NCBI GenBank assembly: GCA_029060065.1
Contig: JAIDUT010000023.1
Span: 14,342-78,341 of the forward strand
Source of the DNA: Clostridia bacterium
Lineage (GTDB): Bacteria > Bacillota > Clostridia > Christensenellales > UBA3700
Length of the DNA stretch: 64,000 nt
Direction: 5' to 3'
Positions 1 through 64,000 of this stretch are shown one piece after another (the stretch's first letter is position 1; the number at the start of each line of letters is the position of its first letter). A program made the position numbers and the translations under genes. A model generated the notes under the pieces. That model was given only the letters and a program-made list of their open reading frames with translations. It had not been told where the DNA came from and did no database searches.

Positions 1-1088
1 TGGCGGATAATCTCATTGCCTTCCGCATTCAAAAACTCTTCTCTCAAGACTTGTTTTTCGCCTTGCGTATATTTATCCCAATTACCGAGTTCTTTCTTCT
101 TTCTCAAGAAAGCATTGAAAGGAGCGGTGTAATTGTTGTCGATTTCAAATTGTTTGACAGCCGTAATAAATTCCGACACGGTATTTGCGCCACGGCAAAC
201 GTTGAGCCTATAGTACTCCTTTTCCTTTTTGTAATCAAGAGTACGGTCTTTATCATCCTTAACGTCGAAGTCGTCGGGATTACCGCCCTTGCAACGTACG
301 AAGTACCAAAGTCGGAACATCTTGTCGAGGTTACCCGAGTGAGGCGTAGCCGAAAGCAACACGCAATATGTCGAGTTGGCTCTCTTCTTAGTCACCATAA
401 GCAACGATAGCAATTTCATTGCCTTTGCGTACTCGCCCTCTTCCGTGCAGAGGTGATGCGCCTCGTCTACGACTACAACGTCGAAAAGCACGTCTTTAAT
501 TTGATTTTCATTCCACTTAACGAAGTCCTCAGTCTTGACGATAACAGGTCTTTTAGGACGTCTTACATATCCGTCGAGAACGTCGTCGCATTCTTCAAAG
601 TTCGGGTCTTTCACTTGCAATAGTACCCCTTCGCCCAGTCCGAAGAGATTTTCCAGTACGTTTATCCAGCTGTCGTATACCTGCGACGGTACGACAAGTA
701 AAAGCGACTTCATCTTGCCTCTCACGGCAAGTTCGCTTAAGATTGCGCACGCCTCGAACGTCTTACCGCTACCCACTACGTCTGCCAAAAGTCCGAATCC
801 TCTCAATTCTTTGAGAAAAATCGTAACCGCCGTCTGCTGTCCTTTGAGAATAGTCTGACCGCCCTTATCGGCAAGAGGAATTATACCGTACTTACCGCCC
901 TGATTCTTGTATACGTCAGGCTTGATTTTGAGCTGAGCAAAGTCATCGTACCTGTCGAGTTCTTCCGCGCACTTAGTCAACGTCGCCATTTTTGCGTCAA
1001 AAGGACGGACCTCTCCCGCTATCTTGGAGCGTTGCACGTCCTTGTCAAATGCGCCGTCGCCACATTTCAACGTAAATTTCTTTCCCAT
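1..1088 (-). CDS. SNF2/RapA-like superfamily-2 helicase, N-terminal ~362 codons (rest of gene lies left of the window)
   Basis: Absent from the ORF track because it runs off the edge. Manual minus-strand translation from ATG at 1088 (SD GGAGGG 5 nt upstream) gives MGKKFTLKCGDGAFDKDVQRSK... It shows helicase motif I LLADVVGSGKTFEA (about nt 745-790), motif II DVVVVDEAHHL (about nt 450-480) and motif III VLLSATPHSGN. The + strand track ORFs 51-410 and 535-858 are its antisense shadows. Confidence 0.75.
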   Translation of the reverse strand, partial: MGKKFTLKCGDGAFDKDVQRSKIAGEVRPFDAKMATLTKCAEELDRYDDFAQLKIKPDVYKNQGGKYGIIPLADKGGQTILKGQQTAVTIFLKELRGFGLLADVVGSGKTFEACAILSELAVRGKMKSLLLVVPSQVYDSWINVLENLFGLGEGVLLQVKDPNFEECDDVLDGYVRRPKRPVIVKTEDFVKWNENQIKDVLFDVVVVDEAHHLCTEEGEYAKAMKLLSLLMVTKKRANSTYCVLLSATPHSGNLDKMFRLWYFVRCKGGNPDDFDVKDDKDRTLDYKKEKEYYRLNVCRGANTVSEFITAVKQFEIDNNYTAPFNAFLRKKKELGNWDKYTQGEKQVLREEFLNAEGNEIIR

Positions 1089-1102
1089 TCTGCCCTCCGC
1101 TC

Positions 1103-3046
1103 TCAATCAGAACTCTCGACTTCAAAGTCGTCGACTCCGCTGAATTTTAATACTATGTTTTCGTAATACGTCTTTTTGGCATATCCTGAAGCTCCGTAAG
1201 GTCTGACGTATATCTCATTAAATCTGCCGTTCTTCATTACGTCGTTGTGTATAAACGGCGTAGCTCTGCCGTCGGCGTCTATCTTAACTCCCTCTCTAAA
1301 GTACAGGATTCCTTGGATTTCTACCCGCTTCAGATTTCCCTTATCCTTGCAGTAGAAAAGAATCTCGCCCTTATTTGCTCCGCCCGACACAACTTTGAGG
1401 TCTATGTCTTTTTCTCTCTGTCTTCTTATATCGCTGTCGGGATCTCCTATTACGTCGCCTTTTTTGCCTATCGTAGTAGAGAAAATCTCTTCGTTTTTCA
1501 CCCTATCCGACCAAGCGTCCCTATAATTGACATACGTCGAGCAAGAATACTCCCCGCCTTTGGGTGGAATAACTCTACCTCTCTCCAAAAAGATGTCGAG
1601 TATCTTTTTGTTTATACTTTTGTTGTACAGCCAAGTACCGTATGAAAGCGCAACCGCCATCTTGAGTTCGTATCCCATAAGCGCTACTATAGCTCCGCCC
1701 ACAGCGGGCGCAAAAGTCGAGTCTTCGTTAGAGAGTATCGTAAAGTTATCGTCTTCGCTCTTGTAGTCGTCGAACGTAATTATGTCTACTCTCAAATCGG
1801 CATTTTTCAACTCTTTGTCGAGATAATCTATCAACCCGTACGTTTCGCTGACTCCGCCCGAAAGCATAATTTTATCTACGTCGCGATTGAGAGTTCTCTT
1901 CAACTCGCTGACTATATAATCGGAAATCTTTTTTGCTACGCCCTCGCTATCCTTTATACCAACGCACTTGAGGAAATCTCCTCTCGTAACTGCGGTCTGT
2001 ACCACAACGTCGCGTTGAATGGACATCGTCACGCCGTCCTTGAAAGCAAGCTCGAAAATATCGTCGTCTAGCGAAAGCGCGGTCTTGGTCTTTTTGATTT
2101 CGTTGAGCGTCAAGAACTGCGTAGAGTGCAATCCTTTTTCGGCAATATATCCGTCCTCTCCCGAAGGTGGCGCGCCAACCGTTTCTCTGTCGGAGATTAC
2201 GCCCTCAACGTAATCTCTTAGCGCATAGTCGAAGTCGTTTCCGCCGATTTCCATGGGCTCGTTGTGTCCGTCTACACCGTCTATTATCATACTTCCCGAC
2301 GAATTTAACGTAAATTTACCGACAGATATATCTTCTTCTCCCATGTCGAAAATAACTACGGCGTCGCCTTTCTTTAACACCTGTCTATGGTAAGCAAAAA
2401 GTCCCAATGCTTTTGTGGACGAGAGAACTTTCTTCATCTCTTTCCCGCAAGCGCGGGTGGCAAGACGTTCGAGTTCTTCTACGTACTCCTTGCCCGCCTT
2501 AGTGGGATATACCAACGAATAATTGATATTTTCAAAGCTGATATCCTTCTCTTTCTGCAATCTTTGAATCGCAGGCATAACAGTCTTTTCTATCAAATAT
2601 CCGAAAAATTCTTGACACACCTCTTGCGGGGTCTTATTCCCCTCAAAGGTCATGTCCAAGTCCTCTGCCTTAGCAAAGTCCTCTGCAAGTTTTTTCCTGT
2701 TGGGAAAATAGAACTTGGGGAACGACTTTTTGTCGTAATAGTATTTTTTATTGCTTACTGTCACTCTTTTATCGCGACGAATTAGCAATAGCGACAGCAA
2801 CGACTTTATCTTAACTACGGTGACGAACGATTTATCTACGTTTTTGTACACCTCATTTCCAAAAAGCCACGTCGACGTATCCTCATCATAGTAAGCAATC
2901 GCGGGAACTATCACGCTCCCCGTTATATCGCAAGGAGCAAGTTTGCCGTATTCAACGCTCTTTTTTGACCCGAAAGCATACGCAACCTTGACGGTATCAC
3001 TGCCAAGGTCAATAGCAACTTCCAAATTCTTAACGAAATTCGTCAT
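1103..3046 (-). CDS. Hsp70/actin-fold (ASKHA) ATPase-like protein with divergent ~190-aa C-terminal domain
   Basis: 647 aa. Motifs are in Hsp70 order: AIDLGSDTVKVAY (phosphate-1), VVIFDMGEEDISVG (phosphate-2), KIMLSGGVSETYG (adenosine) and PAVGGAIVAL (end of NBD). The C-terminal region starts ALSYGTW (SBD-beta-like) and has no helical lid. SD AAGGAG lies 6 nt before the ATG. The stop is 14 nt before the helicase ATG. Confidence 0.7.
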   Translation of the reverse strand: MTNFVKNLEVAIDLGSDTVKVAYAFGSKKSVEYGKLAPCDITGSVIVPAIAYYDEDTSTWLFGNEVYKNVDKSFVTVVKIKSLLSLLLIRRDKRVTVSNKKYYYDKKSFPKFYFPNRKKLAEDFAKAEDLDMTFEGNKTPQEVCQEFFGYLIEKTVMPAIQRLQKEKDISFENINYSLVYPTKAGKEYVEELERLATRACGKEMKKVLSSTKALGLFAYHRQVLKKGDAVVIFDMGEEDISVGKFTLNSSGSMIIDGVDGHNEPMEIGGNDFDYALRDYVEGVISDRETVGAPPSGEDGYIAEKGLHSTQFLTLNEIKKTKTALSLDDDIFELAFKDGVTMSIQRDVVVQTAVTRGDFLKCVGIKDSEGVAKKISDYIVSELKRTLNRDVDKIMLSGGVSETYGLIDYLDKELKNADLRVDIITFDDYKSEDDNFTILSNEDSTFAPAVGGAIVALMGYELKMAVALSYGTWLYNKSINKKILDIFLERGRVIPPKGGEYSCSTYVNYRDAWSDRVKNEEIFSTTIGKKGDVIGDPDSDIRRQREKDIDLKVVSGGANKGEILFYCKDKGNLKRVEIQGILYFREGVKIDADGRATPFIHNDVMKNGRFNEIYVRPYGASGYAKKTYYENIVLKFSGVDDFEVESSD

Positions 3047-3399
3047 ACTCGCTCCTTAATTTTACAGATTCTTTTACAAGATAAATTATAACATAACTGA
3101 AATAAGTTTTCAATATATATTTATATTTATTACTACAAATATTTGGTATATTTTACAAAATTTTCTTGAATGCTCAATATGCGTCGAATTTTGGACTTAT
3201 CAACTAAAATACGATAACTTTTTCCAAGTTCTACATAAAAAATCACAATAAAATTACAAAACTATTGACTAAGACAGAATCTTGGATATACTAATATTGC
3301 ATAGGAAATGTTCCTTTGCGCTATGACATGGCATTAGTGAAATATCTAATGATTTAGAACTTCTGTTACGGCGGGAGTTCATTTTTTATGAAAAAATTA

Positions 3400-3542
3400 T
3401 CTCATTTCGGCGAGAAGCGAGAGGTGCAAGAGATAAAATAAAAAACCGTCACGCTTGCTAGTGCGACGGTTTGAGTTAAATACTGTATTTGGCGGAAAAG
3501 ACGCATATTAGAGTTGCGACTTCTCGCTTTGAACCGAACCTC
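3400..3542 (-). repeat. Copy 1 of a ~140-nt stop-codon-adjacent intergenic module (box A, hairpin, T-tract, box B)
   Basis: Box A at 3483-3517 (CTGTATTTGGCGGAAAAGACGCATATTAGAGTTGC) is near-identical to 16028-16061. Box B at 3406-3424 (TTCGGCGAGAAGCGAGAGG) matches 15923-15943. In both copies there are 12 nt between hairpin and box A, and 25-26 nt between box A and the upstream stop codon. Confidence 0.6.
3436..3472 (-). terminator. Rho-independent terminator of rpsF-ssb-rpsR
   Basis: Minus strand reads ACCGTCGCAC-TAGCAA-GCGTGACGGT followed by TTTTTTATTTT. It sits about 70 nt after the rpsR stop. Confidence 0.7.
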
Positions 3543-3794
3543 TTATTCAGCTACGTATGGAAGCAAAGCCATTTCCCTTGCTCTCTTAACGGCTTCGGTA
3601 ACAATTCTTTGGTGCTTTGCGCACGTACCGCTCATTCTTCTGGGAACAATCTTGCCCTTCTCCGTGATGAACTTGCGCAATTTTGCAACGTCTTTATAAT
3701 CTACTTCGTCCACGCCGTCTGCGCAAAAGATACAAACCTTTTTACGCGCCATAGGCTTTTTTGAAGGACGCTTAACTACCTTTTCTTCGCTCAT
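3543..3794 (-). CDS. rpsR: 30S ribosomal protein S18
   Basis: 83 aa. The stretch [48 protein letters not shown] is typical S18. SD AAGGAG present. Confidence 0.95.
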
Positions 3795-3810
3795 TGTCTA
3801 AATCTCCTTA

Positions 3811-4242
3811 TTAAAATGGTAAATCGTCTTCGTCTACGGGAGTCAAACCGCCGGCGTTTCTTCCGCCGTTATTCGAGCCGTATCCGTTATTCTCAGCGCT
3901 CTGAGTGTTGTCGCCGTCAGCTCTGCCGGCGCCGGATGGGAGAAATTCAACTTCATCGGCAATAACGTCGTACGAAGTACGCTTAGAACCGTCGTTTGCC
4001 GTATATTGACTTGTTTGAAGCGAGCCAACGACGCAAACCTTCCTACCTTTCTGCAAATTTTTAGCGCAACTCTCCGCCAAACCTCTCCAGCACGTGATGT
4101 TGAAGAAATCTGCCGTCGTTTCGTTATCTCTGCTAAATCTGCGATTTACAGCGATAGAAAATCTGCAATACTGTACTCCGCTCTGCGTAGTACCTGATTC
4201 CGGATCTCTCGTTAAATTGCCTATAAATATAACTTTGTTCAT
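3811..4242 (-). CDS. ssb: single-stranded DNA-binding protein
   Basis: 143 aa with an OB-fold N-terminus (MNKVIFIGNLTRDPE), a Gly/Asn-rich linker and the acidic tail DEDDLPF. Sits between rpsF and rpsR. Confidence 0.95.
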   Translation of the reverse strand: MNKVIFIGNLTRDPESGTTQSGVQYCRFSIAVNRRFSRDNETTADFFNITCWRGLAESCAKNLQKGRKVCVVGSLQTSQYTANDGSKRTSYDVIADEVEFLPSGAGRADGDNTQSAENNGYGSNNGGRNAGGLTPVDEDDLPF

Positions 4243-4256
4243 AATTTTCTCCTTAA

Positions 4257-4538
4257 TTACTTTTTGATAATCATTGATCTTACGACTTCGTCAGTAATAC
4301 GGTTCAATCTCTTCAGTTCTTCAGGAACGTTAGCAGGAGCCGTAAAGTTTACCAAAACGTAATAGCCTTCAGTGGTGTAGTCGATTGGGTAAGCGTACTT
4401 CTTAGTACCCCACTTATCAGTGCTTTCGATTTCTCCGCCGTTTGACGTGATAACCGAAGCCATTTTGTCAACTACTTCCTGTTTTGCCTCGTCGGTAATA
4501 TCATTCTTGATGATATACAACATTTCGTACTTGCTCAT
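4257..4538 (-). CDS. rpsF: 30S ribosomal protein S6
   Basis: 93 aa, MSKYEMLYIIKNDI...WGTKKYAYPI. SD AAAGGAGG present. Confidence 0.95.
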   Translation of the reverse strand: MSKYEMLYIIKNDITDEAKQEVVDKMASVITSNGGEIESTDKWGTKKYAYPIDYTTEGYYVLVNFTAPANVPEELKRLNRITDEVVRSMIIKK

Positions 4539-4627
4539 TTTAATACCTCCTTTTGGTCTAATGGTTCAAACTTTTTAGTTTGAACAAGGGTGCGCATCTC
4601 CTCGTATTGCATAGAAGATACGTTAGA
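4539..4627 (-). promoter_or_regulatory. rpsF 5' leader with 8-bp hairpin (possible S6:S18 autoregulatory leader)
   Basis: The ~85-nt leader contains GTTCAAAC-TAAAAA-GTTTGAAC just upstream of the SD. Assignment to the published rpsF leader motif rests on context only, not on a covariance-model match. Confidence 0.35.
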
Positions 4628-4656
4628 ATAATATCATAATAAATCCAAGTTGTAAA
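4628..4656 (-). promoter_or_regulatory. sigma-A-type promoter of rpsF operon
   Basis: Minus strand reads TTTACA, a 17-nt spacer ending TGa, then TATTAT (extended -10). Confidence 0.6.
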
Positions 4657-4693
4657 GAAAAAACAACCTATTTTGAATTATTTTTATTTTAAT

Positions 4694-6139
4694 CTATAAA
4701 TTGTTTGCCAGCAATTCGATTGAAAAATCCAAACGACGCATACTCTCTTCTTTGCCTAGAAGTTCAGCCATTTCCGTAGCTCCGCCGGGAGTACTTGCCA
4801 CTCCCGTCAACGCAAGTCTAAGCGGTAAAAATACCTGTCCGCTCTTACAAGCAAGTTTTTCGGCAAGTTGCGACAGCTTTTCTTTGAGCGCTTCATCCGT
4901 CCACTTTTCAAAACTCTTTAGTTCTTCTTTGACGGCTTTCAGATTATTGAGCGCCATTTCCTTTGTTATCTTCATTTTCTTATGCTCGAACATTGCCGTA
5001 TCGTACTCGCCGAACTCCTCGAGAAAGTCCACTTTCTCGGGTATCTCTCCAAGCACTTCTACTCTCGGTATCAAGAGTTTCGCCAAAGCAAAGTAGTCGT
5101 ATTTACCCGCAACTTTGCTCTTATCAAAATACGGTTTAGCCACTTCTACAAATTCATTAGGCGTCATTTGTTTGATATACTCGCCGTTGAGCCAACGCAT
5201 CTTCGCTTCGTCGAAAATACTCGGCGACTTGGAAATACCGTCCACGTCAAACTGCTCAATAAGCTCGTCCATACTCAACTTTTCGTCCGTGCCCTTTGGC
5301 GACCAGCCGAGAAGCGCAATATAGTTGACGATTGCCTTTGGCAAATAACCCTTCTCCAAAAAGTCCTCAAAGTTGGCGTCGCCGTATCTCTTGGACAGTT
5401 TGCGTTGAGCGTCTTTCATGATAGGCGATAAGTGCATATAATTGGGTCTTTGCCAACCGAAAGCGTCGTACATTAGATTGTATTTAGGCGTAGAAGAAAG
5501 GTACTCAACGCCTCTGATAACGTAATTAATTGCCATAAGGTGGTCGTCCACTACGTTGGCAAAATTGTACGTAGGCATACCGTCGGACTTTATGAGTACG
5601 CCGTCCTCCATATCTTCATTAGGCACGCTGATATGACCGAATACCATATCGTCGTATTCGCTTACGCCCTCGGTAGGTATATTTTGTCTTATGACGTACG
5701 CGTCTCCTCTTGCAAGCCTTTTTTGAACTTCTTCTTTTGAAAGGGACAAACAATGCTTGTCATACTTGCCTACGCCCTTGTCGTCCTTGAGAGAATCAAG
5801 TCTTTGCTTGTCGCAGAAGCAGTAGTACGCTCCGCCTTTTTCGACAAGTTCTTTAGCATAATCGAGATAGAGCGATTTCCTCTCGCTTTGGATATACGGT
5901 CCGTAACCGCCGTCCTTATCGGGACCTTCGTCATGCTCGATACCCGCCTTTTTAAGCGTGGAATATATCACGTCTACGGCTCCTTCGACGTATCTTTCTT
6001 GGTCGGTATCCTCTATTCTCAACACGAACTCTCCGCCGTTTTTCTTGGCGAAAAGATAGGCGTAAAGACACGTCCTCAAATTACCTATATGCATAAACCC
6101 CGTAGGCGACGGCGCAAATCTTGTTCTAACTTTGCTCAT
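4694..6139 (-). CDS. gltX: glutamate--tRNA ligase
   Basis: 481 aa. RFAPSPTGFMHIGNLRT (HIGH region) and KLSKRYG (KMSKS-like region). Confidence 0.95.
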   Translation of the reverse strand: MSKVRTRFAPSPTGFMHIGNLRTCLYAYLFAKKNGGEFVLRIEDTDQERYVEGAVDVIYSTLKKAGIEHDEGPDKDGGYGPYIQSERKSLYLDYAKELVEKGGAYYCFCDKQRLDSLKDDKGVGKYDKHCLSLSKEEVQKRLARGDAYVIRQNIPTEGVSEYDDMVFGHISVPNEDMEDGVLIKSDGMPTYNFANVVDDHLMAINYVIRGVEYLSSTPKYNLMYDAFGWQRPNYMHLSPIMKDAQRKLSKRYGDANFEDFLEKGYLPKAIVNYIALLGWSPKGTDEKLSMDELIEQFDVDGISKSPSIFDEAKMRWLNGEYIKQMTPNEFVEVAKPYFDKSKVAGKYDYFALAKLLIPRVEVLGEIPEKVDFLEEFGEYDTAMFEHKKMKITKEMALNNLKAVKEELKSFEKWTDEALKEKLSQLAEKLACKSGQVFLPLRLALTGVASTPGGATEMAELLGKEESMRRLDFSIELLANNL

Positions 6140-6276
6140 AATACTATCCTTTTTGCGTTTTTGTGATATTTTCGTTTAATAATATAACACATTCTCGTCA
6201 AATTGTGTATAATATTTATGCAATAAATCAAAAAAATGTATCCGATGTTTCGTCGAAGCGGGTACGAAGGAGTTAA

Positions 6277-7584
6277 ATGAAAGATTATTTTCAAGAGATG
6301 GTACAAAAGACAATGCAACTTATAGCTATTGACAGCGTGCAATCTGCTCCCTGTCCTGCCTCGCCTTTCGGCGAGGGCGTAGCCAAATGTCTGGACCTCG
6401 TATGCGATACTGCAAGCGCCATGGGAATGATTACCCATAACGAGGGCGGATATTACTGCACTTGCGACGTTGGCGAAGGCGAAACGTTCGGCATACTCGG
6501 GCATATAGACGTAGTACCGTATGACGACGATTGGTCGGCAAATCCTCTTGGCGAGATTAAAGGCGATACTATATACGGCAGAGGTATTCTCGACGACAAA
6601 GGACCTATGATATGCTGTCTTTACGCCGTACACCAACTGCTTGAAGAGGGATATAAACCAAAGTGCAAAATTCGATTTATCTTCGGCGGAAACGAAGAGA
6701 GCGGATGGAAGTGCATAGACAAATATAACGAAGTAGACGTAATGCCTGCGCGCGGTTTTTCACCCGACGGCGACTTCCCTGTAATAAATTGCGAAAAGGG
6801 CTTAGTGGGATACGATATATACCTAGACGTCCCAAAAGGTATGATAGCGCTCGACGGCGGAAGTCGCGGTAATATAGTGATGTCCAAGTGCGCTTGCGTA
6901 ATGGACGGCGAATTGTACGGCGATAATAAAGAAAAACTGCAAGTAGAGATTAAGGACGGTAAGACATATATCACTGCTTACGGCAAACCTGCTCACGCCT
7001 CTACCCCTTGGGAGGGCGACAACGCGTTTTGGAAATTGCTTGAATTTTTGAGCGATAACCTCGGCGGTGAGTATACTATCCTCAAAGAAAAACTATGTCA
7101 TAACGACGGCAGTGGCGCTAACGTCAAACTATCTGACGAGAAGAGCGGAAAACTCACTTTTAACGTAGGCGTAGCAAAGATAGAAAAAGCCTTGGACGGC
7201 GAGGTAAAACTTCACCTTATCGTCGATATAAGACATCCAGTTACGTATACCAAAGAAGAGATACTGAAAATTTTGCAAAAAAGCCTTGGGACCGAGCAAG
7301 TGAGCGTACGCAATTTCCACGACCCGCTCTATATCGACAAGGACAACGACCTTGTGCAAAGCCTGCTTAAATCGTACAACGATGTCACAGGCGAAAATGC
7401 GTCCCCTATTACCATTGGCGGAGGCACTTACGCAAGAGCGCTCAAATGCGGAGTAGCTTTCGGTCCAATGTTCCCGGGTATGGAAAGCACTATTCACCAA
7501 AAAGACGAAAGAGTAAGCATTGTCGATTTCAAAAAAATGTACGACGTGTACTATACGGCAATCAAGCAGTTGCTCTTTAAGTAA
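6277..7584 (+). CDS. M20-family dipeptidase (PepV/Sapep-like)
   Basis: 435 aa. GHIDVVP, DDKGP and GGNEESG metal-ligand motifs of M20 peptidases. SD GAAGGAG present. Confidence 0.85.
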   Translation: MKDYFQEMVQKTMQLIAIDSVQSAPCPASPFGEGVAKCLDLVCDTASAMGMITHNEGGYYCTCDVGEGETFGILGHIDVVPYDDDWSANPLGEIKGDTIYGRGILDDKGPMICCLYAVHQLLEEGYKPKCKIRFIFGGNEESGWKCIDKYNEVDVMPARGFSPDGDFPVINCEKGLVGYDIYLDVPKGMIALDGGSRGNIVMSKCACVMDGELYGDNKEKLQVEIKDGKTYITAYGKPAHASTPWEGDNAFWKLLEFLSDNLGGEYTILKEKLCHNDGSGANVKLSDEKSGKLTFNVGVAKIEKALDGEVKLHLIVDIRHPVTYTKEEILKILQKSLGTEQVSVRNFHDPLYIDKDNDLVQSLLKSYNDVTGENASPITIGGGTYARALKCGVAFGPMFPGMESTIHQKDERVSIVDFKKMYDVYYTAIKQLLFK

Positions 7585-7601
7585 AAAATGTGATATAATG
7601 T

Positions 7602-7630
7602 AGCCGTCGGCAAAAGTCGACGGCTTTTTT
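7602..7630 (+). terminator. Rho-independent terminator after dipeptidase gene
   Basis: AGCCGTCG-GCAAAAGT-CGACGGCT followed by TTTTTT. Confidence 0.8.
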
Positions 7631-7647
7631 AGTTTAGGGAGTGTGCT

Positions 7648-8814
7648 ATGCGAGTAGAATTGGATAAGAATATAGAAAGGATATTGACAGAGAAATACAT
7701 GCACCGTGACGAACTTCTGAGCGAATACGCCACAAAGGATTCTATGGCAATACGCAAAGACGCCTATACGCCGAAAATCTTCAGACGGCAGTTTATCCGA
7801 GATTGCGAAGTAATCCTAAACTTACCGCTTTTCAACAGATATGCAGGCAAAACTCAAGTTTTCTCACTACTCGACAACGACGATATATCCACTCGCGCTT
7901 ATCACGTACAACTCGTATCGAGAATTGCCCGCACGATAGGCTCGGCGCTTTCGCTCAACTGCGATTTAATAGAGGCTATTGCATTAGCGCACGACCTAGG
8001 TCACTGCCCTTTCGGTCACCGCGGAGAAAAACTGCTCGACAACGTAGCTAAGAGAAACGGATATAGATTTTTCCACCATGTGCAAGGCGCAAGATACCTC
8101 TTGAGCGTAGTTAAAAGCGACTTGTCATTGCAAGTAATCGACGGCGTGCTCTGTCACAACGGCGAAGAGATTTTGCCGTGCTATGCGCCCAACGAAAAGT
8201 CTTGCAGAACTTTCGATGATTTGCAAGAGAAACTCGATTTGGCTTACTTAGGAAAACTCAACGACACCGACCTTATGGCAAGCACCTTAGAGGGCTGTCT
8301 TGTGCGCATATGCGACGTTATAGCATACGTAGGCAAAGACAGACAAGACGCGGAAAGGTTGAGATACGTGCGTTTTAACGACTTCTCCGACACGATATTA
8401 GGCAAATATAATCACGAGATAATTTCTTCCCTCTGCGCCGATATTATAAATAATTCTTTGGGTAAAAATCACATCAAAATGAGCGATAAAGCGTACGACG
8501 CGCTTATGAAAATAAAGGACGAAAACTACGCCTTGATATACAAAGGCGACCACTCTGAAGTTGACGGCTACAGCGAAGATAAATTGCAAAATATCGTAAA
8601 CGACGTATTTAATTTATTACTTGACGACTTAAATAACGATAGAAAAATCATAGACAAATATTATCGTCCGTATATCTACCCCAATACCCCAAAAGTAGAC
8701 GAATACTTTGAAGAAAACAAAGATTTTCCGCATAGAGTTGCAATCGATATGATAGCAAGTATGAGCGATAAGTATCTATTGACGTTCCATGAAAAACACT
8801 GCAAAAACGCTTAA
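7648..8814 (+). CDS. HD-domain dNTP triphosphohydrolase-like protein (dGTPase family)
   Basis: 388 aa. YHVQLVSRIA...AHDLGHCPFGHRGE matches the dGTPase/SAMHD1-type HD motif. Confidence 0.8.
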   Translation: MRVELDKNIERILTEKYMHRDELLSEYATKDSMAIRKDAYTPKIFRRQFIRDCEVILNLPLFNRYAGKTQVFSLLDNDDISTRAYHVQLVSRIARTIGSALSLNCDLIEAIALAHDLGHCPFGHRGEKLLDNVAKRNGYRFFHHVQGARYLLSVVKSDLSLQVIDGVLCHNGEEILPCYAPNEKSCRTFDDLQEKLDLAYLGKLNDTDLMASTLEGCLVRICDVIAYVGKDRQDAERLRYVRFNDFSDTILGKYNHEIISSLCADIINNSLGKNHIKMSDKAYDALMKIKDENYALIYKGDHSEVDGYSEDKLQNIVNDVFNLLLDDLNNDRKIIDKYYRPYIYPNTPKVDEYFEENKDFPHRVAIDMIASMSDKYLLTFHEKHCKNA

Positions 8815-9545
8815 TCTTGCCAATGTGTATAATCGATATACTTCCTATCCAACGCTTTGCTATGTTCTTTGTATAGCGGGTCGAGCGTAGCCAGAAGTCC
8901 GTAAAAGTCTTTGTCATGATGAATATAATAGAAGTGACAAAGTTCGTGCAGTATGACCGAATCAATGAGTTCTATAGGCGCATAAATCAATCTGAAATTT
9001 AGAGTAACTATGCCTTTATTAACGGCGCAAGTTCCCCAAGTAGACACAGCCTTTTTTATTTTTAATTGATAATTATCTGCAAATAAATCCTTATGCAAAA
9101 ATTTCAAATAAGAAAACCTATCGGCGAAAATCTTGTTTGCTTGCGACTTGTACCATTTGTCAAGCAACGCGCGTTTATCTTCGAAGTCCCACAAATCGCG
9201 TACCGTCATAAAGATAAAATCACCCATCTCTTTGACTTCCCGCTTTTGACCTTCTCTCACCATAAGTTGATACTCTTTGCCGAGATACAGGAACTTCTCG
9301 CCTGTCATATATTCATAATTATTTAGCGAAGTTGCGTTTTGCAATATCTTATTTATCGATTGTTTTATCCAATCTATATTTTTAATTACAAACTTCTCTA
9401 CGTCAGTTATTAAAGCCGATAAAGGACATGACACCGTTACTTCGCATTTTGACGTAATTCTCATACGCATATTGCGCATTTTCTTTCTCGTCAAAATATA
9501 ATCTATTTTCTCCTCACCTGCAATTACGCTACGCATTTCGCTCAT
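8811..9545 (-). CDS. DUF45/YgjP-like zinc metallopeptidase (M48 superfamily)
   Basis: 244 aa with a C-terminal HELCHFYYIHH (HExxH) motif in a YgjP-like layout. Confidence 0.75.
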   Translation of the reverse strand: MSEMRSVIAGEEKIDYILTRKKMRNMRMRITSKCEVTVSCPLSALITDVEKFVIKNIDWIKQSINKILQNATSLNNYEYMTGEKFLYLGKEYQLMVREGQKREVKEMGDFIFMTVRDLWDFEDKRALLDKWYKSQANKIFADRFSYLKFLHKDLFADNYQLKIKKAVSTWGTCAVNKGIVTLNFRLIYAPIELIDSVILHELCHFYYIHHDKDFYGLLATLDPLYKEHSKALDRKYIDYTHWQD

Positions 9546-9746
9546 ACTTTGATTGTAGCACTTTGCGCCGATTTTTGCAATTAACTTATACTTTTATAGA
9601 AAAATGCCATTTTCTCCATAATATTTATAGTAAAATACCGTTTTTTAATATTGCTAACGTATAAACGAATATGATATAATATATTATAATAAATATTTTA
9701 TGCTCAATGACAAAGCAATCTTAAAGCATTGAGGCGGAGAACAACA

Positions 9747-12700
9747 ATGGAACAGGAAATGAAAGCTCCAGAAATCAAAGCGCAACGCGATAACAGAGAT
9801 TTCAAACAAACTTATCAAAAAAATACTATCGTAAAAAAGGCTTTATCCAAGTCGGGTCACATATTCAATATATGGGACTTAAAATGCTCTATCAACAAAA
9901 AAGTCGGCGACCTTAAAGCCGAGGTAATCAAGAGCAAAGAACCTATCAAGTGGGAAGATATCGACAAAAGTCAATTCAAGCCTATCAGACAGTGGCAATC
10001 TTGGGGCAAACGCAAAGAATACGCCGACAGTTTTGATTGCGCTTGGTTCCACTTTACGGGACAGGTACCTCAAAAAGCCAAAGGCAAGAGCGTAATCTGT
10101 AGAATAAAGTTGCAAGGCGAAGGTCTTGTATTCAATCCCGACGGTATAGTATTGCAAGGCATCACGCAAGTACTTAGCAAAGGCGATGTATTCCACTCCC
10201 TCATCGCAAAACAACGTATCGATATTACCGACAACTCCACCGGCGACGAAAAGATTGACCTTTACGTCGATGCAGGTTTCAACGGCAAGTTCAGAATTCG
10301 CAAATGTACGGCTCACCTAAGACGTTGCGATATATGTATTCATGATGAAGAGATAAATCAATACTATTACGACTATATCGACCTGTTCTTTATAATGACT
10401 ATCCTCGACAAAGAGAGCGACAGATATAAAGAGATTGACAAAGCCCTTAAGCAAAGCTATAAAATATATAAAAAGCAAGGCGCAAGTTCGGCAAGAGAGT
10501 TCTTGAAACCAATTATAGAAAAAAAGCCTGAGTATGAGGCTACGACTTATTATTGCATAGGTCACGCGCATATCGACCTTGCTTGGCTTTGGCCGATAAG
10601 AGAAACCAAGAGAAAAGTAGCGCGTACGTTTGCCAACCAACTTCGCAACCTTGCGATTTACGACGGATTCTATTTCGCCGAGTCGCAACCTCAAATGTTC
10701 GAGTGGCTCCACGAAGAATATCCCGAACTCTTTGAGAGAGTTAAAAAATACGTACTTGAAGGAAGAATCGAACTTCAAGGCGGTATGTGGGTAGAAAGTG
10801 ATACCAATCTATCGGGTGGAGAGTCTTGGGTAAGACAATGCTTATACGGTCAAAGATATTGGAAAGAAAACTTTGACTTTAAGTCGAGAATGTGTTGGCT
10901 CCCCGACGTATTCGGCTTCCCCGCTACTCTTCCGCAAGTACTCAAAAAGAGCGGAATGGACTACTTCATGACAATCAAGCCTACGTCCAATGACTTCAAC
11001 AGATTCCCATACCGCTCGTTTAATTGGAAAGGTCTTGACGGCACGACTTTGCTTTCGCACATGGAACCGCTCGGCGACTACAACGCAGGCAATTCCCCAC
11101 TCGCTATATATAAGTCTGAAGACAGATATTCCGAAAAGGATATATGCGACAAGGCTCTCCTCATTTACGGCGACGGCGACGGCGGTGGCGGTCCGGGTGA
11201 AGGACATCTTGAATATATGATGCGCCATAAGAAGAATATCGACGGTTTAACTCCATGTAAGCCTTCTCCTGCTGTCAACTTCTTCGATGATATTAAAGAT
11301 ATGGCAGATATGTTGCCTACGCACGAAGGCGAACTATATTATGAAAGACACCAAGGTTGTTATACTTCTCAAGCCAACGCAAAGAAATGGAACAGACGTA
11401 TCGAAGAAAAGCTCCACAAGCTCGAATGGTTGGGCGCGGTGGCTTTCCTCAAGGGGATAACCTACGACAGACAAAAGGTTGAAGAGATTTGGAAAGAAGT
11501 ATTGCTATATCAATTCCACGACATACTCCCCGGCTCGTCGATAAAGAGAGTTTATGACGAAGCGTACGCAAGATACAAGATAATGTATGACGAATTGTCC
11601 GAGATAGAAAAGACTATGCTCGAGGCTTTGGCTGACGGCAAGGATACGAGCGCAGTTAATCCCGTAGACTTTGATAGACAGGAATACGTCAAAGTCGGCG
11701 ACGAGTGGTTCTACGCCGACCTCAAGGCGCACTCTATTGGCAAACTTACGCCTGCCGACCTTGATGCAAGCCAGTTTATTTCCAGCGACAACGTAATCGA
11801 GAACGCTAAGCTCAAAGTCACCTTTGGAGCAAACGGTGAGATTATCTCTCTCATCGACAAGCAAGAGAATAAAGAACTCGTAAAGGAATACTTCAACAAA
11901 CTCGTAGTCTACTCCGACCCGTTCAAGTACTACAACGCTTGGGACATCTCTTGGGGCAAAGATAAAGACACCAACTATATGATGATGAAGAAGCACGAGT
12001 TTAAGTTGACGTCTTCCAACACCTATATTGACGGCGCATATCTGGTAAGAGAAAACTCATTTAAGTATCATGATTCCTCGCTCGTACAAAAAATCACTTT
12101 AAGGCTTGACGGCGACGTAGTCGGATTCCACACTACCGTAGATTGGCACGAAGAGCTCAAAATGCTCAGAGCAGATTTCGTACCTACCGTATTCGCTGAC
12201 AACGTCAAGTGCAATATTCAATTCGGCAACTTCGACCGTACAACGAGCGAAGCCGACAAGGACGAAAGCTACAATCCGGATTGGGCGCAATTCGAAGTAT
12301 GCGCGCACAAGTTTGTCAACCTAGACGGCGAGGACTACGGTCTTGCCCTACTCAACAACGGCAAGTACGGTCACAGAGCAAAGAGCGGTTTCCTATCTTT
12401 AGCGCTACTCCGTTCGCCGATATTCCCCGACCCGACTTGCGACAGGGGTACTCACACCTTTAGCTACGCAATCTATCCGCATAAAGCAAAATTCGAGGAT
12501 ACCGACCTTATGGCTAAGGGATACTGCTTTAATAACCCAATCGATGTCATCGAGGAAAATCTCGATATCGACACCCTCGTCAAGTTCGACAGCAAGAATA
12601 TAATAATCGAAACAATAAAGGTAGCCGAGGACGAAAAAGGTATTATCGTAAGAGCTTACGAAAGCCTAGGTCAAGAAGTCAAGTCGACTTTGGATATCAA

Positions 12701-12818
12701 CTTCGACAACTCCTCAATCTACGAATGCGATATGCTTGAGAACAAAGAAAAGTTCGTAAAGGGCAAGACCTTCGACTTCACCCCATACGAAATAAAGACA
12801 ATTTATATCGGCAAGTAA
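9747..12818 (+). CDS. GH38 alpha-mannosidase (cytoplasmic; no signal peptide)
   Basis: The GHAHIDLAWLWP motif, ~1020 aa length and domain order are typical of GH38. The track ORF starts at TTG 9729. ATG 9747 has SD GAGGCGGAG 7 nt upstream and is preferred. Confidence 0.9.
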   Translation: MEQEMKAPEIKAQRDNRDFKQTYQKNTIVKKALSKSGHIFNIWDLKCSINKKVGDLKAEVIKSKEPIKWEDIDKSQFKPIRQWQSWGKRKEYADSFDCAWFHFTGQVPQKAKGKSVICRIKLQGEGLVFNPDGIVLQGITQVLSKGDVFHSLIAKQRIDITDNSTGDEKIDLYVDAGFNGKFRIRKCTAHLRRCDICIHDEEINQYYYDYIDLFFIMTILDKESDRYKEIDKALKQSYKIYKKQGASSAREFLKPIIEKKPEYEATTYYCIGHAHIDLAWLWPIRETKRKVARTFANQLRNLAIYDGFYFAESQPQMFEWLHEEYPELFERVKKYVLEGRIELQGGMWVESDTNLSGGESWVRQCLYGQRYWKENFDFKSRMCWLPDVFGFPATLPQVLKKSGMDYFMTIKPTSNDFNRFPYRSFNWKGLDGTTLLSHMEPLGDYNAGNSPLAIYKSEDRYSEKDICDKALLIYGDGDGGGGPGEGHLEYMMRHKKNIDGLTPCKPSPAVNFFDDIKDMADMLPTHEGELYYERHQGCYTSQANAKKWNRRIEEKLHKLEWLGAVAFLKGITYDRQKVEEIWKEVLLYQFHDILPGSSIKRVYDEAYARYKIMYDELSEIEKTMLEALADGKDTSAVNPVDFDRQEYVKVGDEWFYADLKAHSIGKLTPADLDASQFISSDNVIENAKLKVTFGANGEIISLIDKQENKELVKEYFNKLVVYSDPFKYYNAWDISWGKDKDTNYMMMKKHEFKLTSSNTYIDGAYLVRENSFKYHDSSLVQKITLRLDGDVVGFHTTVDWHEELKMLRADFVPTVFADNVKCNIQFGNFDRTTSEADKDESYNPDWAQFEVCAHKFVNLDGEDYGLALLNNGKYGHRAKSGFLSLALLRSPIFPDPTCDRGTHTFSYAIYPHKAKFEDTDLMAKGYCFNNPIDVIEENLDIDTLVKFDSKNIIIETIKVAEDEKGIIVRAYESLGQEVKSTLDINFDNSSIYECDMLENKEKFVKGKTFDFTPYEIKTIYIGK

Positions 12819-12841
12819 AAAAATATTTAATATCAAACTAA

Positions 12842-12868
12842 AACGCAAGCAGATTCGCTTGCGTTTTA
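12842..12868. terminator. bidirectional hairpin terminator between GH38 and XRE genes
   Basis: AACGCAAGC-AGATTC-GCTTGCGTT flanked by A-rich and T-rich tracts. Confidence 0.6.
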
Positions 12869-12888
12869 ATCATTTTATAACTTAGTTT

Positions 12889-13101
12889 TCATATTTCTGA
12901 AAGTCCCAACAAATAGTCGGCTGAAACGTTAAGAATTTTGCATACCTTAATTAGTTTATCATAATCAAGTTGATACCTACCGCTCTCGTAGGTCTGATAT
13001 TGTTGCAAGACTATGCCGAGCATCTCGCTCACTTGCCTTTGAGTGAGTTTGTTTGCCTTCCTACTCTCTTTCAATCTTTTCCCGACTTCAACGTTAATCA
13101 T
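12889..13101 (-). CDS. XRE-family helix-turn-helix transcriptional regulator
   Basis: LTQRQVSEMLGIVLQQYQTYESG is a Cro/C1-type HTH. The track ORF begins at GTG 13155, but that extension overlaps the divergent promoter. ATG 13101 (MINVEVGKRLK...) gives a typical 70-aa XRE protein. Start uncertain. Confidence 0.75.
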   Translation of the reverse strand: MINVEVGKRLKESRKANKLTQRQVSEMLGIVLQQYQTYESGRYQLDYDKLIKVCKILNVSADYLLGLSEI

Positions 13102-13134
13102 AAAATCATTGTAGTATAAAACACTGTATTTTTC

Positions 13135-13163
13135 TTGACTTACAGTGTTTTGCACTGTATAAT
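13135..13163 (+). promoter_or_regulatory. promoter of zinc-ribbon membrane gene with palindromic operator in the spacer
   Basis: TTGACT, a 17-nt spacer, then TATAAT. The spacer is ACAGTG-TTTTG-CACTGT (13142-13158). A third half-site CACTGT lies at 13122-13127. Confidence 0.55.
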
Positions 13164-13231
13164 TAGTATAAATTAAAATAATAAATTAAATACAACAACC
13201 GATTTTTGTTTGTTGTACTAAGGAGGAACTT

Positions 13232-14623
13232 ATGGAATGTTATCACTGCGGACAGGAAAACGACGAAGAAGCAATCTACTGCAAACAATGCGGAATGCGC
13301 GTTGACGGCAAAGTCGAATGTCCTTCATGCAACAAACTTATTGACAGCGATTCGCAATTTTGCGGATATTGCGGACACAACTTAGAGGAAAGCTACGCCA
13401 GTGAGGACGACGAAGAAAATACAACTGAGGAGGAAAGTTGTGCGCCAACGAAAATCTTATCCGTTTTTAAGCCGAATTTGAAAAAAGCCAATGAAATCTG
13501 TATCGGCGCTTTTTCTATGTCAACTGTTTTCTTTTCGCTGTTATTCGTATTCTTCGTTGGAATAAAAAGCTATGCAACAAATATTACGGATTCTGATGCA
13601 TATTTGAATACAAACACAAACATAAATTTATTTTATTACCTAGGCGAATGTTATTCGCGCTTAGCCACGTTGGACGAAACTTATCCGTCATACTTCATTG
13701 CTAATTATAAATTTATTTCAATAATGGGCACAATTTTGTCGATAGCAATTATAACAACTGTGCTCGTTTTCTCGATTATATCAGTCGTAAGATACGTAAA
13801 TAATTGCACAGGCAGGTCTGCAAAATCTTACTCAACTCCGGTTCTTGCGACATATGTGTCTTTCGTAATGGGCGTAACGCTTTTCTATGCCTTTAACGCT
13901 GTAAGCGGAAATAACGGATTAATGAAAATGAGCGTTAAACTCAATGAATACACAGTAGCAGGCATAGCTCTTTCCACAGTATTTATGATACTTGCTACCG
14001 TTTGTAGAACCGCATCGTTAGGCAGATTGCTTTCAGCTCCTCAAAACTTGTACAAATCCTGCTTTACGGTATTAGGTCTTATATTATTTGCTTTTATGGC
14101 GTTGCTTGCCGCCTCCCCGTCTATTGTTATGTCTAACGCTAACAATAGTGCATCGTGCAATTTCTTCTATGCAATGACGTTACTAGTTACCGTAGCGATG
14201 GCCAATGATAAATCTGACGCTAGGGAAATTATAAGTTCAGGTATATCATCTTCTGATAATAACGGCGTACCTATGGAAATTTATTCTCAACTCGTAGTGT
14301 CATTACTAATACAAATAGCAATGATAGTCATTATAATCTTAACTATTGCTGTTCTACTGAAAAACCTATCCCACAAAGATAAACAGAGCATCGGCACAAA
14401 CTTGGTAGTAAGTATCATTATTAGCGTGTTATCAATCGTATTTTTAATCGTCACAACCAATGCTGGGAAACAACTAATTGATTACTTTGACAACGATTCT
14501 ACAGAAATTTCTTTCAACACCACAGCTCTTGTTATTCTAGTTATCGTTTGCGTGATTAATTTAGCTATACAAATTATTCATACAGTAATCAACTCAAGAA
14601 TAAAACAACAGCAACTGAAATAA
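13232..14623 (+). CDS. double zinc-ribbon, polytopic membrane protein of unknown function
   Basis: 463 aa. The N-terminus has CxxC pairs (CYHCG...CKQCG...CPSCN...CGYCG), followed by many hydrophobic helices. SD AAGGAGG present. Confidence 0.7.
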   Translation: MECYHCGQENDEEAIYCKQCGMRVDGKVECPSCNKLIDSDSQFCGYCGHNLEESYASEDDEENTTEEESCAPTKILSVFKPNLKKANEICIGAFSMSTVFFSLLFVFFVGIKSYATNITDSDAYLNTNTNINLFYYLGECYSRLATLDETYPSYFIANYKFISIMGTILSIAIITTVLVFSIISVVRYVNNCTGRSAKSYSTPVLATYVSFVMGVTLFYAFNAVSGNNGLMKMSVKLNEYTVAGIALSTVFMILATVCRTASLGRLLSAPQNLYKSCFTVLGLILFAFMALLAASPSIVMSNANNSASCNFFYAMTLLVTVAMANDKSDAREIISSGISSSDNNGVPMEIYSQLVVSLLIQIAMIVIIILTIAVLLKNLSHKDKQSIGTNLVVSIIISVLSIVFLIVTTNAGKQLIDYFDNDSTEISFNTTALVILVIVCVINLAIQIIHTVINSRIKQQQLK

Positions 14624-14646
14624 TTCACTTGTTAATAAAAAAAAAC

Positions 14647-14676
14647 ACGACGCTCCGCAAGAGCGTCGTATTTTTT
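14647..14676. terminator. bidirectional Rho-independent terminator (zinc-ribbon gene / iolG)
   Basis: ACGACGCTC-CGCAA-GAGCGTCGT, with A9 upstream and T6 downstream. Confidence 0.8.
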
Positions 14677-14701
14677 AATCAGTAACTTTCTTATTATATA
14701 C

Positions 14702-15715
14702 TTATTTACAAATCTCGCTAAGTTTTACAGGTCTGCCCTCGTCGAGCGACTTCTTAGCCGCCATACCGATAACAACTGCTTGCAAGCCGTCCTCTATGCT
14801 GACGGGCACTTGCTTATCATTTACGATACAGTCGATAAATTGACTGATTTCATTGACGTACGCCTGCATATATCTCTCGAGGAAGAAGAGCAAAGGCTTC
14901 TCTGCCGTTACGCCGTCGCCGTTGGAGATAACTGCATTGGATTGACAATCGTTGGAGATAGCCACTTGACCGAGCTCGCCGAATGCTTCAGCTCTTTGGT
15001 CGTAACCGTACGTAGCTCTACGGCAGTTATCAATTACTGCCAAAGCTCCGCTCTTTAATCTTAACGTAATTACTGCTGTGTCTATATCGCCCGCTTCGCC
15101 TATAGCCTTGTCTACCATAACCCCGCCCATAGCGAATACGCTTTCTACTTCTTCGCCGGACAAGTATCTAACCATATCAAAGTCGTGAATAGTCATATCG
15201 AGGAAGATACCTCCGCTAACCTTTATGTAAGATACCGGTGGAGCGCCTGGGTCGCGAGAACAAATCTTAAGCACGTTAAGCGCGCCGATTTTACCTTGCT
15301 TTACAGCCTCTCTGACAGCCATAAAGTTGTGGTCGAAACGACGGTTGAAGCCCACTTGATATTTAACCTTGCTACTTTGCAAAGCCTTCTTGACTTCATT
15401 AATCTTAGCAATATCGTGGTCAACAGGCTTTTCGCAGAACACGTGCTTACCCGCCTTGATAGCCTCAATGGATATCGGAGCGTGCGTATCGGTAGACGAG
15501 CAAATAAGTACGGCGTCGATACTCTTATCGCTAAGTATATCGTGATAGTCTTTCGTCGTCTTTTCTACACCCATATCCTTGAGCCACTTCTCAGTTTCTT
15601 CATTCATAAACGGGTCTGCAACGCACTTTACTGTCGCGCCCTTTACGTAACACATAATAGATTCGCAGTGAACTTTACCAATTCTTCCTGCGCCAATAAT
15701 TCCTATATTTATCAT
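14702..15715 (-). CDS. iolG: inositol 2-dehydrogenase (Gfo/Idh/MocA family)
   Basis: 337 aa. Rossmann motif GIIGAGRIG and an EKP motif. Sits at the end of the iol gene string. Confidence 0.85.
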   Translation of the reverse strand: MINIGIIGAGRIGKVHCESIMCYVKGATVKCVADPFMNEETEKWLKDMGVEKTTKDYHDILSDKSIDAVLICSSTDTHAPISIEAIKAGKHVFCEKPVDHDIAKINEVKKALQSSKVKYQVGFNRRFDHNFMAVREAVKQGKIGALNVLKICSRDPGAPPVSYIKVSGGIFLDMTIHDFDMVRYLSGEEVESVFAMGGVMVDKAIGEAGDIDTAVITLRLKSGALAVIDNCRRATYGYDQRAEAFGELGQVAISNDCQSNAVISNGDGVTAEKPLLFFLERYMQAYVNEISQFIDCIVNDKQVPVSIEDGLQAVVIGMAAKKSLDEGRPVKLSEICK

Positions 15716-15740
15716 TTTATTATACCTCTATAAAATTTCT

Positions 15741-15915
15741 TTTTTGTCAGTTGAGATTTGACTACGCTTCGTAGCGAAAGGACAATCCCCTCAGTCGCCT
15801 AACGGCGACAGCTCCCCTTATAAGGGGCGCTTTTCAATCAGTGGAGATTTCTCCATTACGCTACGCTCCAGTCGAAATGACAGAACTCTTCACTGTGCTT
15901 CGGCTGATATATACG
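15741..15915 (-). repeat. train of short GC-rich hairpins in the iolA-iolG spacer
   Basis: Hairpins at 15762-15774 (CTACG/CGTAG), 15794-15809 (GTCGCC-TAAC-GGCGAC), 15814-15827 (CCCCTTATAAGGGG) and 15842-15855 (TGGAG-ATTT-CTCCA). No ORF. Confidence 0.5.
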
Positions 15916-16087
15916 AGCACCGTTCGGCGAGAAGGGAGATAGGCAAAAAATAAAATAGCGGATTTTTTGTCAAGATAGTCTTTGGCGAGGGGCGTCGTAC
16001 TTTATGTACGTCGCCGTGAGCCAAGGGCTGTATTGGCGGAAAAGACGCATTTTAGATTTGCCTAGCCTACCTTTGAGTCGAACATAA
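15915..16087 (-). repeat. Copy 2 of the stop-codon-adjacent intergenic module
   Basis: Box A at 16028-16061, hairpin at 15991-16015 (GGCGTCGTAC-TTTAT-GTACGTCGCC) and box B at 15923-15943. Begins directly after the iolA stop (16088). Confidence 0.6.
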
Positions 16088-17596
16088 TTAGATTGTGCCG
16101 TCCCAGGTACTAACTTTCGTCGACTTAGCCTCATGCTCGTCGAACCAGTGCGTCGTAACCGTCTTGCTGTCAGTATAGAACTTGAACGAATCTCTGCCGA
16201 GGCAGTGCAAATCGCCGAAGAATGAATATTTGTGACCCGTAAAGGAGAAAACGCCTACAGGTACAGGGATACCTACGTTGACGCCTACCATACCGCCGTG
16301 GGTATAGCGAACGAACTCTCTTGCATAGTAACCGTTCTGCGTATAAATTACCGAACCGTTGGCAAACGGATTAGCATTCATTACTTCCAAGCCTTCTTCG
16401 AAATTCTTTACTCTCTTGATACAAAGTACAGGCCCGAAGATTTCTCTCTGTCCTACCGTCATTTCTTTGCCGACGTTGTCGAGAATAGTAGGTCCGAGAT
16501 AGAAGCCATTCTCAAAGCCTTTGACCTTGGTATTTCTACCATCAAGCACTACCTTAGCGCCCTCGTCAATACCCTTTTGTATCCAAGCCTCAACGCTCTT
16601 TTTATGTTCCGCGCTGTATACGGGACCGAGATTGGTAGTCTTGTCGTAAGCAGGTCCGACTTTAATATTCTTTGCCAAAGATACGAGTTTTTCTACAAGT
16701 TTATCCGCAATGCTCTCTTGAGCGACTACTACAGGCAATGCCATACATCTCTCGCCTGCGCAACCGTAGGAAGCGTTGATAATACCAGCGGCGGTTCTGT
16801 CCAAAGCCGCGTCCTCAAGCACTAGCGCGTGGTTCTTTGCCTCGCAAAGACATTGTACTCTCTTGCCGTATTTAGCCGCAGTTTCGTAAATATATCTGCC
16901 TACGGTCGTAGAGCCTACGAAGGTGATACCAACAACCTTGTCGTTGGAAATAAGCTCTTGCGTATCGTTACGGTCACAGCTTACTATATTGAGTACGCCG
17001 TCGGGAAGTCCTGCTTCTTTATAAAGTTCTGCAATTCTCAAAGACGTCATTGGCGTAGCGCCTGCTACTTTGAGTACGATTGCGTTACCGCAAGCTATAC
17101 ATACGGGAGCCATCCAGCCCATAGGTATCATTGCCGGGAAATTGAAAGGCGCGATACCTACGAATACGCCCATAGACTCTCTATAGAGTACCGTGTCGTA
17201 ACCCGTAGATGCGTCCATAAGGCTTTCGCCTTGCAAAAGCGACGGCATTGAGCAAGCAAGTTCCGTACCCTCTTTTGCCTTGAGAATATCGCCTTTGCTC
17301 TCTTCCCAGTTCTTGCCGTGTTCGGTAGCGCAAAGCTCGGTAAGCTCGTCCATGTGCTCAATGAGCAAATCTCTCACTTTATATAGTATCTGCACTCTCT
17401 TAATTACAGGTACTTTCGACCACTTCTTGTAAGCCTCGTGAGCATTGTTTATAACCTTGCTCACTTCTGCCGTCGTACAACGTGGCATTTGAGCAATTTG
17501 CTCGCCCGTAGACGGATTGAATACCGGATAAAACTTATCCGTTGTTGATTGAACAAACTCGTTGTTGGTAAAATATCCGAGTGTCTTAATTGCCAT
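16088..17596 (-). CDS. iolA: CoA-acylating methylmalonate-semialdehyde dehydrogenase
   Basis: 502 aa aldehyde dehydrogenase with a catalytic-Cys region (GERCMA), in iol context. Confidence 0.9.
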   Translation of the reverse strand: MAIKTLGYFTNNEFVQSTTDKFYPVFNPSTGEQIAQMPRCTTAEVSKVINNAHEAYKKWSKVPVIKRVQILYKVRDLLIEHMDELTELCATEHGKNWEESKGDILKAKEGTELACSMPSLLQGESLMDASTGYDTVLYRESMGVFVGIAPFNFPAMIPMGWMAPVCIACGNAIVLKVAGATPMTSLRIAELYKEAGLPDGVLNIVSCDRNDTQELISNDKVVGITFVGSTTVGRYIYETAAKYGKRVQCLCEAKNHALVLEDAALDRTAAGIINASYGCAGERCMALPVVVAQESIADKLVEKLVSLAKNIKVGPAYDKTTNLGPVYSAEHKKSVEAWIQKGIDEGAKVVLDGRNTKVKGFENGFYLGPTILDNVGKEMTVGQREIFGPVLCIKRVKNFEEGLEVMNANPFANGSVIYTQNGYYAREFVRYTHGGMVGVNVGIPVPVGVFSFTGHKYSFFGDLHCLGRDSFKFYTDSKTVTTHWFDEHEAKSTKVSTWDGTI

Positions 17597-17628
17597 TTTA
17601 TATCCTCCTAATTGTCAACTGTATTTAA

Positions 17629-18522
17629 TTAAATTTTTGCTAAGTCTTTTATGTATTTTCTCGACTTAATAGCGTACTCAAGCGGATTTGCTTTGGCAGG
17701 GTCTTGCTCAGCCTCGACTATCATCCAACCTTGGTAATTTGCTTTGTCAAGTATCTCGAATATCGGAGCAAAGTCTATACTGCCGTCGCCGGGTACAGTA
17801 AACGCGCCTTCGCGTACGCCCTGCAAGAAAGAGAGTTTTTGCTCTTTGACTTTCTTAACGACCTCGGGACGAATATCCTTGAGGTGCACGTGCTTCACTC
17901 TATCCGCATACTTCTTAAGCACAGCCAAATAATCTTGATTGCAATACGCAAGGTGTCCGCTGTCGAATAGCAAAGAGAACTTATCTTTATCAGTCATTTC
18001 CATCATTCTATCGACTTCTTCAGCCGTCTGTACGACGGTTCCCATGTGGTGGTGATATACCAAAGATATTCCCATAGAATTGGCAATCTCGCCAAGTCTG
18101 TTCATACCATTTGCGAACTTCTCCCACTCCTTGTCGTTCATCACGTACTTACAGTCAAACACGGGAGTGTTCATTTGCCCCTGTATACTATAGCTTTGCT
18201 CCGAAGCGCCTATACGCTTTGCCCCCATAGCTTTTAAGAAATTGCATTGAGCAATAAAATCCTTTTCTACTTCTTCCATAGGCTTAGTGAGCACGAAAGA
18301 GGAAAACCATTGATTGGCTATACTCAAACCTCTCATATCCAAAGCCTTCTTAAGCTTAGCCGTATCCTTAGGATACTTATTGCCCACTTCACAACCTTCA
18401 AAGCCTGCTAGAGCCATTTCGCTAACGCACTGTTCAAAGGTATTTTCAGCTCCCAAATCGGGCATATCGTCGTTAGTCCACGCTATAGGAGCAATACCAA
18501 GTTTAACGTTTTTCTTGTCCAT
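17629..18522 (-). CDS. iolE: myo-inosose-2 dehydratase
   Basis: 297 aa xylose-isomerase-like TIM barrel. The N-terminus [18 protein letters not shown] is typical of IolE. Confidence 0.9.
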
Positions 18523-18556
18523 AATCCACCTATATGAATTTCAGTTTTTTCTTTTA

Positions 18557-20476
18557 TTAATATTTTCTTGCTTTTTCAAGCATTTGATTTTTCTCTTGCA
18601 AAGCCTCTTCTTGCTTTTTACATCTTGGCTTTTGTGTACAGCCTACGTTCCACCAGCCGTCGTAACCGTGAGTCATAGACTTTGGCAAAACTTTAATGTC
18701 AATAAGCGTAGAAGTCGTCTGCTTTAGACTGTCGGCAATGGCTTCTTCCAGTTCCTTAGCGTTGCGGACGGTGTACGTCACAAAGCCGTAACCCCTTGCG
18801 CTCATAGCATAATCGATATTTAGGAACTTACCGCCTCTAATAGGCTTGTCGCCCTCTCTGTATCTCAATTCGGTACACAGCGAATCCACGCCTTGCCCCA
18901 TTTGCAAATTGTTGATACAGCCAAATGAAGCGTTGTCAAAGAGTAGCACGTTCATTTTGATTCCCTCTTGAATTGCCGTAACCATTTCGGTATGAAGCAT
19001 AAGATAACTGCCGTCACCTACCATAGCGTACACTTCTTTATCGGGACGCGCCATTTTGCTACCCAGACAGCCTGCTATCTCGTAGCCCATACATGAATAG
19101 CCATATTCCATATTGTAGCTATCCTTCTCATCGCTCGTCCACATTCTCTGCAAATCTCCCGGCAAACTTCCTGCCGAGCCTACGATAATAGCGTCGCTTG
19201 GAATACATCGTCTTATTATTCCTATCGCAGTAGTCTGCGCCATCGCTTCGCCGTGTTCCTTGACAAAGTTCTCCACTACGTCAGGCATGTGCGCGTCGAT
19301 TTCAGGCTTGTAATTTTTATCAACCTCGATATGGGTAAGTCTATCCATTTCCTTTTCCCAATCGGCTTTAGCCTTTGCAATCTGCGTAGTATATCCGCTC
19401 TTGTAATCTCCGAGCAAACCGTCCAATGCTATTATGCCTGCTTTTGCGTCGCCGACAGCTTTAATCGCGTCAAGTTTGGACGCATGGAAAGCCGACATAT
19501 TCAAAGTGACTACTTTCTTATCCGCATATAGCGACTTTGAAGCCGTCGTAAAGTCTGTAAACCTCGTACCTACGGCTATTATCAAATCGCAAGCCTTTGC
19601 AAGCGTATTAGCCGAACTGTTGCCTGTGACGCCAAGTCCGCCGACGTTGAGCGGGTGCGACGACTTGATTGCAGTCTTGCCTGCTTGCGTTTCGCAGAAC
19701 GGTATATTACGTCTTTCGCAGAATTCAGCTACAACCTCTCCAGCCTCGCTGTATTTAACACCACCGCCTACGATTAGAAGAGGCTTTTTACTGCTCTTTA
19801 TCGCATTTGCCAAATCTTCAAGTTCTTCCTTGACAGGCGTGGGGCGAGTGATTCTATGTACTCTCTTCTTGAGAAAATCAGCCGGAAAATCATATACTTC
19901 GCCTTGCACGTCCTGTGGCATTGCAATAGCCACTGCGCCCGTATGCGCAGGGTCGAGTAATACTCTCATGGCGTTGAGCATTGCGCTCATAAGCATTTCG
20001 GGACGGGAAACTCTGTCGAAGTATCTCGTCACTGCTTTGAAAGCGTCGTTGGTAGTAACACTCGCATTGTAAGGCTGTTCTATCTGTTGAAGCACAGGGT
20101 CGGGTTGTCGGGTCGCAAAGGTATCGCCCATAAAGAGCAAAAGCGGTATATTGTTTGCCGTAGCCGTACCCGCCGAAGTCACCATATTAGCCGCGCCAGG
20201 TCCGATAGACGACACGCATGGCATAATCTTACGTCTATTGTTTTGCTTTGCGTACGCGATAGCCACTTGCGACATACCCTGCTCATTTTTACCTTGATAG
20301 ACCTTGAGCGAATGCTTGCCCATTGAAAGCGCCTCGCCTATACCAAGTACGCAACCGTGACCGAAAATGGTGAATATACCTTCTACAAACTTAGTTTCTT
20401 CACCGTCAAAACTGACATATTGATTGTCCAAAAATTTTACGACGGCTTCGCCTACGCTCATTCTTTCACTCTTCAT
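18557..20476 (-). CDS. iolD: 3D-(3,5/4)-trihydroxycyclohexane-1,2-dione acylhydrolase (ThDP enzyme)
   Basis: 639 aa ThDP-dependent enzyme with a GDGSYLM motif, in iol context. Confidence 0.9.
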   Translation of the reverse strand: MKSERMSVGEAVVKFLDNQYVSFDGEETKFVEGIFTIFGHGCVLGIGEALSMGKHSLKVYQGKNEQGMSQVAIAYAKQNNRRKIMPCVSSIGPGAANMVTSAGTATANNIPLLLFMGDTFATRQPDPVLQQIEQPYNASVTTNDAFKAVTRYFDRVSRPEMLMSAMLNAMRVLLDPAHTGAVAIAMPQDVQGEVYDFPADFLKKRVHRITRPTPVKEELEDLANAIKSSKKPLLIVGGGVKYSEAGEVVAEFCERRNIPFCETQAGKTAIKSSHPLNVGGLGVTGNSSANTLAKACDLIIAVGTRFTDFTTASKSLYADKKVVTLNMSAFHASKLDAIKAVGDAKAGIIALDGLLGDYKSGYTTQIAKAKADWEKEMDRLTHIEVDKNYKPEIDAHMPDVVENFVKEHGEAMAQTTAIGIIRRCIPSDAIIVGSAGSLPGDLQRMWTSDEKDSYNMEYGYSCMGYEIAGCLGSKMARPDKEVYAMVGDGSYLMLHTEMVTAIQEGIKMNVLLFDNASFGCINNLQMGQGVDSLCTELRYREGDKPIRGGKFLNIDYAMSARGYGFVTYTVRNAKELEEAIADSLKQTTSTLIDIKVLPKSMTHGYDGWWNVGCTQKPRCKKQEEALQEKNQMLEKARKY

Positions 20477-20485
20477 AATTACTCC

Positions 20486-21256
20486 TTATTTCTCCCAATA
20501 TTCATATCTTGGGTCTACTATTCTTGTCTTGTCCCACGGATTGCCGTCCAAGTGTCTTATCATCCAACAGCAATACATCGGATATCCCGGAGCCGTAACC
20601 TGCACATGCGTCTTTCCTCCCGGAAAACAACCTACGCTACCGTCGACGATAGTGTGCGGTTCAAACTGTCCGATAAAGCACGCGCCGAAAGCCTCGGGCG
20701 TCGGCATCTTATAATAGTATACTTCGGGTTGCGGGTGAGAGTGCGGAAGATAACTCCACCATCTGCCCTGTCTTGCAATAACTTCGCCCACTACGAGATT
20801 GGAATAGGGAGCGTTGGAATAGTCAAACACTGTGTTGACGTCTCTAACTGCGGTATTTTCCCAAAGTCCCTCGCAAGACACGCTTCTCTGCACGTCCTCT
20901 TTAGCGTAGAACTTCGACGGAAATGTCTTTTCATTTGTCGTAGCAAGATATATTATCTCGCTGTCTTTAAGCGCCTTGACGGTAATCGTATTGCCTTTGC
21001 AGACGTGCATTGTTATAGGCAAATCTTCATAAACGTCTTTTCTTTCACCGCTTCCGACCAGGTCTGCGCATTTCATTTCTACTGCTCCTTCTGTGAGAAG
21101 TACGCACATTTCCTTATCTTTTTCACTGTACGTCACGCTCTTGCCCTTTGCAATCTTGACAACGAGAATATCCATCAGCATATCGCTGTTTACGCCGTCC
21201 ATTTGAGTAAGCGTCTTTACTCCATCGCTGTTAAATTCCGGATAATTAAAAGCCAT
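20486..21256 (-). CDS. iolB: 5-deoxy-glucuronate isomerase
   Basis: The track ORF extends to 21409 but overlaps iolC. ATG 21256 (MAFNYPEF...) has SD AAGGAGGA and gives 257 aa. Cupin-like, in iol context. Confidence 0.85.
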   Translation of the reverse strand: MAFNYPEFNSDGVKTLTQMDGVNSDMLMDILVVKIAKGKSVTYSEKDKEMCVLLTEGAVEMKCADLVGSGERKDVYEDLPITMHVCKGNTITVKALKDSEIIYLATTNEKTFPSKFYAKEDVQRSVSCEGLWENTAVRDVNTVFDYSNAPYSNLVVGEVIARQGRWWSYLPHSHPQPEVYYYKMPTPEAFGACFIGQFEPHTIVDGSVGCFPGGKTHVQVTAPGYPMYCCWMIRHLDGNPWDKTRIVDPRYEYWEK

Positions 21257-21267
21257 AACTTCCTCCT

Positions 21268-22284
21268 TTATCCTCTTGCTATCATATCGCCGAATTGCTT
21301 TTTCTCGTCTGCGATAAACTTCTCTAATTCTTTTACGGTCGGCATAAATTCCGAGCAACCGTGCGCCGATACTAGCATTGACGCAGAAGCAGAACCAAGC
21401 TCTAGGCAATCCATTATATCCTTGCCCTCGAACATTCCGTACATAAATGCCGAACCGTAGCCGTCGCCACCGCCAAAGGACTTGAACGCCTCAACGGGGA
21501 ATGGCTTGATATTGTACTTCTTACCGTCGCAGGTGTGCGCAGTACTTCCCTTTTTGCCGTGCTTGATAATGACGATTTTAGCTTTCTTTCCAAACCAATA
21601 CTTTGCAGTCTGCTCGTCGTCCATATCGGGCGCAAAGATAGCCTGCGTCAAATCATACTCTTCTCTTGAGCCCATTATTATGTCGGCATGTTCTGCTACG
21701 GCAGTATAGTACACTGCGATTTCGTCGCTACACTTCCAGTTATACGCGCGGTAATCTATATCGAATATAATCTTCGTATTATTCTTCTCTGCAAGTTGCA
21801 TAGCCTTAAGGCAGGCTTCTCTCGACGGGCTTTGCGCAAGCGCCGTTCCGGAAATAAGAATCGCCTTTGAATTTGCTATGTACTCTTCGTCCACGTCAGA
21901 AGGAGCGAGCATAAGGTCTGCAATGCCGTCCCTATACATCAAAATACTGCTTTCGGACGGTGAGAGAATTTCCGTAAAGGTCAAACCTAGTTTTTCTCCA
22001 TTCTTAGCCCTAGATACTCTCGATACGTCGATACCTTCTTTGACGAAGAAATTCGTAACGTAATCGCCGAATTGGTCATCGGATACCTTGCCGATAAAAC
22101 CTACTTTCTTGCCAAGTCTTGCAAGACCGACCGCCACATTGGCAGGCGAACCGCCGAGATACTTGCGGTACTCTTTGCTCTCCGACAACGGCTTAAAGTA
22201 GTCGAGCGGATTGAAGTCTATTGCTATTCTGCCTACGAGAATAAGGTCGTATTTTCTGTCTTTTTCAAAAGTAACGTATTGCAT
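21268..22284 (-). CDS. iolC: 5-dehydro-2-deoxygluconokinase (PfkB family)
   Basis: 338 aa with PfkB motifs GGSPANVAVG and a C-terminal GGGDGYGSAF. Confidence 0.9.
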   Translation of the reverse strand: MQYVTFEKDRKYDLILVGRIAIDFNPLDYFKPLSESKEYRKYLGGSPANVAVGLARLGKKVGFIGKVSDDQFGDYVTNFFVKEGIDVSRVSRAKNGEKLGLTFTEILSPSESSILMYRDGIADLMLAPSDVDEEYIANSKAILISGTALAQSPSREACLKAMQLAEKNNTKIIFDIDYRAYNWKCSDEIAVYYTAVAEHADIIMGSREEYDLTQAIFAPDMDDEQTAKYWFGKKAKIVIIKHGKKGSTAHTCDGKKYNIKPFPVEAFKSFGGGDGYGSAFMYGMFEGKDIMDCLELGSASASMLVSAHGCSEFMPTVKELEKFIADEKKQFGDMIARG

Positions 22285-22339
22285 TGTCTACCTCTTTTTG
22301 TGTTATCTACTTTTTATTGATATATTTATTTCATTTGTA

Positions 22340-23170
22340 TTATGCGTCAGGTTGGCAAAGTTTTATTATATTACTTGCGACCTCTTGAACTGCCTCTATA
22401 GCGTATGGCAAATAAGTCTTAGGGTCATAAGTCGCCTTTTCGCTTGCCAAGCCTTTCTTAAGACCTTGCGTAAACGCCTGTCTAAGGTGCGTCGCAAAGT
22501 TAATCTTGCTAATACCGGCTTTGATACAATTTCTCACTACTTCGTCGGAAAGTCCGCTTGCGCCGTGAAGAACCAAAGGTATATCCACGTTGGAAGCAAT
22601 TTCCTCTATTCTGTCAATAGCGATATGCGGAGTTCCTTTGTATACTCCGTGCGCAGTGCCCACACCGATTGCCAAGCTGTCGACGCCCGTCATTTCCACA
22701 AATTTGACGGCTTCGTCAACTTCGGTATATTTAATTTGTCCTTCGGTTTCTTCCTTTCCGCCGATAGTTCCCAATTCCGCCTCGACGCTTACTCCGCTAC
22801 TATGCGCCATATCAACGACCTGTTTGGTCAACTTGACGTTATCTTCAAAAGACAGCATCGAACCGTCAATCATAACGGACGTATAGCCCGCGTCGATACA
22901 ATCCTTGCAGATTTGCAAATCTCCGCCGTGGTCAAGGTGAATGGAAATATCCGCTCCGCCCTTGTAATTTGCCTTAACAAGCGAAGAATACGTGGCAACA
23001 CCGCCGTATTTCAATGTGCGAGGAATAGTCTGAATAATAATAGGTTTGGATAAAATCCTTGTGGCGTTAAGCACGCCCAAAACGCTTTCAAGATTGTCTA
23101 CGTTAAACGCAGGAACCGCGTAGCCCTGCTTCTTTGCTTCAATCAACAACTTGCTGTTGGTAACAATCAT
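22340..23170 (-). CDS. iolJ: class II aldolase, probable 6-phospho-5-dehydro-2-deoxy-D-gluconate aldolase
   Basis: 276 aa class II FBP-aldolase family (HLDHG, LVLHGASG). First gene of the iol string. Confidence 0.8.
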   Translation of the reverse strand: MIVTNSKLLIEAKKQGYAVPAFNVDNLESVLGVLNATRILSKPIIIQTIPRTLKYGGVATYSSLVKANYKGGADISIHLDHGGDLQICKDCIDAGYTSVMIDGSMLSFEDNVKLTKQVVDMAHSSGVSVEAELGTIGGKEETEGQIKYTEVDEAVKFVEMTGVDSLAIGVGTAHGVYKGTPHIAIDRIEEIASNVDIPLVLHGASGLSDEVVRNCIKAGISKINFATHLRQAFTQGLKKGLASEKATYDPKTYLPYAIEAVQEVASNIIKLCQPDA

Positions 23171-23317
23171 AATTGATTTCTCCCAAAATCACATTTATAA
23201 TGTTATTATACTCTCACAGCACTATATTGTCAATATGTAATTAGAAATTTTTTACCAATTTTGCCATAAATTTGATACGCTAAAATCTTATAAAAACAGC
23301 GCATTTTGCACAAATTA

Positions 23318-23348
23318 AAGGCAAAAACTTGCCGTTTTTGCCTTTTTT
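23318..23348. terminator. hairpin terminator downstream of TM2 gene
   Basis: AAGGCAAAAAC-TTGCC-GTTTTTGCCTT with T/A tracts on both sides. Confidence 0.7.
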
Positions 23349-23405
23349 ATAAAATCTACAGTACCAAATTGTCCATATTTTTTAATATTGTCCATAAATA
23401 TGTTA

Positions 23406-23729
23406 TTAAATCATATTTATATCGTTATTGTCTACGTGAAGATCATCCATATGAGATTCGTCGGTATGCTGATTTTCAGTGTTGCCTCCCTCGACAGCGT
23501 TCTTATTGACATCTCCGCTAGGTGGCATACTGCAATACTTTACTTGGAACGTTTCATCGTCAGTACATAGATAGATAATACCCTCTATCAAACCTATAAT
23601 AGCCGGAATACCCGTCCAACAGAATAGCAAATAAAGTATTCCCGAACCAATTTTACCAAGGTAAAACTTGTGAATACCCAAATCGCCAAGCAAAATAGCA
23701 AGAATACCTGCAACGTATTTATTTTTCAT
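23406..23729 (-). CDS. TM2 domain-containing membrane protein
   Basis: 107 aa. The GILAILLGDLGIHKFYLGK...GIPAIIGLIEGIIYL pattern fits a TM2 domain. Acidic C-terminal tail. Confidence 0.8.
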   Translation of the reverse strand: MKNKYVAGILAILLGDLGIHKFYLGKIGSGILYLLFCWTGIPAIIGLIEGIIYLCTDDETFQVKYCSMPPSGDVNKNAVEGGNTENQHTDESHMDDLHVDNNDINMI

Positions 23730-23823
23730 AATTCCTCCAAATGGTTAACTTATAGTTTAGTGAGTTAATATTAATTATACTCATTGAATATTATGAGCAT
23801 AACATCACCAATTATACTAAGAC

Positions 23824-24831
23824 TTAAAACTTGCGTTCATATATCTTCATTGCCAACGAATATATTCCGTACATCTTATGCGCTATAAGGAACGCTTGTA
23901 TCTTTGACGCCTTACCGGCATTGCGAATGAGATGCTTGCAATATGCTTTATAATTTTTCCTATTATGAGCTTCTTTCCAAAATTGATTTTCCATGAATTG
24001 CTTAATAGACTTTTTATAATTTTTGTCCGTAACTATTATTGCATTTAGATATTGCACTAAATAATAATATTTTACAGCTCCTAATATTTCTTCTCCGCAA
24101 AATTTAAGTATATAATTCTCAGATTTCTCTATCTGTACCTGTCTTGAAGTCCAAAAATTATCTCTGCCAATATATCTGTTGATAAAATTATGGTGTAGAT
24201 TATATGTATTCACATTATAGGATAAGTGTTCGTTTAGTATAGTTCTCTTTTCGGAGATATCTAGGCACTGCAACATATAGACAGCATCCTCACCACAGCA
24301 AATTCCTTCGACGTAACGTATATTCTTAAATTTCGACGCTAAAAACAATGTTCTCCAAGTTACACTGCGAACGTATTCGTTTTCAATGCAAAAATAGTAC
24401 TTAATATTTTTATTATAAACAAGATCGTAGAGGTTCTTTTCTGGAACAGGTTTAACAACTCCTTGACACTCGCTATTCGTTAGAAAGAATACCATATCGG
24501 CCCCCTCTGAAACTATTGTGTCAAGGCACTTTTGATAAGTAGTCACATCAATATAGTCGTCAGAATCGACGAAAGCAAAATATTCGCCTTTCGCCACATC
24601 AAGGCCAAGATTTCTTGCCTTTGACACACCTTTTTCCGATACAAGTACTTTGACCCTATTGTCTCTCTCCGCCCACTGATAACACAATTCCAAGGTGTTA
24701 TCTTGCGAACCATTTTCGATGAGAATAATCTCAAGATTGGGATACGTCTGATTGACGACACTTTCAACACACCTATCTAATGTGTCTGCGCTGTTATGTA
24801 CCGGGATTATTACACTAATCAATTTATCCAT
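23824..24831 (-). CDS. glycosyltransferase family 2
   Basis: 335 aa. N-terminus ISVIIPVHNSADTLDRCVESV...DSDD is a GT-A fold signature. Confidence 0.85.
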   Translation of the reverse strand: MDKLISVIIPVHNSADTLDRCVESVVNQTYPNLEIILIENGSQDNTLELCYQWAERDNRVKVLVSEKGVSKARNLGLDVAKGEYFAFVDSDDYIDVTTYQKCLDTIVSEGADMVFFLTNSECQGVVKPVPEKNLYDLVYNKNIKYYFCIENEYVRSVTWRTLFLASKFKNIRYVEGICCGEDAVYMLQCLDISEKRTILNEHLSYNVNTYNLHHNFINRYIGRDNFWTSRQVQIEKSENYILKFCGEEILGAVKYYYLVQYLNAIIVTDKNYKKSIKQFMENQFWKEAHNRKNYKAYCKHLIRNAGKASKIQAFLIAHKMYGIYSLAMKIYERKF

Positions 24832-24843
24832 AATAATTTCCTC

Positions 24844-25236
24844 CTATTTTCTATTGGCTATATCTTTTTTAATTTGCGTAGTAGAGATTTCCGGCGTACG
24901 TGGCAAGTAAACTACTTCGCAATAATCTTTAAGAAAGTCAAACTTACCTTCCCAGTCATTACCCATAACAAAGGTATCTATCCTAAATTCTTTTACGTCC
25001 TCTATTTTTTGTTCCCAACAATTTTCGGGTATTACCAAGTCTACGCATCTCAATGCTTCCAGCATTTTTTTGCGTTCTTCATAAGAAAAATAGCACTTCT
25101 TACCTTTAAGCGCGTTAAACTCATCGGTAGATAATCCGACAACCAAATAATCTCCCATTGCCTTTGCCCTCTGCAGAATATTGATATGTCCGTAGTGCAA
25201 CAAATCAAACGTCCCGTAAGTCAAAACTTTTTTCAT
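24844..25236 (-). CDS. tagD: glycerol-3-phosphate cytidylyltransferase
   Basis: 130 aa. GTFDLLHYGHINIL (HxGH) and RTPEISTT motifs. Confidence 0.9.
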   Translation of the reverse strand: MKKVLTYGTFDLLHYGHINILQRAKAMGDYLVVGLSTDEFNALKGKKCYFSYEERKKMLEALRCVDLVIPENCWEQKIEDVKEFRIDTFVMGNDWEGKFDFLKDYCEVVYLPRTPEISTTQIKKDIANRK

Positions 25237-25243
25237 AATATCT

Positions 25244-26377
25244 CTACTCCTTTGTTATCCCTACAAAGTCCAAAATCTTCTTGCTGTAATCCAAACTTTG
25301 ATCAAAATTAACTAAATCATTTATTTCTTTTCTTTTTTCTTTCCAATCGTCTTTTCCCGCTAAAATGCTGTCCAAGAACGCTTTTAACTCCTCGACGTCC
25401 TTTATCTTTTCTCCCGGCATATAATCAAGCGGATTCTCGACGACAAATCCCCTCTTGTCGGAATAATCGTCAATATCGTCAATGACAAATCCTATAGGTC
25501 TCTGCGTAAGAAGAAAATCAAAGTAAATTGACGAATAATCTGTAAGCAATATATCCGCTTCGCCGATAAAATTATACGGCATAATTTTTTTGCTCGACAA
25601 AAAATCGTTTTTAATTATTTTAATATTAGAAAAAGCGAGATTGAAAATATCAAGATTGTCTTGAGCTGGGTGAGGTTTTATTATAAACATAATATTCCTT
25701 TCGCTGAGAAAAACATTAAATTCCTTCAATGATTCTTCGCTAAACAACGGGAACTCATGATCAGAATCTTTCCTGTCCCAACGCGAAGCCTTCCTGAAAG
25801 TTGGCATATATAAAACTATTTTATCATAGTTTTCCTTTAATATTCCCAGTTGTTCCATTGCGTGGTTTTCTTCAAAAAATTGTTCGCACCTCGGATATCC
25901 GCATATAAAGAACTGATTTTCTTTGTATCCGAAGCATTTTTTGAAATATTCTTTACTAAATTCACATGTCGCCAAAATTCTTGTAGACCTCTTATAATAA
26001 TTAGAAGAATATTCGCCCAATGTTTTAAGCGCTGTGCCGTGCCACATATCAAAAACCGTTTGATTTTTAGGAGTATTGTTAGCCATTTTGCCCATTCCGT
26101 GTGTATGAAATATGAACTTGGCAGTCAATGTATGATACGCTCCGGCTAATATGCCCTTTACTTTTTTTATGTGTTTAATATTATCGTAATAAATCAAATC
26201 GTTGTCGTTGGCTACCACCAAATAAATCTTATATTTTTCATTATATTTGTTTTTAATTAAATACTGTATCAATGCGTGGTGATTATTATCATAACTTGTC
26301 CTACCGTAAAAAACTATCTTATTTTTTTGTTTAGGTAAAATTTTATTGACTAAAGTTATTAATTTAATTCTATTCAT
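25244..26377 (-). CDS. CDP-glycerol glycerophosphotransferase (TagB/TagF family)
   Basis: About 377 aa. The C-terminal half (YMPTFR...HP...DYSSIYFDFL) is typical of TagF-like enzymes. ATG 26377 is preferred over the track start 26407. Adjacent to tagD. Confidence 0.8.
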   Translation of the reverse strand: MNRIKLITLVNKILPKQKNKIVFYGRTSYDNNHHALIQYLIKNKYNEKYKIYLVVANDNDLIYYDNIKHIKKVKGILAGAYHTLTAKFIFHTHGMGKMANNTPKNQTVFDMWHGTALKTLGEYSSNYYKRSTRILATCEFSKEYFKKCFGYKENQFFICGYPRCEQFFEENHAMEQLGILKENYDKIVLYMPTFRKASRWDRKDSDHEFPLFSEESLKEFNVFLSERNIMFIIKPHPAQDNLDIFNLAFSNIKIIKNDFLSSKKIMPYNFIGEADILLTDYSSIYFDFLLTQRPIGFVIDDIDDYSDKRGFVVENPLDYMPGEKIKDVEELKAFLDSILAGKDDWKEKRKEINDLVNFDQSLDYSKKILDFVGITKE

Positions 26378-27974
26378 TATCGCTATTCTCCTCAAATGTA
26401 TCCTCATTTTCTCCAGTCTTTTCTAATTTTTCGTTTTCTTCATTGTGCTGAGTATCCCCATTGACGAGTTGAGGCATTTTCTTTCCCCTTTTTAGCATAC
26501 CACAAAACTTTTTTATAATGAATATGATTTCGCGCATATTAACAATCAATATCAATAATATAACAGCAGTTGCGTAAACCCATTTATATTTAACATTAAG
26601 AGTATAAACAACAGCCAATATCATTAAAAGCATATATTGCGCGATAAACTTAAACCAATTAGTATTAATCTTAACAAGCTTTTTTGCCAGTAATACTCTG
26701 GTAACAAATATAACCGTATAACTCAACCAAAAAGCTATAATGGACACATATACGACGCTACTTAATCCGACAAACTTCGCGAAAATCGGCATAAAAACGC
26801 AACATACCGCAAGATTCACTCCCGCGCCTATAAAGGTCGAATACATGCTGTATTTTGTCTTATAATATGCTCCGAAAAACGCTCCGAAAAACGCAGAAAA
26901 ACAACCGGATACAGCTCCCATAATTAAAATAGGAGAAAATATCCAAGCTTCATAAAAATTATTCTTTAGTAAAAATTTAGAAATGTACGGAACTATTAAA
27001 ATAATTGCTCCTGTAGCTAGAAATATAATGGGAGTATAGTACTTAAAAACAGTACTGTAGAATTCATTCCTATCACTACTCTCGCTTTCTTGCGCAGAAG
27101 ATAATGACCATGCTTGCAAAAAGATACTACTAACTACATTGATAAGAGCAGGCAACTTACTTGCGGCTGTAACCAGTCCTGCAACCGTCCAAGCCTGTTG
27201 ATACAATTCTTCATTTTTTCCTAAACCGGCGATTGTTATTACTGATAAGTATACCATTAGATAACGTCCTGAAGTCTGCACTATCCACCAACTTATGCTA
27301 TTTGAAACGTTGGGAATAGAATATTTTAACATTTCTTTCAAAGTTATCTTATTGAAATCACGAACTTTAATATACTTCCAAGGATTAACGGTAATAGTAA
27401 GTAAGATGATTACTACTATAGGCGCCACAATTAGTGATAAAAGATACCCATTTATACCAAGACGCAACGGTACTATAGCTATATATGCGGTCAGCAACAT
27501 CGCTACCGCCTCTATAATACTAGAGATAGCGTAGTTAACAGTCTTGCCAATACCTCTTGTAAACTCGCACAACAACCCCTTAAAACCTCTAAGAACAAAA
27601 AGAGGAATTAGTAACAAAAGATATGTCCCGCTATAGATTGAACCCGTATACTTAGCGATAAAATAAAATGCGACATCAAATATGGCAAAAACTAAAGATC
27701 CTATAAAAACTATAGTAAACGAATTGGTAATTATCGCGTTGGGCGAATACTTCTTATCTACCGAAAATCTAAACAATGCTTCCGCTAACCCTAAAGTCAA
27801 TAGTGGGATAAATAAGTCGGAGATAGTAGTCACTACATTGTCCGTTATACCATACTGACTCTCAAGTAAATATTTCGTTAACATTGGAAGTATAAAAAAC
27901 TGAGCCGCCTTACCCGTAAGGTTGCCTATTGCAAAAATTATTGAATTTGAAATCAGTCTTTTATACTTGTTCAT
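26370..27974 (-). CDS. Wzx-type oligosaccharide flippase (MOP superfamily)
   Basis: Polytopic (~14 helices), with the N-terminus MNKYKRLISNSIIFAIGNL typical of polysaccharide-biosynthesis flippases. Unusual ~45-aa hydrophilic acidic C-terminal tail. The track ORF starts at TTG 28001; ATG 27974 is preferred. Confidence 0.8.
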   Translation of the reverse strand: MNKYKRLISNSIIFAIGNLTGKAAQFFILPMLTKYLLESQYGITDNVVTTISDLFIPLLTLGLAEALFRFSVDKKYSPNAIITNSFTIVFIGSLVFAIFDVAFYFIAKYTGSIYSGTYLLLLIPLFVLRGFKGLLCEFTRGIGKTVNYAISSIIEAVAMLLTAYIAIVPLRLGINGYLLSLIVAPIVVIILLTITVNPWKYIKVRDFNKITLKEMLKYSIPNVSNSISWWIVQTSGRYLMVYLSVITIAGLGKNEELYQQAWTVAGLVTAASKLPALINVVSSIFLQAWSLSSAQESESSDRNEFYSTVFKYYTPIIFLATGAIILIVPYISKFLLKNNFYEAWIFSPILIMGAVSGCFSAFFGAFFGAYYKTKYSMYSTFIGAGVNLAVCCVFMPIFAKFVGLSSVVYVSIIAFWLSYTVIFVTRVLLAKKLVKINTNWFKFIAQYMLLMILAVVYTLNVKYKWVYATAVILLILIVNMREIIFIIKKFCGMLKRGKKMPQLVNGDTQHNEENEKLEKTGENEDTFEENSDNE

Positions 27975-28032
27975 ACTTTGAGTTATTTTATTATACCCCA
28001 AAAACTAAGCGTTTGGCAACACTATTATCTTT

Positions 28033-29172
28033 CTATGTTTCCCAAAAGAATGAATATGGGTATATTATGTTCCACTCCGGTCGCAAAATTTGACCTAATA
28101 TTAAATACACAGTCATTATTAATATTATCAAGAAAGTAAGTGCTTTCTTACTATTTAGATCATATTTTCTTAGAGCATTTGGTATTAAAATTATGTAAAA
28201 CGTACTAAAGTACGATATTATTCTATCAATCAAACTGATTCTATAACCAAATATTACCCCTATCGCAGGTATAAGAACCAACCATGCAATAAGATTTCTT
28301 TGACAGCTATAATTTAATTTCGAGATGCCAATGACCCGATTATCTTTTATTTTGCTAATTACTATGAATATTAAAATAAAAAATATAACATTACGCATTA
28401 CTAAATAAGTTATTGACATGCTTCCTGCACCGGAGTATATTTGCGAATCAAAATAATGCGAATATTGTGGCGCAATAATTTCAACAAATCTGAAAAATCC
28501 ATTTGTTGCCGTAAGTATAATTACTAATACTGTCAAAATTATTGCTAATACCTTGCTAAATTTAATATACGGCAATATAGGTATTATAATAAATAATATA
28601 GCGCTTTTGTGAAATAAAAATGCAATTATAATCCAAAAGTATGAGATAATAATTTTTTTGTTTATTAGCCTATCATATGCTATCAATAAAAATGCAATCG
28701 CTAATTCTTGTCTAAGAATGTTCAGAGTTGAGCCAAAACACATTAAATAAAAAAACAACAAAGATACAGAATAATTCCTACTGTGTTTGCGCAAAAACCA
28801 AATATAAACAGGATAATATATCATAGCCGAGCAGATGATTATACCTTGAGGATTTGTTGTAAATTTACCGACAAGTTTATTCAAGAAAATATATCCTAAT
28901 TCAAATCTAGTTATGTTGGCATAATCGGGATTAGATATTACGTTAATAAATATTCTATGATATTCGTTAGTATCGCTTCCGACGCTGATTCCTCTAAACA
29001 TAGCAAGAACCATCATGACAATCATTGCAATTATCATGTATGTCCCTTTATCCTTTTTTTCTGCCTGCGTTGTAGTTAAATTGGCGTTATAGCTTAGAAT
29101 TCTTTTAGACAATTTTGCTTGAAGATAAGCAAATATAAATACAAACGCAGTAAGTAATAACATATCACTCAT
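28033..29172 (-). CDS. EpsG-family / Wzy-like repeat-unit polymerase
   Basis: 379 aa, highly hydrophobic polytopic protein, very AT-rich. Located between the flippase and a GT in a polysaccharide locus. Confidence 0.7.
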   Translation of the reverse strand: MSDMLLLTAFVFIFAYLQAKLSKRILSYNANLTTTQAEKKDKGTYMIIAMIVMMVLAMFRGISVGSDTNEYHRIFINVISNPDYANITRFELGYIFLNKLVGKFTTNPQGIIICSAMIYYPVYIWFLRKHSRNYSVSLLFFYLMCFGSTLNILRQELAIAFLLIAYDRLINKKIIISYFWIIIAFLFHKSAILFIIIPILPYIKFSKVLAIILTVLVIILTATNGFFRFVEIIAPQYSHYFDSQIYSGAGSMSITYLVMRNVIFFILIFIVISKIKDNRVIGISKLNYSCQRNLIAWLVLIPAIGVIFGYRISLIDRIISYFSTFYIILIPNALRKYDLNSKKALTFLIILIMTVYLILGQILRPEWNIIYPYSFFWET

Positions 29173-30290
29173 AGGCTTTTTATATTGTAATAAATATCCT
29201 CCAATCTTTTTGCCTGCTCTACAATATCGAAACCTGCTTGCTTAATTTTCTCGAAACAACCCCTCCTTTCGTTTTCTGATACTCCATCAAGTGCTACAAC
29301 CGTGTCGCTCCAGTCTTTTGGCGTAGAATCATTAGCCATAATTCTCACAGAATCTAAAATTGCAACCTCTTTAGTTAGCGAATCAAAATAAATCGTCTGC
29401 AACCCGTTGCTCTGTGCTTCAATTAGCGCTACGGGCAATCCCTCAAACAAAGACGGAAAAACGAAGCAATCCATTGCGCTCAACAAATCTCCTACGTCTT
29501 TCCTATTATCCGTAAAGATAACGTATTCTAACAAGCCGGAAGTATTGACGTAATCCAATACGCCGGACTCTTCCTTTCCATAACCTACAAACAAAAGACG
29601 TACGTCTTGTCTGATCTTTAGTAATTCCTTTAATACGTCAACCGCGAATTTTTGATTTTTTTGTGAACATAATCTACCGACGTTTCCCAAAACAAATTTA
29701 TCTTGCAAACCTAATTCTTCCCTTATCTTTTTACGACCTTCACTATTATAAACATAGTTATTTAGGTTGATTGCATTGTATATTGTCTTATATTTTTTAT
29801 CGTTAATAATCTTTTTGCCAAATGCGTTTTGTCCCGCTTCTTTTGAGCATGCAAAACAATAATCGCTTTTTGGGGCAAGTCCGCTTACCAATATTCTATT
29901 TCTGATCGCTCTAAGAGGTTTTTCCGAAAGTTTTGTATTATGGCTGTGAGAAATACATTTAACGTTGCCGTATTTTCTAGCATATTTATAAACCATTTTA
30001 GCAACTAGAAGTTCATGGCAATGTATAATATCATATTCACTTCCATGTTCCTTGAAAAACTCTTTAAGATCTTTTAATGTTTTGAAATAGGTTTTTATAC
30101 CTGGAACCGTAAACTTGTAGACCATACCTCCTAATTCATTTATTTCATTATTAAAACTATTGTTTGGTAACGAGAGTACCAAAAAATCAAATTGAACCTT
30201 ATCTTTATTAATATTACGATAATAATTCATCACTACGTTAGAAACACCGCTACTTGTACCCGTAGACCACAATACTTGCAATACTTTCAT
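29169..30290 (-). CDS. glycosyltransferase family 4 (GT-B)
   Basis: 373 aa. C-terminal FVFPSLFEGLPVALIEAQSNG (E-x7-E motif). Confidence 0.85.
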   Translation of the reverse strand: MKVLQVLWSTGTSSGVSNVVMNYYRNINKDKVQFDFLVLSLPNNSFNNEINELGGMVYKFTVPGIKTYFKTLKDLKEFFKEHGSEYDIIHCHELLVAKMVYKYARKYGNVKCISHSHNTKLSEKPLRAIRNRILVSGLAPKSDYCFACSKEAGQNAFGKKIINDKKYKTIYNAINLNNYVYNSEGRKKIREELGLQDKFVLGNVGRLCSQKNQKFAVDVLKELLKIRQDVRLLFVGYGKEESGVLDYVNTSGLLEYVIFTDNRKDVGDLLSAMDCFVFPSLFEGLPVALIEAQSNGLQTIYFDSLTKEVAILDSVRIMANDSTPKDWSDTVVALDGVSENERRGCFEKIKQAGFDIVEQAKRLEDIYYNIKSL

Positions 30291-30940
30291 TGCCTCTCCT
30301 TTGATTTTTTATGCGACATATACATACGCATAAAGTCCAAATCGTGATGATAAGTCAATTTATAATTATCGGGGAAATCAAAATGCTTATATAGCGTAGT
30401 TCCCTCAGGTAATTGTTGATATGCCTCTACCAATGAAGAAAGCGGATCAAAATTCTTGTATATCAAGTCAAACCTAAATGCTTCTGGAGATTGGAGAATA
30501 TAATATCTGCTTCTATCGCACTCCCAAAAGTCAAGACAGCCCAAAGAATCTACAATGCGTTGGCAAGTCGCCACGACTTGAAATTCATCCAACTTGTCCA
30601 TATATAGATCAATTAACTCTTTTGTAACGAAAGGTCGCATAGCGTCGAATACCATTAGTTTTTCACACTTATAATTAGTTTTTATATGCTCCATACCGTT
30701 TTTGAAAGAGATATTACGCTCGCTTCCGCCTACGCAAACGTCTACATCAAATCTTTCTCTAAACCAATCTAGGTATTCCTCCGCGCACACAACGACAGTT
30801 CTGTCAACCTTGCTTGATTCAAGCGTAGCTTTGACCACATACTCAACCACGGGCTTTCCCAATAAGTCTTGATATTGTTTTGGTGTTGGAGCGCCAAACC
30901 TTTGACCTACTCCGCCGGATAAAATCATAGCTATATTCAT
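30287..30940 (-). CDS. IspD/TarI-like sugar-alcohol-phosphate cytidylyltransferase
   Basis: 217 aa. The N-terminus AMILSGGVGQRFGAPTPKQY is the IspD/TarI signature. Confidence 0.8.
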   Translation of the reverse strand: MNIAMILSGGVGQRFGAPTPKQYQDLLGKPVVEYVVKATLESSKVDRTVVVCAEEYLDWFRERFDVDVCVGGSERNISFKNGMEHIKTNYKCEKLMVFDAMRPFVTKELIDLYMDKLDEFQVVATCQRIVDSLGCLDFWECDRSRYYILQSPEAFRFDLIYKNFDPLSSLVEAYQQLPEGTTLYKHFDFPDNYKLTYHHDLDFMRMYMSHKKSKERQ

Positions 30941-31770
30941 TCTTGCCCCTCTCTTGTCTTGTCGTATAATTCATACCCGTGAGTTGCCACTCTTTTCTCT
31001 TCGGGCGGTAATTGCATATAATCGCCGTAAAACTGCGTAAGATACTTATCCCAGCCTATAGGAGCCGGCAATACTAAGTTCTCGAATTGCATATATTCGC
31101 ATTCCCCGTACGTTTCTACTCTCTTAACTATTCTATTGCTTCCTACTTGGTCGATATATTCCCCAACGTATTCGCATTGATCATAAGGTAAACTTCTTGC
31201 TAATTTATAAATTTTCTTATGCAATCTTTTTACGCCATATATTTTAACGAAAAATCTTAAAAATTCTACCGCCAAGTTTTTAACAAACGAACACCCCTTT
31301 CTCCAAGGATTAACCAATAATGAATAATTCATTACTTGATACTTATGCATTTTCTTCATTTGTTTCTCTGCTGTAGCTATGTCATTGCCAAGTCCGTCTA
31401 TAGGAAAAATATCAAGATATAACCCCATTTCAACTCCCGAATAAACGTCATCTTCTATAAGCAACGTATCCATATCCACCAATTTCAAAAATGTATAGAC
31501 GTACTTATGATTTAACTCATGAGAAAACAATTTGTATCTATCATTTTCTTGTTTCTCTTTGAATATTTCTATTAGTTTGTCATAGTCAGGACGAGGCATA
31601 TGCACATCAATATCATCATCCCAAGGTATAAAACCTTTATGTCTAACCGCGCCAAGCAACGTCCCCCCTGATAAAAACATTTCCAGACCATTATCTTTAC
31701 ATAGGTTGTCCAAATATTCTGCCATACTTAAAAGCCGTTGACGCATCTCATTAATTTCTATTTTTCTCAT
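30937..31770 (-). CDS. LicD-family phosphotransferase
   Basis: 277 aa. SGGTLLGAVRHKGFIPWDDDIDVHMPR is the LicD DxD signature. Confidence 0.85.
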   Translation of the reverse strand: MRKIEINEMRQRLLSMAEYLDNLCKDNGLEMFLSGGTLLGAVRHKGFIPWDDDIDVHMPRPDYDKLIEIFKEKQENDRYKLFSHELNHKYVYTFLKLVDMDTLLIEDDVYSGVEMGLYLDIFPIDGLGNDIATAEKQMKKMHKYQVMNYSLLVNPWRKGCSFVKNLAVEFLRFFVKIYGVKRLHKKIYKLARSLPYDQCEYVGEYIDQVGSNRIVKRVETYGECEYMQFENLVLPAPIGWDKYLTQFYGDYMQLPPEEKRVATHGYELYDKTREGQE

Positions 31771-31784
31771 TTCCCTTTCCTTTT

Positions 31785-32642
31785 TTATTTTTTTGCAAGC
31801 TCCGCAATTTTATCGTTCACTTCATTAAACTTTCTTGCAATCAATTTGTCGCTTGATTTCAATTGCTCGTAATCTTCCGATGACAAGATTTTTGGATTCT
31901 TTTTCCCTTCACTCCAATCTACGTAAGTCAGATAATCCATTATTTTATCTGAGTACTGCGAGTTGCCGATTATAGTTTGGAAAAAACTCTCGTCGGGACA
32001 TATACAGTTCTTAAAATACTTCAAGTACGGTTTTCTTTCTACTTCTTCTAAAATATACGTCATAGTTCCATAAGTAATCGCAAACCACTGACTGCCAAAG
32101 AACCAATCTACTCCAAGTATGTTTTTCCGCTTAAATAGACTACGTGTCATTCCGCCTGTCATATAATTGTATATTTTTCTTAAAACTCTCATAATAAATC
32201 TTGGCGACGCTCCCCATGTAGGATACCAAGTTTGATTTCTTTTAAGATACCGTCTATACCTCTCATCCTCTTTCGGAATAATTTCAATGAAGTTATAACC
32301 GAAGTTCTGCACAAAGAAATTTTGTATATACTCATTTGACTTTATTGGATAATCCTGTCCGCTTATAAACCAAACGTAGTCATATTTGCGCTCGCCCTCT
32401 TTTACGCATTTCATAAGTTCAAGCATTGATTCGACTAATGATATATGTCCCCACTTAGCGTCTATTCTGTTGGAAGTAAAATAAACATTGGCTTTTTTAT
32501 TTATATCGCCAATGATATTACTTTTTTTATCTATATGCACATAGAAATCGACGCAAGGGTAATCCAAGGCATCTATCAATTTATTAATAGCCTCGGGATT
32601 TTTATGAGCCAATATTAAATATGCTATACGAACTTCACTCAT
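31785..32642 (-). CDS. GT14 (core-2/I-branching enzyme-like) glycosyltransferase
   Basis: 285 aa. IAYLILAHKNPEAINKLIDAL...VHIDKKS...WGHISLVESML resembles the Branch domain. Confidence 0.7.
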   Translation of the reverse strand: MSEVRIAYLILAHKNPEAINKLIDALDYPCVDFYVHIDKKSNIIGDINKKANVYFTSNRIDAKWGHISLVESMLELMKCVKEGERKYDYVWFISGQDYPIKSNEYIQNFFVQNFGYNFIEIIPKEDERYRRYLKRNQTWYPTWGASPRFIMRVLRKIYNYMTGGMTRSLFKRKNILGVDWFFGSQWFAITYGTMTYILEEVERKPYLKYFKNCICPDESFFQTIIGNSQYSDKIMDYLTYVDWSEGKKNPKILSSEDYEQLKSSDKLIARKFNEVNDKIAELAKK

Positions 32643-32660
32643 TTACTTACTCTTTTTTAA

Positions 32661-33500
32661 TTATTTTTCTTTCACCGGCTTTTGTCGCATCAACTTTATG
32701 AAAACGAACTTTCTCAACCGATTTGGCATAAGAACTTGTATAACGTATCTCATAAAACAACACTTTCTATACTCGCCTTTAGTTATTATCTTGTTGTTTA
32801 GCATAAACTTAAACAAATCCCTTTCGCTTATATAGTATTTTTTGCCACCGCGCCTGCTAAAGGTTGCCTCGTTGATTCTCGCGTATACAAGATTCTCTTT
32901 TATATTTGCAAATTTACAACCTGCCAAATACATTCTTACCCAAAGATAACTATCCTCGTTATAGAACCAATGCAGGTATCCGCCGGCTTTCTCGACTTCG
33001 CTTTTTTTGAACATAACCGTCATATGATTGAACGGACATCTCTTTTTAAGATATTCGCAGATATCATTATGCTCGGCAGGCACGTCCCTTATGCTGACGA
33101 CGTTATCTACACTGCCTATAAATTCGGCTATGTCGCTTCCCACTATAGAAAGCTCGGGGTCTTTCTCAAACATGGCAAGTTGTTTTTCGAATCTATCTTG
33201 CACGGCAATATCGTCGCTATCCATTCTTGCGACGAGTTCGTATCTGCAGTATTGCATACCCTCTTTAAGCGCATTGCCCAAACCGACGTTTTGCTCCAAT
33301 GGATAAACTTCAATCAAATCCCCGTATTCTTCGCTCAAGCCGTTTAACGCTTGCATACTCTCTTCAGGTATCGGACCGTCAACGACTATTACCACTTGCG
33401 ACGGCCTTACCGTTTGCTCAATGATACTCTTTACCGCCGTTATTACGTTTTCCGCAACGTCGTTCTTATAGACAGACATCAATACGCTGAATTCTTGCAT
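32661..33500 (-). CDS. glycosyltransferase family 2
   Basis: 279 aa. FSVLMSVYKND...RMDSDD is a GT-A signature. Confidence 0.85.
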   Translation of the reverse strand: MQEFSVLMSVYKNDVAENVITAVKSIIEQTVRPSQVVIVVDGPIPEESMQALNGLSEEYGDLIEVYPLEQNVGLGNALKEGMQYCRYELVARMDSDDIAVQDRFEKQLAMFEKDPELSIVGSDIAEFIGSVDNVVSIRDVPAEHNDICEYLKKRCPFNHMTVMFKKSEVEKAGGYLHWFYNEDSYLWVRMYLAGCKFANIKENLVYARINEATFSRRGGKKYYISERDLFKFMLNNKIITKGEYRKCCFMRYVIQVLMPNRLRKFVFIKLMRQKPVKEK

Positions 33501-33513
33501 AACACTTTCCTTT

Positions 33514-34116
33514 CTATTCTTTTATTACTTTTCCTATCGTCTTAAATATAAGACCTATATCGTAAAAGAACCCTGCTTTCTCAATATACTTGAGATTAAG
33601 CTGTAGCTTGGCTGGCATAATCTCTTCTATATACTTTCTTTCGGGGTCGTCATCGCCGTCGAGAAGGTCGTTTTCATTGCGAAACTCTATCGACGCAAGG
33701 TCGGTTATTCCCGGTTTTACAGACAGTACTCTGAGTTGTTCGTCGCTATACATAGCCACGTATTTGGGCACTTCGGGGCGCGGACCGACAAAACTCATCT
33801 TGCCCGACAAGACGTTGAAAAGTTGTGGCAGTTCGTCAATCTTGGTTTTGCGGATAAACTTGCCCACCTTTGTAACTCTATTGTCGCCTTCGGTGGTAAT
33901 TTGCATACCCTTAGCCTCGGCGTCTACTATCATAGACCTGAACTTCCATATCTTAAAGGTCTTTCCGTGTCTGCCGACCCTCTCTTGCTTAAAAAGCACC
34001 GGACCTTTTGACGAACACTTGATTGCTATAGCTATTATCAAAAATAACCAAAGTAGCAAGGATATACCCAGTAGCGAGAAGAAAATATCAAAGCACCGCT
34101 TAGAGAACTTATACAC
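33514..34116 (-). CDS. small monotopic phosphoglycosyl transferase (PglC/WecP-like bacterial sugar transferase)
   Basis: 200 aa with one N-terminal helix, then KFRSM...[21 protein letters not shown]. Confidence 0.9.
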
Positions 34117-35305
34117 CTACAGCCTCCTTAAAGTTTTTGATTATATATTCCACTTCTTCGTCCGTCAATAGCGTATGCAACGGCAACGTAATCTCGTTGC
34201 TATATAATTCGTAAGCGTTGGAATAATTCTTTATATCGAATCCCAATTCTTTGTATCCGCTGAACATCGGCAATGGCTTATAATGCACGTTGGTAGCAAT
34301 GCCGGCGTTTGCCATTTTAATAATTATCTCATTGCGTTTAGCTTCGTCGATACCTTTAATTCTTGTGATATACAAATGTCCGCTACTTTGACTGTCGGTT
34401 GAGTAATGTGTGATAGATTGGATTACGGTACCCTTAAAAGCCTTGTCGTACTTCGATATTATTTCTCTGCGCCTTGCGAGCAGGCTATCGTATCTCTTTA
34501 ATTGCACAAGTCCAAGCGAAGCCATGATATCCGTCATATTGCATTTGTATCCCAATGTCTTTATGTCGTACTCCCACGCGCCTGCTTTCATTTTAGAGAG
34601 CGCGTCTTTAGACTGTCCGTGCAAACTGTCGAGTACTAATTGAGTGTAGATAAACTCATTGTCAATACCTTTAATATCTCTCCACGTAACCGCTCCGCCT
34701 TCAGCAGTAGTCAAGTTCTTAACGGCATGGAACGAAAATGACGTAAAGTCCGCAATCTCGCCGGATATCTTACCGTTTTGCTTTGCACCGAATGAATGCG
34801 CAGAGTCTGCGATAATAGCTATTCTGCCGATTGCTCTTTGTATATCGTTGGACGGTTTGAACATACCTTTATTTTCATTGGCAATCTTAAAAAGAGCGTC
34901 ATAGTCGGCAATTACACCTGCAATATCCACGCCTATGATTGCTTTGGTCTTTTCCGTAACGGCTTTGCGTACATTGTCAGCCGATATATAAAAATCATTC
35001 TTGTTCGTATCTACAAGCACGATTTTAGCTCCGACGTGATTTATAACGCTTGCCGAAGCAGTATACGTATAGGCGCTGGTGATAACTTCGTCGCCTTCGC
35101 CGATACCCAAAAATCTCAAAATCAGTTCGAGTCCTGCCGTAGCGGAATTAAGACATACCGCTTTTTGCGTACGGCAATACTCGGCGATTAATTTTTCGAA
35201 CTTTTTAGTCTTAGGTCCCGTCGTTATCCAACCCGACTTGAGAGTATCTACGACCTCGTCAATCTCTTCTTGAGTGATATCAGGAGGTGAAAATTTGATA
35301 TTCAT
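34109..35305 (-). CDS. DegT/DnrJ/EryC1/StrS-family sugar aminotransferase (PglE-like)
   Basis: About 398 aa with an [17 protein letters not shown]-lysine motif. ATG 35305 is preferred over the GTG track start 35311. Confidence 0.9.
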
Positions 35306-35388
35306 ACGCACTTCCCTATTTTAGTATTTATAATATTATAACATTATACGCGCAAAAAAACAACATAAATTTACATATATTATTGCCA

Positions 35389-35415
35389 ATAAAAAACCTC
35401 GTTTTTCAACGAGGC
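35389..35415 (-). terminator. Rho-independent terminator of GH20 gene
   Basis: Minus strand reads CCTCGTT-GAAA-AACGAGG followed by TTTTTTATT. Confidence 0.75.
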
Positions 35416-35429
35416 TTTATAATCGAATT

Positions 35430-37010
35430 TTATTTATTTTCGGTAGCTTGGATTTTGGCAAGTTGATTTAGTTCATAATCGGGATTTCCTCTCCACAAAT
35501 TCCATTTGAGCGCATACGAAAACGCGCTGAGCGGATATGTCTTACCGCGATAAATCTTGGGCGGACAAATCTTGCAACCGAGTTTATCGAAGAAAGGACG
35601 CAGATTTTCCATACGCCTTTCAAAGTCAGCGTAATTGCGACATTCTGTCTTTGTCCAACACACTTCGCTAAAAGCAACCAAGCGAGCGTAAGTGAGCATA
35701 TCGAGTTTCTTCTCGTCGCGTATATACTCTGCCCATTGCGGAATTTCCATACCCAAAACGTTGCTTTCGTCCTTGATACCAAGAGTTTTAGCGGAAAAAC
35801 CGTACGTCTTCTTAAGCGGTCTAACGTTGTACGGGTGATCCATATATACGTAATTGACCATAGATAAAATACACTGACCGCCTTTAGACATCCAATATAA
35901 TTCGTTTTTATTGCCACCGCTGTGCTTAATCCACCATTGCGCAACGACGTCGTTATCCATTATTTCTTTGGCGTCCAGCATCTCGTTCCAGCCGATCATT
36001 CTCTTGCCTTTTGTACGCAAATACTTTGCAATCTCGTTGTTGAAATACCCCTGCAAAGCATTCTCGTCTTTTAATCCCAACAGTTTGATTTTTTCCTGAC
36101 AGCAAGGACATTTTTTCCATCGAGTTTTTGGCGCTTCATCTCCTCCTATATGGAAAAAACTACCTGTAAATATTGTACACAGCTCATCAACCACGTCTTT
36201 GGCAAAGTCGTATACGTCGTCTTTTCCGCAACAGCAAATATTGTCCATAATACCCCAGCGGTCGCTGACGTCCGTTGGCTCTTTCGCACATGACAAATTG
36301 GGATAGCAAGATATTGCCGACACCATATGCCCCGGCATATCAATCTCCGGAATAACCTCTATATGCCTATCTTTAGCGTAAGCGACAATATCTCTCATAT
36401 CGTCTTGAGTATAGTACAAATTGCGCCCGTATTCATTCTCGTCATATCCCCGACTTCCAGAACCCATCAAAGCCTTTGGCGAAAGCGGAGTACGCTTGCG
36501 AATTGCGCCCTTTTGCGTCAACAGCGGATACTTCTTAATCTCTGCTCTCCACCCCTGATCGTCAGTCAAGTGCCAGTGAAATTTATTCATTTTAAGATGC
36601 GCCATTACGTCGAGTATTTGCTTGATTTTCTCAACTTTCCAAAAGTGGCGCGCGCAATCCAAAGAAAAGCCTCTGTATTGATAATTCGGGCAGTCTTCTA
36701 CGTAAACTCTCTGCAATCCCTCATGCGTAAAAATCTGTTGTATCGTCATAAACGCATAGAATGCTCCTTGCTCCGTCTTTGCGCTCACAGTGACCTTGTC
36801 TTGGACACAATCTATACGATACGCCTCATTTTGCAAATTCTTGTCAATTTCAAAAAATACTCGGCAGTTTTCTCCCCTTTCTATATCTGCCAAAAATCCT
36901 TTCATTAACGCTTTTGTGTTGGCAAAAGCTCCAGACACAACGCTGTATTTACCAAGAGCGATACTTCCGCTTTTTTCTTCAACTTTTATCGGCAAAGGTA
37001 TTATATTCAT
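35430..37010 (-). CDS. GH20 beta-N-acetylhexosaminidase (no signal peptide)
   Basis: HWHLTDDQGWR and the catalytic HIGGDE motif. ATG 37010 has SD GGGGGAGAG; the track start TTG 37025 lies inside that SD. Confidence 0.9.
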   Translation of the reverse strand: MNIIPLPIKVEEKSGSIALGKYSVVSGAFANTKALMKGFLADIERGENCRVFFEIDKNLQNEAYRIDCVQDKVTVSAKTEQGAFYAFMTIQQIFTHEGLQRVYVEDCPNYQYRGFSLDCARHFWKVEKIKQILDVMAHLKMNKFHWHLTDDQGWRAEIKKYPLLTQKGAIRKRTPLSPKALMGSGSRGYDENEYGRNLYYTQDDMRDIVAYAKDRHIEVIPEIDMPGHMVSAISCYPNLSCAKEPTDVSDRWGIMDNICCCGKDDVYDFAKDVVDELCTIFTGSFFHIGGDEAPKTRWKKCPCCQEKIKLLGLKDENALQGYFNNEIAKYLRTKGKRMIGWNEMLDAKEIMDNDVVAQWWIKHSGGNKNELYWMSKGGQCILSMVNYVYMDHPYNVRPLKKTYGFSAKTLGIKDESNVLGMEIPQWAEYIRDEKKLDMLTYARLVAFSEVCWTKTECRNYADFERRMENLRPFFDKLGCKICPPKIYRGKTYPLSAFSYALKWNLWRGNPDYELNQLAKIQATENK

Positions 37011-37116
37011 TTTACTCTCCCCCAAAATGCTTGTTAAAATTATCTTTGGTATATTATATTTTATATTTTAACACAAATGCCTAGGCAATTCAAGTACCGT
37101 AATACGCTAACTTGAT

Positions 37117-37148
37117 ATAAAAACGGACGGGGTAAAAATACTCCGTCC
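37117..37148 (-). terminator. Rho-independent terminator after zinc-ribbon gene pair
   Basis: Minus strand reads GGACGGAG-TATTTTTA-CCCCGTCC followed by GTTTTTAT. Confidence 0.65.
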
Positions 37149-37174
37149 AATGCCTAGCAGTAATTTCAAATAAC

Positions 37175-37780
37175 TTAAATAATATAAAACATGACTGATA
37201 AAGCGCCCAAAACGATACCGACAATAGATAATACTCTGCCGTTGGTAGCTTTAGGCTTGCCGTCATACTCTCCCGTATTGCAAAGTTCCAATGCTTTTTG
37301 GGCTTTTGTGAGACCGATAGCGCCGAAAACTATTCCGAGTATTCCGCCGAGAATACCTATAGCGCCGAAAACTATTCCAAGTATTCCGCCGGGAATACCG
37401 AATATTAAAGCCAAAATTCCATAAGTATTGGCGTCCTTTGCAAACTTATTGAACAAAAGTTGTTTATGACCGTGACTGCCGTTATTGTTATGAGAAGAAG
37501 TAGTAAAGACTTGACCGCCATGTTCCACGTGAGATTCAAATTCGCTTTGGGAATTGACAAAGCCGTCATTTTTTTCAAAGTCATTACTAAACTCTTTGTC
37601 AAATTCCTTATCGATGTCGCTGTGGAAATCGTCTTTTGCTGACGTCACTTCCTCAAAATCCTGCTTGCAATAACCGTTTTCTTGCGTAAAGTCCTCATCT
37701 TGCTTTAATTTGCAACCGCAATATCCGCAATAGATATCGTTATCCTCGACTTGTCCGCCACAATTTCTACAATGCTTCAT
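37175..37780 (-). CDS. zinc-ribbon protein with C-terminal Gly-zipper membrane helices
   Basis: 201 aa. N-terminal CRNCG...CGYCG, an acidic linker, and C-terminal GILGIVFGAIG repeats. Confidence 0.65.
   Translation of the reverse strand: MKHCRNCGGQVEDNDIYCGYCGCKLKQDEDFTQENGYCKQDFEEVTSAKDDFHSDIDKEFDKEFSNDFEKNDGFVNSQSEFESHVEHGGQVFTTSSHNNNGSHGHKQLLFNKFAKDANTYGILALIFGIPGGILGIVFGAIGILGGILGIVFGAIGLTKAQKALELCNTGEYDGKPKATNGRVLSIVGIVLGALSVMFYII
37319..37402 (-). repeat. in-frame 42-nt tandem duplication inside the zinc-ribbon gene
   Basis: 37319-37360 and 37361-37402 differ at only a few positions. Each unit encodes one GILGIVFGAIG(I/L)-type segment. Confidence 0.8.
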
Positions 37781-37795
37781 ATAACTCTCCTGTAT

Positions 37796-38200
37796 TTATA
37801 TTAACACCACAACCGTTACGGCTATGATACCTATAACAACCGCCAATACGCTCAACGCGATACTTATCTTTGAACATATCTCGCCGACTTTACAGAATGT
37901 CGCTCCCGTCTGGTCGTTGTCTTGTCCCTTTTCTCTAGCCTTGTTTGCAAACACTAAACTTACGATAGCGCAAACAACCGTGCCAAATGTAACGGATAAA
38001 ATACCGCATATAAGGCATATCAACGCTTCAAAATTCTCACTTGCCGACTCTGTTATGTTGTTGATAGATTGCTCTACCGTAGTACGTTTATCTTGCTTAT
38101 CGTCTGTACGAGAATCTATATTCTCTACTTGCGCTCCGCAACTCGAGCAATAACTGTCAAAATCGTCCAAACGATTGCCACATTTTTTACAATATCTCAT
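37796..38200 (-). CDS. zinc-ribbon protein with two membrane helices
   Basis: 134 aa. N-terminal CKKCG...CSSCG followed by two hydrophobic helices. Same architecture as the downstream neighbour. Confidence 0.65.
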   Translation of the reverse strand: MRYCKKCGNRLDDFDSYCSSCGAQVENIDSRTDDKQDKRTTVEQSINNITESASENFEALICLICGILSVTFGTVVCAIVSLVFANKAREKGQDNDQTGATFCKVGEICSKISIALSVLAVVIGIIAVTVVVLI

Positions 38201-38398
38201 AAACTCGCTCCTTTATATTTACAGAATCATTATACTACGCTTTTATTGCCTTTGCAATATCAAAATAATGTAAAAACTACAAAAAAATATAATTTAGCTT
38301 AATTTCAATTAAATGTATCAAAAAGTGTGTACTTATTTGAGAAAAGTGTTATAATTAATTTGAAAATCTGCATATAGCGCAAATAACAGGAGTATAAA

Positions 38399-38713
38399 AT
38401 GAGCGTAATAGAATTGACAAAGGATAATTTCGACAAAGAAATCATGAACAGCGATAAGATTGTTCTTATCGACTTTTGGGCAAGTTGGTGTATGCCCTGC
38501 AAAATGCTCTCGCCCATAGTAGACGAAGTGGCGGAAGAAAATCCGCAAATCAAAGTATGCAAAGTCAACGTGGATAAGGAAGGCGAACTTGCAAGCGCTT
38601 TCAAGGTATCGAGCATACCTATGCTTGTCGTAATCAAAGACAATACTGTCGTCGAAACGAGCGTAGGCGTAGTACCAAAACAAAAGATTTTACAAATGCT
38701 GAACGTGCAGTAG
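38399..38713 (+). CDS. trxA: thioredoxin (active site WCMPC)
   Basis: 104 aa. LIDFWASWCMPCKMLSPIVDE...SIPMLVV shows the thioredoxin fold. SD AGGAG present. Confidence 0.9.
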   Translation: MSVIELTKDNFDKEIMNSDKIVLIDFWASWCMPCKMLSPIVDEVAEENPQIKVCKVNVDKEGELASAFKVSSIPMLVVIKDNTVVETSVGVVPKQKILQMLNVQ

Positions 38714-38786
38714 TTGACGACAAAAGATTTTCATGATTAAATATCAATATAATTCATTTAATTTTTACTAAAATAGGAGAAAATAA

Positions 38787-39275
38787 ATGACAGGAAGTAA
38801 AAAAATTGCTCTATCAATCGTGATACCTCTGGCAATAATCTTAATAATATTATTAAGTTTGTTTTTGGTATATGGAATTGATATTTTGAAAGATGCATTT
38901 GAGCATAGAGATTGGACTAAAATTGATTATTGTAACGATAGTTGGGATGTGAAAATACCCAACGCTACTATCGAATATACCTTTTCAAGCTGTGGCGGTT
39001 TCAACGGCGACGGTGAAACATATACGTTATGTCGATACTCTTCCATTCCAAGCGAATTTTTGCAAAATTTCACATTGGATAGCAAAGGCGAAAATTTGGA
39101 AAAGTATAATAGTATCTCTACCATGTTGCAATCTAGTAACATTGATAAAAGCAAACTTATTGAGCCGGACGAAAATTATATATGGATGAGCAAGACGAAA
39201 AATTCCAACAACACCCTCTTGCTCGCTTATAATCAACAAACAAATACTTTGTATATCATTGAGCAATTTATATAA
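38787..39275 (+). CDS. hypothetical membrane-anchored protein
   Basis: 162 aa with one N-terminal helix. SD AGGAGAA present. No recognisable domain. Confidence 0.5.
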   Translation: MTGSKKIALSIVIPLAIILIILLSLFLVYGIDILKDAFEHRDWTKIDYCNDSWDVKIPNATIEYTFSSCGGFNGDGETYTLCRYSSIPSEFLQNFTLDSKGENLEKYNSISTMLQSSNIDKSKLIEPDENYIWMSKTKNSNNTLLLAYNQQTNTLYIIEQFI

Positions 39276-39301
39276 ATCAACTTAATATAAATTTTATATT
39301 C

Positions 39302-39337
39302 AAGGCTACGGCGAAAATACAAACCGTAGCCTTTTTG
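39302..39337 (+). terminator. Rho-independent terminator
   Basis: AAGGCTACGG-12-nt loop-CCGTAGCCTT followed by TTTTG. Confidence 0.8.
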
Positions 39338-39388
39338 TATGTATAACTAAACTCTTATTGGCAATACTTCTCTTCGGAGGTATTAAAA

Positions 39389-39973
39389 ATGAAATTAAAA
39401 GACAGTCAAACTTACAAAAACCTAGCTAGAGCTTTTGCCGGCGAATGTCAGGCAAGAACGAGATACGAATTTATCGAATACGGCGCAAGAGAACAAGGAT
39501 ATAAAGCTCTTGCCGACATTATCGACAAAATAGCGTTCCAAGAATTTACGCACTCTAGAATGATTTACAGCTTTATACAAAGCGCGGACGACGGCACGAT
39601 TGACAATATCGAAGTATGCACGGGCTATCCGTTCAGACAAAAGTGGGACCTTATGGACAACTTGAGATTAGCCGCCGAAGACGAAGGCGTGGAAGCAGAT
39701 AAACTCTATCCCGAGTTCGCAAGAGTGGCAAAAGAAGAGGGCTTTACAGATATAGCCAATCTCTTTAACAATCTTATCAAGATTGAAGAAACGCACAAAA
39801 AAGAGTTCATGCGACTACACAAGATGTTCAAAGAAGGAAAGCTCTACAAGAGCGACACCGCGGTAGTTTGGAGATGTCCGGAGTGCGGATTCGAAGCTAC
39901 GTCAAAGCAAGCCTTCGATACTTGCCCCGTATGTCAAGCAAAACAAGGCGTAATTACTCTTAAAGAAGCGTAA
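39389..39973 (+). CDS. rbr: rubrerythrin
   Basis: 194 aa. Ferritin-like diiron domain (ExxH motifs) plus C-terminal CPECG...CPVC rubredoxin-like domain. Confidence 0.9.
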   Translation: MKLKDSQTYKNLARAFAGECQARTRYEFIEYGAREQGYKALADIIDKIAFQEFTHSRMIYSFIQSADDGTIDNIEVCTGYPFRQKWDLMDNLRLAAEDEGVEADKLYPEFARVAKEEGFTDIANLFNNLIKIEETHKKEFMRLHKMFKEGKLYKSDTAVVWRCPECGFEATSKQAFDTCPVCQAKQGVITLKEA

Positions 39974-40005
39974 AACCATTCTCTAAAATTTGAAATATAA
40001 CCAAT

Positions 40006-40051
40006 ATAGCCCGCTATCTTCACAATAAAAGGTAGCGGGCTATTTTTTTTT
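40006..40051 (+). terminator. Rho-independent terminator after rbr
   Basis: ATAGCCCGCTA-16-nt loop-TAGCGGGCTAT followed by T9. Confidence 0.85.
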
Positions 40052-40142
40052 GAAAAATATGCTTCAAATCACTTTACAACTTTAGCGAGATAAAGTATAA
40101 TGACTTCACTACCCTAAAGTAAAGATAAAAGGAGATATTAAA

Positions 40143-40979
40143 ATGAAAAAGAAAATTATCGTTACGCTACTTATATGTTTAATTGCGTTGACTAGCGTAT
40201 TGGCATTCGCAGGCTGTCAAAAATACCTCGACAACGATACTCTTATCGGCTATGACGTCGACCTTGCAAAAGCAGTTGCAAAAGAACTTGGCGTAGAGGT
40301 CAAATTTAAGGAAATCGACTGGAATAATAAAATCGTTGAGCTCAAAGCCGGAAATATCGATATGACTTGGAACGGCATGACTATTCTTGACGACCTTAAA
40401 TCTGAAATGGAAATAACGCAACCGTATATGCTCAACAAACAAGTGGGCGTTATCAATAAGTCAAATGCAGGCAAGTTTAACTCTCTTGAGTCTATTAAAA
40501 ACGCTAACTTTACATATGAAAGCGGAAGCGCCGCGGAAAAGTTTGCAAAAAAGAATAACTATAAAGGCACCGGCGCAAAATCGCAAATGCTGGCGATGAC
40601 GAAAGTACTTGCAGGAAGTAGCGACGTAGCTATAGTAGACCTATTGCTTGCCAATTTCTACAGTTCTTCCGATTCTTCATTCTCCGACCTTATGATCGCA
40701 GTAGAATTCAGCGAAGAAACTTACGGAATTGGAATGCGTAAGGGCGACCTCGGTACTCTTGATAAGATATGTACCGCCATTATGAAATTACAAGAGGACG
40801 GCACTGTAGACGAAATCGCCAAAAGATACGGACTTCAAGACCAAATAATTAAGATGAACTATACCCCGCAATGGGAAAACCTCACCGACGAACAAAAAGC
40901 CGGCTGGAATAAAATTGAAGAAAAAGGTTATTTTGTTGTAGGTTGCACAATTTTTGCTCCTATAGCATACGAAAAATAA
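40143..40979 (+). CDS. amino-acid ABC transporter substrate-binding lipoprotein
   Basis: 278 aa with a lipobox (LAFAGC). GYDVDLAKAVAKELGV...DMTWNGMT is typical of family-3 SBPs. Confidence 0.85.
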   Translation: MKKKIIVTLLICLIALTSVLAFAGCQKYLDNDTLIGYDVDLAKAVAKELGVEVKFKEIDWNNKIVELKAGNIDMTWNGMTILDDLKSEMEITQPYMLNKQVGVINKSNAGKFNSLESIKNANFTYESGSAAEKFAKKNNYKGTGAKSQMLAMTKVLAGSSDVAIVDLLLANFYSSSDSSFSDLMIAVEFSEETYGIGMRKGDLGTLDKICTAIMKLQEDGTVDEIAKRYGLQDQIIKMNYTPQWENLTDEQKAGWNKIEEKGYFVVGCTIFAPIAYEK

Positions 40980-40980
40980 A

Positions 40981-41631
40981 ATGAAACAGTTTTTACAAAT
41001 AACTTATCAACTTCTTGATGCGTGCAAATACACTTTGGGCTTGTTCTTTGCTACGCTTGCGATTGCCATACCTTTGGGGTTGGTAATTTGCGCTTGCGCA
41101 ATGAGTAAATTCAAACCGTTGAAATACGTAACCAACGTATTTATTTGGATAATCAGAGGTACTCCGCTTATGTTGCAAGTCATAATAGTAATGTTTGCGC
41201 CGGGACTTTTGTTAAAAATACCCTTTCAAGAAGTATTTCTTGCGGCGCTCATTGCTTTTGTAATAAACTACGCAGTATATTTTGCGGAAATATACAGGGG
41301 CGGAATACTTGCCGTACCAAAAGGTCAATACGAAGCGGGACAAGTACTGGGCATGAACAGAATGCAAGTCAATAGACTTATTGTCCTACCGCAAGTCGTA
41401 AAGAGAATAACTCCCGCAATGAGCAACGAAGTAATTACGCTTGTCAAAGATACCTCTCTTGCCAGCGTGATAGGTCTTGCCGAAGTAATAATGACTGCTC
41501 AAAAAATCGTATCGACAAAAGCTCTTCTCTGGCCACTGTTCTATACCGGCGTATTCTATCTCGTCATGGTAGGCGTATTGACACTCTTCTTCAAGTGGCT
41601 CGAAAAGAAAATGAATTATTACAAGGCGTGA
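40981..41631 (+). CDS. amino-acid ABC transporter permease (HisM/GlnP type)
   Basis: 216 aa. EAGQVLGMNRMQVNRLIVLPQV is the EAA loop. Confidence 0.9.
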   Translation: MKQFLQITYQLLDACKYTLGLFFATLAIAIPLGLVICACAMSKFKPLKYVTNVFIWIIRGTPLMLQVIIVMFAPGLLLKIPFQEVFLAALIAFVINYAVYFAEIYRGGILAVPKGQYEAGQVLGMNRMQVNRLIVLPQVVKRITPAMSNEVITLVKDTSLASVIGLAEVIMTAQKIVSTKALLWPLFYTGVFYLVMVGVLTLFFKWLEKKMNYYKA

Positions 41632-41638
41632 GGTGAAT

Positions 41639-42643
41639 ATGGCATTTTTTGAAGTAAAAGACATATATAAAAACTTTGGCGCCAACAGAGTGCTTAAGGG
41701 CATTGATTTAGAACTTGACGAAGGTCAGGTACTTGCCATAATCGGCTCTTCGGGTAGCGGTAAAACTACGCTACTGCGATGTATAAACTTCTTGGAAATA
41801 CCCGACAAGGCCGAAATCTTCTTGGGCGGTGAAAACATATTTTCGGTAGATAATCTCGACAAAGTAAACGAGGCTTTGCAAAACGAAGTCCAAGAAAACG
41901 CAAAAGAAGAGGTCACTGCCGACGAAATCGCTAAAATAGACGATTCAAAAAGCAGTAAAGACTCTATAGGAACTTCTAAAGAAAATAATGCTAAAAATAA
42001 AAAGCCTAAGGAAGAGAAAATAAAGCCAATTAAAATCAGCAAAGAGAAGAAAAAACAAATTGCTACGCAACGGCTTAAAATGGGAATGGTATTTCAATCT
42101 TTTAACTTATTCCCCCACTACAACGTACTTAAAAACCTTACCTTAGCTACTAGACTAAAGTATGACAAAACAATTAATCCTTTTGGAAAATACTTCTCGA
42201 AGTCGGTAAGAACCGCCAGAAAACAAGCCTTCAAGGAGATTGACGAAAGAGCCGTCGAACTCTTAAACAGAGTGGGGCTTGGCGACAAACTAAAAGCCTA
42301 CCCTTGCGAGCTTTCAGGCGGTCAACAACAGCGCGTAGCTATTGCAAGAGCGTTGATATTGCAACCTGAAATATTATGCTTTGACGAACCTACAAGTGCG
42401 CTCGACCCCGAGCTCACAAGAGAGGTACTTAAAGTCATAAAGGACCTCAAGAAAGACGGACATACTATGATAGTCGTCACTCACGAAATGGAATTTGCAA
42501 GAAAAGTAGCTGATAAAGTTATATTTATGGCAGACGGCGTGATTGAAGAACAAGGCGCTCCCGAAGAAGTCTTTGGAAATCCGCAAAGCTCCAAGACAAA
42601 GGCATTTTTGCAAGAAAGCGAAAAATCTATAGACGAGGATTGA
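41639..42643 (+). CDS. amino-acid ABC transporter ATP-binding protein with ~70-aa Lys/Glu-rich insertion
   Basis: Walker A GSSGSGKTT, signature LSGGQQQRVAIARA and Walker B ILCFDEPTSALD. ATG 41639 has SD GAGGTG. The insertion lies at about nt 41840-42070. Confidence 0.9.
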   Translation: MAFFEVKDIYKNFGANRVLKGIDLELDEGQVLAIIGSSGSGKTTLLRCINFLEIPDKAEIFLGGENIFSVDNLDKVNEALQNEVQENAKEEVTADEIAKIDDSKSSKDSIGTSKENNAKNKKPKEEKIKPIKISKEKKKQIATQRLKMGMVFQSFNLFPHYNVLKNLTLATRLKYDKTINPFGKYFSKSVRTARKQAFKEIDERAVELLNRVGLGDKLKAYPCELSGGQQQRVAIARALILQPEILCFDEPTSALDPELTREVLKVIKDLKKDGHTMIVVTHEMEFARKVADKVIFMADGVIEEQGAPEEVFGNPQSSKTKAFLQESEKSIDED

Positions 42644-42644
42644 T

Positions 42645-42914
42645 ATGAAAGCAGACCATATGGACGAAATGATAGAAAAACTGTATTTGGTAATCTCTAA
42701 GCTCTCAACTCAAGAGGAATGTAAGCAATTCTTCCAAGACCTTTGCACCAACAAAGAGATTGAGCAAATGGCGCAACGCATAGAGTCCGCCCTACTTCTC
42801 AAACAAGGTATGACGTACACTCAAGTCATTGAACAAACCAATATTTCTTCGGCTACGCTGTCAAGAGTGTCGAGAGCATTGCAATACGGAGAAGGATATA
42901 AAAAGTTTATTTAA
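42645..42914 (+). CDS. YerC/YecD (TrpR-like) family DNA-binding protein
   Basis: 89 aa. LCTNKEIEQMAQRIE...TYTQVIEQTNISSATLSRVSRALQYG. Starts 1 nt after the ATPase stop. Confidence 0.75.
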   Translation: MKADHMDEMIEKLYLVISKLSTQEECKQFFQDLCTNKEIEQMAQRIESALLLKQGMTYTQVIEQTNISSATLSRVSRALQYGEGYKKFI

Positions 42915-42942
42915 TCAAACGATTTAATTACACTATAAATTA

Positions 42943-42970
42943 AAACAGCGAGTATCCCTCGCTGTTTTTG
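42943..42970 (+). terminator. Rho-independent terminator of ABC operon
   Basis: AACAGCGAG-TATCC-CTCGCTGTT followed by TTTG. Confidence 0.8.
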
Positions 42971-43033
42971 CATATTGACATTTCAATATAATACATGATA
43001 CTATTTTATTAGCATAATATACGGGGGGAAATT

Positions 43034-45550
43034 ATGAAAATCACACTTAACGGTCAATGGTCGCTACAATCGGGCGAAAAAACTTATAAAGCCAAGGTAC
43101 CCGGCGACGTCTTTTCCGATCTGATAGCAAACGGCGCAATAGACAATCCGCTCATTGGTCTTAATGAAGAAACCGTTCAGTGGGTGGGACGCTCAAACTG
43201 GGAATACTCACGAACTTTTACTGTTGACGAACAAATTCTAAATTTCCAATACATAGAACTAAATTGCAATATGCTTGACACTTTGGCAGACGTATACGTC
43301 AACGACAAACTCGTCGCCAATGTGAAAAATATCAATAGGCATTACGCTTTCGACGTCAAAGGACTTCTCAAAGAGGGAGAAAACTCAATTAAAATATGCT
43401 TCTACTCTCCTCTTCCCTATATAGCCGATAAGCACAAAAAGAACCCATTGCCCAATTCTACGCTCGGCGAAGCGGGGTCTTGCCATATCCGCAAAAGCCC
43501 CTATCACTTCGGTTGGGACTGGGGTCCGCATTTGCTTACGTGCGGAATCTCGGGAGATATTTTCCTAAACTGTTACGACGTGTGCAAAATCACACGCCTT
43601 GATATAAAGCAAACGCACAGTCAAAACTGCGTGGATATTAACTTAAAAACTTATCTATCCAATGACGTAGACGGCTTATCCGTATCATATACGCTATCTT
43701 TTGGAGGGATGGAAATCTGCTCTTCGTCAGGCGAAAATCCCACTACTCTCAAAGTAAATAACCCTCGCCTATGGTGGTGCAACAATATGGGCGAACAACC
43801 GCTATACGACCTTGACGTCAAGGTATGCCAAGGAGATAAAGTTCTTGCGCAAAAGTCGCAAAAAATAGGACTTAGAACTATTACGCTAGATAAAGAGCTT
43901 GACGATATAGGTCGCAATTTCTGCTTTTACATCAACGGCAAGAAGATATTTGCCAGAGGCGCGAATTGGATACCTGCCGACAGCTTTATCAACAACGTAA
44001 GCGACGAAAAACTCTACGACCTTCTCTATAAAGCAAAGGCGTGCAATATGAATATGATAAGAGTATGGGGAGGCGGATATTATGAAAGCGACAGATTCTA
44101 TGACATATGCGACGAACTCGGATTATTGGTATGGCAAGACTTTAACTTCGCTTGCTCTCCGTACCCTTTTGACGACAAAGAATTTTTAGACGAAGTACTT
44201 GCCGAGGTAAAAGACAACGTACTCAGACTTAAAAATCACGCTAGTTTATGCCTTTGGGCGGGAAATAACGAAATCGAATCCATGTCTATGGCATGGCTTA
44301 ATAGGAAAAAAGTAATTAAGAACTGCGGAGAATTTTTCTACAAAACTCTCCCCGAGTATCTCGCTCCGCTCGACGAAAATACGCCTTATTGGGCTTGCAC
44401 TCCGTCAAGCGGTGAGTATATGAAAAATATCAACAGCCCAGACAAGGGCGACACACACCTTTGGCACGTATGGCACGGACTGAGAAAACTCGATTACTAT
44501 AAGACCATGCCTACTAGATTTTGCAGTGAGTTCGGTATCGAATCCCTGCCTTCTCTCAACGCAATAGAAGAGTTCGCCGACGGCAATGAATACACAAGTC
44601 AGCATTGCGCTCTTGCAAAAGCTCACCAAAAATGCATTGGCGGAAACGGCAAGATAAAGTACTATATGCTCTCTAAGTTTTGGACGCCAAAACGCTTTGA
44701 AGATACCGTATATCTATCGCAACTCACACAGGCGCTGTGCGTCAAAAATGCAACGGAAGGCTGGAGAATAAACCCTCGCTGTAACGGCGCGCTGTATTGG
44801 CAATACAATGACTGCTGGGGCGTCAATTCTTGGTCGGGTATGGACTACTACGGCAATATGAAGGCACTGCAATACCTCGCAAAAAGATTTAATCAAAATA
44901 CTCTGCTGGTTTTCCAAAGACAGAAAGCGACGGTGAAATTGCATTTCGTCAACGACTGCGCTACGCAACTTAAGATTAAAATAAAGTGCGGAGTAATGAC
45001 TTATGACGGAGTTCAACTCAACGACGTAGTCAATAATATCTCAATAAATGAATACAGCGTAGGCAACGTAGCGATTCTCAACTTAAAAACTATACTGCAA
45101 AAACGCAAAGAAAATACTTGCTATTTGTACGCCTTGGCTTACGATGAAAACGATAATATATTATGTCAGGAAACTCTACCGTTAACTGACGAAAATAAGG
45201 TAAAACTACCCAAAGCGAATTTATCTTACGACTTATCGCTCGACGGCGATAATGTCAGAATGGATATAGAATCCGCAGGCTATGCGCGCTTTGTCGAAAT
45301 AAGGTTGAGAGGCTACTCTGCTATGCTCTCGGACAACTATTTCGATATGTTGCCAAATCAAAGAAAAAGCGTGTATTTTAAGTTGCCAAACGGCGAAACG
45401 ATAGAAAGTATCATGCAAAAAATAACTGCGCGTTCGCTATGCGACGTGGAAAGAAAACACTCTGCTCTTAAAGACCGGATTGAAAAAGCAGTAATCTTTT
45501 GGAATCCAATTAACCTTGCAAATTATATTGCGAGAACTTTCGATAAGTAA
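43034..45550 (+). CDS. GH2 beta-mannosidase (no signal peptide)
   Basis: 838 aa. The N-terminus ITLNGQWSL...KVPGDVFSDLIANGAIDNP, and WQDFNFAC plus NNEIES acid/base regions, are typical of bacterial beta-mannosidases. Confidence 0.85.
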   Translation: MKITLNGQWSLQSGEKTYKAKVPGDVFSDLIANGAIDNPLIGLNEETVQWVGRSNWEYSRTFTVDEQILNFQYIELNCNMLDTLADVYVNDKLVANVKNINRHYAFDVKGLLKEGENSIKICFYSPLPYIADKHKKNPLPNSTLGEAGSCHIRKSPYHFGWDWGPHLLTCGISGDIFLNCYDVCKITRLDIKQTHSQNCVDINLKTYLSNDVDGLSVSYTLSFGGMEICSSSGENPTTLKVNNPRLWWCNNMGEQPLYDLDVKVCQGDKVLAQKSQKIGLRTITLDKELDDIGRNFCFYINGKKIFARGANWIPADSFINNVSDEKLYDLLYKAKACNMNMIRVWGGGYYESDRFYDICDELGLLVWQDFNFACSPYPFDDKEFLDEVLAEVKDNVLRLKNHASLCLWAGNNEIESMSMAWLNRKKVIKNCGEFFYKTLPEYLAPLDENTPYWACTPSSGEYMKNINSPDKGDTHLWHVWHGLRKLDYYKTMPTRFCSEFGIESLPSLNAIEEFADGNEYTSQHCALAKAHQKCIGGNGKIKYYMLSKFWTPKRFEDTVYLSQLTQALCVKNATEGWRINPRCNGALYWQYNDCWGVNSWSGMDYYGNMKALQYLAKRFNQNTLLVFQRQKATVKLHFVNDCATQLKIKIKCGVMTYDGVQLNDVVNNISINEYSVGNVAILNLKTILQKRKENTCYLYALAYDENDNILCQETLPLTDENKVKLPKANLSYDLSLDGDNVRMDIESAGYARFVEIRLRGYSAMLSDNYFDMLPNQRKSVYFKLPNGETIESIMQKITARSLCDVERKHSALKDRIEKAVIFWNPINLANYIARTFDK

Positions 45551-45575
45551 TTCGCTATTTCCTAGATAAAAATGT

Positions 45576-45606
45576 ATAAAGCGTATCGGTCGGTACGCTT
45601 TATTTA
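45576..45606 (+). terminator. hairpin terminator after beta-mannosidase (weak U-tract)
   Basis: ATAAAGCGTA-TCGGTCGG-TACGCTTTAT followed by TT. Confidence 0.55.
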
Positions 45607-45659
45607 GTTACGGCATAAATTCAATGTATAATTTTTTGCAATAATGCAATAACTTAAGT

Positions 45660-47138
45660 ATGCTAAATTATCAAGACGAATACAACAAAATCAACAGCGA
45701 GTTCGGCGGTACGTGCGACTTGAGAAAAATCGAGTTGACGATATGCGGAAAAAGCGCATGTTTCTTTTATATCGACGGATATATAGATACTCTGCTCTTT
45801 GAAGACAATATACTATCTCCGCTAAAGAACTTCCAAGGCGACGGTCAAGTCACTGTGGATATGCTCAACCAAAATACTCAAATGACTACGCCTATCGAGG
45901 AATTGACGGATACCGCTAAGGTCATTGAAGAGATTTCAGCAGGTGAAATTATATTGCTTGCCGACGGCTCTGAGAGTTTCTTTAAGTATAGCGAAAAGAA
46001 GTATCAATTGCGCTCGGTAGCAGAACCGCCCGTATCCACGGTCTTGAGAGGACCGCGCGAAGGCTTTATAGAAGACCTTAAGACCAATATGTTTTTGATC
46101 CGACGCAGACTTGCCACTCCCAAACTGACTTTCGAAACGCTAAGCGTGGGAAAATATACGCAAACCAAAGTCGCTATCGGCTTTATCGACGGCATAGCAG
46201 ACCCGCAAATCGTAAATAGAATCAAGACGCAAATCGAGAACATCGTAATAGACGGCGTGCTCGAGTCGTCGTATATCGCGAGATATTTGGAGGAAAATAA
46301 GTTTTCCTTATTTTCTCAAGTCGGCTCAAGCGAAAAACCTGATATAATAACGGCAAAAATGCTTGAAGGTAGAGTGGCGATTATTGTAGACGGTTCGCCA
46401 TCGGTGCTCACTCTGCCCTTTCTAATGTATGAAAACTTCCAGATGAGCGAGGATTATTATATCAAGAGTTATCGCGCAACAATGGTGCGTATCATCCGAC
46501 TTATTGCCTTGATTTTTTCCATACTGATGCCTGGAATATACGTGGCTTTGCAAGAGCATCAATACCAACTGTTCCCTATCAAATATCTCGTCTCCGTACT
46601 GGGACAAATCTCTAATATACCGCTTTCCCCGATGCTTGAAATGCTTTTGGTGCTGGTGATATTCGAAATTCTCAACGAAACGTCCATACGTATGCCGAGA
46701 TACGTAAGTATGGCGCTATCGGTAGTAGGCGCAATTATTCTCGGCGAAGCGGCGGTAACAGCGGGACTGTTCTCCATATCGTCTGTAATAATCGTTGCAA
46801 TATCCACAGTCGGCGTATATTGCGTACCCGACGAAATAAACTCGTCAAGTATTTTAAGATTCGGCTTTGTCGCCGTAGGCGGTGTGCTTGGATTATTGGG
46901 TATTTTGCTGGGCATGGCGGGACTCGTAGCGTATATCTGCTCTATAAACAGTTACGGAGTAGCATACACTTCCCCATTTGCTCCTTCGCTTATGCACGAT
47001 TGGCAAGACGGACCCATCAAAGCGCAATTGCAGGAATTCGGCGAACGTCCTTATTCTATCCCTACCGACAACCGAACTCGTCAACGCACGCTGTTAGCAG
47101 ATAACAAAGAACAAGAAAACAACGAAGCAAACAAATAG
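45660..47138 (+). CDS. spore germinant receptor, GerA-family A subunit
   Basis: 492 aa. RGPREGF and a C-terminal membrane domain typical of GerAA/GerKA. Confidence 0.85.
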   Translation: MLNYQDEYNKINSEFGGTCDLRKIELTICGKSACFFYIDGYIDTLLFEDNILSPLKNFQGDGQVTVDMLNQNTQMTTPIEELTDTAKVIEEISAGEIILLADGSESFFKYSEKKYQLRSVAEPPVSTVLRGPREGFIEDLKTNMFLIRRRLATPKLTFETLSVGKYTQTKVAIGFIDGIADPQIVNRIKTQIENIVIDGVLESSYIARYLEENKFSLFSQVGSSEKPDIITAKMLEGRVAIIVDGSPSVLTLPFLMYENFQMSEDYYIKSYRATMVRIIRLIALIFSILMPGIYVALQEHQYQLFPIKYLVSVLGQISNIPLSPMLEMLLVLVIFEILNETSIRMPRYVSMALSVVGAIILGEAAVTAGLFSISSVIIVAISTVGVYCVPDEINSSSILRFGFVAVGGVLGLLGILLGMAGLVAYICSINSYGVAYTSPFAPSLMHDWQDGPIKAQLQEFGERPYSIPTDNRTRQRTLLADNKEQENNEANK

Positions 47139-47145
47139 GTGATAT

Positions 47146-48297
47146 ATGGAAAACGATCAAAAAAACAAAATATATGAAGAACAGTTCCTATTGCTTGCAT
47201 TTATATCGGTAGTCACTTTCAAAATCGTAATGCTACCTCAGTATCTTGTATCTTCAGTGGCTAACAATAGCTATTTAGTAGTAGCATTTATGGTGGCAAT
47301 AGAGATAATGATGCTTACCGTAGTATATGGTACCGTAAAAAACGGCTCAATACTGGAACAAGACTTTCCAAAGTGGCTCAAAGGAGTGTTTGCTATATTA
47401 ATTCTAGTGTCATCCGTAATAAAAAGTACCGTGCGCGGTAGCGAGGGCATAGCGTATATCGCGACTTCACTATACGCAAACGTGAGTTGGACGTTCATTA
47501 CTCTTGCATTGATATTGGTAGGTATATATATTGCTCAGAAAGGCGCAAAAGTACTTGCGCGTTCAGCGCAGATATTCTTTTGGATAATTGCTTTTGCCTG
47601 CGTATTTTTCATCGTTTTTTCCAATATCAAGCTAGACCCGCTCGATCTCATGCCCTTCAAAATATCCGGCGAATTGGCAGTCGCTTGCGATAAATATCTG
47701 ATGTGGTTCGGCGACTTTACGCCACTGCTTTTAGTAACGGTAACAAAGTCTAAGAATCACGGTAAAAAAAGAATGGCAGTATGGACCTTATTTGCGATAC
47801 TCGGCGCATTTTTGCTGACCGTAGGCGTAACGATATTATTCATCTGTACTTTCGGCGAAGCGGGCGAATTAGTCGGCAATGCTTTCCTCAACGTTTCGTC
47901 TCTAAATAAAATCTTCTTTATGATAGGTTCTGCAGACTTACCTACAGTGCTAAGCTGGCTGGTTATGTATACAATCAAATTCTCTATGATTGTATACGCA
48001 ATGTCTACATGCGCTAAGTTTTTCTTCGGCGATAAGTTTATTTTATCAATTATAAGCGGAGTAATAATTTATTGCATAATTTGCTTTGGCATAGGCAATC
48101 TCAATACCAACTATGCGCTTGATATTAGTTGGTTAAGATACGTCGCGTTCTTTATTGAATTCTTAGTAACTATTGTGGCTTATATAGCTATGCGCGTATG
48201 TCAAAGTAAAAAAGAAAAACAACAAAATAATATTCCGTCGGAAAATATAACGCAACAAAACTTAAATCAAACCGACGAGTTGCAAGGAGAGATATGA
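47146..48297 (+). CDS. spore germinant receptor, B subunit (APC-like permease)
   Basis: 383 aa with about 10 helices. Middle gene of the ger tricistron. Confidence 0.8.
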   Translation: MENDQKNKIYEEQFLLLAFISVVTFKIVMLPQYLVSSVANNSYLVVAFMVAIEIMMLTVVYGTVKNGSILEQDFPKWLKGVFAILILVSSVIKSTVRGSEGIAYIATSLYANVSWTFITLALILVGIYIAQKGAKVLARSAQIFFWIIAFACVFFIVFSNIKLDPLDLMPFKISGELAVACDKYLMWFGDFTPLLLVTVTKSKNHGKKRMAVWTLFAILGAFLLTVGVTILFICTFGEAGELVGNAFLNVSSLNKIFFMIGSADLPTVLSWLVMYTIKFSMIVYAMSTCAKFFFGDKFILSIISGVIIYCIICFGIGNLNTNYALDISWLRYVAFFIEFLVTIVAYIAMRVCQSKKEKQQNNIPSENITQQNLNQTDELQGEI

Positions 48298-49352
48298 AAA
48301 AACCTAGAATAGTCGATAAAAAATGGTTGGTAATTGCTATTATCATTGTTTCTCTAGTAGTATTCTCTGTTCTTGAAGAACAAAAAACAGTAAGCACAAG
48401 AGCAATAGTACTTGCCATATCTCTGGATTGGAAAGACAACGAGTATGAAATGGGTATACAGGTGCTAAAAACCGACGGGCAACAGGACAAACAGGAATTT
48501 ATAACCTATTCTACCACGGGAACTCAAATGACAGAGATTATTTCCAAGCTCTCGCAAGATACAGGCGGTACGGTGTCACTATGTCATACGATGGCGCTTA
48601 TTCTGGGACAAAATCTGCTGACGAAAGACAATGACAAAGCTATTAGATTCTTTGTAGAAAACGAAGAACTATGCAACAATACTATGATTGTGGCAAGCAA
48701 AGGTTCCCCATTAGAAGTACTTTCCGCCAAACTCTCCAACGGACAGGGAGGAGGTTATTATATTGGCGGAATGTTACGTAATATCGTAACCGATTTGGGA
48801 GTGATACCAATTATCGTAAAAGACTATATCAAAAATAGATACCGCATAGGCGGTTGCGTATATATGCCCTGCGTTAGCGTTGAAAAAACAGGAGATACTA
48901 CTTTTATAAGCGTAAAAGAGAGTTTTGTGACCGACGGACATAACTACGCCATCCTCTCCGAAAATGCCACTAAGGGTTTAAGCCTAACTCTTAATAAACT
49001 TAAAGGAGGCGAACTCTCTTATAGCTTTGATAATAAAATGGGGCAAGTAGAAATAGTAAAAACAAGCGCAGATATAAAAGCGCAAAAAGATACTGCAACC
49101 GTTAAGATAAAAGCTAAACTCAACGACAGAGCCTATGTTCCTGAAAATATAGATGAAAAAAGAAGCGTGGAAGCATTACAGAAAAACGTAAAAAGTTACG
49201 TTGAAGAATGTTTTAAGACTTGCCAAGAACAAGGCCTTGACATATTTTTCCTCGGACAAAGAGTATACGCGCAAGGCAAAGACTTTTATATGCAAAGCGA
49301 CTTCCTTGAAAATATGCAGTTGAAAGTCGAAGTTGACATTACTATGAAATAA
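48294..49352 (+). CDS. spore germinant receptor, Ger(x)C-family C subunit (no lipobox Cys seen)
   Basis: 352 aa with GerAC-like length and position. Overlaps the B subunit by 4 nt. N-terminal hydrophobic helix without a Cys. Confidence 0.75.
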   Translation: MKKPRIVDKKWLVIAIIIVSLVVFSVLEEQKTVSTRAIVLAISLDWKDNEYEMGIQVLKTDGQQDKQEFITYSTTGTQMTEIISKLSQDTGGTVSLCHTMALILGQNLLTKDNDKAIRFFVENEELCNNTMIVASKGSPLEVLSAKLSNGQGGGYYIGGMLRNIVTDLGVIPIIVKDYIKNRYRIGGCVYMPCVSVEKTGDTTFISVKESFVTDGHNYAILSENATKGLSLTLNKLKGGELSYSFDNKMGQVEIVKTSADIKAQKDTATVKIKAKLNDRAYVPENIDEKRSVEALQKNVKSYVEECFKTCQEQGLDIFFLGQRVYAQGKDFYMQSDFLENMQLKVEVDITMK

Positions 49353-49356
49353 CGCT

Positions 49357-50340
49357 TTATTGGCGAACAATATCCATTAAATACTTCTTGGCTTCGATAT
49401 ACATTGCTTTCGACTCAGACATCTTGTAGAAGAGGTGGAAGCAATGCAAGCCTGGGAAAGTACCGCAATAAGTAACGTAGGATTTGCCTAGTTCGTCAAG
49501 CTTTTGGAGCAGAGCCAAATGATGTTTTCCGACGAATACATCGTTTTTACCATAGGATATAAATACTTTTTCAGGAAAATCTTCATCGACCCAAGGTATT
49601 GTATAAAGGATATCTTTGTATTCGTATTCGTCAATAACGTCTACTTCTTTTCCTGTCATATCCTTTATTATATCCGTAGCCATAGGATTCTTTAACAAAT
49701 CGTCGAAATCGTAAGCTCCGCAGTTGAGAAGCGCGCCTTTAATACGGAAATTAACAGGTTCTACTCCCAATCTCGCAAGAAATTCTTTATTGTGAAGCGT
49801 CGCGCATACTTGACAGGCAATTTGTCCGCCGGCAGAATCTCCCATAATAAATACGTTGTCAAGGTCGAGCTTATACTCTTCGGCATTATCTTCCAACCAA
49901 CGTAGCGCTAAGAATATGTGCCTCAACGACTGATGATATTTATAGGTCGGACTTAAGCCGTAATTTACGTTTATTGCGCAAGTACCCATATCGGCAAAAA
50001 TCTTGCCTTGAGCGACGCGCCATCGCTTATCGCCTGTGACCCATCCGCCTCCGTGGACGTTGACTATTACGGGCAATTTGACGTCTACGACAAGCTCAGG
50101 CTTAAACAAATCAAGATTGCATATCTCCCCCTCGTCGGGAGAATATACTATATCGGTCATTTCGTAAATTTTATTACTGCTTTTATATTTGTTGGTAACA
50201 AAACCTTTGACGTTGTCGTCAATGTCAAAGATGAGCTTAGCAAGTTTTGACGTACTTATCTTTATCAGCCTTTTCTTTTTCTTGGCTTCTACTTTTTCCT
50301 TACGGTCTTCTTTCTTCTGTACTCTTTCCTCTTTTGACAT
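49357..50340 (-). CDS. alpha/beta-hydrolase fold-3 esterase (HSL-like) with Lys-rich N-terminus
   Basis: HGGGW oxyanion motif and GDSAGG nucleophile elbow. ATG 50340 (MSKEERVQ...) has SD AGAGGT. The track start 50361 would overlap nagA. Confidence 0.8.
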   Translation of the reverse strand: MSKEERVQKKEDRKEKVEAKKKKRLIKISTSKLAKLIFDIDDNVKGFVTNKYKSSNKIYEMTDIVYSPDEGEICNLDLFKPELVVDVKLPVIVNVHGGGWVTGDKRWRVAQGKIFADMGTCAINVNYGLSPTYKYHQSLRHIFLALRWLEDNAEEYKLDLDNVFIMGDSAGGQIACQVCATLHNKEFLARLGVEPVNFRIKGALLNCGAYDFDDLLKNPMATDIIKDMTGKEVDVIDEYEYKDILYTIPWVDEDFPEKVFISYGKNDVFVGKHHLALLQKLDELGKSYVTYCGTFPGLHCFHLFYKMSESKAMYIEAKKYLMDIVRQ

Positions 50341-50350
50341 TTTACTACCT

Positions 50351-51529
50351 CTACTGCGCATTAATGTTGTCCTTAAGCGCCTCTCTGTCTACTAAAACTC
50401 CGTCAATGATCGTTGCAAATACTGACAAATCGTCATTCAATATATTTATATCTCCCCTTTTGCCCACGGCTATATCTCCGATATCGTCTCTGCCTAACAA
50501 CTTGGCAGGGGTCTTTGTACACATGTCTATACAATCCTCAAGCGGAATGCCTATTCCGTTTAGATTGGCTACCATTTTGCCAACGGGCGTCACAGAACCT
50601 GCGTAAGTGTTTAACTCAGGCAATATCGCTACGCCGTCGTCTATTCTTATCTTTTGAGCGCTTGCTCCGCTCCCCAGATAATAATCCTTGCCCTCTTTCA
50701 TACCGGCAATGCTCAACGAATCGGAAACCAAACATATTCCTTTTGCGCCCTTGAGCTTGTATATCATTTTGAAAAGCGCATTCGGGACGTGTCTGTCGTC
50801 GGCGATGACCTCGGCTACTATTCTCTCGTCAATTAGTCCTACTTCCGTCAATCCCAAGTGCTTTTTAGGCGTAACGCGTCTAGACGGACGGGACGTACAG
50901 TTGTACATATGCGTTACGCTGTTTGCTCCGCTCTCTACGCAAGCATATATCTCATCGTCAATTGACTCGTCGTGTCCCATAGACACCTGTATGCCCTTGG
51001 CTGTCGCCTCTCGACAAAACTGCGAAGCTCCGTCAAGATTGGGAGCTAAAGTAATTCGCTTGATCAAATCAATATTATCCCACACGAACGAAGAATCTTT
51101 GCTCGGCGGTATCAATAAATGCGGTGGATGCGCTCCTGCGCTCTTTTGCGCAAGATACGGTCCCTCTAGATGTACGCCTAATATCCTCGCATACTTAGCG
51201 CTATATTTTCTTATATTTTCTACCGCTCTGTCAATATCCTCGGCGCTTGCCGTCATTGTCGTGGGTACGAACGACGTAGTGCCTGTATATAAATGATAAC
51301 GGCTTATCACATCTATTGCTTCAATGTCGGCTTCCATACAGTCTTTGCCCCAACCGCCGTGCGTATGAATGTCTATATATCCGGCGACGCATAACTTGCC
51401 ATGCGCGTCTATGACTTCGCCTTCGACGGCTTCGCCGATCGAAACAATCGCGCCGTCTTTTACAACCACGTTTGCGGATATAAACTCGCCTTGAGAGTAT
51501 ACTTTTGCGTTCTTTACGGTTATTATCAC
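50351..51529 (-). CDS. nagA: N-acetylglucosamine-6-phosphate deacetylase
   Basis: GYIDIHTHGG, HLEGPY and HMYN motifs. GTG 51529 (VIITVKNAKVY...) sits 7 nt after AAGGAGAA and is preferred over the track ATG 51589. Confidence 0.85.
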   Translation of the reverse strand: MIITVKNAKVYSQGEFISANVVVKDGAIVSIGEAVEGEVIDAHGKLCVAGYIDIHTHGGWGKDCMEADIEAIDVISRYHLYTGTTSFVPTTMTASAEDIDRAVENIRKYSAKYARILGVHLEGPYLAQKSAGAHPPHLLIPPSKDSSFVWDNIDLIKRITLAPNLDGASQFCREATAKGIQVSMGHDESIDDEIYACVESGANSVTHMYNCTSRPSRRVTPKKHLGLTEVGLIDERIVAEVIADDRHVPNALFKMIYKLKGAKGICLVSDSLSIAGMKEGKDYYLGSGASAQKIRIDDGVAILPELNTYAGSVTPVGKMVANLNGIGIPLEDCIDMCTKTPAKLLGRDDIGDIAVGKRGDINILNDDLSVFATIIDGVLVDREALKDNINAQ

Positions 51530-51694
51530 TGAAATTTCTCCTTGCGTAAACGCGAGCATATTTTGCTCGACACTTTTACAGTGTTCCAACGGAGCGTTTT
51601 TTGCACTCTCATTATAATATTATTTGCTAATTGTGTCAATATTTTGATAAATTAATTGGATTTGAGAATTATTTAATAAATAATAAATTCCCCC

Positions 51695-51723
51695 TTTACA
51701 AAACGTAAAACTTATAATATAAT
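51695..51723 (+). promoter_or_regulatory. sigma-A-type promoter of orphan lipoprotein gene
   Basis: TTTACA, a 17-nt spacer, then TATAAT. Confidence 0.55.
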
Positions 51724-51768
51724 AATATAGTACAACATAACGGTACAAAAAAAATTAGAGGTGGGATT

Positions 51769-53274
51769 ATGAGAATTTTCAAAACAACAAAGTCCAAAGT
51801 GGTGATGACTTGCTTGGCTGTGATTTTAATTGCCAGCATTCTTTGCCTATCTTTGGCAGGCTGTAAGCAAATGTATGGCGAAACGCCTATCGGCGTTTAC
51901 TTCTTGGGCGACTTCCAAAGTAACGTGGATAATGATACGCTTCAAGCAATTACTAAATCCGGTACAACTATCGTCAGCGTAAATGACGCGTTGACAAAAG
52001 CAGGCATCGATAAGGATGCAGATCCGACTGCAACAGCGGCCGCTATTTACGCGCTTGCGGTTACCAACTACAACAATATTACTCAATCAGGTTACTTAAT
52101 AGTTACCGACGCTATGGTAAACGCAAGAAAAGTTTCTACTCTTGCGAATAAAGACGTCACCGTAGGAATTAGAAGCACTTACTCCTATTTCGACGGAAAG
52201 AAAGGTTCTTTTTCCCAAACCGTATCGGGCGTAACACAGTTGAACGGTGTCGGAAGCGTGGGCAATCAACTCAAAACCAATTTCGGTTACTGCGAGCAAG
52301 TTTACTCCGGCGCAACTTTCAACGCAAAGAGAGTCGGCTCTAACGGCGGAGCTCAATTCCCAACCGAAAACGATTTGGGAAATGCAGTATATAAATACAT
52401 TCTCGGCGCATACAACGATTCTTTGAATAAAGTAGTTAAAGGTAATAAACTCACGATTACTCCTGCCGGTAAAGAAGAATCAGATCCGGAGCTTCCCGAA
52501 TACGTGCAGACGGCTACGGAATATCCAAGCAACTCCACGCTCAGCGGTGTAGCACTTCCTGAGTTCAAACCAAACAGACTTGCTTGGGAACCGCTCAATA
52601 GAATACCTGCAAGATATTGGGAAAAAGATAAGAGCGGTAATATTACGGGCAAAATAATCGAAAATCACGCTATAGTAGAAGACACAAGATACAGTTACGG
52701 CAACTATGGCGCAAGTTTTGCATTCTACGATTTCTCAAGACCGGAATACCTCTCGGAAGATACGAAAATAACTTATTCCGAAAAGCTCGATCTTTGGACT
52801 ATCGAAGTTAAAGTAAAAAGCGAATACGTACAACAAGCGTGCGAATTCGCGGCAGGCGACCTTGTTAAATCTACCAAGGATTACATAAGCCTTAAGAACG
52901 CTAAGTTTACAGAACTTACTTGCAAATTCGAAGTATACGGCAACGGACTTATCAAGTCTATGCAAAAGAAAGACGTGCTTAACTCCAACGACAACTGTCC
53001 TTTGGTTGTATTGCCGGGCACCTGTAAGGGTGGCGGAACTACTTCCAATACTGCTACAATCGCATTCAGCTACTCCGACAACGATACGGACGCTGAAAGA
53101 TTTGTAGCTCTCTACTGGCCTGACCTTGGTCAAAGTACCGTATTTAAGAATAAAAGAGTGGATACGAATTTGAAGCTCGACCTTTCGGGATATACTACTT
53201 TTGACAAATATGAACCCGTTATCAACACAGAATTGGTCAACGCGTTTACAAATCTTTTTGCGACTAAGAAATAA
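51769..53274 (+). CDS. lipoprotein of unknown function
   Basis: 501 aa with a signal peptide and lipobox (LSLAGC). No recognisable domain. SD AGAGGTGGG present. Confidence 0.65.
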   Translation: MRIFKTTKSKVVMTCLAVILIASILCLSLAGCKQMYGETPIGVYFLGDFQSNVDNDTLQAITKSGTTIVSVNDALTKAGIDKDADPTATAAAIYALAVTNYNNITQSGYLIVTDAMVNARKVSTLANKDVTVGIRSTYSYFDGKKGSFSQTVSGVTQLNGVGSVGNQLKTNFGYCEQVYSGATFNAKRVGSNGGAQFPTENDLGNAVYKYILGAYNDSLNKVVKGNKLTITPAGKEESDPELPEYVQTATEYPSNSTLSGVALPEFKPNRLAWEPLNRIPARYWEKDKSGNITGKIIENHAIVEDTRYSYGNYGASFAFYDFSRPEYLSEDTKITYSEKLDLWTIEVKVKSEYVQQACEFAAGDLVKSTKDYISLKNAKFTELTCKFEVYGNGLIKSMQKKDVLNSNDNCPLVVLPGTCKGGGTTSNTATIAFSYSDNDTDAERFVALYWPDLGQSTVFKNKRVDTNLKLDLSGYTTFDKYEPVINTELVNAFTNLFATKK

Positions 53275-53283
53275 GTCTAAAGT

Positions 53284-53317
53284 AAAGAGTACACACGTAA
53301 CAACGTGTGTACTCTTT
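53284..53317 (+). terminator. 15-bp-stem hairpin terminator after lipoprotein gene
   Basis: AAAGAGTACACACGT-AACA-ACGTGTGTACTCTTT. A second 10-bp hairpin lies at 53331-53371. Confidence 0.7.
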
Positions 53318-53401
53318 GCGAGATAAATAGAGATTTTACGTGGCAATACTATTGCTTGCTCCGTAAAATCTTTATTTAAGCGCCACAAATTAAAGGAAAG
53401 T

Positions 53402-54493
53402 ATGAATAACTACGATATAGTAAAAAAATTCCAAATAGCAGGCGAAACCCAAAGTATTGTGCCTTACGGAGAAGGACATATTAACGATACGTATCTCGTC
53501 ACGCTGAAAGACTGCCCCACGCAATATATCTTGCAAAAACTTAATACTAAGATTTTTACCAACTACAAAGGTCTGATGGATAACATACAAAAAGTTACGA
53601 GTGTAATGCATGATATAGTACGCTCTCAAGGCGGAGACGTCGACAGAGAGTGTATGCGACTTATACCTACGCTCGACAACAAGGCGTACTATGCCGTCGG
53701 CAATGACTGCTGGAGAATGTCGCTATTTGTAAAAGATACAGTAGTATATCAAGTTATCGACTCGCCGTCTGTTTTTGAAGACGCAGGCAAAGCTTTCGGA
53801 AAGTTTATCGCAAGACTTGACGGCTTTGACGCAGGCAGTCTTTGCGAAGTTATCCCCAACTTCCATAATACCGTCGACAGATACGAAAAGTTTTTAAGAG
53901 CTATAGAAGATAATAAGAGCAATAGAGCTCACCTCGTTCAAAACGAAATAAAATTCGTCAAAGAAAGAGCCGATAAACTTTCGCTAATCGTAGACGCTCT
54001 CGCCAATGGACAAATACCGTTGAGAGTTACTCACAACGATACCAAGATTAACAACGTGCTTATCGATAAAAATACCGGCAAAGCAATCTGCATTATAGAC
54101 CTTGATACCATAATGCCGGGCTCGCTTCTGTACGATTTCGGCGACTCAATACGCTCAGGTTGCAATACCGCCCTAGAAGACGAAAAAAATCTCGACATAG
54201 TGGATTTTAATATCAATCTATATGAAGCGTATTGCAAGGGCTTTTTGAAAGGTATAGGCGAAAAAATTACCGACAAAGAGCTTGAAATGTTGCATATCGG
54301 CGCAATAATAATTACGCTGGAATGCGGAATTAGATTTTTGACCGACTATCTTGACGGCGATATATACTTCAAGACAGATTATGACGACCACAATCTTGTG
54401 AGATGCCATACGCAATTCAAACTCGTGGAGAAAATGGAGCGTCAAAGCGACGCAATGCTGGAAATTGCAAAAAAATGCAAAAATAATATATAA
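53402..54493 (+). CDS. APH-fold sugar kinase, N-acetylhexosamine 1-kinase (NahK)-like
   Basis: 363 aa. PYGEGHINDTYLV, RVTHNDTKINNVLID and IDLDT motifs resemble NahK as I recall it. Adjacent to galE. Confidence 0.65.
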   Translation: MNNYDIVKKFQIAGETQSIVPYGEGHINDTYLVTLKDCPTQYILQKLNTKIFTNYKGLMDNIQKVTSVMHDIVRSQGGDVDRECMRLIPTLDNKAYYAVGNDCWRMSLFVKDTVVYQVIDSPSVFEDAGKAFGKFIARLDGFDAGSLCEVIPNFHNTVDRYEKFLRAIEDNKSNRAHLVQNEIKFVKERADKLSLIVDALANGQIPLRVTHNDTKINNVLIDKNTGKAICIIDLDTIMPGSLLYDFGDSIRSGCNTALEDEKNLDIVDFNINLYEAYCKGFLKGIGEKITDKELEMLHIGAIIITLECGIRFLTDYLDGDIYFKTDYDDHNLVRCHTQFKLVEKMERQSDAMLEIAKKCKNNI

Positions 54494-54510
54494 TATCAAT
54501 AGGAGATAAT

Positions 54511-55524
54511 ATGAGTATTTTAGTAAGCGGAGGCGCCGGCTATATAGGTAGCCATACGGTAATAGAATTGATCGAAAACGGTTTTGAACCGGTAATTGTA
54601 GATAATCTCTGCAACAGTAAAAAAGTTGCTATCGAGAGATTAGAGAAAATTACAGGTAGAAAAATCAAATTCTATCAATACGATTTGTGCGATATAGAAA
54701 AGCTAAGAGAGGTTTTCAAGTCGGAAAAAATCGAGGCTTGTATTCACTTTGCCGGACTTAAAGCGGTGGGAGAATCTTGCCATAAACCGCTCGAATATTA
54801 CCAGAACAACCTCATAAGTACTCTGAATCTCATACAGGTAATGAGAGAGGCAGGTTGCAAAAATCTCGTATTCTCCTCTTCTGCCACCGTATACGGTCAG
54901 CCGAAGAGCGTGCCTATATCGGAGGACTTCCCTCTTTCCACTACCAATCCTTACGGAACTACAAAACTTTATATAGAAGGCATTCTTAAAGACATTTATA
55001 AGGCCGACAATTCTTTCAATATCGCGCTACTAAGATATTTCAATCCAATCGGGGCGCATAAGAGCGGACTTATCGGCGAAGACCCCAACGGTATACCCAA
55101 CAACCTAATGCCGTATATTACTCAAGTTGCTATCGGCAAATTGCAAAAACTCAGCGTGTTCGGCGACGACTACCCTACCCACGATGGCACTGGCGTAAGA
55201 GATTATATCCACGTGCTGGATTTGGCGCGCGGTCATATCTTGGCGCTTAAAAAACTCATGAGTGGAAGCGGGCTTGTAATATATAATCTAGGTACAGGCA
55301 AAGGCTACAGCGTGTTGGATATGGTAAAGGCGTTTGAAAAAGCAAGCGGAAAAAAGGTGCCTTACGTCATTGCGCCCAGAAGAGCCGGAGATATCGCCGA
55401 GTGCTACGCGTCTACCGCTATTGCAAAGAAAGAATTGGGCTTTGAATGTAAGTATGATTTGAACGATATGTGTGAAGATAGTTGGAGATGGCAAAGCCAA
55501 AATCCCAACGGATATGGAGAATAA
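54511..55524 (+). CDS. galE: UDP-glucose 4-epimerase
   Basis: 337 aa. GGAGYIGSH, YGTTK (YxxxK) and a C-terminus typical of GalE. Confidence 0.95.
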   Translation: MSILVSGGAGYIGSHTVIELIENGFEPVIVDNLCNSKKVAIERLEKITGRKIKFYQYDLCDIEKLREVFKSEKIEACIHFAGLKAVGESCHKPLEYYQNNLISTLNLIQVMREAGCKNLVFSSSATVYGQPKSVPISEDFPLSTTNPYGTTKLYIEGILKDIYKADNSFNIALLRYFNPIGAHKSGLIGEDPNGIPNNLMPYITQVAIGKLQKLSVFGDDYPTHDGTGVRDYIHVLDLARGHILALKKLMSGSGLVIYNLGTGKGYSVLDMVKAFEKASGKKVPYVIAPRRAGDIAECYASTAIAKKELGFECKYDLNDMCEDSWRWQSQNPNGYGE

Positions 55525-55526
55525 AA

Positions 55527-57509
55527 ATGGCGCGTCCTAAACTAAAGACAAAATCTTTTTCCATTCGTACCCTTCGAGAATGGGGTATTTTGGCAATCGA
55601 CCTGCTGACCGTAACCATATGTTATTTGGGAGCGGTAGTACTTTCGCAGGCAGGAGTGCTATCTAAAAATTATTTCCCTACCAACGTCCCACTTCTGCAA
55701 ATATTGCGAAGCGCTTTTATTTGTCTGCCAATAGTACTCATCGTATTCTTCCTGTCTTTTTTGGTTTTCAGAGTATTCAAAGTCGTGTGGAGATACGCAA
55801 GAGGTAGAGATTATCTGCGCATAGTCGGAGCTTGCGTCGTCGGCACAGTTTTATTTGCTCTTTTGGACCAAGTGATGAATCTCATCAAAATCGACTCGCC
55901 TAATAACAGCAAGCAAATTATTTATCCTGCTTACTTTATGTTGGGATTTTTCACAACTGCCACAATCGTCATTTTCAGAATGATATACGAGTTTATTTAC
56001 GCAAGACAGAGGGACAAGCTCGAAACCGTCAAACGTAAACGTACGCTTATAATAGGCGCAGGATATACTGCAAGCGCTATTCTTGAAGAGATTTCAAGAG
56101 GCGACAGTATATACGACCCTATTTGTATGATTGACGACGACCCCGACAAAATCGGCAGAATTATCAACGATATCGAAGTCGTGGACAATACCAAGAATAT
56201 CAATATAGTAGTACAAAAATACGCTATAGATGTCATTATATTCGCTATCCCCTCTTTGGGCGGTGAAGCGCGTCAACGTATACTTATAGACTGCAACGCT
56301 ACCAAATGTCAAGTCAAAGTCTTGCCGTATATGAGCGAAATGATTGAAAATATCAATATTACCAAGCAAATGCGCGACATTAATATAGCCGACCTCTTGG
56401 GGCGTCAACAGATTACCTTTGACGACGTGGGCGTAGCAAGTTATATATATGACAAAGTTGTAATGGTAACGGGCGGTGGCGGTTCGATAGGTTCGGAACT
56501 TTGCCGTCAAATAGCTAAATATAAACCAAGACGTATCGTCATAGTAGACGTGTATGAGAACTGCGCGTACAATATCCAACAGGAGATGTTGCGCAATTAC
56601 GGCAAGGATTACGACCTACATGTAGAAATCGTATCTATCACTGATTATGACAAAATGGATGAGCTGTTCACGGAATTCCGTCCGCAAATCATATTCCACG
56701 CGGCGGCGCACAAACACGTGCCTTTGATGGAAACAGTTCCCGAAGAAGCAGTCAAGAACAATATCTTCGGCACTTACAACGTAGCGTTGCTTGCCGATAA
56801 GCACAACGTACAGAAATTTATAATGGTATCTACCGACAAAGCCGTCAATCCAACCAACGTTATGGGCGCAACCAAGCGCTGTTGCGAAGAGATTGTGCAA
56901 ATGATGGCGCAAAAAGGCTCTAAGACGGAGTTCGCCGCAGTGAGATTCGGCAACGTACTCGGTAGTAACGGCTCGGTTATTCCGCTCTTCAAAGAGCAGA
57001 TAGAAAAAGGCGGTCCGGTCACCGTAACCCACCCCGATATTATTAGATACTTCATGACGATACCTGAAGCCGTCAGCCTAGTTCTGCAAGCCGGAACTTT
57101 CGCCCATGGCGGTGAGATATTCGTGCTGGATATGGGTAAACAAGTCAAGATAGTTTCTTTGGCGGAAAACTTAATAAAACTTATGGGATACAAACCGTAT
57201 ACTGATATTGATATAGTATTTACAGGACTTCGCCCGGGAGAAAAACTCTATGAAGAACTGCTAATGGACGAAGAGGGACTTAAAAAGACCGATAATGAGA
57301 AGATATTTATCGGTCATCAAGTGCAAATCGATATTCCGAATTTTACGGCAGAACTTGAAAAAATGCGCAAAATCTGCTTCACGAACGACAAGCACGCCGT
57401 AGTTGAACAACTCAAAGTTCTTGTGCCGACCTTCCACCACGACTCGGCTTATCTTGAGAAGATTACAGAGCAAGCAAAACAGTATCAACAAGAAGTTCAG
57501 GCAAACTAA
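55527..57509 (+). CDS. membrane-anchored UDP-GlcNAc 4,6-dehydratase (PglF/CapD family)
   Basis: About 660 aa with an N-terminal 4-helix membrane domain. VTGGGGSIGSEL Rossmann motif and STDKAVNPTNVMGATKR. ATG 55527 has SD GGAGA and follows the galE stop by 2 nt. Confidence 0.9.
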   Translation: MARPKLKTKSFSIRTLREWGILAIDLLTVTICYLGAVVLSQAGVLSKNYFPTNVPLLQILRSAFICLPIVLIVFFLSFLVFRVFKVVWRYARGRDYLRIVGACVVGTVLFALLDQVMNLIKIDSPNNSKQIIYPAYFMLGFFTTATIVIFRMIYEFIYARQRDKLETVKRKRTLIIGAGYTASAILEEISRGDSIYDPICMIDDDPDKIGRIINDIEVVDNTKNINIVVQKYAIDVIIFAIPSLGGEARQRILIDCNATKCQVKVLPYMSEMIENINITKQMRDINIADLLGRQQITFDDVGVASYIYDKVVMVTGGGGSIGSELCRQIAKYKPRRIVIVDVYENCAYNIQQEMLRNYGKDYDLHVEIVSITDYDKMDELFTEFRPQIIFHAAAHKHVPLMETVPEEAVKNNIFGTYNVALLADKHNVQKFIMVSTDKAVNPTNVMGATKRCCEEIVQMMAQKGSKTEFAAVRFGNVLGSNGSVIPLFKEQIEKGGPVTVTHPDIIRYFMTIPEAVSLVLQAGTFAHGGEIFVLDMGKQVKIVSLAENLIKLMGYKPYTDIDIVFTGLRPGEKLYEELLMDEEGLKKTDNEKIFIGHQVQIDIPNFTAELEKMRKICFTNDKHAVVEQLKVLVPTFHHDSAYLEKITEQAKQYQQEVQAN

Positions 57510-57512
57510 ACG

Positions 57513-58238
57513 TTAAGCCTCGGCTTCGCCTGCCGTCGTAGCCTTGCGCTTGTCTGAAATCTTTCTTGCCAGATACAACACAGGCGTGTCAAGTAAAGTC
57601 GTTACGATATAAATTACGTAACTTGAACCGAATATTGACATCAAGGTCTTGAAGTCATACGTACCTACGAATGCTATTATTGTAAATAAGAACGTATTGA
57701 GGATTTGACTTATCAGCGTCGAACCGTTATTACGTAGCCACAGATACTTACGTTTTTCGCCAAACTTCTTTTCCGTAAACTTCCACCACTTATGATAGAG
57801 CCATACGTCGAAAATTTGACTTACAGCGTATACTGCGAGCGACGCTAGTATAAGTCTTGGCGTGTTGGAAAATACAGCTTTTATAGCTTGCATTGCGGTA
57901 TCGCTCTCGCTTGGCTTATACAATAGCCAACTCTGCGAAAGTATAAGGAAGAAAATCTGAGAGAAGATGCCTATAAACACCGCTTTATTTGCGCTCTTCT
58001 TGCCTTCACATTCCGATAGTATGTCGGTGATTAAGAACGTCACGGCAAACAACACATTGCCAAGCGTCTGCTCCATTCCGAATGCTTTGATGAGTATAAT
58101 TACCTCGACGTTTGCAAGCACGGTCGCAAGCGCCGACACGCAGTAAAGTCCGCTTTTGCCAAACAGCTTATATGCAAGTAGCGCAACTCCGTAAATTACT
58201 ATTAACGACAAAATCAAAATCAATTCGTTCATAATCAA
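57513..58238 (-). CDS. yhhQ: queuosine-precursor transporter (YhhQ/VUT, DUF165 family)
   Basis: 241 aa with about 6 helices. FLITDILSE and TLISQ motifs are typical of YhhQ. Confidence 0.8.
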   Translation of the reverse strand: MIMNELILILSLIVIYGVALLAYKLFGKSGLYCVSALATVLANVEVIILIKAFGMEQTLGNVLFAVTFLITDILSECEGKKSANKAVFIGIFSQIFFLILSQSWLLYKPSESDTAMQAIKAVFSNTPRLILASLAVYAVSQIFDVWLYHKWWKFTEKKFGEKRKYLWLRNNGSTLISQILNTFLFTIIAFVGTYDFKTLMSIFGSSYVIYIVTTLLDTPVLYLARKISDKRKATTAGEAEA

Positions 58239-58930
58239 TCTCCTACTCCAAAATCAGTATTATTTATCAAGATATCCACTCTGTCGTTGTCGATATACTT
58301 GGGATATATAAATTGCATAAACTCGCCTATAACCTTTTTATTAGGTTTTACGTCGGTTGAATTGTCGCACATAATATTTACGCACACTCTCTCGAAATTC
58401 TCCAAAGCAAGTCGTATATCCTTTTCCATACTTTCTTCGCTCTGCCCGCTTAGACCCAACAAAAGATTGACTTCGTCAAAGCCACGGGAAATGACTTGCG
58501 GATTGCTCTCGGCTATACCTTTGCAAAGAATATCCTCACGCAAGCGATAATCAAACGTTTCTAAGCCGAGTTTCATCTTGACGTCGAACTCTTTGAACTG
58601 CTCTCTCAATTCGTTTATTCTATTGCGATAAAGCCAGTGCGCCTCAAAGTGCAAAGTCTTTATCCCCCTTTCATTACATATCTTTTTGATGTAGCCAAGC
58701 GTAGCCTTGTCAAGTTCGAATACCGACCCACTGTTGATTACTTCCAAATCTCCGTATATTCCGCTAACCTTGTCAAGCACCTCTTTATTGAGAGCAAAAT
58801 TCAATGCTTCGTCCTTGCAACTATCTAAATAATAGTCGCAGAATTTGCATTTCTTATATACGCAACCGCTTCCGCGAAGCAGTACGATTTCTCGCTTTCT
58901 GTTGTTATCTATTACGCTATATCTTTGCAT
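58235..58930 (-). CDS. small radical-SAM-like protein with CX4CX2C cluster motif
   Basis: 231 aa. LLRGSGCVYKKCKFCDYY near the N-terminus, with a partial TIM-barrel length. 4-nt overlap with yhhQ. Confidence 0.65.
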   Translation of the reverse strand: MQRYSVIDNNRKREIVLLRGSGCVYKKCKFCDYYLDSCKDEALNFALNKEVLDKVSGIYGDLEVINSGSVFELDKATLGYIKKICNERGIKTLHFEAHWLYRNRINELREQFKEFDVKMKLGLETFDYRLREDILCKGIAESNPQVISRGFDEVNLLLGLSGQSEESMEKDIRLALENFERVCVNIMCDNSTDVKPNKKVIGEFMQFIYPKYIDNDRVDILINNTDFGVGD

Positions 58931-59051
58931 ATTTTTCCTTTATATAACCTCTTTATCTCTATAACATACTGCTATAAGTGTCAACTCAAATCGGTAGCAA
59001 AATTGCAAAACCACTTTCATAAACATTCTGACTCTCTAACGCTTATAATGA

Positions 59052-59209
59052 GAGCCAACGCTTAGGCGACGCGATTAGATTGCGTAAGCGATTCGCGCGA
59101 TAAGCAGGATACGCATTGTCGGTCGTAGCAGAGTTACGTCCACAATGCGTAGACGAACTTAGCGTGTGAATCGATAGCAAGATTATCGCATGAGCCTAAG
59201 CGTTGGCTC
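59052..59209. repeat. 158-bp imperfect palindrome (16-bp perfect terminal arms)
   Basis: GAGCCAACGCTTAGGC (59052-59067) pairs perfectly with GCCTAAGCGTTGGCTC (59194-59209). The inner arms are about 75% complementary, including ACGCATTGT/ACAATGCGT. The apical loop is at about 59120-59142. Confidence 0.8.
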
Positions 59210-59213
59210 GTGC

Positions 59214-59330
59214 ACAAAAAAAGCGCCCAACTAAGGACGCTACGATTACGTATCGAATTTCCCTAGTTTTGATTTTGCTTACGCAAGGCAGGATGGTCAC
59301 GAACTGCCCACTATTAAATTGAGTTTCACT
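59214..59330 (-). ncRNA. candidate ~110-nt small RNA or attenuator-type leader (orphan promoter-to-terminator unit)
   Basis: Bounded by a canonical promoter (59337-59365) and an intrinsic terminator, AGCGTCC-TTAGTT-GGGCGCT followed by a T-run (59216-59241). Internal hairpins are GGCAG-12 nt-CTGCC and TTGC-GTAA-GCAA. No SD or ORF. Confidence 0.4.
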
Positions 59331-59336
59331 GATATA

Positions 59337-59365
59337 AATATACTATTAAGATATAATATTGTCAA
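59337..59365 (-). promoter_or_regulatory. sigma-A-type promoter of the candidate small RNA
   Basis: Minus strand reads TTGACA, a 17-nt spacer, then TATATT. Confidence 0.55.
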
Positions 59366-59371
59366 ATGATA

Positions 59372-59401
59372 TTGAAAAAAAGTTTACGTTAATGTTATAA
59401 T
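59372..59401 (+). promoter_or_regulatory. promoter of GH2 gene, back-to-back with the small-RNA promoter
   Basis: TTGAAA, an 18-nt spacer, then TGtTATAAT (extended -10), 20 nt before the ATG. Confidence 0.55.
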
Positions 59402-59421
59402 ATTTTTGATAAGAGGTGAAT

Positions 59422-61143
59422 ATGGCAAACAACTTAAAAACTCCTTGGTCGGATAAAATAGATACGACGGCTTACCCGCGTCCGCAGATGCAACGTCAAA
59501 GTTATCACTCCCTTGACGGGAATTGGCAATATAAGATACAAAAAGGTAATTTGGATACACCTATAGTAGACGGCGACTTCGACGGTATTATCAAAGTTCC
59601 GTTTTCGCCCGAAAGTATGCTCTCAGGCGTGGATAAATCTAGATTGACGGACGGATTTCTTCAACCTGACGAAGTTCTTATTTACCGCCTTGAATTTGCA
59701 ACACAAGAAAAAGACGGTTTGGCAATTTTGCACTTTGGAGCGGTGGACTATGAATGCAAGGTTTTACTCAACGGTAATTTAATAGGCGGTCACGTAGGCG
59801 GATATACGGCTTTTGAAATAGAGATAAGTGAATATCTGCAAGAATTGAACGTCCTTGAAGTGCGCGTAGTCGACCCCTCTGACAGTATGCCAATAAGCCG
59901 TGGCAAGCAAAAAATCAAACATGGCGGTATATGGTATACTCCCACGTCGGGAATATGGCAAAGCGTGTGGATAGAATACGTACCTAAAGTTTATATCAAA
60001 TCGATAAAGATAACCCCAAATCTTGATAACTCCCTAGTAAATATCAAAGTGACTACTAACGTTCCTAGCGAAGCGGAGATAATTTTGAAAGGAAAAACTT
60101 ACGCAACGCAAAACGGCGAAGTCGATGTTCATATAGAAAATCCCCGCGAGTGGTCGCCCGACGACCCGTACCTATATTATTTTGACGTCATATGCGGAAA
60201 AGATAAAGTGACAAGTTACTTCGCAATGCGCAAGTTTTCCATTGGCAAACGCGCAGACGGCAAACCCTGTTTTATGCTCAACAACAAGCCTTATTTCATG
60301 ACGGGCTTACTCGACCAAGGGTATTGGTCGGACGGACTTAATACCGCGCCTAGCGATGAAGCTCTGATATACGATATCCAACTTGCCAAAGACTGCGGAT
60401 TTAATACCCTACGCAAACATATCAAAATCGAGCCAATGCGTTGGTATTACCATTGCGACCGACTGGGTATGATTGTATGGCAAGACTTCGTAAACGGCGG
60501 TGGTAAATACAACAAATCGGCAATACTTCTCTTGCCTAATATCGGAATAAATATTAAAGATGATAATTACGGATTTTACGCTCGCAAGGATAAAGTCGGT
60601 AAAGAACTGTATTATAAAGAGATGTCCGAAGTAGTAGCACAATTATTCAACTGCCCTTGCATTGGACTGTGGACGCCTTTTAACGAGGGCTGGGGACAAT
60701 TCGACGCTCTAAAAGTGACCGAGTATCTTAAAACTCTCGACCATACCCGACTTATAGATCACGCGAGCGGTTGGAGCGACCAAGGCGGAGAGATACGAAG
60801 CATACACAAATATTTCGTTAAATTCAAAATGCCTCGCAATGAAAACCGTCCCGTTGCGCTAAGCGAATACGGCGGATACGCAATGAAAGTAGACGGACAT
60901 ACCTTTGCCGACAAAGCATTCGGATATGCGATATATAAAGACGGACAATCGCTTGATAGAGCATTGCTCAAACTGTGGCAAAATGAAATCATCCCTGCAA
61001 AAGAGAAAGGGCTGTGCGCCTCGATTTATACGCAAGTTAGCGACGTACAGAGCGAAGTCAACGGCTTAGTAACCTACGACCGTCAAGTCGTAAAAGTTAA
61101 CATAGTCGCGCTCAAAGCTCTAAACGACGAGTTGGTTAATTGA
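59422..61143 (+). CDS. glycoside hydrolase family 2 protein (specificity unknown; no signal peptide)
   Basis: About 573 aa. GGYTAFEIEI sugar-binding domain, WSPDDPYLY, FNTLRKH and WTPFNEGWGQ (acid/base NE). ATG 59422 has SD AAGAGGTG. Confidence 0.8.
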   Translation: MANNLKTPWSDKIDTTAYPRPQMQRQSYHSLDGNWQYKIQKGNLDTPIVDGDFDGIIKVPFSPESMLSGVDKSRLTDGFLQPDEVLIYRLEFATQEKDGLAILHFGAVDYECKVLLNGNLIGGHVGGYTAFEIEISEYLQELNVLEVRVVDPSDSMPISRGKQKIKHGGIWYTPTSGIWQSVWIEYVPKVYIKSIKITPNLDNSLVNIKVTTNVPSEAEIILKGKTYATQNGEVDVHIENPREWSPDDPYLYYFDVICGKDKVTSYFAMRKFSIGKRADGKPCFMLNNKPYFMTGLLDQGYWSDGLNTAPSDEALIYDIQLAKDCGFNTLRKHIKIEPMRWYYHCDRLGMIVWQDFVNGGGKYNKSAILLLPNIGINIKDDNYGFYARKDKVGKELYYKEMSEVVAQLFNCPCIGLWTPFNEGWGQFDALKVTEYLKTLDHTRLIDHASGWSDQGGEIRSIHKYFVKFKMPRNENRPVALSEYGGYAMKVDGHTFADKAFGYAIYKDGQSLDRALLKLWQNEIIPAKEKGLCASIYTQVSDVQSEVNGLVTYDRQVVKVNIVALKALNDELVN

Positions 61144-61156
61144 TAATTTAGATAAT

Positions 61157-61822
61157 TTATTCAGAACTCTTTTCTTCAGCAAACTTTATCTTGCCCTTTA
61201 CAACTCTGCCTACGGCAAAAGTAAGGGGCATATAAAACGCAGACATTCTTCCCCATTTTATACTCTCGACTTTGCCGTAAGAATTGATACAAACTCCGCT
61301 ATCCGTAAACTTGCAAAGCACGTACCTGCCCGTCGCGCACGCCAGAGTTTTTGCGCAGGTAATTCTCTCTATATCGGAATAAGAAGAGTTTAGACAAAAG
61401 ATATATCTGCACCCTTTCAACGCGCCTTGCCAAAGCTGAGGATAACATATATCGCTGTCAACGAATACGCACACCTTACCTCTTGAGGTCATATAAGAAC
61501 GCACTGTGGACGAGGCTACGTATCCTTTTGGCGGAGTTATCTCGTCACTGACGCCCAAGATATGTCCGTTGTCAATGACGCATACGCTGTTGTATATCTT
61601 CTCGCCAATTTTTGCGCGCATAGCAACCAAGATAATTACGCCCTTGTCTTTGCTGTACTCCACTATATCTCTCAGAATATTAGTCCTACCGCTTAGCTCT
61701 GCAGGCATATCTACAAGACCTACGACTTCTCGAGTTAAGAGTAAAATATCGTTGGGAGAAATCATTGCGCCGTATTCTTCAATTACTCTATCAAATTCAA
61801 TATCGGAAAAGCAAAAAATCAT
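61157..61822 (-). CDS. hypothetical protein, weak carbon-nitrogen hydrolase-like pattern
   Basis: 221 aa. EKIYNSVCVI and VCVFVDSDICYPQLW resemble the K and C regions of nitrilase-superfamily proteins, but the protein is short and the match is by eye only. Confidence 0.35.
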   Translation of the reverse strand: MIFCFSDIEFDRVIEEYGAMISPNDILLLTREVVGLVDMPAELSGRTNILRDIVEYSKDKGVIILVAMRAKIGEKIYNSVCVIDNGHILGVSDEITPPKGYVASSTVRSYMTSRGKVCVFVDSDICYPQLWQGALKGCRYIFCLNSSYSDIERITCAKTLACATGRYVLCKFTDSGVCINSYGKVESIKWGRMSAFYMPLTFAVGRVVKGKIKFAEEKSSE

Positions 61823-61915
61823 ACTGCATTTTATGACGGTATGTAAGAAATGGTGAATTAAGCGTCTATTTATTTGCGTTAATATAAAATTGTTAAAAGT
61901 ATATCCACTAAATTC

Positions 61916-62821
61916 TTAATTCAATTTATATGGCGTAACTTGGTACACGTAGTAGTTAAGCCAGTTGTTGAAAAGAAGATACGCCGTACTTCGCCAAGAG
62001 AGATTGATATTATAAAGTCCGTCATCTTCGAAATAGTTGACGGGTTTTTGAATATCCAAACCTTTTTCAACGTCGCGCAGATATTCTTTCTTTAAGGTGG
62101 TGCGGTCGTATTCGCTGTGTCCTAGGAAGAAAAATCTTTTGTTGTCCACGCTTTTGATTACGGCAACACCGCACTCTTTTCCGCTCGCAAGTACTTTAAG
62201 GTCGGGTATGCTTCTCAGCTTGTCCTCGTCTATATCGGTATGGCGCGACATAGGAATATACATCTTATCATTCATACCTTTGAGTAAAGCGTCGTACTTA
62301 TCTTCCGCTATGACTTCGTAAATGCCGAAGAGTTTGTTGGCACGGCTGTGTTTAGTTATTCCGTAGTGATAATACAGTCCTGCTTGCGCTCCCCAACAGA
62401 TATGTATCGTAGAAGTTACGTTGGTGTCCGCCCATGCCATAATATCGCTGAGTTCTTTCCAGTACGCTACTTCTTCAAAGCCCATTTGCTCAACAGGCGC
62501 GCCCGTAATAATCATGCCGTCAAAATGTCTGTGCTTTATCTCGTCAAAGACCTTGTAGAACTTGTGCATATGGCTTTGAGGCGTATTTTTAGAAATATAA
62601 GAATCCATATTGACAAGCGTAACGTTGATTTGAAGCGACGAATTGCCAAGCAGTCGCATAAGTTGCGTTTCCGTATCAATCTTGGTAGGCATGAGATTGA
62701 CTATTGCAATCTCAATGGGTCTTATATCTTGGCTTACCGCTCTTTCATTCGGCATAACAAAGATTTTCTCTTTGGTAAGCACGTCAAAAGCAGGTAAGTC
62801 CTTTGGTATTACTATTGGCAT
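61916..62821 (-). CDS. metA: homoserine O-acyltransferase (MetA family)
   Basis: 301 aa. MPIVIPKDLPAFDVL...IAIVNLMPTKIDTETQ...ICWGAQAGLY. Confidence 0.9.
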   Translation of the reverse strand: MPIVIPKDLPAFDVLTKEKIFVMPNERAVSQDIRPIEIAIVNLMPTKIDTETQLMRLLGNSSLQINVTLVNMDSYISKNTPQSHMHKFYKVFDEIKHRHFDGMIITGAPVEQMGFEEVAYWKELSDIMAWADTNVTSTIHICWGAQAGLYYHYGITKHSRANKLFGIYEVIAEDKYDALLKGMNDKMYIPMSRHTDIDEDKLRSIPDLKVLASGKECGVAVIKSVDNKRFFFLGHSEYDRTTLKKEYLRDVEKGLDIQKPVNYFEDDGLYNINLSWRSTAYLLFNNWLNYYVYQVTPYKLN

Positions 62822-62858
62822 ATTAACTCCTTTTGCAATCTACTTGCAAAACTTCTTC

Positions 62859-64000
62859 TTATTTATCCAAACTGTCCAACGCTTGTTTTACGTCTGCTAT
62901 GAGGTCGTCGATATTCTCTATTCCGACGGATAGACGTATAAGCTCGGGAGATACTCCTGCATTGGCAAGTTCTGTATCATTCATCTGACGGTGCGTAGCG
63001 CTCGCCGGATGCAGACAACAACTGCGCGCGTCCGCAACGTGAGTTTCGATAGCGATAACTTTGAGATGCTTCATCACTTCTTCTGCGGATTTTCTTCCGC
63101 CCTTGACTCCGAAACTCAATACCCCGCAAGAGCCGTTGGGCAAGTATTTCGTAGCAAGTTCATAGCTCTTATCTCCCTTAAGATTGGGATAAGTTACCCA
63201 CTCTACGTTCTTGTGGCTTTGCAAAAACTGCGCCATTTTCAACGCATTGGAACAGTGTCTCTCCATTCTCACCGCAAGACTTTCCAGTCCGAGGTTGAGT
63301 ATGTAAGCGTTTTGCGGAGATTGAATGGAACCGAAATCTCTCATTAGTTGAGCTGTAGCCTTGGTAATAAAAGCTCCGCCAAGTCCGAATCTCTCTGTAT
63401 AAGTTACGCCGTGATAACTTTCGTCCGGAGTACAAAGCCCTGCGAATTTATCTGGATACTTTGTCCAATCGAACTTACCGCTGTCAATAATTGCTCCGCC
63501 TACGCCTGCGCCGTGTCCGTCCATATACTTTGTAGTGGAATGCGTAACTATATCTGCGCCCCATTCAAACGGTCTGCAATTTATCGGCGTAGCAAAAGTA
63601 TTGTCTACAATAAGAGGTACGCCGTGCGCATGCGCAACTTTGGCAAATCTCTCTATATCGAATACGACGATTGCAGGATTGGCGATAGTTTCGCCAAATA
63701 CCGCCTTTGTGTTGGGTCTGAAAGCCTTTTCAAGTTCTTCGTCTGAACAGTCGGGCTTGACGAAAGTAAACTCAATACCCATTCTCTTCATAGTAACGGA
63801 AAACAGATTGTACGTTCCGCCGTAAATCGTTGACGACGCTACAATGTGATCCCCGCATCCCGCAATATTGAATATCGCATAGAAATTGGCGGCTTGTCCC
63901 GAAGAGGTCAACATTCCTGCGCTTCCGCCCTCAAGCTCGCAAATCTTTTGAGCTACATAGTCGTTGGTCGGATTCTGTAGACGGGTATAGAAATATCCGC
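62859..64000 (-). CDS. metY: O-acetylhomoserine sulfhydrylase (PLP; 5' end lies right of the window)
   Basis: The reading frame stays open to the window edge (…YTRLQNPTNDYVAQKICELEGGSAGMLTSSGQAA…). The track ORF begins at an internal Met. STTKYMDGHG holds the PLP lysine. Confidence 0.9.
   Translation of the reverse strand, partial: GYFYTRLQNPTNDYVAQKICELEGGSAGMLTSSGQAANFYAIFNIAGCGDHIVASSTIYGGTYNLFSVTMKRMGIEFTFVKPDCSDEELEKAFRPNTKAVFGETIANPAIVVFDIERFAKVAHAHGVPLIVDNTFATPINCRPFEWGADIVTHSTTKYMDGHGAGVGGAIIDSGKFDWTKYPDKFAGLCTPDESYHGVTYTERFGLGGAFITKATAQLMRDFGSIQSPQNAYILNLGLESLAVRMERHCSNALKMAQFLQSHKNVEWVTYPNLKGDKSYELATKYLPNGSCGVLSFGVKGGRKSAEEVMKHLKVIAIETHVADARSCCLHPASATHRQMNDTELANAGVSPELIRLSVGIENIDDLIADVKQALDSLDK

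Follow-up and report, generated by a model that had tools for sequence, protein, structure and literature searches.

What is an Hsp70-like ATPase doing beside an SNF2-family helicase, directly downstream of the rpsF-ssb-rpsR operon of a Clostridia bacterium? The question arose from a window of 64,000 nt, the whole stretch of DNA analysed (GCA_029060065.1, JAIDUT010000023.1; overall GC 40.9%), at whose edge an initial annotation had seen a candidate conflict/defence module. We found this pair (g1, g2) to be the promoter-proximal genes of a single operon in the chromosome, whose eight genes lie close together or overlap. As anticipated, the operon continues left of the window, and this part was read from contig L001, which is 98.6% identical to the window (Table 1). 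This operon of 8 to 10 genes is undescribed; it unites three different ATP-driven motors and a large surface protein, and within a small group of gut Clostridia it is a fixed part of the chromosome. A literature search found no paper describing an Hsp70-like/SNF2 operon. Among PADLOC v2 and the NCBIfam antiphage models, no named system matched the g1/g2 pair beyond generic helicase-domain scores, in agreement with the initial view of the pairing.

Table 1. Features of the operon and its upstream neighbourhood. Positions refer to the window; g3-g8 were read from L001.
Feature	Position	Strand	Basis
g2, SNF2-family translocase (937 aa), leading 362 codons	1..1088	-	translation; Pfam; full length from L001
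g1/g2 junction, 14 nt with Shine-Dalgarno GGAGGG	1089..1102	-	direct sequence reading
g1, Hsp70-like ATPase, 647 aa	1103..3046	-	ORF and motifs, AlphaFold, Foldseek, family alignment
Leader/promoter of operon	3047..3198	-	promoter scan (11/12 match); alignment of 10 relatives
rpsR-operon variable junction	3199..3529	.	blastn breakpoints at 3198 and 3530
Intrinsic terminator of rpsF-ssb-rpsR	3430..3472	-	inverted repeat: 13-nt arms, 4-nt loop, hairpin 3443-3472, then T-run
rpsF (4538-4257), ssb (4242-3811), rpsR (3794-3543); conserved housekeeping neighbour upstream of operon	3543..4538	-	ORFs; Pfam annotation of their L001 counterparts
g3, Zn-ribbon-rich protein			
g4, ~6 TM helices and extracellular region with MBG repeats (~900 aa in L001, ~900-2100 aa across relatives)			
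g5, Zn ribbon, Sel1/TPR-like repeats, C-terminal domain with invariant DDD			
g6, coiled-coil protein			
g7, helical protein, flexible linker, conserved C-terminal peptide			
g8, Cdc48-D2/VAT-like AAA+ unfoldase, single ring, intact pore loop			

The Hsp70 fold of g1 is revealed by structure, not by sequence. All motifs reported initially (AIDLGSDTVKVAY, VVIFDMGEEDISVG, KIMLSGGVSETYG, PAVGGAIVAL and ALSYGTW) are present, and in the family alignment the ASKHA phosphate-1, phosphate-2 and adenosine motifs occur in canonical order, with GEE replacing GGG in phosphate-2. The Pfam HSP70 score of 12.6 bits is under the cut-off of 20.6. In a Foldseek search of the AlphaFold model (pLDDT 85, pTM 0.81) against the PDB, the best 50 matches were all two-domain Hsp70s (such as BiP, DnaK, Hsp110 and Ssb; E ~1e-21). 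As predicted by this model, g1 is a very divergent Hsp70 fold consisting of a nucleotide-binding domain and a beta-rich C-terminal domain without lid. It shares the overall fold of canonical Hsp70s (DnaK, BiP, Hsc70, Hsp110/Sse1, Ssb) over ~650 aligned columns but only 13-16% identity, and its C-terminal domain is longer and has more strands than SBD-beta. A profile of residues ~455-647 had no match among PDB sequences, and homology of this part to SBD-beta is suggested indirectly by the model. While the lack of a helical lid and of an EEVD tail had been noted before, a conserved acidic tail, GV[DE][DE]F[DE]VE..D, is present at the C-terminus. The profile search among 1.84 billion representatives yielded 224 clusters and did not reach canonical Hsp70s. 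This isolation supports the earlier statement that g1 is not the housekeeping DnaK; likewise, the operon encodes no DnaJ or GrpE. In all loci examined, the g1 family is confined to this operon context.

The g1 stop codon (TGA, 1105-1103) is followed by an ATG at 1088-1086, with the spacing and Shine-Dalgarno sequence that had been read initially. An alternative TTG start of g2, listed among the L001 ORFs, overlaps the g1 stop (TTGA). From the spacing we infer that both genes are probably translationally coupled. The g2 fragment contains the previously recognised motifs DVVGSGKT, VVVDEAHH and LLSATPHSGN and scored 49.5 bits with Pfam SNF2-rel_dom (cut-off 24.9). The complete protein from L001 comprises SNF2-rel_dom and Helicase_C with motifs I, II, III and VI, a core shared with DISARM DrmD, BREX BrxHI/HII, Dpd DpdE, Hma HmaA, Zorya ZorD and RapA, and ends in a tail with 23 Cys and Zn ribbons. 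Defence SNF2 helicases and RapA were its best PADLOC, NCBIfam and PDB matches, RapA being the nearest solved relative (3e-12), but the scores are domain-level (DrmD 62 versus a cut-off of 610, DpdE 51 versus 500, RapA 56 versus 576). The ~23-Cys array is unique to g2, and its operon lacks methyltransferase, DrmA/B, PglX/PglZ, DpdA-K and ZorA/B/C. Pairing of g1 with an SNF2 helicase was invariable, the most distant member included, and no lone orthologues of g1 or g2 were seen.

In every locus whose contig reaches them, g3 and g4 follow the pair, and so do g5-g8, with overlapping stops and starts. Catalytic motifs are intact in all three ATPases (g1, g2, g8). The g8 protein matched the D2 domain of VAT/p97 (4e-66; pore loop KSYVG). 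With Cdc48/p97/VAT D2, archaeal CdvC/Vps4 and anti-phage IetA/IteA it shares the classical-clade AAA+ features (Walker A/B, pore loop, second region of homology), although its scores (CDC48 153 bits, CdvC 131 bits, IetA 113 bits) are all far under the family cut-offs. It is set apart by its single AAA domain with a ~95-aa helical N-domain, and its operon contains neither IetS protease nor a recognisable ESCRT-III partner. The TM helices of g4 are limited to the N-terminus, and its total length ranges from 975 to 2273 aa among loci. It is the fastest-evolving component, with a dN/dS of 0.16-0.17 versus 0.03-0.08 for the other genes. No fold match was obtained for the predicted g3 model, and the g7 profile had no match in the PDB.

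Gene content is modular, with 8-, 9- and 10-gene forms. More distant relatives additionally encode an HExxH protein and a Hhe/ProA/PDC-S37-like helicase-nuclease, the latter inside the operon in at least 8 of these loci. This protein of ~1500 aa (DUF4011, AAA_11, AAA_12, MTES_1575) scored 397 bits with PADLOC PDC-S37, 183-273 bits with Hhe and 405 bits with the NCBIfam anti-phage ProA model, below the NCBIfam equivalog cut-offs (405 versus 1500; 273 versus 2000). Judged by its sequence, the helicase-nuclease of the 10-gene form is homologous to Hhe, ProA and PDC-S37, whose architecture of a DUF4011 SF1 helicase and a C-terminal restriction-endonuclease-like domain it shares. Those proteins act as single-gene systems, whereas their counterpart here sits in a 10-gene operon. 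The window's clade has the 8-gene form, in which nothing recognisable as a nuclease, toxin or pore-forming effector was found; it appears to be a reduced version. Of the nuclease or methylase suspected in the remainder of the operon, neither occurs in this clade.

Upstream of g1, the leader comprises a Shine-Dalgarno sequence AAGGAG, a -10 box TATAAT (3090-3085) with TG and a -35 box TTGAAA (3113-3108). Further upstream, at 3160-3134, the block TTTTGTAAAATATACCAAATATTTGTA contains two TTTGTAA repeats; it is conserved in 10 relatives, the most distant of which has 63% g1 identity. By its sequence this looks like a strong, constitutive sigma-A-type promoter. The spacer at 3047-3440 (394 nt, 27.7% GC) agrees with the initial estimate of ~390 bp at 20-30% GC and, as proposed, is bordered by the terminator after rpsR. 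It is unexceptional, since ~12 intergenic segments of the window, this one included, are equally AT-rich; a GC content of 31% or less is reached in 5% of 300-nt segments. The AT-rich variable junction could not be aligned with relatives otherwise 86% identical. The rpsR-g1 spacer is an insertion hotspot, occupied in other strains by an insert of three genes or by a Tn7-like element (TnsB/TniB/TniQ; insertions in L032/L035/L036 and L034/L049).

Hotspot and spacer composition would fit the initial proposal of a recently acquired defence island or mobile-element cargo in compositionally deviant DNA by core genes. The hotspot inserts, however, lie outside the operon and gave no PADLOC hits. AT-richness is limited to the intergenic spacer; the operon genes have 45% GC, and in six genomes with GC contents from 42 to 58% the operon follows its host. 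Instead of the envisaged presence/absence polymorphism beside rpsR, the pair was found downstream of rpsF-ssb-rpsR in every readable related contig, down to 54% g1 identity and with full upstream synteny. Universal conservation at this locus, with housekeeping neighbours, had been named beforehand as an outcome that would refute the initial reading. Divergence and dN/dS of the operon, g4 excepted, match gltX and other flanking genes (both g1 and GltX share 91% identity between L001 and L033), and no integrase, transposase or flanking repeats were detected. On these sequence comparisons the operon has been inherited vertically, at a single locus flanked by housekeeping genes. A recently acquired island is largely refuted by synteny and composition, and we regard it as very unlikely. 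Even for two independent stress/transcription factors adjacent by chance, g1 being a specialised paralogue of DnaK and g2 a RapA-like factor for RNA-polymerase recycling, the g1 fold and the RapA matches could be adduced. The subthreshold scores, the missing lid, J-protein and GrpE partner, the genes always following the pair, and a g1 family known from this operon only make such a coincidence extremely improbable. What stood of the initial annotation is the pair, the non-housekeeping identity of g1 and the lack of a named system; its island arguments fail, and a conflict or defence function is therefore possible on other grounds only.

We tentatively favour, with a probability of about 0.45, a membrane-anchored, multi-ATPase, DNA-directed conflict system acting against phages or mobile DNA. 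The surface protein g4 would report an envelope event, and the Zn-ribbon adaptors g3 and g5 would tether the cytoplasmic motors to it. The Hsp70-like g1 and the unfoldase g8 could remodel or release an auto-inhibited assembly, with g1 and g7 possibly docking by their acidic C-terminal tails onto the g5 TPR-like repeats or the g8 N-domain. The g2 motor might then translocate along incoming DNA and thereby strip proteins or block replication, and in the 10-gene form the helicase-nuclease would destroy the DNA. If true, the operon may represent a novel type of DNA-directed defence machine. Zorya (ZorAB, ZorC, ZorD), which has been proposed to connect events at the envelope with a response directed at invading DNA (PMC11946911), offers a working analogy in that a membrane component is encoded with a cytoplasmic SNF2-type motor. 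However, g4 shows no homology to ZorA/ZorB (no PADLOC hit) and has a huge extracellular domain instead of a cytoplasmic tail, and Zorya lacks an Hsp70-like protein or AAA+ unfoldase. Hsp70-like NBD/SBD proteins are predicted components of DO-GTPase systems (PMC7159879) and type III CoCoNuTs, some CoCoNuT extensions also including Cdc48/SpoVK-like AAA+ proteins (PMC11090510). By description, g1 resembles CnuD of the latter, a divergent lid-less protein whose operon encodes several ATPases and has a predicted conflict function (Bell et al. eLife 2024, PMC11090510). In contrast to CoCoNuTs, g1 is partnered by an SNF2 translocase and by a membrane protein exposed at the surface, and McrB GTPase, McrC/DUF2357, HEPN, CnuH helicase, vWA and TerY-P are absent.

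A conflict system is further consistent with the architecture conserved across genera, the intact ATPases including the VAT-like g8, the modular gene content, the membrane topology, MBG repeats, variable length and faster evolution of g4, and the embedded anti-phage-type helicase-nuclease; the top PADLOC matches of g2 (BrxHI/HII, DrmD, HmaA, DpdE) also point this way, at generic domain level. The missing effector, the lack of any PADLOC match for 6 of the 8 proteins and the g3 model without fold match argue against it. So does the g4 extracellular region, a domain of 900-2100 aa being unusual in a defence component. The housekeeping-like inheritance, selection and composition and the apparently strong, constitutive promoter count against it as well. 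Together with the conserved upstream block of this promoter, they would suit a lineage-specific cellular machine, the main rival and a possible though somewhat doubtful one. In five different genomic contexts no defence or mobile-element genes flank the operon; its neighbours are metabolic or transport genes, an MFS transporter being the usual downstream anchor (10 of 14 close-clade loci), and neither the operon nor the g1 family was found in IMG/VR, among INPHARED phages or among PLSDB plasmids. Two protein-remodelling ATPases and Sel1-like repeats adjoin a polytopic membrane protein, and could serve its insertion, extraction or quality control by the chaperone and the Cdc48-like unfoldase. 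DNA-envelope coupling for uptake, export or chromosome-membrane tethering, or a novel protein-translocation system with g6 or g7 as substrates, could also be envisaged. Such a machine leaves an SNF2 DNA translocase with intact motifs unexplained, and it is at odds with the extreme rarity of the g1 family, the differing locus between genera and the defence-type helicase-nuclease of more divergent lineages. Moreover, one contig has apparently lost g1-g6, which indicates that these genes may be dispensable, as would rather be expected of a conflict system.

The exact protein encoded by the first gene of the operon (g1, an Hsp70-like ATPase) was also found on a 92.8-kb metagenome contig, L001, which shares 98.6% identity with the window along 9 kb and supplied the complete operon. 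After g1 and the SNF2-family translocase gene g2, six further genes (g3 to g8) follow on L001 with stops and starts that overlap or almost abut. Three motor ATPases, each of a different class and with all catalytic motifs intact, are encoded in this one conserved operon. Its other products are a polytopic membrane protein whose large ectodomain evolves fast, a pair of Zn-ribbon proteins, and a further pair that is helical or coiled-coil.

Features of the operon, of its junction with rpsR, and of related loci, with coordinates referring to the sequence named in the second column
Feature	Sequence	Coordinates (strand)	Length	Characteristics
g1, Hsp70-like ATPase	window	1103-3046 (-)	647 aa	stop codon at 1105-1103
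g1 C-terminal peptide	window	1103-1141		...GVDDFEVESSD
g2, SNF2-family translocase	window	1-1088 (-)	362 codons	ATG at 1088-1086; 937 aa when complete (L001)
g3			548 aa	at least 3 conserved CxxC pairs (family alignment A3)
g4			1094 aa	~6 TM helices in residues 26-173; remainder extracellular with MBG repeats
g5			381 aa	N-terminal CxxC...CPxC ribbon; weak Sel1-repeat similarity; C-domain with invariant F-x-DDD
g6			~497 aa	coiled-coil protein
g7	L010	12662-13414	~250 aa	helical; low-complexity Ser/Gly/Ala-rich linker, then conserved C-terminal peptide INIDDIV (...GDINIDDIV) or DISDIL
g8			381 aa	one classical AAA+ domain; Walker A GAPGTGKT, Walker B DECE, KSYVG pore loop, second region of homology
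Promoter, -35 element	window	3113-3108		TTGAAA; 17-nt spacer to -10 element
Promoter, -10 element	window	ending 3085		TG-n-TATAAT
Conserved upstream block	window	~3134-3165 (-)		TTTTGTAAAATATACCAAATATTTGTA
rpsR-g1 spacer	window	3047-3440	394 nt	27.7% GC
rpsR terminator	window	3443-3472		hairpin with T-run
Variable junction	window	3199-3529		not alignable with relatives
Hairpin within junction	window	3357-3380 (+)		terminator-like, with T-run
Thiamine-diphosphate enzyme	window	18557-20476 (-)	639 aa	acetolactate-synthase/IolD type
Three extra junction genes	L032/L035/L036	6489-10376
Tn7-like element	L034/L049	6425-11288
Truncated tnsB fusion	L048 (ena:ERZ13410598 NODE_63)	8270-8280	504/596 aa	fused to g6/g7 spacer
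HExxH protein	L023	12643-14592	~620-660 aa	H569, E570, H573 invariant
NTP_transf_2/Polbeta and NTase_sub_bind pair	L006	9149-9839
NTP_transf_2/Polbeta and NTase_sub_bind pair	L007	6099-6882
GIY-YIG protein	L038	2114-2362	82 aa
GIY-YIG protein	L039	280-528	82 aa

All Hsp70 signature motifs quoted in the initial annotation were present in the translated g1. By sequence alone this protein is only marginally Hsp70-like. It scored 12.6 bits (E 0.039) against Pfam HSP70 (PF00012), under the gathering threshold of 20.6, matched BcrAD and PilM just as weakly, and had no meaningful match in PADLOC or NCBIfam. Among PDB sequences the g1 family profile matched solely the DnaK NBD (E 0.03). The family alignment A2, which comprises 32 members, shows conservation of the phosphate-1, phosphate-2, and adenosine motifs and of an acidic tail of the form GV[DE][DE]F[DE]VE..D. 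The predicted structure (pLDDT 85, pTM 0.81) consists of an actin-like/ASKHA nucleotide-binding domain to about residue 455 followed by a beta-rich domain to 636, and the top 50 Foldseek matches in the PDB were exclusively Hsp70s (BiP, DnaK, Hsc70, Hsp110/Sse1, Ssb; E about 1e-21, ~650 aligned columns, 13-16% identity). According to this model g1 has the Hsp70 fold. Compared with Hsp70s it shares the fold but falls under the sequence threshold and lacks lid and co-chaperones: as had been noted before, the predicted structure has no helical lid and none of the operon proteins carries a DnaJ or GrpE domain. An SBD-beta had also been proposed to follow the NBD. A beta-rich C-terminal domain is present in the model, but a profile of residues 452-647 did not find an SBD among PDB sequences. 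The best Foldseek matches were all two-domain entries rather than the many NBD-only ones, suggesting that the C-terminal domain adds to the match, and we regard homology of this modelled domain to SBD-beta as likely. Among 1.84 billion representatives searched exhaustively with the family profile, 224 relatives were recovered, 154 of them at E<=1e-30, and the canonical Hsp70s were not reached; by this measure the g1 family is small and sharply isolated. Another ORF of the window, examined as a candidate housekeeping dnaK, encodes a thiamine-diphosphate enzyme instead, and we noticed no canonical dnaK operon in this stretch.

The start of g2 lies 14 nt after the g1 stop and is preceded by GGAGGG, in agreement with the gap and Shine-Dalgarno sequence described earlier; an alternative TTG start overlaps the g1 stop. 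The three reported helicase motifs (DVVGSGKT, VVVDEAHH, and LLSATPHSGN) were all recovered in the fragment at the window edge, which matched Pfam SNF2-rel_dom with 49.5 bits (cut-off 24.9). The complete protein gave 47.1 bits for SNF2-rel_dom and 40.4 bits for Helicase_C and contains motifs I, II, III, and VI (GSGKT, DEAHH, SAT, QRIGRVFRLGQ). Judged by these domains (PF00176 and PF00271), g2 is a bona fide member of the SNF2 family. Its residues 687-911 hold 23 Cys, and Zn-ribbon arrays are common to the g2 tail and g3. RapA is its nearest solved relative, yet only at 3e-12, and g2 scored 56.3 bits against the NCBIfam RapA equivalog, whose cut-off is 576.

For the remaining proteins, informative similarity was found for g8, which matched the VAT/p97 D2 ring at 4e-66 and the NCBIfam CDC48 model with 153 bits. 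An ESCRT-III/Vps4-like pairing of g7 and g8 is a tentative idea at most: Cdc48/VAT outscores CdvC (131 bits) for g8 and the g7 profile matches nothing. The profiles of g5, g6, and g7 gave nothing informative beyond weak Sel1-repeat similarity of g5 and coiled-coil similarity of g6. The g3 model (pLDDT 77) had no fold match in the PDB and BFVD (best E 0.02, TM <0.15) and its profile gave only weak Zn-ribbon similarity, on which grounds g3 was dismissed as a hidden nuclease. Homologues of g3 (38 clusters) and g7 (85 clusters) are confined to the operon family, and for at least four of the eight operon proteins no relatives could be detected beyond the operon. Acidic-hydrophobic conserved C-termini were observed in both g7 and g1.

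That the pair matches no named system, as initially supposed, was borne out by PADLOC v2 and NCBIfam searches with all operon proteins, which gave generic ATPase- and helicase-domain matches only. The operon resembles DISARM, BREX, Dpd, Zorya, and CoCoNuT in being multi-ATPase and helicase-containing, but every membership test run on it was negative. The DrmD, DpdE, and RapA equivalog scores of g2 lie roughly tenfold under the cut-offs, with 62.5 bits versus 610 for DrmD and 51 bits versus 500 for DpdE. No DrmA/B, DUF1998 or methyltransferase of DISARM occurs among the operon proteins, and the other proteins of the 7-deazaguanine system Dpd (DpdA/B/C, DpdD-K) were unmatched. Similarity of g2 to the BREX helicases BrxHI/HII (~100 bits) and to ZorD of Zorya (48 bits) is generic; there was no other Brx or Pgl match (PglX, PglZ, BrxC), g4 and the other operon proteins were without PADLOC match, and ZorA/B were not found. 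Type III CoCoNuT systems feature the McrB-like NxD GTPase CnuB, the DUF2357 protein CnuC, a HEPN or other RNase, and the Hsp70-like CnuD (PMC11090510). In contrast, none of the 8-10 proteins of the operon has a GTPase, DUF2357 or HEPN domain, and McrB/McrC were not found, which sets the operon apart by gene content. CoCoNuT CnuD, the DO-GTPase/tubulin/Hsp70 systems, and ARMADA were rejected as published counterparts because the architectures differ. A literature search for the Hsp70 and SNF2 combination found no paper describing it, and the operon headed by g1 and g2 appears to be undescribed.

The cassette was found in 23 species-representative genomes, all of them MAGs of uncultured Christensenella-, Christensenellaceae- or Ca. 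Borkfalkia-type Clostridia from gut samples; further operon contexts were obtained by exact-protein look-ups. Searches of IMG/VR viral contigs, INPHARED phages, and PLSDB plasmids gave no relatives, and a mobile-element origin was rejected for this reason. Every relative with a g1 at least 54% identical to that of the window has the 8-gene form. In more distant relatives, a 9-gene form adds a protein of about 620-660 aa and a 10-gene form both this protein and a ~1500-aa SF1 helicase between g6 and g7. The former occurs only in these two versions and had no match in Pfam, PADLOC, NCBIfam or PDB. Its alignment (A10) contains the invariant HExxH and a downstream invariant Glu, a zinc-metalloprotease-like signature; a second Hsp70-like paralogue was excluded by hhalign (probability 0.1% versus g1). 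The ~1500-aa helicase has a DUF4011/AAA_11/AAA_12/MTES_1575 architecture, which matches the Hhe/ProA-type helicase-nuclease layout of DUF4011, SF1 helicase, and C-terminal REase-like domain. It scored 397 bits against PADLOC PDC-S37 and 183-273 bits against Hhe, stayed under the NCBIfam equivalog cut-offs for anti-phage ProA (405 versus 1500) and Hhe (273 versus 2000), and its gene is not found in the window's clade. The most distant member still has the order g1-g2-g3-g4 at 23-33% identity, with a g4 of 2273 aa. A stand-alone GIY-YIG protein is encoded directly 5' of the Hsp70-like gene in the most divergent operon version, on two independent contigs.

Initially, the pair had been regarded as a conflict or defence island in compositionally deviant DNA. 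The spacer upstream of g1 is indeed AT-rich compared with the window (40.9% GC), and the rpsR terminator followed by rpsR, ssb, and rpsF was found as described. An equal AT content was found in ~12 separate segments, which make up about 5% of the 300-nt windows, so that the spacer is ordinary intergenic DNA for this genome. Contrary to the proposed deviation, the GC content of the operon equals that of its flanks in six genomes ranging from 42 to 58% GC. Presence/absence variation at the locus was not found either: the operon lies downstream of rpsF-ssb-rpsR in all readable relatives to 54% g1 identity, with contig L048 as a possible exception. At 54% identity the upstream block (GH38, YgjP, HD, M20, gltX, rpsF, ssb, rpsR) is still intact, and an MFS transporter gene lies 3' of the operon in 10 of 14 close-clade loci. 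Recent horizontal acquisition was rejected on the basis of host-like GC, shared locus, and housekeeping or metabolic neighbours. The operon is not a recently acquired island, and the tempting inference from an AT-rich spacer beside core genes to an island proved wrong.

Between L001 and the relative's contig L033, g1 and GltX are each 91% identical. The dN/dS values of g1 (0.05), g2 (0.036), g3 (0.034), g5 (0.056), g6 (0.08), g7 (0.07), and g8 (0.026) stand beside those of gltX (0.049) and the M20 peptidase gene (0.06); g4 alone evolves faster (0.16-0.17). Between L001 and the contig L043, operon proteins are 34-67% identical, which we place inside the span seen for cellular genes nearby (46-86%). 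In other genera the operon occupies different sites, beside ABC transporters, a PAP2 phosphatase gene, FAD/ferredoxin genes, or spo0A and a small NTase/HEPN-like pair, and neither mobile-element nor recognised defence genes were found around it in any of these contexts. In one genus, a toxin-antitoxin-like pair of a small nucleotidyltransferase (NTP_transf_2/Polbeta) and an NTase_sub_bind protein is located right before the operon; it is the sole conflict-type neighbour in any context.

A near-consensus promoter is located ~38 nt 5' of the g1 start. The 150 nt 5' of g1 are conserved in ten relatives, to 63% protein identity. Just 5' of the -35 element, a block with two TTTGTAA direct repeats ~21 nt or two helical turns apart is conserved better than much coding sequence and represents a candidate operator or UP element. 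An Rfam scan of spacer and leader matched no family. The operon promoter is apparently constitutive.

We tentatively read the operon as a DNA-directed conflict system, with a probability of about 0.45. This role is favoured because a Hhe/ProA-like nuclease-helicase is embedded in the operon of more divergent lineages, because gene content is modular and the surface component evolves fast, and because Hsp70-like units have precedents in other, predicted defence systems (PMC11090510, PMC7159879). The operon proteins would form a single membrane-anchored complex, in which g3 and g5 probably bridge g4 to the cytoplasmic motors, since their genes lie on either side of g4 and their stop and start codons overlap with it. 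The acidic peptides that end g1 and g7 may serve as docking motifs, recognised by the Sel1/TPR-like repeats in g5 or the helical N-domain of g8; EEVD-TPR and MIM-MIT contacts are analogues. Remodelling of the complex by g1 and the g8 unfoldase would then let the SNF2 motor g2 act on DNA, which the helicase-nuclease of the 10-gene form would cut.

The same operon could instead be a lineage-specific cellular machine that handles surface proteins or links DNA and envelope. This main rival is quite conceivable: the stable locus, selection like that on housekeeping genes, composition that matches the host, neighbours of metabolic function, a promoter that is apparently constitutive, and an 8-gene form without any effector all speak for it, to be weighed against the helicase-nuclease, the modular gene content, and the fast-evolving surface component which favour a conflict system. 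A recent island as initially annotated, for which the AT-rich spacer had spoken, is very improbable in view of composition and synteny. The pairing of g1 and g2 is obligate; that the two are unrelated stress factors is scarcely credible. It seems rather unlikely, although conceivable, that the operon represents an unrecognised class of envelope-coupled machine combining a fast-evolving surface receptor, Zn-ribbon adaptors, and Hsp70-like, Cdc48-like, and SNF2 motors. In that case, protein-remodelling ATPases would gate a membrane-located DNA motor, and 5 of the 8 core proteins would be new families (g3, the cytoplasmic/TM part of g4, the g5 C-domain, g6, and g7). Such a machine could be an immune system that one bacterial family has fixed as a core function, or a new surface DNA-handling route.

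As a conflict system, the operon would be the first to encode an Hsp70-type chaperone and a Cdc48-type unfoldase with a SNF2 DNA translocase and a surface receptor. Such a system would widen the idea of chaperones in bacterial immunity and provide a case of a defence-like system that is vertically fixed. A cellular role would imply that Christensenellales-like gut bacteria have an envelope or DNA process of their own. These bacteria are linked to host health, are almost uncultured, and have many uncharacterised genes. Under either reading, the eight co-inherited proteins form a coherent, testable set under strong purifying selection.

The junction between rpsR and the operon is an insertion hotspot. 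In the window it cannot be aligned with relatives that are 86% identical elsewhere. Three extra genes on related contigs encode a 585-aa PolIII-alpha finger/NTPase-fragment protein and orphans of 281 aa and 373-379 aa, and a Tn7-like element (115-aa protein, TnsB-like, TniB, TniQ) lies directly after rpsR in others, suggestive of an attachment site 3' of this gene. PADLOC matched none of these inserts, and they were dismissed as defence genes. On L048, where the truncated tnsB adjoins the g6/g7 spacer, only g7-g8 are left; the left part of the contig is 100% identical to a Tn7-bearing strain and the right part 99.95% identical to the relative's contig L010. This contig represents either a natural deletion that removed g1-g6 and the bulk of the transposon or a chimeric assembly joined at a ~11-nt overlap, and is the only hint that g1-g6 are dispensable. 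Within the variable AT-rich junction of the window, with no evident plus-strand gene before it, the terminator-like hairpin is directed at rpsR.
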